The notes beneath the pieces are model-generated. The model ran no database searches. It was not told the DNA's origin and worked only from the letters and a program-made list of their open reading frames with translations. From Rodentibacter myodis (lineage in GTDB: Bacteria > Pseudomonadota > Gammaproteobacteria > Enterobacterales > Pasteurellaceae), in NCBI RefSeq assembly GCF_001999305.1, contig NZ_MLHQ01000015.1, forward strand, positions 1-24,000: a DNA stretch of 24,000 nt, read 5' to 3'. Shown here one piece after another: positions 1 through 24,000 of the stretch. A program made the translations under genes and the position numbers. Numbering within the stretch: position 1 is the stretch's first letter; every line of letters starts with the position of its first letter.

Positions 1-359
<359 letters not shown>

Positions 360-388
360 TTGATTTGATGAATTGAAATCAAAGTAAG

Positions 389-421
389 AAGGCAGATCGA
401 AAGATCTGCCTTTTGTTTTTT
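389..421 (+). terminator. Rho-independent terminator after tuf
   Basis: Perfect stem aaggcagatc (389-398) / gatctgcctt (403-412) with loop gaaa, followed by a T-rich run ttgtttttt. Confidence 0.85.
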
Positions 422-457
422 AATAAACAATGATCATTTGAGCTTTCTTTATCAAAG

Positions 458-466
458 AAGTGCGGT
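458..466 (+). repeat. Uptake signal sequence (USS) core
   Basis: Perfect AAGTGCGGT followed by the AT-rich tail cattttc. Confidence 0.9.
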
Positions 467-519
467 CATTTTCTTTTTTATTTTTGATATGATACAGAAA
501 AATTTTGGAGGATTATTCT

Positions 520-1338
520 ATGCGAAAACAACCTTTCCGTGCTGTTGTTTCTGATCTTGATGGTACCTTGTTGAATGCTAATCACGTTGTAGGTGATTTT
601 ACTATTGATATTTTAAATCGTTTGGAGCAACAAGGCGTTGATCTCATTCTTGCGACAGGGCGAAATCATACGGATGTTTCTTCTATTTTAGGAAAAATTG
701 GTGCTGAACGTGCGGTAATGATTACCTCAAATGGTGCAAGAGTAAGAGATTTAGAGGGCAATCTTATTTATAGCAATAGTTTACCGGAAGATATTGTATT
801 GGCACTTTATAAAACACCTTTTGATAACAGTCGTATTTGTTTAAATGCTTATCAAGATGAAGGTTGGTTTATTAATACGGATGTACCGGAACTCAAAGCA
901 TATCATCAAGATTCTCATTTTATGTATGAAGTGGTTAATTTCTCCCAACACCACGCACGAGCTGTTGAAAAAATTTTCTTTATCGGAAAAACACCCGAAG
1001 ATTTAGTTGAGGTTGAGCATTATTTACGCGAGCATTTTGGTGATGTAGTAAACATTGTTTATTCCGGATTAAGTTGCTTAGAAGTGATGAATAAAAATGT
1101 TTCTAAGGGTGAAGCATTAAAGTATGTACTGGCACAGAGGGACTACAATCTAGAAGATTGTATCGCCTTTGGTGATGGAATGAATGATGTGGAGATGCTA
1201 AAAAGTGTAGGGAAAGGGTGCATTATGGGAAATGCCGATATTCGTCTAAAACAGGCTTGCCCTTCACTTGAGCAAATCGGTTTAAATAAAGATGAAGCGG
1301 TGGCGCAATATCTTAAAAATATGTTTGAAATAAAATAA
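520..1338 (+). CDS. Cof-type HAD-IIB family sugar phosphatase
   Basis: HAD motif I is DLDGTLL near the N-terminus and motif IV is GDGMNDVEML. Length and cap region are typical of the Cof/YidA/YbiV group. ATG at 520 is preceded by GGAGG (507-511). The track start at 505 is a TTG. Confidence 0.9.
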   Translation: MRKQPFRAVVSDLDGTLLNANHVVGDFTIDILNRLEQQGVDLILATGRNHTDVSSILGKIGAERAVMITSNGARVRDLEGNLIYSNSLPEDIVLALYKTPFDNSRICLNAYQDEGWFINTDVPELKAYHQDSHFMYEVVNFSQHHARAVEKIFFIGKTPEDLVEVEHYLREHFGDVVNIVYSGLSCLEVMNKNVSKGEALKYVLAQRDYNLEDCIAFGDGMNDVEMLKSVGKGCIMGNADIRLKQACPSLEQIGLNKDEAVAQYLKNMFEIK

Positions 1339-1742
1339 TGTGGCAATCATTGTTATCTGTAAGTTGTGGGGCAGCACTGGGCGCCTTGTCGAGATGGGGA
1401 TTAGGTTTATGGCTTAATTCTCTTTTTTCTTATTTGGCTTTTGGCACATTACTGGCTAATTTAGTTGGCTGTTTTTTGATGGGAATAATGATTGCCATAT
1501 TTTGGCAATATCCTCAAATGAATACGCTATGGAAGTTATTTATTGTCACCGGATTTTTGAGCGCATTTACTACCTTTTCCTCTTTTTCTGCCGAAGTGAT
1601 TGAATATTTTATGTCGGATAAATGGCTAAAGGGTATTTTGATTATTTTTTCCCATTTGTTTGGTGGTTTGCTTTGTACAACCTTGGGGATTTTTATAGGA
1701 CGAATATTAGTTAAAAATCTTCTTCAGGAGCAGAACCGATAA
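1338..1742 (+). CDS. crcB: Fluoride ion channel CrcB/FluC
   Basis: A 134-aa protein with four hydrophobic helices, the CrcB-type motif FTTFSSFS and N-terminal GAxLGALxR. Its ATG overlaps the upstream stop (TAATG), which suggests translational coupling. Confidence 0.9.
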   Translation: MWQSLLSVSCGAALGALSRWGLGLWLNSLFSYLAFGTLLANLVGCFLMGIMIAIFWQYPQMNTLWKLFIVTGFLSAFTTFSSFSAEVIEYFMSDKWLKGILIIFSHLFGGLLCTTLGIFIGRILVKNLLQEQNR

Positions 1743-2169
1743 AGTCAGAGAATTCCTCGCTGTAAAAGCCGTGGGAAAGCATATATTGCCAAATTTTTTG
1801 CTTATTTTTGGGCATTTGCTTTTCGGCATAGTTGGGGAATTTTTTTCTTAATGTCGCAAAAGCAAGGGATGACCAATCAATATCAGATTCATAAAAAGCC
1901 TCTTCAACCACATCATTGGTTACTCCTTTTAGCTGACGAAGCTCTTGTTTAATTCTATTTACCCCATATCCTCGCTGAGATCGTGCATTGATATAATTCT
2001 CGGCAAAACGTTTATCATTTTGCCAATTTTTTTGTTGGCAATATGTCAATACGTACTCAATTTCTTCCTCAGAAAATGCTTTTTCCTGCATTTTATTTCG
2101 GAGTTCAAATTCACTGTATTCTCTGCGGGCAAGTAACTTGACCACATAGCCTAAAACAAGTGAAGACAT
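1711..2169 (-). CDS. recX: RecA regulator RecX
   Basis: A 152-aa protein directly downstream of recA on the same strand. It shows the helical-repeat RecX pattern (LLARREYSEFELRNKM..., NDKRFAENYINARSQRGYG..RIKQEL). A GGGGA Shine-Dalgarno lies upstream of the ATG. Confidence 0.9.
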   Translation of the reverse strand: MSSLVLGYVVKLLARREYSEFELRNKMQEKAFSEEEIEYVLTYCQQKNWQNDKRFAENYINARSQRGYGVNRIKQELRQLKGVTNDVVEEAFYESDIDWSSLAFATLRKKFPNYAEKQMPKNKQKIWQYMLSHGFYSEEFSDFIGSAPEEDF

Positions 2170-2183
2170 TGTTTTTCCCCATA

Positions 2184-2226
2184 AAAAGTGCGGTTAAAAT
2201 TTGAAGAAAAATTTAACCGCACTTGA
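2184..2226 (-). terminator. Inverted USS pair forming a hairpin between recA and recX (probable partial terminator/attenuator)
   Basis: AAGTGCGGTTAAA (2186-2198) pairs with TTTAACCGCACTT (2212-2224), giving a 13-bp stem. On the minus strand the hairpin is followed by TTTTAT. Confidence 0.6.
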
Positions 2227-2234
2227 TTATTAAT

Positions 2235-3290
2235 TTATTCGTCTTCTGAAGATTCTTCTTCGACTTGTTCAATATCTGCCATTAATGATTGCTCAGGATT
2301 AGCAACCAACTCGGCACGAAGTCTGGTTTCTAATTCTGCCGCTTTCTCGGTATGTTCATTTAACCATTTCATTGCATTGGCTTTACCTTGACCAATTTTT
2401 TCACCATTGTAAGCATACCAAGCACCCGATTTATCCACAAGTTTATGTTTTACACCCAATTCAATTAACTCGCCTGCTTTGGAAATACCTTCACCATAAA
2501 GGATTTGGAAATCTACCTGACGGAATGGAGCAGCAAGTTTATTTTTTACGACTTTTACTTTTGTTTCATTACCAATGATTTCCTCGCCATCTTTTACAGA
2601 GCCCGTACGGCGAATATCTAAACGCACAGAAGAGTAAAATTTGAGCGCGTTACCACCGGTTGTGGTTTCCGGATTGCCAAACATTACACCGATTTTCATA
2701 CGAATTTGGTTGATGAAAATCACCAAACAATTCGCACTTTTAATTTGACCGGTTAATTTACGCAATGCTTGAGACATTAAACGTGCTTGTAACCCCATAT
2801 GCGAATCACCCATATCGCCTTCAATTTCCGCTTTTGGCGTAAGGGCTGCAACGGAGTCCACAATCACCACATCGACAGCACCAGAGCGAACAAGTGCATC
2901 ACAAATTTCAAGCGCTTGTTCACCGTTATCCGGTTGAGAAACTAATAATTCTTTTACATCTACGCCAAGTTTTGCGGCATAAATAGGATCAAGTGCGTGT
3001 TCGGCATCAATAAATGCACAGGTTTTGCCTGCTTTTTGGGCTTGCGCGATAACAGATAAAGTGAGTGTGGTTTTACCGGAAGACTCGGGCCCAAAGATCT
3101 CAACGATACGTCCCATTGGCAAACCGCCGATCCCTAATGCCACATCAAGTCCGATTGAGCCGGTTGAGATCGATTCAACATCAAGTGCTTTGGTATCCCC
3201 TAATTTCATAATAGAGCCTTTACCAAATTGTTTTTCGATTTGTCCTAATGCTGCGGCAAGCGCTTTTTGTTTTTCTTCTTGAGTAGCCAT
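2235..3290 (-). CDS. recA: Recombinase RecA
   Basis: A 351-aa protein with Walker [10 protein letters not shown] and a near-canonical RecA sequence throughout (IMKLGD..., [18 protein letters not shown]). Confidence 0.99.
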
Positions 3291-3323
3291 TTTTTAACCT
3301 TTTATGTTATCAAATTTGTGTAG

Positions 3324-3352
3324 ATTGTATCTGTATTGATATACAGTATCAA
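3324..3352 (-). promoter_or_regulatory. Putative sigma70 promoter of recA
   Basis: On the minus strand, -35 TTGATA (3352-3347), a 17-bp spacer and -10 TACAAT (3329-3324). The SOS box fills the spacer, the same layout as the E. coli recA promoter. Confidence 0.6.
3329..3348 (-). promoter_or_regulatory. LexA (SOS) box in the recA promoter
   Basis: The minus strand reads TACTGTATATCAATACAGAT, which contains CTGT-N8-ACAG as in the gammaproteobacterial consensus TACTGTATATATATACAGTA. Confidence 0.8.
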
Positions 3353-3491
3353 GTGAATTTTTGATCTTTATGATAAAAATGTGAGTCAGCTCGTAGAATC
3401 AGGAAGAAAATGCTAAAAATTAGGGACGTTATCCCTTTCTGGTCAGAATAAAGCAAACGGTATATTCTCGATTCTAATAGTTTTTCGTGAT

Positions 3492-4493
3492 TTAACAGGA
3501 TTTTCCTATCATTAAAGGACAAGCCAGTTTATGACAATCTACATTTTTATGTCCTTCAATTAAATGTAAGGCAGCCTGTTCTCCCATTGCGTAATGAGGT
3601 AATTCTACGGTTGTGAGCGGCGGTATAAATAAATGAGCGATCCCTATCGTATTATCATATCCCGTTACTGCAATATCTTCAGGAATACGGTAGCCGTGGC
3701 TTAATAGTAATTGGTATGCTACAAAAGCGATTCGGTCGTTTCCACAAACAATCACATCATAATCGAGCTTTTTTGGTTGTTGTAGCATTTCGAGTAGTGG
3801 TTTGGCACCTTCAAAATAATCTTCCCCGTCTTCTTGCATAAAGTAGTTATCGATTTTTACACTCTCTTTTGGCGCTTGAGAAAAAAACGCTTTTTCAAAG
3901 CCTTCTTTTCGTGCTTTTGTAGCAATGTAATTATGTGGAATATGCAGAAATAATGGTTTTTTATAACCCTTTTCAGCCAATAATTTTCCAATTTCATATT
4001 GTCCTTGAAAATCATCGGGAATATAGCTTGCCACCGGTAAATCATTGGTCACACAATTTGCCAAAGCAATGGGAAACTGGCGTAATTTTTCAGGAATTTT
4101 CACCCTCTTTAACCCATTACGGGCAATAATAATCGCATTCGGGCGATGAGATACAAGCTGTTCAACCGCTTGCTCCATTTCTATTTCATCGTTTTCAAAA
4201 GCATTAATAACATAAGAATGCCAACCAAATTTGCGAACCGTCCTTTCTATACCTAATAAAATCTCAACAGAAAAAGGTGTTGTTGCCGTACCAAGAGACA
4301 ACACGCCAATCGTTTTTCCCGCTACACCGCGAATATTTTGTGCGGCAAAATTTGGTACATAACCGAGTTGATCAATGGCTTGTTTTACTGTTTGATAGGT
4401 TTTTTCGGATAATTTGTTGGGATTATTAATTGCTCGCGATACCGTCATCATTGAGACACCGGCTAAGTCCGCAACATCTTTAAGTGATACCAT
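3492..4493 (-). CDS. LacI/GalR-family transcriptional repressor (probable regulator of the adjacent lacYZ genes)
   Basis: N-terminal HTH LKDVADLAGVSMMTVSRAINNP, a periplasmic-binding-protein-like core and the YDN..G motif (VTGYDNTIG). AGGAGG lies upstream of the ATG. The gene is divergent from lacY. Confidence 0.9.
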   Translation of the reverse strand: MVSLKDVADLAGVSMMTVSRAINNPNKLSEKTYQTVKQAIDQLGYVPNFAAQNIRGVAGKTIGVLSLGTATTPFSVEILLGIERTVRKFGWHSYVINAFENDEIEMEQAVEQLVSHRPNAIIIARNGLKRVKIPEKLRQFPIALANCVTNDLPVASYIPDDFQGQYEIGKLLAEKGYKKPLFLHIPHNYIATKARKEGFEKAFFSQAPKESVKIDNYFMQEDGEDYFEGAKPLLEMLQQPKKLDYDVIVCGNDRIAFVAYQLLLSHGYRIPEDIAVTGYDNTIGIAHLFIPPLTTVELPHYAMGEQAALHLIEGHKNVDCHKLACPLMIGKSC

Positions 4494-4579
4494 AAACCTT
4501 TCCCTCCTTTTTTATTTCTAGAAAGTTTTTTGATTTATTATCCATTTATTTAATTTAGATCATACGCTGTTTTTACTGA

Positions 4580-4597
4580 ATTATTAGCGTTAACTGC
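4580..4597. promoter_or_regulatory. Weak LacI-type operator-like site (mostly a half-site)
   Basis: attattagCGttaactgc matches the right half GTTAAC of the two better sites, but its own two-fold symmetry is poor. Confidence 0.3.
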
Positions 4598-4626
4598 AAA
4601 ATCGTTCTCTATTTTTATTAACTTTA

Positions 4627-4644
4627 AATGTTAACGTTAAAATC
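4627..4644. promoter_or_regulatory. LacI-family operator candidate (distal)
   Basis: aatgttaaCGttaaaatc has a core TTAACGTTAA that is a perfect palindrome with the central CG typical of LacI/GalR operators. Confidence 0.6.
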
Positions 4645-4660
4645 TGTGATTAACATCACA
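4645..4660. promoter_or_regulatory. CRP (cAMP receptor protein) binding site
   Basis: TGTGAttaacaTCACA is a perfect TGTGA-N6-TCACA core. Confidence 0.75.
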
Positions 4661-4677
4661 AATTAGCCAAATTTAAT

Positions 4678-4705
4678 TTGTTAAAATAAATGTTATCGTT
4701 AACAT
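4678..4705 (+). promoter_or_regulatory. Putative lacYZ promoter
   Basis: -35 TTGTTA (4678-4683), a 16-bp spacer and -10 TAACAT (4700-4705). The CRP site centre (about 4652.5) would then lie near -60, a class I-like position. The hexamers are weak. Confidence 0.35.
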
Positions 4706-4706
4706 T
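4689..4706. promoter_or_regulatory. LacI-family operator candidate (promoter-proximal)
   Basis: AATGTTAtCGtTAACATT is an 18-bp palindrome (16/18 symmetric) with a central CG, about 37 bp upstream of the lacY ATG. It overlaps the putative -10. Confidence 0.7.
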
Positions 4707-4734
4707 AAGAGGGAATACTTTTAGGGAGTAAAAA

Positions 4735-9062
<4,328 letters not shown>

Positions 9063-9075
9063 CTAAATTGAGCAA

Positions 9076-9112
9076 ACGAAAAGTGCGGTTAAATTTGACT
9101 GCATTTTTTCGT
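9076..9112. terminator. Imperfect hairpin containing a USS (9081-9089) between convergent lacZ and recQ; possible bidirectional terminator
   Basis: acgaaaagtgc (9076-9086) pairs with gcattttttcgt (9101-9112) with one G-T wobble and one bulged T, around a 14-nt loop. The T/A-rich arms give U-tracts in both orientations. Confidence 0.45.
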
Positions 9113-10962
9113 TATCCCCTTTTCGCTTTTTCCAAAATCGCCTTGTGTTCTTCAATTAAGCTCATAAAAGGTTGGGCGAAGCGTTCGAGTTTTATTGAGC
9201 CAACACCGTTAATTTGTAGCATTTCAATGTTGGAACTTGGCATATATTGCGCCATTTCTTGTAAGGTGGCATCGTTGAATACAATGTAAGGGGGAATGTT
9301 TTCTTTGTCGGCAATTTGTTTGCGTAAGAAACGTAAACGGGCAAAAAGATCTTTATCATAGCTTGTCAAAGTGCTGCGTTGTGGATTATGGGCGATTTTG
9401 CTGATTGCGGAAATACGTGGCATTGCAAGCTCGAGTGTCACTTCACCTTTTAACACGGGTTTTGCACTTTCGGTCAGTTGTAGCGTTGCGTTGAAATCAC
9501 CGATCACTTGTTGCACAAATCCGAGGTGAATAAGCTGGCGAATCACCGATTGCCAATGTTCTTTGCTTTTCTCTTTGCCAATGCCATATACGCTGAGTTT
9601 GTCGTGTTGGCGTTCAATAATTTTTTGATTTTGCATTCCACGTAGCACGGCAATCACATATTGCACGCCAAAACATTGCCCGACACGATAAATGGTGGAC
9701 ATCACTTTTTGTGCATCCACTAAACCGTCATATTTTTTTGGCGGATCAAGGCAAATATCACAGTTATTGCAAGGTGTTTGGCGATGTTCGCCGAAATAAT
9801 TCAGCAAAACCAAACGGCGGCAGGTTTGACTTTCGGCAAATTCACCAATTGCTTCCAATTTATGTTGTTCAATTTGGCGTTGTGGGCTTTCCGGTTTTTC
9901 CAATAAAATTTTTTGTAACCAAGCGTAATCTGCCGGATCATAAAATAATACGGCTTCAGCAGGTAAATCATCACGGCCGGCACGACCGGTTTCTTGATAG
10001 TAGGATTCAATGCTACGGGGCAAATCGAAATGCGCCACAAAACGTACGTTAGATTTATTGATCCCCATTCCAAAAGCAATGGTTGCGACAACAATTTGTA
10101 CGTTATCACGCTGAAAATCCTGTTGCACCCGCTCACGTTGGGCGGTTTCCATTCCGGCGTGATAAGCGGCGGCGGAGATGCCTTTGTTACGCAAACTTTC
10201 CGCAATGCGTTCCACTTTGTTACGGCTGTTGCAATAAATAATGCCGCTTTTTCCTTTTTGTGCCAGTGCAAACCGAGTAAGTTGTTCCATCGGTTTGAAT
10301 TTTTCTTCTAGGGTGTAGCGAATGTTAGGGCGGTCAAAGCTCCCGATATATTGATATAGATTTTGCAGTTTAAGATGAGTGAGAATATCTTGTCGCGTGG
10401 CATAATCAGCGGTTGCCGTCAGTGCCATAATCGGAGCATTCGGAAAACTGGCTTTTAAGCCGCCAAGTTGGGTATATTCGGGGCGAAAATCGTGTCCCCA
10501 TTGGGAAATACAATGGGCTTCATCAATGGCGATAAAACTGACTTGACGATAGGAAATGAGTTGAAAAAAACTGTTGGTCATCACCTTTTCCGGTGACACA
10601 TAAAGCAGTTTGAGCTGTCCGCCAATCAGTTTATTTTGTACCTGTTGTTGTTGCTCCGGCGTTTGGCTGGAATTGAGAAAATCCGCTTCAATACCATTGG
10701 CTTGTAATTGATCCACCTGATCTTTCATCAAGGAAATTAATGGCGAAATCACCAATGTTAATCCCTCAAAGCAGAGGGCAGGAATTTGATAGCAAAGTGA
10801 TTTACCGTTTCCTGTTGCCATCACCACCAACGTATCCTTCCCCTTCAGTGCAGCGTTGATCACTTCTTCCTGCCCTTTGCGGAAAGATTGATAGCCGAAA
10901 ACTGAATTTAATACGGAAAGTGCGGTGGATTTTTCCGTTGTTTTTGGGGAAGGCGTGGTCAT
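9112..10962 (-). CDS. recQ: ATP-dependent DNA helicase RecQ
   Basis: FGYQSFRKGQEEVI, Walker A ATGNGKSLCYQIPA, DEAH box IAIDEAHCISQWGHDFRPEY, the zinc-binding cluster CRR...CNNCDIC and a C-terminal HRDC region (IVFNDATLQEMA). The start is placed at ATG 10962, one nt after the cyaY stop. The track start at 10995 is a GTG inside cyaY. Confidence 0.93.
   Translation of the reverse strand: MTTPSPKTTEKSTALSVLNSVFGYQSFRKGQEEVINAALKGKDTLVVMATGNGKSLCYQIPALCFEGLTLVISPLISLMKDQVDQLQANGIEADFLNSSQTPEQQQQVQNKLIGGQLKLLYVSPEKVMTNSFFQLISYRQVSFIAIDEAHCISQWGHDFRPEYTQLGGLKASFPNAPIMALTATADYATRQDILTHLKLQNLYQYIGSFDRPNIRYTLEEKFKPMEQLTRFALAQKGKSGIIYCNSRNKVERIAESLRNKGISAAAYHAGMETAQRERVQQDFQRDNVQIVVATIAFGMGINKSNVRFVAHFDLPRSIESYYQETGRAGRDDLPAEAVLFYDPADYAWLQKILLEKPESPQRQIEQHKLEAIGEFAESQTCRRLVLLNYFGEHRQTPCNNCDICLDPPKKYDGLVDAQKVMSTIYRVGQCFGVQYVIAVLRGMQNQKIIERQHDKLSVYGIGKEKSKEHWQSVIRQLIHLGFVQQVIGDFNATLQLTESAKPVLKGEVTLELAMPRISAISKIAHNPQRSTLTSYDKDLFARLRFLRKQIADKENIPPYIVFNDATLQEMAQYMPSSNIEMLQINGVGSIKLERFAQPFMSLIEEHKAILEKAKRG
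10918..10926 (+). repeat. USS core
   Basis: Perfect AAGTGCGGT, inside recQ. Confidence 0.9.
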
Positions 10963-10963
10963 C

Positions 10964-11269
10964 TTAGAACTGAACGTTTTCGCCGTGTGCAGCACAGGTT
11001 TCGGTTAAGCTATCCCAAAAACGTTTACCATCATTGGAAATCCATTCCCCGTTTTTGAAGGCAAAGTGAAAGCCACCTAATTTGCCTGCCAACCAAAGTT
11101 CAAGCAAGGGTTCTTGTTTATTGATCACAATTTGTGAACGATTGTCGAAAGTGATGGTGAATACCGAACCTTGGATTTCGCAATCCGCATCCGCACCTTG
11201 TGCGTCTAATTCTTCCTCAATTTTTTGCCAAACTTGTTCGATATTTTGGTGAAATTCTGCAACATTCAT
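10964..11269 (-). CDS. cyaY: Iron-sulfur cluster assembly protein CyaY (frataxin homologue)
   Basis: MNVAEFHQNIEQVWQKIEEELD...DCEIQGSVFTITF...IINKQEPLLELWLA...GGFHF is collinear with E. coli CyaY. The ATG is at 11269; the track's first codon at 11272 is a GTG. Confidence 0.9.
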   Translation of the reverse strand: MNVAEFHQNIEQVWQKIEEELDAQGADADCEIQGSVFTITFDNRSQIVINKQEPLLELWLAGKLGGFHFAFKNGEWISNDGKRFWDSLTETCAAHGENVQF

Positions 11270-11365
11270 CACGTTTTTCCCTGTAAATCTGATAGAATGC
11301 GGCAGATTATAAAGCCTTTCACGCCCTAGTGAAAGGCAGTTTTAACAATGAAAGAGATTGAAAAA

Positions 11366-11482
11366 ATGAAAAAATTACTTTCTATTTTAGTATTAAGTGC
11401 GATTTGTGCTTTGGCGAGCGGTTGCGGTGTAAAAGGGCCGTTATATTTTCCTGAAAAAGAAAAAACGCAAGAAACGCAATAA
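11366..11482 (+). CDS. lptM: Small lipoprotein, LptM/YifL-like (38 aa; below the ORF-track size cutoff)
   Basis: Translation is MKKLLSILVLSAICALASGCGVKGPLYFPEKEKTQETQ. It has a signal peptide with lipobox LASGC and the G-C-G-x-K-G-P-L-Y-x-P motif characteristic of YifL/LptM. Its position next to cyaY matches E. coli (cyaY-yifL). An in-frame alternative ATG lies at 11348. Confidence 0.7.
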   Translation: MKKLLSILVLSAICALASGCGVKGPLYFPEKEKTQETQ

Positions 11483-11496
11483 ATAAAGGATACACA

Positions 11497-12744
11497 ATGA
11501 ATTTCTTTCAATATCAAAACGACAAACTTTATGCCGAGCAACTGCCGGTGCAACAGCTTGCCGAGCAATTCGGCACCCCGCTTTATATTTATTCCCGTGC
11601 AACATTAGAACGCCATTGGCACGCTTTTGATTCGGCATTGGGAAATCATCCTCATTTAATTTGTTTTGCCGTGAAATCCTGCTCCAATATTGGGGTGTTG
11701 AGTGTGATGGCAAAATTGGGTTCGGGTTTTGATATTGTATCGCAAGGCGAATTGGAACGTGTGCTTGTGGCAGGCGGCGAGGCTTCAAAAGTCGTATTTT
11801 CCGGTGTGGCGAAATCTCGTGAGGAAATTATGCGCGCTTTGGAAGTAGGGATTCGTTGTTTTAATGTGGAATCCATTTCCGAACTCAAACACATCAACCA
11901 GATTGCCGCAGAAATGGGCAAAATTGCGCCTATTTCTCTGCGGGTGAATCCGGATGTGGATGCCCATACGCACCCCTATATTTCCACCGGCTTGAAAGAA
12001 AATAAATTTGGCATTAGCGTGGAAGAAGCCCGTGATGTTTATAAACTTGCAGCAGGTTTAGCAAATGTGAAAATCACCGGAATGGATTGCCACATTGGTT
12101 CACAACTCACAGAATTACAGCCTTTCCTTGATGCGGCGGATCGTTTAATTGTGCTAATGGAACAGCTTAAACAAGACGGTATTGTGTTGGAACATTTAGA
12201 TTTAGGCGGTGGCTTGGGGGTGACTTATACGGACGAAAATCCGCCACATCCAAGTGAATATGCCAAAGCCTTGCTGGAAAAATTAAAAGATTATAGTGAT
12301 CTCGAAATTATTCTTGAACCGGGACGGGCAATTTCTGCCAATGCAGGAATTTTGGTGGCGAAAGTGCAATATCTGAAAAGTAATGAAAGCCGCAATTTTG
12401 CCATTACCGATACAGGAATGAACGATATGATTCGTCCGGCATTATACGGAGCCTATATGAATATCATTGAAATTGACCGCACTTTAGGGCGTGAAAAAGC
12501 GATTTATGATGTCGTTGGGCCGGTATGCGAAACCTCCGATTTCTTGGGCAAACAACGTGAATTGGCGATTGCCGAAGGGGATTATATTGCACAATGTTCT
12601 GCCGGTGCGTATGGGGCTAGTATGTCCTCGAATTACAACTCCCGCCCACGCACGGCAGAAGTGTTGGTGGACGGCGATAAAGCCCATTTAATTCGCCGCC
12701 GTGAAAGTTTACAGGATCTTTGGGCGTTGGAGTCGGTTGTTTAG
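11497..12744 (+). CDS. lysA: Diaminopimelate decarboxylase
   Basis: A 415-aa protein with the PLP-lysine context CFAVKSCSN, plus HIGSQ, EPGRAI and CESGD-like VCETSDFL motifs of group IV decarboxylases. An AAGGA Shine-Dalgarno is present. Confidence 0.96.
   Translation: MNFFQYQNDKLYAEQLPVQQLAEQFGTPLYIYSRATLERHWHAFDSALGNHPHLICFAVKSCSNIGVLSVMAKLGSGFDIVSQGELERVLVAGGEASKVVFSGVAKSREEIMRALEVGIRCFNVESISELKHINQIAAEMGKIAPISLRVNPDVDAHTHPYISTGLKENKFGISVEEARDVYKLAAGLANVKITGMDCHIGSQLTELQPFLDAADRLIVLMEQLKQDGIVLEHLDLGGGLGVTYTDENPPHPSEYAKALLEKLKDYSDLEIILEPGRAISANAGILVAKVQYLKSNESRNFAITDTGMNDMIRPALYGAYMNIIEIDRTLGREKAIYDVVGPVCETSDFLGKQRELAIAEGDYIAQCSAGAYGASMSSNYNSRPRTAEVLVDGDKAHLIRRRESLQDLWALESVV
12476..12484 (-). 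repeat. USS core
   Basis: Perfect ACCGCACTT, inside lysA. Confidence 0.9.
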
Positions 12745-12766
12745 GTTTATCCGAACGGGAAAACGC

Positions 12767-12814
12767 AAAAAAGTGCGGTTGAAAAACACATCAATTTTTA
12801 ACCGCACTTTTGTT
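12767..12814. terminator. Inverted USS pair forming a bidirectional terminator between convergent lysA and hslR
   Basis: aaaagtgcggtt (12769-12780) pairs with aaccgcactttt (12800-12811), a 12-bp perfect stem. A-runs and T-runs flank it on both sides. Confidence 0.7.
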
Positions 12815-13199
12815 ATTCCTGATGTTTAAATTTCAACAAATCACGCCGTTCTTTTTTATTTGGGCGGCGATCAGGGTGAGGCATTGAAAGGGCGTTATTT
12901 TTTCTTGCCCAAGCCATTTCTTCCCGTTTTTTCACGCTTTGTTCTGTTTCTCGATAAAGTTGTTGTGCTTCCGGTGCGCCACGGCGTTGATCGCTTAAGG
13001 CTAAAATTTCTATTTCTTTTTCTTCATTGCCTTGGCGTAATTTCAGAATCGCCCCGATGTCCACGAGTTTGCTCACTTTGGCGCGTTGTCCGTTGTAATG
13101 TACTTTGCCGCCTTCAATCATCGCTTTTGCGATACTGCGGGTTTTATAAAAACGTGCCGCCCAAAGCCATTTATCCAGTCTAACTTCTTTTTCTTCCAT
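12813..13199 (-). CDS. hslR: Ribosome-associated heat shock protein Hsp15 (S4 RNA-binding domain)
   Basis: VRLDKWLWAARFYKTRSIAKAMIEGGKVHYNGQRAK is the Hsp15/S4 motif. The protein has a basic C-terminal tail and is 128 aa long. Confidence 0.9.
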   Translation of the reverse strand: MEEKEVRLDKWLWAARFYKTRSIAKAMIEGGKVHYNGQRAKVSKLVDIGAILKLRQGNEEKEIEILALSDQRRGAPEAQQLYRETEQSVKKREEMAWARKNNALSMPHPDRRPNKKERRDLLKFKHQE

Positions 13200-13267
13200 T
13201 TCAGATCGCTCTTTAGGTAATTTGTGATAAAGTTTGCGCTCATAGTATCACAAAATAAGAGAAGCCT

Positions 13268-13828
13268 ATGTTGTCAAATATTCAAAAATCATTGCCGAAA
13301 ATTTTATCGATTCGCACCGCAGCAAAATCTCGGTTGTTTGAAATTCAATCGGTGGAATTAGCTTTTTCCAATGGTGAACAACGTACTTATGAACGCTTTA
13401 AACCGGGTACACACCAAGCGGTGATGATGATTCCCATTGATGGCGATGAGATGTTGATGATTCGAGAATATGCCGTGGGAACTGAACGTTATGAATTGGG
13501 TTTTCCGAAAGGTGGAATGGACGAGGGCGAAACGGCAGAAGAGGCGGCGAACCGTGAATTGAAAGAAGAAATTGGGCTTGGCGCAAAACAAATTCATTTC
13601 TTACGCTCGGTGAGTACCAACCCAAGCTATATGCGTAGCACAATGCACATTATGATTGCGGAGGATTTCTACCCTTGTCGGCTTGAAGGGGACGAGCCTG
13701 AGCCATTGGAAATCGTGCGTTTTCCCCTATTAAAGATTGATGAACTACTGGCTGATCCGAATTTCAACGAAGCCCGAAATTTAACCGCACTTTATGTGTT
13801 AAAGGATTATTTGAGCAATCGCACGTGA
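13268..13828 (+). CDS. nudE: ADP compounds hydrolase NudE (Nudix family)
   Basis: A 186-aa protein collinear with E. coli NudE (SRLFEIQSVELAFSNG..., REYAVGTERYELGFPKG). The Nudix box is GGMDEGETAEEAANRELKEEIGL, and the C-terminal region contains EGDEPEPLE...DPNFNEARN. Confidence 0.9.
   Translation: MLSNIQKSLPKILSIRTAAKSRLFEIQSVELAFSNGEQRTYERFKPGTHQAVMMIPIDGDEMLMIREYAVGTERYELGFPKGGMDEGETAEEAANRELKEEIGLGAKQIHFLRSVSTNPSYMRSTMHIMIAEDFYPCRLEGDEPEPLEIVRFPLLKIDELLADPNFNEARNLTALYVLKDYLSNRT
13784..13792 (-). repeat. USS core
   Basis: Perfect ACCGCACTT, inside nudE. Confidence 0.9.
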
Positions 13829-13970
13829 GCGGTTGCTCGATAATTCTTTTAATAAAAATGCAATTTATTAAATGTCTTTTAACTAAATCAAAGAAACATT
13901 AAACAATTCTTGAGTTTTCCCCGATTTTTTGCGAAGGTAAACGCCTTTTTATTTAACCTAAGGAAAAATT

Positions 13971-15959
13971 ATGCCTCATTCCAATTTAAAAGAACTCACC
14001 CTTCGTGGGATTATTCTCGGGGCGTTAATTACGGTGATCTTCACTGCTTCTAACGTCTATTTAGGGTTAAAAGTCGGGATGACTTTTGCCTCATCTATTC
14101 CTGCCGCCGTTATTTCTATGGCAGTGCTGAAATTCTTTAAAGATTCCAGTATTTTGGAAAACAATATGGTGCAAACCCAAGCTTCGGCAGCGGGAACACT
14201 TTCTTCCGTGATTTTCGTTTTGCCGGGCTTATTAATGATGGGTTACTGGAACGATTTTCCATTTTGGCAAACGATGTTGATTTGTGCCTCCGGCGGTACG
14301 TTGGGCGTGTTATTCACCATTCCATTACGCCGTGCGATGGTGGTAAATAGTGACTTACCTTATCCGGAAGGTGTAGCCGCAGCGGAAATTTTGAAAGCCG
14401 GTAATAATGAAAACGGCGACAGTGGCGTGAAAGACATTGCTTACGGTGGTGTGTTAGCCGCTTTGGTGGCATTTTTAACAAACGGTTTGCGTGTGATGGC
14501 AGATGGTGCGAGCGCGTGGATTCAAAGCGGAAAAGCGGCATTTCAATTGCCGATGGGCTTCTCCTTAGCATTACTCGGCGCGGGCTATTTAATCGGTATC
14601 GTGGGCGGTATCGCAATGTTAATCGGCACGGTTTTAACTTGGGGTGTTGCTGTGCCGTTTTTCACTGCTTCGGGCGATATGCCGGCGGATATGAGCCTGA
14701 TTGATTTTGCAATGACAACGTGGAAAACCAAAGTGCGTTTTATCGGTGTCGGTACGATTGGGATTGCGGCAATTTGGACATTATTGGTGCTAATGAAACC
14801 GATGGTGGAAGGAATGGTACATTCGTTCCGTATGTTGAAAGGTGAACACGCCGAATCCGAACATCGCATTGATATTGACCTTTCCCCAAAAACAATGATT
14901 TATATTTTGATTGCAACCGTGGCATTGATTGTCATTTCGTTACATCATTTTATTGCGGCCGCCCCAATTTCACCTGAACTTGCTATTTTGTTGGTGGTAG
15001 TTTGTACGTTCCTTGCCGTATTTATCGGTTTCTTTGTAGCGGCGGCGTCCGGTTATATGGCAGGATTGGTGGGGTCTTCTTCCAGCCCGATTTCCGGTAT
15101 CGGGATTATTTCCGTGATTGTGATTTCCCTTGTGTTGGTGTCTATTGGTAATGCAGCCGGTTTATTTGAAACCGCAGAAGGTCAGAAATTTTTGACCGCA
15201 CTTACGCTCTTTACCGCTTCTATTGTATTAACCACTGCAACCATTTCTAACGATAATCTGCAAGATTTAAAAACCGGTTTATTGGTAGAAGCCACGCCTT
15301 GGCGTCAGCAGGTGGCATTGATTATCGGCTGTTTTGTGGGGGCGTTGGTAATTGCACCGGTGTTGGAAATTCTTTATCACGCTTATGGTTTCAGCGGTGC
15401 ATTACCGCGTGCGGATATGGATCCAAGCCAAGCCCTTTCTGCGCCACAAGCCACTATTATGACCACCATCTCACAAGGTATTTTTTCTAACCAATTAGAA
15501 TGGACATACATTTTAAGTGGTGTGGGATTAGGTGCGATTTTAATTGTGATTGACGCTTTCTTGAAAAAAATCAGCCGTAACGCTTTCGCTCTTCCTGTGT
15601 TGGCAGTCGGGATCGGTATCTATTTACCGCCGTCTATCAATATGCCGGTAACCATTGGCGCATTTTTAGCGTGGTTTATCAATCGCCACATTGCGAAGAA
15701 AGGTAATAAAGAAATTTCCGCCAAAGCAGAACGTTTCGGCACATTATTTTCGGCAGGCTTAATCGTTGGCGAAAGTTTAATGGGGGTGATTTTAGCCTTC
15801 ATCATTGCCGCCTCGGTGACTTCCGGTGGATCTGAAGCCCCTCTTGCTTTAAATCTTGAAAACTGGGGTAGCATTGGTGAAGTGTTAGGTTTAGTGGTCT
15901 TTATTCTCGGTATTGCGATTTTCGCCGCCCGTGTATTACGTGCGAAAAAATCTGATTAG
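13971..15959 (+). CDS. OPT-family oligopeptide transporter (integral membrane)
   Basis: A 662-aa polytopic membrane protein. The N-terminal ELTLRGIILGALITVIFTASNVYLGLKVGMTFASSIPAAVISM and the internal NDNLQDLKTG motif are typical of bacterial OPT-superfamily proteins (as I recall, H. influenzae HI_0561-like). Confidence 0.9.
   Translation: MPHSNLKELTLRGIILGALITVIFTASNVYLGLKVGMTFASSIPAAVISMAVLKFFKDSSILENNMVQTQASAAGTLSSVIFVLPGLLMMGYWNDFPFWQTMLICASGGTLGVLFTIPLRRAMVVNSDLPYPEGVAAAEILKAGNNENGDSGVKDIAYGGVLAALVAFLTNGLRVMADGASAWIQSGKAAFQLPMGFSLALLGAGYLIGIVGGIAMLIGTVLTWGVAVPFFTASGDMPADMSLIDFAMTTWKTKVRFIGVGTIGIAAIWTLLVLMKPMVEGMVHSFRMLKGEHAESEHRIDIDLSPKTMIYILIATVALIVISLHHFIAAAPISPELAILLVVVCTFLAVFIGFFVAAASGYMAGLVGSSSSPISGIGIISVIVISLVLVSIGNAAGLFETAEGQKFLTALTLFTASIVLTTATISNDNLQDLKTGLLVEATPWRQQVALIIGCFVGALVIAPVLEILYHAYGFSGALPRADMDPSQALSAPQATIMTTISQGIFSNQLEWTYILSGVGLGAILIVIDAFLKKISRNAFALPVLAVGIGIYLPPSINMPVTIGAFLAWFINRHIAKKGNKEISAKAERFGTLFSAGLIVGESLMGVILAFIIAASVTSGGSEAPLALNLENWGSIGEVLGLVVFILGIAIFAARVLRAKKSD
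15195..15203 (-). repeat. USS core
   Basis: Perfect ACCGCACTT, inside the OPT gene. It is the last USS before the island. Confidence 0.9.
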
Positions 15960-15989
15960 TCCCTAAAATTCTCAGTATTATACAGTTAA

Positions 15990-16019
15990 AAAATCCACCT
16001 TCTACGAAGGTGGATTTTT
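15990..16019 (+). terminator. Rho-independent terminator of the OPT transporter gene
   Basis: Stem tccacctt (15994-16001) / aaggtgga (16007-16014) with loop ctacg, an A-run before and TTTTT after. Confidence 0.85.
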
Positions 16020-16020
16020 A

Positions 16021-16176
16021 TTATAGCCGGATACTTATTATTAAAGTCTTTCTCAATAATCGATCGAAAAACCTCTCCATAGCACCATTATCAAGGCAGT
16101 TACCTTTTTCCGCCATACTTTGTTTCATCCCCTTTTCCTTCAATAAATTTTGATAAGCCTGCATTTGATAAAGTGA
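16021..16176 (-). pseudogene. Remnant of an IS3-family (IS150-like) transposase, C-terminal part of the rve/DDE domain
   Basis: The minus-strand frame reads ...SLYQMQAYQNLLKEKGMKQSMAEKGNCLDNGAMERFFDRLLRKTL... with no start codon. It matches the conserved IS3-family block YQ..Y..LL...G...SMSRKGNC.DNA.ME.FF..LK.E. Only about 50 codons remain, truncated on both sides. Confidence 0.55.
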
Positions 16177-16184
16177 AAAAATCG

Positions 16185-16229
16185 CAAGGAGTATACTCCT
16201 TGTTGTTATCTCTTTACAGAGATAACAAC
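16185..16229. repeat. Two abutting perfect inverted repeats (an 18-bp palindrome, then a 12-bp-stem hairpin)
   Basis: caaggagtatactccttg (16185-16202) is a perfect palindrome. gttgttatctct (16202-16213) / agagataacaac (16218-16229) forms a stem with loop ttac. Function is unknown. Confidence 0.6.
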
Positions 16230-16547
16230 TCCTCTTGCTAAACTTTTTTAAGGAATGTTTGAGGGGGAATAAATGGTATTAAAACTTCGTAATTTCAATA
16301 GGTTATCATTAATCTTTAGCTTTAGGTAACGCGGTCTATTGCTTCTCTTTTGAGCAAATAGAATTCTATGAACCGGAGTAACAGGATTTAAGATTGTTTG
16401 AGTTTACGGATCCTTAGTATCAGGAGAGATTAAGAAAAATATGGGTTTTTCTTTTTCTAAAAATAAGAATACGTGCTTTACTTTCAATTGTTTACGTTAT
16501 GGTGAGCACAGTTTTTAATTAACGATGATTTAATATAGGTACCTTAT

Positions 16548-18224
16548 ATGAACAATTTAATTAAATTTAGCTTAACTCTTGTTGCTGCAGGTATTTTGGC
16601 TGCTTGTGGTTCATCAGGTGGTTCAAGTAATAATGCAGAGGCAGAAAAAGCTGCACAACAGCAAGCCGCAGAAAAAGCAGCTGCAGAAAAAGCAGCCGCA
16701 GAGAAAGCAGCAGCGGAAAAAGCTGCAGCTGAGGCTCAAGCAAAAAAAGATAATGCAGCTGTTAACCGTGGTGGTAAATTTGTAAATAAAATTGGTTCTG
16801 ATCTTATTTTAGATAACGACACTAAAGGTCAAAATTTGAACCGTATGTCTAACAATGCCGAAATGACAGTTCCATTTGAAACTTATAGTGATGGTAGTGC
16901 TTCGGCTTCTGCTCGTTTAGATACAGTTGTAGTGGGTACACCTAATCCAAATCAAAAATCCGGAAAATTAGGTTATGTTGAAGATTTTGATTTTGTTGGT
17001 AATACGGCAAACAACGGCGAAACCACTTTATCAACAATCTATCTTGTAAATGAAAACGATAAAACTGATGCCTCTAAAACTACAGTAGGTGGAACCGCTC
17101 GCGCTAAAACCGAAACCAAAACATCAACTGCCGGTACTGAAGCGGGTAAAGCATTTGTTTATGATAACCAAGACCGTGTGGATTATACCAACCACGGAAA
17201 CACCGGTGGACGCAGTGATGTTGTATTAAAAGACTCTGTAGCTGAAGTTTATGGACACCGTACTTTTGCTCAAGATTATACACAAGATACCGAGAACGGT
17301 ACTAAATATGGTAATAAAGCAGATCAAAGCAATTTACCTTTAGTTACTGCTAAAACCGACCGCTTAGGTAATACTTATTTTGAAGCTCATCAAGTAAGTA
17401 CTCAAGATGGTGTGACTACAGTAAAAAATGCATTAGGACACGAAAATACAGGGGCTGCGGATAGCTATACCGGTGCAACATTACAACGTGTTCAATATGG
17501 TCGTGTTACTTCATCGTTAAATGATTCGGCTTACTTAGAGAATCAAGGACTTTATAAAGATGGCGTGGCACCGAATACCTTTGTGGTAAATTACGGTGAA
17601 TACGGTGATAAAGGTACTGAAAATAACTATTTCTATCGCGGTGTACAACCAACAACTAAAGAAGAGTTAGCGAAATTATCCGGTACTTTAACTTACCAAG
17701 GTCATGCTGTTGCATTTGGTTTACATAATCCGGCGACAGATGGTGTGGCAGGCCCTGTTACTAACACAACGAATGGTGCAGATAATCCCGCTAACGCGGT
17801 TTCAGCAAGACCTTCTGTGACAACAACTACTCCGGCGCCGGCAAATTGGGCATTAAAATCCGGTCACCATGTACAAGCAACGGTTGATTTGGCAACTAAA
17901 GCTGTAAGCGGTAGTGTTTATGATGTTTATCAAAAAGCAAATGCGGCTGACCGTGTTCAAACTTTAGCAACCTTCAAAGGTGATGTTGCTGCACAAGGTA
18001 ATATTGCAGGTACTTCTGCTAAAGCATACGGCGATAAAGCAACCGGTTCTTTCCAAGCAAACTTATTTGGTCCACAAGCTCAAGAGTTAGGCGGTTCAAT
18101 TATTTCTGATGCGAAAGACGCTAATAAATGGGGTGCGGTATTTGGCGCGGTTAAAACCGGCGGTCCTGTTACATTAGACAATCCATTTGCTGCATCAACA
18201 GATAAAAATAACAATTCTAACTAA
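16548..18224 (+). CDS. Surface lipoprotein with a TbpB-like C-terminal beta-barrel (putative Slam-dependent cargo); ligand unknown
   Basis: Signal peptide with lipobox LAAC (Cys20, Gly at +2), a GSSGGSSNN tether and an (A)AEKA repeat stalk. The C-terminal region shows the motif series of TbpB/LbpB/HpuA-type barrels: NNYFYRGVQPTTKEELAKLSGTLTYQGHAVAF, ATVDLATKAVSGSVY, FKGDVAAQGNIAGT, GSFQANLFGPQAQELGGSI, WGAVFGAVK. A Slam gene is adjacent. Confidence 0.85.
   Translation: MNNLIKFSLTLVAAGILAACGSSGGSSNNAEAEKAAQQQAAEKAAAEKAAAEKAAAEKAAAEAQAKKDNAAVNRGGKFVNKIGSDLILDNDTKGQNLNRMSNNAEMTVPFETYSDGSASASARLDTVVVGTPNPNQKSGKLGYVEDFDFVGNTANNGETTLSTIYLVNENDKTDASKTTVGGTARAKTETKTSTAGTEAGKAFVYDNQDRVDYTNHGNTGGRSDVVLKDSVAEVYGHRTFAQDYTQDTENGTKYGNKADQSNLPLVTAKTDRLGNTYFEAHQVSTQDGVTTVKNALGHENTGAADSYTGATLQRVQYGRVTSSLNDSAYLENQGLYKDGVAPNTFVVNYGEYGDKGTENNYFYRGVQPTTKEELAKLSGTLTYQGHAVAFGLHNPATDGVAGPVTNTTNGADNPANAVSARPSVTTTTPAPANWALKSGHHVQATVDLATKAVSGSVYDVYQKANAADRVQTLATFKGDVAAQGNIAGTSAKAYGDKATGSFQANLFGPQAQELGGSIISDAKDANKWGAVFGAVKTGGPVTLDNPFAASTDKNNNSN
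16665..16724 (+). repeat. Four imperfect tandem 15-bp repeats encoding AAEKA units
   Basis: The units are gccgcagaaaaagca / gctgcagaaaaagca / gccgcagagaaagca / gcagcggaaaaagct. They differ only at synonymous positions. Degenerate copies flank them (16635-16745). Confidence 0.85.
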
Positions 18225-18244
18225 TTTGGGTTTTTTATTCGTAA

Positions 18245-18274
18245 ACAGTCCACCTAAAAGTGGGCTGTTTTTTT
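18245..18274 (+). terminator. Rho-independent terminator between the lipoprotein gene and the Slam gene
   Basis: Stem acagtccac (18245-18253) / gtgggctgt (18260-18268), 9 bp with one G-U pair, loop ctaaaa, followed by a T-run to 18274. Confidence 0.75.
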
Positions 18275-18295
18275 CTATAACATAAGAAGGTCGTT

Positions 18296-19768
18296 ATGAA
18301 AAAATATTCCCTTTCCATTGTATTTGGTATGTTATTAACATTGCCTCATTTTAGTTATGCCCAAACCGTTAATATAAGAGATGTTGAAAAAACAAAAATA
18401 GAAACGGATAAAATTAATACTAAAACAGTTCAAGAAGATCTGTTACGACAAGAAATGTTAAGTGGTGAACAAGAATTTAAATTATCCGAAAACGCTAAAG
18501 CAGATTTAATAAAAAATTCAGTTCAGTTAGAACAAGCGATTGTTCAGGCACTTATTTATCGTAATATAAAAGCATTACCTGAATTAATTTCAGTATATCG
18601 ACAAGTTAATGATCGAGATGATTCATTAATTGAATGGGCAGATGCCATCTTATCAATTAATAATGATCTTGATGAGTCTATAAAAATTTATCGTAAACTT
18701 ATTTCGGCTTTTCCTGATAATTCTTTTATTCGCTATCAACTTGCTGAAACTTTATTTTTTAACCAAGAGTACGAAGCCGCAAAAAGCCAATTTGAGAAAA
18801 TAAGAACAACGGTTTCTAACCCTAAAGATGTTGAAGTGATCAATCGCTATATTGATGTGATTAATTCTAAAGAGCAGTGGAATTTCTCATTTGGTACAAC
18901 TTTTTTAAATGATCCTAATCTTGCCGATGCTGCTGATGAGGGTACACAAATGACATTACAAAATGGTGCTGTGCTTACCTATAATACACCAAAACAAAAA
19001 GGACAAGGTATTTCAGCTTGGTTTGGGGCGGATAAACAATGGGCATTATCTAATGGAAAATATTTAAAACTTAGTTCGGGAATGAGTGGAAAATATTATT
19101 GGGATAATAAACGTTATAATGATTTGGATACTAATATTGGGCTGGGATTTGGCTATTCAAATGCGAAGTTTAATATTGAGTTTATGCCACGTGTTTACAA
19201 AAGATGGTATGCAGGTGGATATAATTATGGCAATGCACTTAAACGTTATTCAACCAATTATGGCGCAAGCATAACGACTAATTATTGGTTGACACAACAA
19301 CTAAAATATACATTTAGCTACAGCTTTGGTTATGATAAATATGACAGAGAAGTGAATGCTAACCAATATGACGGCCCTGCACATTATTTTACTAATGCGC
19401 TATCTTATTTACCAAGTGCAAAACAATATTGGATGCTTGCAGTAGATCTTTCTCGTAAAAAGGCGAAAGATCATAGTAATAGTTATTCCCGCTATGGAAC
19501 GCGTTTGGTTTGGGGACAGGAATGGCCGCTTGGAATATCCAGTGCGATCTCTTTAGGTATAGCAAAACGTAACTATAAAGAAGCAAGTTTTTTAGGTAAA
19601 CAGGAAAATAAAGAATATTCATCAGGTGTTTCTTTATGGCATAAAGAAATTCATTATGCAGGTTTTACACCTCGAATTACTTGGAATTATACAAAAACTG
19701 ATAGTAACATTCCGTTTTATAGCTATGACAAATCGCTGATATTTATTGAAGCCAGTCGAACATTCTAA
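18296..19768 (+). CDS. Surface lipoprotein assembly modulator (Slam), DUF560-family outer-membrane protein (type XI-like secretion)
   Basis: Sec signal peptide (...LPHFSYA/Q). The N-terminal helical TPR-like region is IKIYRKLISAFPDNSFIRYQLAETLFFNQEYEAAKSQFEKI. The C-terminal roughly 300 aa show an amphipathic beta-strand pattern rich in Y/W/G/N. The C-terminus reads ...GFTPRITWNYTKTDSNIPFYSYDKSLIFIEASRTF, ending in an aromatic residue as in Neisseria Slam1/2 and other DUF560 proteins. A GAAGG Shine-Dalgarno is present. Confidence 0.88.
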   Translation: MKKYSLSIVFGMLLTLPHFSYAQTVNIRDVEKTKIETDKINTKTVQEDLLRQEMLSGEQEFKLSENAKADLIKNSVQLEQAIVQALIYRNIKALPELISVYRQVNDRDDSLIEWADAILSINNDLDESIKIYRKLISAFPDNSFIRYQLAETLFFNQEYEAAKSQFEKIRTTVSNPKDVEVINRYIDVINSKEQWNFSFGTTFLNDPNLADAADEGTQMTLQNGAVLTYNTPKQKGQGISAWFGADKQWALSNGKYLKLSSGMSGKYYWDNKRYNDLDTNIGLGFGYSNAKFNIEFMPRVYKRWYAGGYNYGNALKRYSTNYGASITTNYWLTQQLKYTFSYSFGYDKYDREVNANQYDGPAHYFTNALSYLPSAKQYWMLAVDLSRKKAKDHSNSYSRYGTRLVWGQEWPLGISSAISLGIAKRNYKEASFLGKQENKEYSSGVSLWHKEIHYAGFTPRITWNYTKTDSNIPFYSYDKSLIFIEASRTF

Positions 19769-20199
19769 TTTTTCAATATAATAAAGTAAGCATTTTCTAA
19801 TTAACTTTAAATAGGAAGTGCTTATTTTATATCTATTATTTTTATCTAAGTATAGTGATGAAATGAATTATGCCGCCTTAAACTTTTTATTGAACTGCTT
19901 AATTTGAGGAAAAAAGCCTTTATATTTGTAAGTTAGTGAAAAGCCTGACTGTAAGTAAATACAATGACAGGATCGCAGGTTTTAGATAACTGAAACAAAA
20001 AGCAAAGTCTGTCGTTGTCGGTGATACTGTCACCGCTGAAATAATCGGCAATTTCGGTATTGGTTTTCGCTTGGGGTTGTTGGCTGAACGATGGTGCTTT
20101 CTTCTTTTCTGTTGTTTAATAGCTCTTGAGTATCTTGTATCTCAATGAGAAGCCAAAATATCAACATAAGGATTCTATAAAAAAGGGCTATTTTCCTAT

Positions 20200-20233
20200 A
20201 AAATAGGCTATCTTTTCCGATAGCCTATTTTTT
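20200..20233 (+). terminator. Hairpin plus T-run ending exactly at the ATG of the next gene (terminator or regulatory stem)
   Basis: aaaataggctatc (20200-20212) / gatagcctatttt (20219-20231) with loop ttttcc, and the T-run continues to 20233. An upstream direct copy ggctattttcc (20186-20196) allows an alternative stem ctatttt / aaaatag. Confidence 0.55.
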
Positions 20234-20659
20234 ATGAAGCCTTATCTTAAAACACTCATTTTATTTCCCTTGATGTTACAGGTGTTGGCAACAGCATTAT
20301 TTGGTTTTTTAGATGCGGATCTTAGCCCGATGCCTTTCAGTCGTTATGTTGTTACCGCATTTTTCCTCGCCACCATTCCCGCTTTTCTTATCGCCCTTAT
20401 TGCCACAAGGTTTGGCTATGTTCGCCATAATATTGCCGCTATTGTGTTATGTTCATCTTTAGTTGCTTTTTGTTATTGCAACATTGCGGCGTATTTCTAT
20501 TTGTTGGTGATGAGCGAAGAAACGCCCTCATTTTGGCAATGGATCACCGAAGGAGGATTATCCCTTGGGCTACTAAGTGTGTGCGGAATGGTGTTTTATT
20601 CGTTGTTTGTCATACCGTGGTTGTTGCCAAAAGAAAAATCCTCATCGCCCGATTGTTAA
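20234..20659 (+). CDS. Small integral membrane protein of unknown function (4 predicted TM helices)
   Basis: A 141-aa ORF with four hydrophobic segments. Its stop lies 10 nt before the cysQ ATG, and the cysQ Shine-Dalgarno overlaps its 3' end. No recognisable Shine-Dalgarno precedes its own start. As I recall, an equivalent small ORF (HI_0560) sits here in H. influenzae. Confidence 0.55.
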   Translation: MKPYLKTLILFPLMLQVLATALFGFLDADLSPMPFSRYVVTAFFLATIPAFLIALIATRFGYVRHNIAAIVLCSSLVAFCYCNIAAYFYLLVMSEETPSFWQWITEGGLSLGLLSVCGMVFYSLFVIPWLLPKEKSSSPDC

Positions 20660-20669
20660 GGAGAACATT

Positions 20670-21479
20670 ATGCTGATACTTAATGAACACTTACTGAACC
20701 AAATCCTGCTTATTGCTTACCAAGCCGGTAATCATTTGCAACGTTTTTATCACCAACAGATTAACGTGAAAATAAAAGAAGATAACACACCGGTGACGGA
20801 AGCAGATTTGTTCGTCAGTCAATTTTTAACGGAAAAATTGACCGCACTTTTTCCCCATATTCCCGTGCTTTCAGAAGAAAATTGCCATATTCCTTTTGAA
20901 GAACGTCAAACGTGGAAAGAATATTGGTTGATTGACCCCCTTGACGGCACGCAACAATTTATTAATCGCACGGATCAATTTTCCGTTTTAATCACCCTTG
21001 TGCGTAAAAATAAGCCGGTAATGAGCATTATTCACGCGCCGGTTTTATCCCTTACTTATTATGCGATGGAAGACTTTGGTGCGTACAAAAAACAAGGTGA
21101 GCACGTGAAAAAACTCACAAAAAATACCGTCAAATTTGACCGCACTTTGCGGATCGCCGTGGGGGCAACCACTTCGCAAGAAAAAGTGCGGTCAATTTTG
21201 CCCAAGAATATCGATTGTGAATTTGTGGTATTAGGTTCAAGCAGCCTAAAAAGCGGTCTCGTGGCAGAAAGTGCCGTAGATTGTTATATTCGACTTGGAA
21301 GAACGGGCGAATGGGATACTGCAGGGGCAGAAGTTTTATTAGGCGAAATGAACGGGCAAATTTTCGATCAACATTTTAAACCGCTGACTTATAACCAGCG
21401 TGAAACCTTAATTAATCCCTATTTTGTGATGGTGGCGGATAAATCGGCGGATTGGCAATCTATCTTTCAATTTAATTGA
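20670..21479 (+). CDS. cysQ: 3'(2'),5'-bisphosphate nucleotidase CysQ (inositol monophosphatase family)
   Basis: Motifs VTEADL, VLSEE, WLIDPLDGT and EWDTAGAE are present. ATG at 20670 is preceded by AAGGAG (20658-20663). The track start at 20577 overlaps the upstream gene. Confidence 0.9.
   Translation: MLILNEHLLNQILLIAYQAGNHLQRFYHQQINVKIKEDNTPVTEADLFVSQFLTEKLTALFPHIPVLSEENCHIPFEERQTWKEYWLIDPLDGTQQFINRTDQFSVLITLVRKNKPVMSIIHAPVLSLTYYAMEDFGAYKKQGEHVKKLTKNTVKFDRTLRIAVGATTSQEKVRSILPKNIDCEFVVLGSSSLKSGLVAESAVDCYIRLGRTGEWDTAGAEVLLGEMNGQIFDQHFKPLTYNQRETLINPYFVMVADKSADWQSIFQFN
20841..20849 (-). repeat. USS core
   Basis: Perfect ACCGCACTT, the first USS after the island. Confidence 0.9.
21139..21147 (-). 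repeat. USS core
   Basis: Perfect ACCGCACTT, inside cysQ. Confidence 0.9.
21184..21192 (+). repeat. USS core
   Basis: Perfect AAGTGCGGT followed by caatttt, inside cysQ. Confidence 0.9.
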
Positions 21480-21550
21480 TTGGTTCAATGAGTAATTTTC
21501 GTTAGAATAGCCCATCATTTCCGACACTCGGTATTTTACAAGGAATTATT

Positions 21551-23035
21551 ATGCAAACAGACAATAATTGTATCGTCATCTTTGGCGCATCCGGTGATTT
21601 AACTCACCGTAAACTCATTCCCGCTCTTTATAATCTATATAAAATCGGGCGACTAAGCGAAAACTTTTCAGTGCTTGGGGTTGCACGCTCCGATTTAACT
21701 GATGCAACCTTCCGTGAAAAAATGCGTGATGCATTGGTTAATAATGAAGAAACTACGCCTGAAACCCTAGACGCATTTTGTCATCACCTTTACTATCAAG
21801 CCATTAATACGGCAGATGCCGCCGACTATGGCAAACTGGTACCACGTTTGGATGAACTGCACGATAAATATCAAACTTGTGGCAATACCCTCTACTATAT
21901 GTCCACTCCGCCAAGTCTTTATGGCGTGATTCCCGAATGTTTGGCTGCACACGGCTTGAATACCGAAGAATACGGTTGGAAACGCATTATTGTGGAAAAA
22001 CCGTTTGGCTATGATGAAAAAACCGCCCAAGCCCTAGATGTGCAAATTCACCGTTTCTTTGAAGAACACCAAATTTATCGTATCGATCACTATCTTGGTA
22101 AAGAAACCGTTCAAAACTTACTTGTCTTGCGTTTTTCCAATGGTTGGTTTGAACCCCTTTGGAATCGCAATTTTATCGATTATGTGGAAATTACCGGTGC
22201 TGAATCCATCGGCGTGGAAGAACGGGGCGGCTATTATGACGGCTCCGGTGCAATGCGTGATATGTTCCAAAACCATTTATTACAAGTGCTTGCTATGGTG
22301 GCGATGGAACCGCCGGCAATCATCAATGCCAATTCAATGCGTGATGAAGTGGCAAAAGTAATGCATAGTTTGCGTCCATTAACACAGGAAGACGTGGAAC
22401 ATAACCTCGTGTTGGGTCAATACACTGCGGCAGAAATTAACGGTAAAAAAGTAAAAGGTTACTTGGAAGAAAAAGGCGTGCCGGCAGATTCTCACACGGA
22501 AACCTATATGGCATTGCGTTGTGAAATTGAAAACTGGCGTTGGGCAGGCGTACCTTTCTATGTGCGTACCGGAAAACGTTTACCGGCACGCGTGACGGAA
22601 ATTGTCATTCACTTTAAAACCACGCCACATCCGGTATTTAGCCAAGACGCACCGGAAAATAAACTCATTATTCGTATTCAACCGGACGAAGCCATTTCAA
22701 TGCGTTTTGGCTTGAAAAAACCGGGGGCAGGTTTTGAAGCAAAAGAAGTCTCAATGGATTTCCGCTATGCGGATCTTGCCGGTGCGCAAGTGCTAACGGC
22801 TTACGAACGCTTATTGCTGGACGCAATGAAAGGGGATGCCACCTTGTTCGCGCGTACCGATGCCGTTCACGCCGCTTGGCGTTTTGTACAACCGATTTTA
22901 GACTACAAAGCTAACGGCGGTCGAGTCCACGAATACGAAGCCGGCACTTGGGGGCCAACTGCTGCCGATAAACTGATTGCCAAAAGTGGTCGTGTGTGGC
23001 GTAAACCAAGTGGGTTAATGAAGAAAAAAGTATAA
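21551..23035 (+). CDS. zwf: Glucose-6-phosphate 1-dehydrogenase
   Basis: The NADP-binding motif [17 protein letters not shown] and the active-site motif RIDHYLGKE are present. The protein is 494 aa and has an AAGGA Shine-Dalgarno. Confidence 0.97.
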
Positions 23036-23050
23036 CGATAGGGAGTAACA

Positions 23051-23908
23051 ATGACAGCTTGTCCGTTTTATCTTCTTAATGTATTTGCTGAAACGCATTT
23101 TGGGGGGAATCCCTTGGCGGTATTCCCTTATGCGAATGACTTAACGGATCGGCAAATGCAGCTTATCGCACGGCAATTTAATTTGTCGGAAACTGTCTTT
23201 ATACAAGATTCAACGATTCAAAGTGCAGTAAAAAAACTGAGAATTTTTACACCAACAGTGGAACTTCCCTTTGCAGGACATCCCACCCTAGGAGCAAGTT
23301 TTGTTATTCGCCATTTATTTTGTCAACAAGACCATTATCAGCTGGAAACCTTGGCGAACTTGGTGGAGATTCAACACCGGAAGAGTAAGATTAGCTTAAT
23401 TTTAACCTGTGATGTAAAAAGCCATGAAGTAAATTTGAGCAAAGCAGATATCGCATCGGTGTTAGGGTTACAAGAGCAGGATATTGCTGGTATACCAGTG
23501 TGGGTCAATACGGGAACTTGTCATTTATTGGTACAGGTAAGCAACCGAAGGGCAGTTAAAAATTGTCAAGTTTCCACCGCACTTTTTAATCAAAAGCTTA
23601 CTACGGATTTTGCTTTAAAAGAGTGCTATATTTGGTTTGAACAACAAGGACAAGTGAATGCACGAATGTTTTTTGAACAATATGGAGCGGTTTTGGAAGA
23701 TCCTGGTACAGGCTCGGCAGCAGCAAATTTAGGCGGTTGGTATATTTTACAGCAAAAAGTCCCTATTCAACTGGCTATTAGCCAAGGCGATGAACTTGGC
23801 CGTCCTAATCGTTTATCTTTGCAGGTGGATGAACAACAGCGTATTTGGGTTGGTGGTAACGTCATTGAAGTGGCAAAAGGTGAATTTATTCTCCCTCCCA
23901 CCCCTTAA
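23051..23908 (+). CDS. PhzF-family isomerase-like protein (YddE-like)
   Basis: N-terminal FYLLNVFAETHFGGNPLAVF..., QMQLIARQFNLSETVFI, FAGHPTLGA and C-terminal EDPGTGSAAANLGGW are typical PhzF-family blocks. The protein is 285 aa. Confidence 0.85.
   Translation: MTACPFYLLNVFAETHFGGNPLAVFPYANDLTDRQMQLIARQFNLSETVFIQDSTIQSAVKKLRIFTPTVELPFAGHPTLGASFVIRHLFCQQDHYQLETLANLVEIQHRKSKISLILTCDVKSHEVNLSKADIASVLGLQEQDIAGIPVWVNTGTCHLLVQVSNRRAVKNCQVSTALFNQKLTTDFALKECYIWFEQQGQVNARMFFEQYGAVLEDPGTGSAAANLGGWYILQQKVPIQLAISQGDELGRPNRLSLQVDEQQRIWVGGNVIEVAKGEFILPPTP
23576..23584 (-). repeat. USS core
   Basis: Perfect ACCGCACTT, inside the PhzF-family gene. Confidence 0.9.
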
Positions 23909-23922
23909 TTAAGAGAAAAAAT

Positions 23923-24000
23923 ATGAATTACTTAATCTTTCCAACGGCACAAAACTCTGTAGAAAAAATAGCACAAGAATTTCAACTTTATAGCCAATTA
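23923..24000 (+). CDS. pgl: 6-phosphogluconolactonase, N-terminal 26 codons (3' end lies outside the window)
   Basis: MNYLIFPTAQNSVEKIAQEFQLYSQL resembles, as I recall it, the N-terminus of Pasteurellaceae Pgl/DevB (MNYISFPTAQ..VEKIAQEF). The position downstream of zwf fits. Confidence 0.7.
   Translation, partial: MNYLIFPTAQNSVEKIAQEFQLYSQL

Follow-up and report, generated by a model that had tools for sequence, protein, structure and literature searches.

A lipoprotein-Slam islet of Rodentibacter myodis as the probable remnant of a larger, horizontally acquired composite island

Why does a gene pair for a surface lipoprotein and its Slam translocon lie between the oligopeptide transporter (OPT) gene and a small membrane-protein gene in Rodentibacter myodis, and where did it come from? 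The pair is found in the window that we analysed, i.e. the first 24,000 nucleotides of contig NZ_MLHQ01000015.1 (assembly GCF_001999305.1; genome code G000), and an earlier note had described it as part of an insertion of roughly 4.3 kb marked by an IS3 remnant and by a region without USS cores. We report that the segment 15973-20192 is an insertion between these two genes, and comparison with related genomes makes it highly probable that it is a horizontally acquired lipoprotein-Slam islet and what is left of a larger composite island.

Of the 13 congeners, 11 have an empty site at this position, as does one genome from a neighbouring genus (G017): in these the OPT gene is followed by the membrane-protein gene, cysQ and zwf within ≈55 bp, while in more distant genera the order is OPT-cysQ-zwf. 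The contiguity of these genes, which the earlier note had given for H. influenzae Rd, is thus seen in most of the genus and in a neighbouring one, and relative to this layout the segment is an insertion. At the empty sites ≈20 bp separate the OPT stop codon from the OPT terminator, and no scar is present. Filled sites are found in R. haemolyticus (G010) and in a second island-bearing congener (G002), where islands of 27-32 kb occupy exactly the same position. One genome per species was compared and the three carriers are kin, not independent cases; the variation demonstrated is that between species. Exact-protein look-ups with the Slam and the membrane protein identified no further contigs. 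Two outcomes had been named beforehand as speaking against an acquired island, a lack of empty-site alleles and a lack of transposase similarity at 16021-16176; empty alleles exist, and the similarity is present.

Alignment to six empty-site genomes placed both junctions to within ≈3 bp, giving an unstranded feature of 4,220 bp with a GC content of 0.358, and it shifts the previously proposed extent (about 16020 to 20200) to 15973-20192. The islet sits in the 50-bp spacer separating the OPT gene from its original terminator. On its left is the OPT-family transporter gene (13971-15959, plus strand; PF03169, E 1e-106; TIGR00733, E 4e-284), the product of which is 92-93% identical across all 13 congeners, and on its right the small membrane-protein gene (20234-20659, plus strand; 141 aa), which has no family match in Pfam or NCBIfam and is present in one to three tandem copies directly 3' of OPT in the congeners. 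The hairpin at 15988-16019 (plus strand; perfect 14-nt arms followed by a T-run), previously taken for the OPT terminator, is island DNA: it is missing at the empty sites and found in G002 (100% identity) and R. haemolyticus (90%). It is predicted now to terminate the OPT transcript. The ancestral OPT terminator is instead the hairpin at 20193-20238 (plus strand; 20-nt arms, 90% complementary), the equivalent of which is positioned directly 3' of the OPT stop codon in every empty-site genome; it is intact and, owing to the insertion, now lies 4.2 kb farther downstream.

At the junctions neither target-site duplications nor terminal repeats could be clearly made out, each junction having just an ambiguous TTC(C)T; moreover, the island has no integrase-sized ORF, a scan of the window revealed no tRNA genes, and an Rfam scan of the island returned nothing at threshold. 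Since an integrase, a tRNA target and clear terminal repeats are all missing, the element is not self-mobile. It resembles tRNA-linked genomic and pathogenicity islands in its presence and absence among relatives, its atypical composition, its surface and competition cargo and, less clearly, its transposase relic, which is internal and lineage-specific, but differs from these and from integrative elements in that integrase, tRNA target and flanking direct repeats are lacking; its size of 4.2 kb makes islet the more fitting name. In this naturally competent family it would have spread via homologous recombination of the flanks.

The islet carries two genes. The first (16548-18224, plus strand) encodes a predicted surface lipoprotein of 558 aa, which has a signal peptide ending in LAAC with the lipobox cysteine at position 20, an Ala/Glu/Lys-rich helical stalk, a middle domain (residues ≈80-355) without assigned fold and a C-terminal TbpB-type β-barrel (PF01298, TbpB_B_D; residues 378-536, E 9e-15). 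An R. haemolyticus protein annotated as 'transferrin-binding protein-like solute binding protein' shares 91% identity with it; a sequence search against solved structures found nothing. The AlphaFold2 model, based on 44 homologues, has a mean pLDDT of 50 and is confident only for the helix 29-69 and the barrel strands 357-537, with values of ≈70-90 over most of residues 360-540. Upstream of the gene is a conserved leader/promoter tract (16177-16547, plus strand) with hairpins at 16184-16203 and 16202-16229; its identity to R. haemolyticus and G002 ranges between 70 and 98% in 150-bp windows, and no Rfam family matched at its gathering score. A terminator-like hairpin of 11 pairs with a T-run (18243-18270, plus strand) separates the lipoprotein gene from the second gene (18296-19768, plus strand), which encodes a Slam (type XI secretion) outer-membrane translocon of 490 aa (PF04575, E 4.5e-74) with an N-terminal TPR domain (PF24575, TPR_Slam, E 7.8e-26). 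This protein is 94% identical in R. haemolyticus, and among solved structures a sequence search matched only a designed TPR protein. The earlier identification of a lipoprotein/Slam pair thus stands, as does the description of the tracts 16177-16547 and 19769-20233 as long and non-coding, neither having an ORF of at least 60 aa. By analogy with characterized pairs, the Slam would be predicted to carry the lipoprotein to the cell surface.

Known pairs of this kind include Slam1 with TbpB, LbpB and fHbp and Slam2 with HpuA in N. meningitidis, PmSLP with its Slam in P. multocida, and nilB/nilC in Xenorhabdus. The Rodentibacter pair is like them in that a DUF560 (PF04575) outer-membrane protein with an N-terminal TPR domain adjoins a lipobox lipoprotein with a C-terminal TbpB_B_D barrel. 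It is unlike them in the make-up of the lipoprotein, with one barrel only, a long Ala/Glu/Lys stalk and a middle domain not modelled by AlphaFold2, and in being part of a composite island in decay to which CDI and autotransporter genes also belong. Horizontal acquisition and diverse genomic contexts have been proposed earlier for nilB/nilC (PMC8406197), and PmSLP is described as another lipoprotein of comparable general kind (PMC10075479). Among the top literature matches there was nothing specific to Rodentibacter islands.

Base composition sets the islet apart from the rest of the genome. Its GC content of 0.358 (genome, 0.409) falls within the lowest 3.8% of the 4.2 kb windows of this genome, and GC3 is 0.215 for the lipoprotein gene and 0.208 for the Slam gene compared to a genome mean of 0.379 (sd 0.057), i.e. 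2.9 sd under the mean for the island; among 959 long ORFs the two genes rank 17th and 15th lowest, respectively. These figures support a foreign origin better than the USS desert does. The window has 18 perfect AAGTGCGGT USS cores and none from 15203 to 20841, and this gap is, as claimed, the longest in the window, followed by one of ≈3.95 kb (2224-6174). Genome-wide, however, its 5,646 bp rank 16 of 1,804 gaps, and since an exponential model predicts ≈23 gaps of at least this length by chance, the desert alone is not beyond chance expectation; for the islet itself, 0 USS in 4.22 kb corresponds to P ≈0.04 at 0.75 USS per kb. Following the genome-wide count we dropped the desert as evidence for foreign origin. 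The near-match of 8/9 at 17257-17265, described as the only one in the gap, exists, but there is a second at 20354-20362, outside the island.

What, then, did the islet derive from? The islands in R. haemolyticus and G002 extend from OPT to the membrane-protein gene and start with the lipoprotein and Slam genes, followed by a ShlB-type cdiB, a TPS/PT-VENN cdiA and cdiI with orphan toxin modules, and thereafter a pertactin-type autotransporter gene. This gene content agrees with the gene calls that the source supplies for four complete genomes. In the islet cdiB (ShlB/POTRA) and cdiA (TPS, PT-VENN) are not present, and within-island copies occur only in these two relatives. The present genome has cdiB/cdiA orthologues of its own on contig C52, outside the islet.

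The right-hand non-coding tract has, in spite of this, kept traces of the larger arrangement. The post-Slam tract with an imperfect hairpin (19769-19889, plus strand) is the last DNA common with the larger islands before a deletion breakpoint: homology stops at 19846 for R. haemolyticus and at 19889 for G002, with cdiB coming next in both. Farther downstream, 20008-20089 (minus strand) is a relic of a pertactin-type autotransporter gene corresponding to the proline-rich linker (approximately residues 419-471). At the orthologous spot it aligns with the autotransporter gene of G002 over 77 bp (75%, E 5e-7, blastn) and with that of R. haemolyticus over 51 bp (86%, E 3e-9, blastn), E-values (1e-7 to 1e-9) that apply to a small database and short alignments of 51-77 bp; tblastn gave E ≈1e-3. 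The right end of the island (20121-20192, unstranded), which in the larger islands lies upstream of the autotransporter gene, is common to the right ends of both and not found at empty sites (blastn matches start at 20153-20155 and the alignment extends to ≈20121). Relic and upstream region have the order and orientation seen in the large islands. Neither non-coding tract matched the lipoprotein-Slam loci of other genera or the rest of the genome. The autotransporter scrap in the right tract suggests that the islet is probably a deletion derivative.

The opposite direction of change, in which the 4.2 kb form is the original one and the 27-32 kb islands gained their CDI and autotransporter genes later, is the alternative that survives best, and we consider it unlikely. 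It is in keeping with the lack of a detectable cdiBAI relic in the islet, and in the window as a whole, and with the location of the present genome's cdiB/cdiA orthologues elsewhere, on C52. Against it, an internal coding fragment of the autotransporter gene and its upstream region have been retained in large-island order and orientation, which implies an earlier presence and subsequent loss of the autotransporter at the least, and the breakpoint is located just 3' of the Slam terminator, where cdiB comes next in both relatives. The ancestor of the R. myodis lineage may, on the other hand, have had a lipoprotein-Slam-autotransporter island without CDI genes.

The left-hand part of the islet includes the transposase fragment. 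As noted earlier, it is start-less, on the minus strand and cut at both ends: within a reading frame that runs from stop to stop over 16021-16278, a match to the IS3-family profile NF033516 (NCBIfam; E 5.3e-12) at 16051-16173 covers ≈41 residues around the GNCxDN...E motif, i.e. positions 286-326 of 369, and scores 45.7 bits, short of the 160 bits set as the family cut-off. What survives is a relic and not an element. It resembles IS3 insertion sequences in matching the C-terminal part of the integrase-core region including this motif, and differs from them in that no start codon, orfA or inverted repeats are present and the match extends over just ≈41 of the 369 positions in the profile. Annotated IS3 transposases encoded on plasmids share 57-66% identity with the relic, and the nearest among IS3 elements from three congeners is the multicopy element of G002 (63% over 38 aa). 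No second relic copy or intact IS3 was found in the present assembly, apart from an unrelated fragment at the end of contig C47, and around 16021-16176 there was no matching pair of inverted repeats and no second IS arm.

An IS3 element might be thought to have delivered the gene pair, as a composite transposon or by one-ended transposition, with 16051-16173 as the remaining arm. The relic is situated only 48-80 bp inward of the left junction, IS3 is active in the genus (at least eight identical copies in G002 and at least three in R. haemolyticus), and TTC(C)T at the junctions could be a 5-bp duplication. Nevertheless, we regard such a delivery as very improbable: R. haemolyticus and G002 share the island and its junctions, yet have unrelated DNA of ≈190 bp at the position of the relic and no IS3 match within their islands; the relic lies inward of the island-borne terminator and not at the edge; second arm and inverted repeats were not found; and the similarity to the nearest congener IS3 is just 63% over 38 aa. 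Because the other island-bearing species have unrelated DNA there, the relic, which is internal and occurs only in the R. myodis lineage, does not mark the insertion event as had been claimed, and we rejected it both as boundary marker and as vehicle.

Least probable of all is an origin of the lipoprotein-Slam locus in the ancestor of the genus with later deletion from most species, which would make the empty sites deletion products; 205 of the 236 family genomes have some Slam gene, and the interrelated carriers might reflect retention by a single clade, but the empty-site structure is identical and scarless in 11 congeners and the neighbouring genus, with OPT-cysQ-zwf farther out, the carriers are nested within one clade, the island GC3 is 2.9 sd under the genome mean, and orthologous lipoprotein-Slam pairs of other genera reside at unrelated loci.

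Horizontal acquisition followed by loss, our preferred reading, also bears on how the pair has evolved since. In the rpoB tree the three carriers fall in one clade (support 1.0) together with an empty-site Rodentibacter (G012), and they group together in the cysQ+zwf tree. The island genes follow another pattern. Between R. myodis and R. haemolyticus dS is 0.39 for the lipoprotein gene and 0.55 for the Slam gene compared to 1.1-1.4 for OPT, the membrane-protein gene, cysQ and zwf, and nucleotide identity is 89% in the island compared to 81-84% in long flanking stretches to either side, with 87% in one short piece of 440 bp. Conversely, R. haemolyticus and G002 are close in their flanks (dS 0.25-0.78), yet their lipoproteins and Slams are only 52-55% identical. 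A strong third-position A/T bias in the island could partly explain the low dS; for the same genes, pS relative to G002 is nevertheless 0.55-0.65. Along the islet the identity of R. myodis to G002 falls sharply near 16735 and recovers near 19650, and in the gene tree the two Rodentibacter lipoprotein alleles each cluster with lipoproteins from other genera. The lipoprotein-Slam cassette is thus mosaic, R. myodis and R. haemolyticus sharing one allele and G002 having another. Together, empty sites, atypical GC and GC3, and gene trees and synonymous divergences in conflict with the flanks bear out the earlier suggestion of a horizontally acquired accessory island. A further case, in which near-identical Slams suggested recent transfer across genera involving G086 and H. 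parainfluenzae T3T1, was set aside: identity between the two loci stays at 94% over 11.5 kb, these genomes may therefore simply be close relatives, and the case was not counted as evidence.

Mosaic surface-antigen loci such as tbpB in Neisseria and Pasteurellaceae likewise have deeply divergent alleles at one site, sharp breakpoints in conserved flanks and gene trees that disagree with the species tree. Here, in contrast, the exchanged unit comprises the lipoprotein body and most of the Slam gene, and the locus is itself an insertion limited to one clade. More tentatively, and with rather less than even confidence, one may ask whether the spacer between OPT and the membrane-protein gene is a dedicated recombination hot spot where surface and competition modules are assembled, swapped and pruned in one Rodentibacter clade. 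If so, the lipoprotein body and most of Slam would form an exchangeable cassette with two anchors, both conserved across genera, namely the leader/signal-peptide/stalk region as the left one and the Slam 3' end as the right one, and ligand-binding specificities could pass whole between species and genera via transformation.

Taken as a sequence of events, the ancestral composite island would have comprised lipoprotein, Slam, cdiB, cdiA, cdiI with orphan toxin modules and autotransporter genes over 27-32 kb. Deletions in the R. myodis lineage probably took the DNA from the Slam terminator to the autotransporter promoter, sparing an autotransporter scrap of ≈80 bp, and a separate IS3 insertion near the left end of the island would have decayed to the relic of 41 codons. 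Spread and allele swapping most likely took place by homologous recombination, either via the flanking core genes or via anchors internal to the cassette, with the leader/signal-peptide/stalk region as a putative left and the Slam 3' end as a putative right anchor.

The islet does not overturn current understanding; it represents an accessory island of an ordinary sort, in part decayed, within one branch of Rodentibacter. For annotation, both "non-coding" tracts are accounted for as scars and the true OPT terminator has been located. More generally, it provides a clean and well-bounded case of the movement and decay of a Slam-lipoprotein pair in a naturally transformable family, the Pasteurellaceae, where such pairs are candidates for host-interaction factors and for vaccine antigens. 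One and the same chromosomal site can be empty, hold a 4 kb remnant or hold a ≈30 kb island with genes for interbacterial competition, and the lipoprotein allele that it carries can be replaced wholesale.

The OPT transporter gene (13971-15959) is followed in the window (positions 1-24000 of contig C7 in a 2.47 Mb, 54-contig assembly) by genes encoding a lipoprotein that ends in a TbpB_B_D barrel (16548-18224), a Slam carrying the PF04575 and TPR_Slam domains (18296-19768) and a 141-aa membrane protein without family match (20234-20659), and then by cysQ and zwf. We found the OPT gene in 60 relatives and compared its downstream DNA in 20 genomes (one genome per species); exact-protein look-ups with the Slam and the membrane protein found no other strains. 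In 11 of the 13 congeneric species genomes, one to three membrane-protein copies lie within ~55 bp of OPT, followed by cysQ and zwf; the same order is present in another genus (G017, OPT 90% identical), and the OPT-cysQ-zwf arrangement in three more distant genera. These empty sites establish that the segment is an insertion relative to this layout, as the earlier note proposed. Alignment of six empty sites to both segment ends placed the junctions at 15972/15973 and 20192/20193. In the empty sites a hairpin terminator is all that separates OPT from the membrane-protein gene; its window counterpart lies 3' of the insert (20193-20238). The hairpin at 15988-16019, previously taken for the OPT terminator, is missing in the empty sites and present in both other carriers, R. 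haemolyticus (G010) and a second congener (G002), and is island DNA. The insert therefore measures 4,220 bp and lies slightly further left than first estimated. The membrane-protein gene itself varies between one and three diverged tandem copies across Rodentibacter species (loci L003, L006, L010, L012 and L016; 44-77% identical to the window's copy); recombination is thus active at the insertion site also where the island is absent.

In G010 and G002 the lipoprotein and Slam genes are immediately 3' of OPT, with cysQ 27 kb (G010) or 32 kb (G002) further on. These islands carry cdiB between Slam and cysQ (ShlB/POTRA protein, 584 aa), cdiA (TPS protein with haemagglutinin repeats and a PT-VENN domain, 3,900 aa), small ORFs together with orphan cdiA 3' modules and, transcribed in the opposite direction at the distal end, a pertactin-type autotransporter gene (746-763 aa); the source's own gene calls for four complete genomes with the G002 allele match this layout. 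Window homology to the two islands ends just after the Slam terminator, at 19846 (G010) and 19889 (G002), restarts at 20008-20089, which is the orthologous proline-rich linker (~residues 419-471) of both autotransporter genes, and resumes from ~20121-20155 to 20192, corresponding to the autotransporter's upstream region, where both islands have their right end. Neither of the tracts 16177-16547 and 19769-20233 has an ORF ≥60 aa, and the right one appears to be a scar: given the linker and upstream relics at 20008-20192, the window therefore probably once held at least the autotransporter gene. In the simplest account, one deletion would have taken out everything from cdiB up to and including the autotransporter gene's 3' half, and another its 5' half. 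Because no cdiBAI relic survives in the window's island when compared with those of G010 and G002, the CDI genes might possibly have entered the G010/G002 lineage only. Elsewhere in the R. myodis assembly, cdiB/cdiA orthologues (C52:7055-10290; 71-73% identical to the G010-island genes) are present at another locus, and a 1,089-bp contig (C37) encodes an autotransporter beta-domain 55% identical to that of the G010 island.

Near the left end of the island, the IS3 transposase fragment is real: a minus-strand frame (16021-16278) hits the model for IS3 transposases with E 5.3e-12, although over profile positions 286-326 of 369 only. The fragment shares 57-66% identity with annotated plasmid-borne IS3 transposases and 63%, across 38 residues, with an IS3 element present in multiple copies in G002. 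As a mark of the acquisition, however, the relic fails, since the G010 and G002 islands lack it at that spot. In the stretch from the island-borne terminator to the conserved leader these two have in common an unrelated ~190 bp, and none of their IS3 copies (at least eight identical in G002, at least three in G010) lies within the islands; the IS would thus have inserted into an already existing island and then decayed. IS3 elements are active in Rodentibacter; no intact copy was found in the R. myodis assembly. An imperfect direct repeat (16-17 nt, 82-88% identical; 15980-15996 and 16168-16184) brackets the island-borne terminator and the relic, and may be due to chance, both copies being A-runs leading into hairpins.

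The window contains 18 USS cores and none between 15203 and 20841, as stated earlier; the 8/9 near-match at 17257 was also recovered, but a second one is present in the gap at 20354, outside the island. The genome carries 1,850 USS (0.75 per kb). Among its 1,804 gaps, that of 5,646 bp is the 16th longest, where an exponential model predicts ~23 of this length, and the probability of no USS in 4.22 kb is ~0.04. The desert is real but weak as evidence of foreign origin. The larger islands hold seven USS in 27 kb and ten in 32 kb, with none in their lipoprotein-Slam-cdiB part. Composition is more telling: GC is 0.358 in the island vs 0.409 in the genome (lowest 3.8% of windows), and GC3 is 0.215 for the lipoprotein and 0.208 for the Slam gene vs 0.379 ± 0.057 for 959 long ORFs (17th and 15th lowest, respectively). 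The genome's longest stretches without USS (11-16 kb; C53:59145-74804, C21:17481-30359 and C6:60629-85222) overlap several of the lowest-GC3 long ORFs and are likely larger foreign islands. Window positions 1-9118 (recA, lacI-lacY-lacZ; USS-free at 2224-6174) are not matched in the 12.5 kb that precede the R. haemolyticus OPT gene, where homology begins at recQ (window 9119), and the lac module is perhaps a further variable segment.

The rpoB tree places the carriers and the empty-site relative G012 in one clade (support 1.0) with G010 and G002 as sisters, and the cysQ+zwf tree groups the three carriers; a single acquisition at the base of the carrier group is the simplest account. The lipoprotein-Slam cassette, judging from its sequence, seems to have a history different from that of this group. 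The lipoprotein is closest to the R. haemolyticus protein (91% identical; further close matches are also from Rodentibacter). Between R. myodis and G010, dS is 0.39 for the lipoprotein and 0.55 for the Slam gene vs 1.1-1.4 for the OPT 3' end, membrane protein, cysQ and zwf, and nucleotide identity is 89% over 3.7 kb of island vs 81-84% over 10 kb of flank on both sides (87% in one 440-bp piece). G010 and G002, by contrast, have similar flanks (dS 0.25-0.78), yet their lipoproteins and Slams share no more than 52-55% identity. In a sliding-window profile, identity to G002 is ≥90% at 16434-16734 (ribosome-binding site, signal peptide and stalk), falls to background from ~16735, lies at 60-70% across the Slam barrel and returns to 85% from ~19650. 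Nucleotide conservation with the lipoprotein-Slam loci of other genera, where the orthologous pairs occupy unrelated loci, is confined to this first segment and the Slam end from ~19650. In the lipoprotein tree the two Rodentibacter alleles each cluster with proteins of other genera, including H. parainfluenzae T3T1 (G160), whose genome has two separate lipoprotein-Slam pairs of this subfamily (L037 and L038), one lipoprotein per allele type. Divergence, breakpoints and trees fit allelic replacement, by homologous recombination as we infer. Loci L036 (G086) and L037 (G160), placed in different genera, are 94% identical over 11.5 kb around the pair, which could be a large transfer or a genus split finer than sequence divergence suggests. 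Among transformable mucosal bacteria, mosaic loci for surface antigens are a familiar finding.

In the lipoprotein, a lipobox with Cys20 is followed by a helical stalk rich in Ala, Glu and Lys (residues 29-69), and the C-terminal barrel spans 357-537 (AF2); for the middle domain AF2 gave no usable model, and no relative was found among solved structures. By analogy with characterised Slams, for which surface translocation of lipoproteins is established (PMC8406197), the Slam would deliver the neighbouring lipoprotein to the cell surface. Slam-lipoprotein pairs acquired horizontally and found in varied contexts have been described before, e.g. nilB/nilC (PMC8406197). What is added here are the exact boundaries, the reading of both non-coding tracts as scars, the tie to a larger island with CDI and autotransporter genes, and the pattern of cassette exchange.

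Follow-up and report, generated by a model that had tools for sequence, protein, structure and literature searches.

A gene pair of Rodentibacter myodis encoding a single-lobe TbpB-like lipoprotein and an adjoining Slam protein is most likely a cognate type 11 secretion cassette

Several groups of surface lipoproteins depend on Slam outer-membrane proteins. TbpB and LbpB of Neisseriaceae, Pasteurellaceae and Moraxellaceae consist of handle-plus-barrel lobes, two of them in TbpB, and carry the strand motifs FG..A.ELGG and GA.FGA of the TbpB_B_D barrel. The Neisseria protein fHbp, which binds factor H, and PmSLP-1 of Pasteurella multocida, which binds factor I, are single handle-plus-barrel substrates with a flexible or extended N-terminal anchor, target host complement regulators and lack a TonB-dependent receptor; for PmSLP divergent allelic types exist. 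Cargo of the hemophilin/HphA/HpuA type is small (254-272 aa), carries a C-terminal TbpB_B_D barrel and is encoded beside a Slam gene. A 'Pls-like' class was described by Grossman et al. 2025 (Microb Genom, PMC12282271) as lipoproteins of ~525 aa with an A/E/K helical repeat, a beta handle or 'pedestal' and an eight-stranded barrel, encoded beside a Pasteurellaceae cluster 1 T11SS outer-membrane protein. According to that article, the pair tested was Pls (STO63610.1) and TepS (STO63613.1) of Haemophilus parahaemolyticus, and Pls reached the surface of E. coli only when the Slam TepS was co-expressed.

Here, a gene pair was analyzed within a 24-kb stretch of DNA (the window) of the rodent commensal Rodentibacter myodis. 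Two open reading frames, 16548-18224 (plus strand, 558 aa) and 18296-19768 (plus strand, 490 aa), were found separated by a gap of 71 bp. The first encodes the predicted cargo, 100% identical to the R. myodis protein OOF58568.1 / WP_077423829.1, the second the Slam protein OOF58569.1. Most likely, the two belong together as a cognate cassette for type 11 secretion (Slam). The features of the locus are as follows.

15960..16547, plus strand: AT-rich intergenic region of 588 bp (GC 0.33-0.35) without a Fur box
16021..16164, minus strand: tentative degraded IS-type transposase remnant, integrase core, 47-aa ORF with SMAEKGNCLDNGAMERFF in its translation (Pfam rve_3)
16548..18224, plus strand: cargo gene, 558-aa predicted outer-membrane lipoprotein
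16548..16607, plus strand: lipoprotein signal peptide with lipobox LAAC, by direct reading (Cys20, Gly at +2)
16632..16751, plus strand: Ala/Glu/Lys-rich alpha-helical stalk, aa 29-68 (AlphaFold2 helix, pLDDT 74-83)
16664-16723, plus strand: four in-frame 15-nt tandem repeats, (AEKAA)n (TRF: period 15, 4.0 copies)
16752..17663, plus strand: family-specific beta-rich handle, aa 69-372, with a conserved core and variable or inserted loops (invariant motifs)
17679..18155, plus strand: C-terminal eight-stranded beta-barrel of the TbpB_B_D / FHBP_C type, aa 378-536 (Pfam, PDB profile, AlphaFold2, Foldseek)
18243..18277, plus strand: intrinsic-terminator-like hairpin between the cargo and Slam genes (11-bp stem, 6-nt loop, U-run)
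18296..19768, plus strand: gene for the Slam / T11SS outer-membrane protein, 490 aa (Pfam, catalogue entry)
18296..18361, plus strand: putative Sec signal peptide of Slam, MKKYSLSIVFGMLLTLPHFSYA / QTV (sequence inspection alone)
18494..18793, plus strand: periplasmic TPR domain of Slam, aa 67-166 (Pfam TPR_Slam PF24575, E 7.8e-26)
18878..19765, plus strand: SlipAM (DUF560) membrane beta-barrel, aa 195-490, ending ...ASRTF (Pfam PF04575)

An earlier sequence-only reading of this DNA had proposed a Slam/DUF560 translocon adjoining a single-lobe TbpB-like lipoprotein, and on this core point Pfam, Foldseek and a comparison of handle versus barrel agree. The motifs quoted there (NNYFYRGVQPTTKEELAKLSGTLTYQGHA, VDLATKAVSG, FKGDVAAQGNIAG, GSFQANLFGPQAQELGG, GAVFGAVK, EVYGHRTF and LQRVQYGRVTS) were all found in the translations. 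With the Pfam models, as that reading had suggested, TbpB_B_D was detected in the cargo as a single stretch (aa 378-536, E 8.9e-15) along with FHBP_C (E 9.6e-7), and SlipAM together with TPR_Slam in the product of 18296-19768; the scores of both proteins were well over the curated cut-offs and far from chance. Matches of a PDB profile search with the cargo were TbpB barrels only (E 5.9e-10). In the AlphaFold2 model of the cargo (pTM 0.71) eight strands were formed by aa 380-537 with a strand pLDDT of ~90, and the Foldseek search proposed at the same time matched this model best to single TbpB / LbpB lobes (E ~1e-9), followed by fHbp. PmSLP-1 gave no sequence-level match to the cargo in the PDB searches and was absent from the top 50 Foldseek matches. 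The lipobox L17-A18-A19-C20, followed by Gly21 as the outer-membrane sorting residue at +2, had been recognized correctly: it conforms to the pattern [LVI][ASTVI][GAS]C taken from PMC10075479, and L17, A19 and C20 were invariant among 40 aligned homologues.

The cargo shares the handle-plus-barrel lobe, the barrel strand motifs and Slam dependence as presently read with TbpB and LbpB, which are its best Foldseek and PDB profile matches, but it has one lobe where TbpB has two. No cryptic second barrel was found when the handle was aligned to the barrel (hhalign probability 0.1%). TbpB itself was considered and rejected on the grounds of this value and the single TbpB_B_D stretch, of missing TbpB_A and TbpB_C Pfam matches at E up to 1, and of the absence of both an adjacent TbpA and a Fur box (best 12/19, E. 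coli consensus). An identity as hemophilin, HphA or HpuA was likewise ruled against by the length of 558 aa and by the absence of HpuA and HphA_C Pfam matches; the barrel, the adjacent Slam and the bacterial families are common to both, while an H. parainfluenzae example of the hemophilin type bears HpuA and HphA_C signatures and such cargo pairs with another Slam subgroup. In its single lobe the cargo resembles fHbp and PmSLP-1, and divergent allelic types occur as in PmSLP. It had been called unusually large; it is indeed ~240-300 aa longer than fHbp and PmSLP-1, with a far larger handle of ~300 aa, but its size is ordinary within its own family (480-620 aa).

For the Slam protein, the predicted architecture was borne out by SlipAM PF04575 (E 4.5e-74, 250 bits versus a cut-off of 22, model positions 1-288 of 288), by the TPR_Slam domain and, by inspection, by the Sec signal. 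Its C-terminus SNIPFYSYDKSLIFIEASRTF is present and ends, as judged by inspection, in an aromatic residue, as outer-membrane barrels typically do. The term "orphan" given to this Slam had to be dropped, because in every related locus reaching beyond the cargo gene the Slam gene directly follows it on the 3' side. This arrangement was found in at least six genera; the cargo family belongs mainly to Pasteurellaceae commensals and sits immediately 5' of a co-diverging Slam. Slams partnering family cargo in other species were 41-57% identical to the R. myodis Slam; Slams ~36% identical to it partner with TbpB_B_D cargo of 254-272 aa instead. The cargo would probably be exported via Sec, lipidated at Cys20 and transferred to the inner leaflet of the outer membrane, where Slam would then probably recognize the C-terminal barrel, its presumed recognition domain, and shift the cargo to the cell surface. 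Transfer of a neighboring lipoprotein to the cell surface is established for other Slam pairs; for the R. myodis pair we infer surface display by Slam. The ~40-residue Ala/Glu/Lys helix would keep the single TbpB-like lobe, handle plus barrel, off the membrane. The pair had been put forward as a candidate new module. However, OOF58568.1 (16547-18224) and OOF58569.1 (18295-19768) of MLHQ01000015.1 already appear in the supplement of PMC12282271 in its listing of genes co-occurring with T11SS outer-membrane proteins, and the NCBI names of both proteins already fit a Slam and a lipoprotein.

New here is a covarying terminator hairpin between cargo and Slam genes. It has a minimum free energy of -19.1 kcal/mol (z -2.9) and was kept in 16 out of 16 loci examined, always as one copy per locus confined to the cargo-Slam junction. 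In the alignment, 95.8% of the cells were paired, changes on both sides were observed in 4 of the 10 pairs, and the covariation score was reached by none of 500 shuffles. As the hairpin lies between the two genes and only ~25 nt separate it from the start codon of Slam, Slam would most likely be made by read-through only, with the cargo then being produced in excess over its translocon. Function as a terminator, read-through and control of the cargo:Slam stoichiometry are suggested here by the nucleotide sequence and its covariation. We know of no description of a dedicated cargo:translocon attenuator for T11SS loci.

The region between stalk and barrel, in which ~300 aa had been reported to hold no assignable motif, turned out to be a strongly conserved family-specific handle. 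Its invariant motifs in the homologue alignment include LDTVVV, YxEDFDF, KT..G..G...VY, AEVYG.RT, VQYGRVT and E..YF.RG. A handle profile search found only 94 representatives out of 1.84 billion proteins, and none of the Pfam handle domains searched (HpuA, HphA_C, TbpB_A, TbpB_C) was detected in the cargo. AlphaFold2 confidence for the handle was moderate (pLDDT ~50-80; 41 for the handle-only model). Like fHbp and PmSLP-1, the cargo most likely binds a host factor, either soluble or mucosal, in colonization or immune evasion; with no linked TonB-dependent receptor and no Fur box found, we infer this ligand class in preference to TonB-coupled iron piracy. A tentative extension, possible if rather doubtful, is that the handle binds a host molecule new as a target of Slam lipoproteins and that the hairpin serves as a dedicated attenuator setting the cargo:translocon ratio. 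As the handle core is nearly invariant among bacteria of rodents, humans, horses, pigs, bears, bats and birds, such a molecule would be a conserved component of mucosa or serum.

Alternatively, the cargo could capture a nutrient (iron, haem, zinc or another metal) together with an unlinked TonB-dependent receptor, or be shed in a hemophore-like manner. In fold, the cargo comes nearest to the lobes with which TbpB and LbpB bind transferrin and lactoferrin, cluster 1 T11SS loci overall co-occur with pathways for metals and haem, the genes of Slam substrates can lie apart from those of their partners, as with Neisseria Slam1 (Hooda 2017), and release of H. parahaemolyticus Pls to the supernatant in the presence of TepS is reported in PMC12282271. 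Upstream of family members, a Zur-like box (18/23 bases) was found in H. parainfluenzae only. In opposition to this, a Pfam scan covering 16 further main ORFs of the 24-kb window detected no TonB-dependent receptor domain, and none was found in the flanks of nine related loci, where the ten largest ORFs were examined, as the sequence-only reading had stated for the vicinity of the pair. Its view that the missing receptor is unusual did not hold, since 65 of 185 Slam-lipoprotein clusters are without a TonB-dependent receptor and 120 contain one (Hooda 2017). Using the E. coli consensus alone, no Fur box was found upstream in any of 14 loci (best match at the R. myodis cargo 12/19 bases, p ~0.7 versus shuffles). 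The intergenic region 15960..16547 also yielded no Rfam match and no strong sigma-70 consensus on its plus strand. Furthermore, the Pfam signatures HpuA, HphA_C, TbpB_A and TbpB_C are missing from the cargo, and no His, Cys or Met of the handle is invariant; where the cargo has His237, homologues have L, F, Y or R. We consider nutrient capture unlikely.

The (AEKAA)n helix fits an interchangeable spacer rather than a functional domain, because the stalk differs in length and composition from member to member while many residues of the handle stay invariant. Stalks in the family were 16 to 199 aa long; among 161 members they were A/E/K/Q-rich in 130 and P/T/S-rich in 9. The cargo agrees with the 'Pls-like' class, as described in PMC12282271, in its architecture, with helix 29-68 containing (AEKAA)4, and in its position beside a Slam gene, a likeness by description; the repeat unit is AEKAA here versus EEARKA there. 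Neither H. parahaemolyticus nor A. pleuropneumoniae was among the named family matches, obtained with scan patterns that would miss divergent members. In contrast to the spacer proposed here, Grossman et al. (PMC12282271) regard the repeat helix of the 'Pls-like' class as a homologue of S. aureus Pls, and report an aberrant SDS-PAGE mobility for it. In a corresponding reading of the R. myodis cargo, the Ala/Glu/Lys repeat would be a glycosylated anti-adhesive or biofilm-modulating effector, with handle and barrel as a mere secretion tag. However, the helix comprises just ~40 aa of low-complexity (AEKAA)n, Pro/Thr-rich linkers replace it in some members, similarity between A/E/K-rich repeats is expected by composition alone, and the invariant residues of the handle are retained family-wide. 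Such an effector role appears very improbable to us.

Returning to the pair as a functional cassette, the GC content across both genes is 0.30-0.39 versus 0.40-0.48 in the flanks. At the same locus of R. abscessus, the neighboring OPT and NUDIX proteins were 92% and 82% identical, the cargo 42% and Slam 52%. Also new here, the pair thus behaves as a cassette that can be replaced, set within a stretch of low GC. Adjoining the IS remnant, it has probably been swapped as one unit between Rodentibacter species; the remnant call is tentative because the rve_3 match of the 47-aa ORF (E 1.1e-3) falls under the curated cut-off. That the two genes are what is left of a horizontally acquired island, decaying and without function, as low GC, the neighboring IS remnant and a 465-bp non-coding gap 3' of Slam might suggest, seems highly improbable to us, given two intact full-length ORFs matching complete Pfam models, a full-length R. 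haemolyticus cargo orthologue with 91% identity, and the retention of invariant residues, lipobox and hairpin. The explanation as a whole, i.e. a cognate Slam cassette with a displayed cargo, Slam made by read-through, exchange as one unit and host-factor binding, we regard as probable.

Receptor-less pairs of Slam and cargo were already an established category, and as a discovery this pair carries little weight. For T11SS loci, the conserved read-through terminator would give a design rule that is simple and can be tested, and the replacement of the cassette at one fixed site of the chromosome has its parallel in the PmSLP allelic types and bears on antigenic diversity. The cargo family is compact, well conserved and abundant in human oral metagenomes, where certain H. 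parainfluenzae-like clusters number hundreds of members; it is a tractable pull-down target and possibly a vaccine-type antigen. If the handle does bind a host molecule new as a target of Slam lipoproteins, the cargo would serve commensal Pasteurellaceae generally as a colonization factor, among them H. parainfluenzae, an abundant species of the human mouth.

The lipoprotein gene (cargo) and the neighbouring translocon gene (Slam) were defined by ORF translation:

16548-18224, + strand: cargo gene, 558 aa
18296-19768, + strand: Slam gene, 490 aa

Both ORFs and all motifs quoted for them in the sequence-only reading were found in the translations. The N-terminus of the cargo, MNNLIKFSLTLVAAGILAAC followed by GSSGG, carries a lipobox with Cys20 and a Gly at +2, in agreement with the lipoprotein signal read there. 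Using Pfam, a single stretch of TbpB_B_D was detected at aa 378-536 of the cargo (E 8.9e-15), which was also matched by FHBP_C (E 9.6e-7). For the Slam, the full SlipAM/DUF560 model covered aa 195-490 (E 4.5e-74), and TPR_Slam was located at aa 67-166 (E 7.8e-26). The observation of a Slam gene next to the gene of a TbpB-like lipoprotein was confirmed, and its interpretation was supported in part.

Over its whole length of 558 aa the cargo is 100% identical to the Rodentibacter myodis protein OOF58568.1 / WP_077423829.1; members of its family are called "transferrin-binding protein-like solute binding protein" by NCBI, and their partner is called "surface lipoprotein assembly modifier". Moreover, Grossman et al. 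(2025; Microb Genom 11:001406, PMC12282271) list both genes in their supplement, on MLHQ01000015.1 and with the coordinates they have in the window, OOF58568.1 (16547-18224, +, PF01298 TbpB_B_D) and OOF58569.1 (18295-19768, +, PF04575 DUF560); the contig therefore begins with the window. The pair was therefore already published, among T11SS outer-membrane proteins and co-occurring TbpB_B_D genes, and the proposal of a new module has to be given up: the pair is already catalogued. The term "orphan Slam" was likewise a misnomer, since this Slam has a paired cargo. In every related locus extending past the cargo gene a Slam gene lies directly 3' of it, and these Slams are 41-57% identical to the one in the window; Slams with approximately 36% identity pair with a TbpB_B_D cargo of 254-272 aa. 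Hence the Slam type tracks the cargo type, which supports the two window proteins as a cognate pair. The Slams with approximately 36% identity form a second subgroup (479-480 aa), found with its small TbpB_B_D cargo in a Haemophilus parainfluenzae locus (L021) and in one of A. actinomycetemcomitans (L022). The small H. parainfluenzae cargo matched HpuA and FHBP_C as well, and the A. actinomycetemcomitans locus has no adjacent TonB-dependent receptor gene.

Among the main ORFs scanned in the window, those 5' of the pair code for a HAD hydrolase, CrcB, RecX, RecA, LacI-LacY-LacZ, RecQ, a LysA-type decarboxylase, an S4-domain protein, a NUDIX hydrolase and an OPT transporter, those 3' of it for a small membrane protein, a CysQ-like phosphatase, Zwf and a PhzF-like protein. 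No TonB-dependent receptor was found among these other main ORFs, nor, for nine related loci, among the ten largest flanking ORFs that were tested. The lack of such a receptor nearby had been noted from the sequence and stands, but it is not unusual, as 65 of 185 Slam-lipoprotein clusters do without one (Hooda, 2017). Some further features of the window were observed. The lacI (-), lacY, lacZ cluster is complete at 3492-9062, beside recA and recX. An AT-rich stretch of 465 bp 3' of the Slam gene (19769-20233) holds no ORF of at least 60 aa, no terminator-like site was detected on its + strand, and it may contain gene remnants. The CysQ-like ORF at 20577-21479 is listed with a GTG start and, read from there, overlaps the 141-aa membrane ORF before it. 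As its Pfam match begins at residue 40, the real start is probably an internal ATG (MLILNEHLL...) near 20667.

Alignment A1 (40 homologues), together with an AlphaFold2 model (pTM 0.71, mean pLDDT 64), divided the cargo into four parts:

aa 1-20: signal peptide and lipobox, then a Gly/Ser linker
aa 29-68: single long helix (stalk), Ala/Glu/Lys-rich, pLDDT 74-83
aa 69-372 (approximate): beta-rich handle, strands pLDDT 60-85, loops below 50
aa 380-537: eight-stranded barrel, pLDDT around 90

The approximately 300 aa in which the sequence-only reading saw no motif assignable to a ligand turned out to be a conserved handle specific to the family, with many invariant residues, including LDTVVV, Y.EDFDF, KT..G..G...VY, AEVYG.RT, N.P, L..VQYGRVT and E..YF.RG. 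The loops between these motifs are highly variable or carry insertions; aa 108-122, 171-180, 267-310 and 395-435 of the window cargo are mostly gaps in other members. Within the handle, the loop flanked by YLEDFD and TKTD seems to be a hot spot for insertions. Some family members, such as P0298 (830 aa) and P0306 (873 aa), harbor an insertion of approximately 200 aa there, helical or coiled-coil by appearance, and their stalks exceed 100 aa. A model of the handle alone (alignment A3) reached a pLDDT of 41, too low for use in a fold search.

No Pfam match of the cargo was obtained to TbpB_A, TbpB_C, HpuA or HphA_C, and among solved structures TbpB barrels were the sole matches in single-sequence and profile searches. 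In Foldseek the cargo model came closest to individual lobes of TbpB and LbpB (E around 1e-9), followed by fHbp; the TM score, normalised to a TbpB C-lobe, was around 0.5. A cryptic two-lobed TbpB was ruled out, because the handle, compared profile to profile with the cargo's own barrel, gave a probability of 0.1%, so that no second lobe is hidden in the cargo.

Full-length homologues with 35-42% identity were found in Rodentibacter, Aggregatibacter kilianii, Ursidibacter, Haemophilus parainfluenzae, H. paracuniculus, Actinobacillus (genomosp. 2, arthritidis, indolicus), Spirabiliibacterium, Mesocricetibacter and Pasteurella caecimuris, and outside the Pasteurellaceae in Alysiella crassa and a Cardiobacteriaceae MAG. 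Searching 1.84 billion representatives with a handle-only profile yielded 94 proteins at E <=1e-3 and 53 at E <=1e-30, nearly all of 480-620 aa. The cargo does exceed the hemophilin and PmSLP types in size, as remarked before, but is of normal size within its own family.

Part of the stalk helix, (AEKAA)4, is encoded at 16664-16723 by a 15-nt unit that is repeated in tandem and in frame, with four copies. Among 161 family members the stalk was rich in A/E/K/Q in 130 and formed by Pro/Thr/Ser-rich linkers in 9, and its length ranged from 16 to 199 aa, with handle and barrel kept throughout. Because composition and length vary around a preserved handle and barrel, the helix is read as a rigid spacer that presumably corresponds to the "anchoring peptide" known from TbpB and PmSLP-1. 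The view of the helix as an effector with homology to staphylococcal Pls was not adopted; shared composition would most simply explain that similarity.

The same architecture defines the "Pls-like" cargo class of 173 lipoproteins, in which an N-terminal alpha-helical repeat is followed by a beta "pedestal"/handle and a C-terminal barrel (PMC12282271). For one member, Pls of H. parahaemolyticus (525 aa), surface exposure and release in E. coli required co-expression of the partner Slam, TepS (PMC12282271). We liken the cargo to this tested protein by architecture; sequence homology and shared architecture alone are both possible. No H. parahaemolyticus protein was named among the hits of the cargo or of the Slam profile, the species was absent from the 16 loci given by a genome scan, and the EEARKA motif had near matches only, AEEARQA in two family proteins (P0086 and P0090). 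A vaccine paper on A. pleuropneumoniae cited for "Pls" (PMC7012816) was dropped; it mentions neither Pls nor a TbpB-like protein.

The GC content falls to 0.30-0.39 over 15.9-20.4 kb, comprising cassette (cargo and Slam genes) and flanking non-coding DNA, versus 0.40-0.48 in the flanking housekeeping genes. Directly 5' of the cassette lies a degraded remnant that resembles the integrase core of IS-type transposases in its C-terminal part:

16021-16164, - strand: integrase-core remnant, 47-aa ORF, rve_3 E 1.1e-3 (below the curated cut-off)

In R. abscessus (L004, 8001-17560) the pair occupies the same position after RecQ, LysA, NUDIX and OPT. Identity to the window was 92% for OPT and 82% for NUDIX, 42% for the cargo and 52% for the Slam, and a TpsB/TpsA two-partner secretion pair lies 3' of the cassette, where the window has CysQ and Zwf. 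Apparently the cassette was exchanged as a whole, at a hot spot of surface-protein genes. In one H. parainfluenzae locus (L011) a pertactin-type autotransporter gene was observed at 821-3355, approximately 4.6 kb 5' of the cargo gene.

New here is a hairpin in the space between the two genes:

18243-18277, between cargo and Slam: terminator-like hairpin with U-run, MFE -19.1 kcal/mol, z -2.9

An equivalent hairpin was present in 15/15 other loci examined and is conserved across genera. In an alignment of 15 sequences 95.8% of the cells were paired, 4 of the 10 pairs showed changes on both sides, and the covariation score was reached by none of 500 shuffles; slid controls gave just 33-57% pairing. 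A single copy of the motif ACAGYYC..GRRCTGT is present in the window, versus none expected by chance, and a single copy in each of the 13 related loci with an exact match, always at the cargo/Slam junction. Because it is confined to this junction, a generic terminator or an uptake-signal repeat was ruled out. In the window the U-run and the start codon of the Slam gene lie only approximately 25 nt apart, with the ribosome-binding site in between, so transcription of the Slam gene has to cross the hairpin. Judged from sequence and covariation, this would imply read-through control of Slam expression, with read-through probably setting a high cargo-to-Slam ratio.

No Fur box was detected 5' of the cargo gene in the window and 13 related loci; the best sites shared 10-13 of 19 bases with the E. 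coli consensus, not more than shuffled sequences. Consensus scans for CRP, FNR and ArcA 5' of the 14 loci gave nothing above shuffles, and Rfam found no element in the window. A Zur-box-like sequence, AAGAGGTAAGAATATAACATTTC (18/23 bases, 0/200 shuffles), was observed within 450 bp 5' of the cargo gene (starts 7992) in two H. parainfluenzae MAGs (L011 and L012); it is limited to these two of the 14 loci and absent from the window.

The handle contains no invariant His, Cys or Met, and the named hosts of the cargo family are mostly commensals. Together with the absence of a linked receptor, this favours host-factor binding, as for fHbp and PmSLP-1, over TonB-coupled iron piracy as the probable role of the cargo. 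Use of an unlinked TonB-dependent receptor, or a shed hemophore-like mode, is a possible alternative to host-factor binding. The residual value of the pair lies in the ligand of the cargo and in the conserved, putative inter-gene attenuator.
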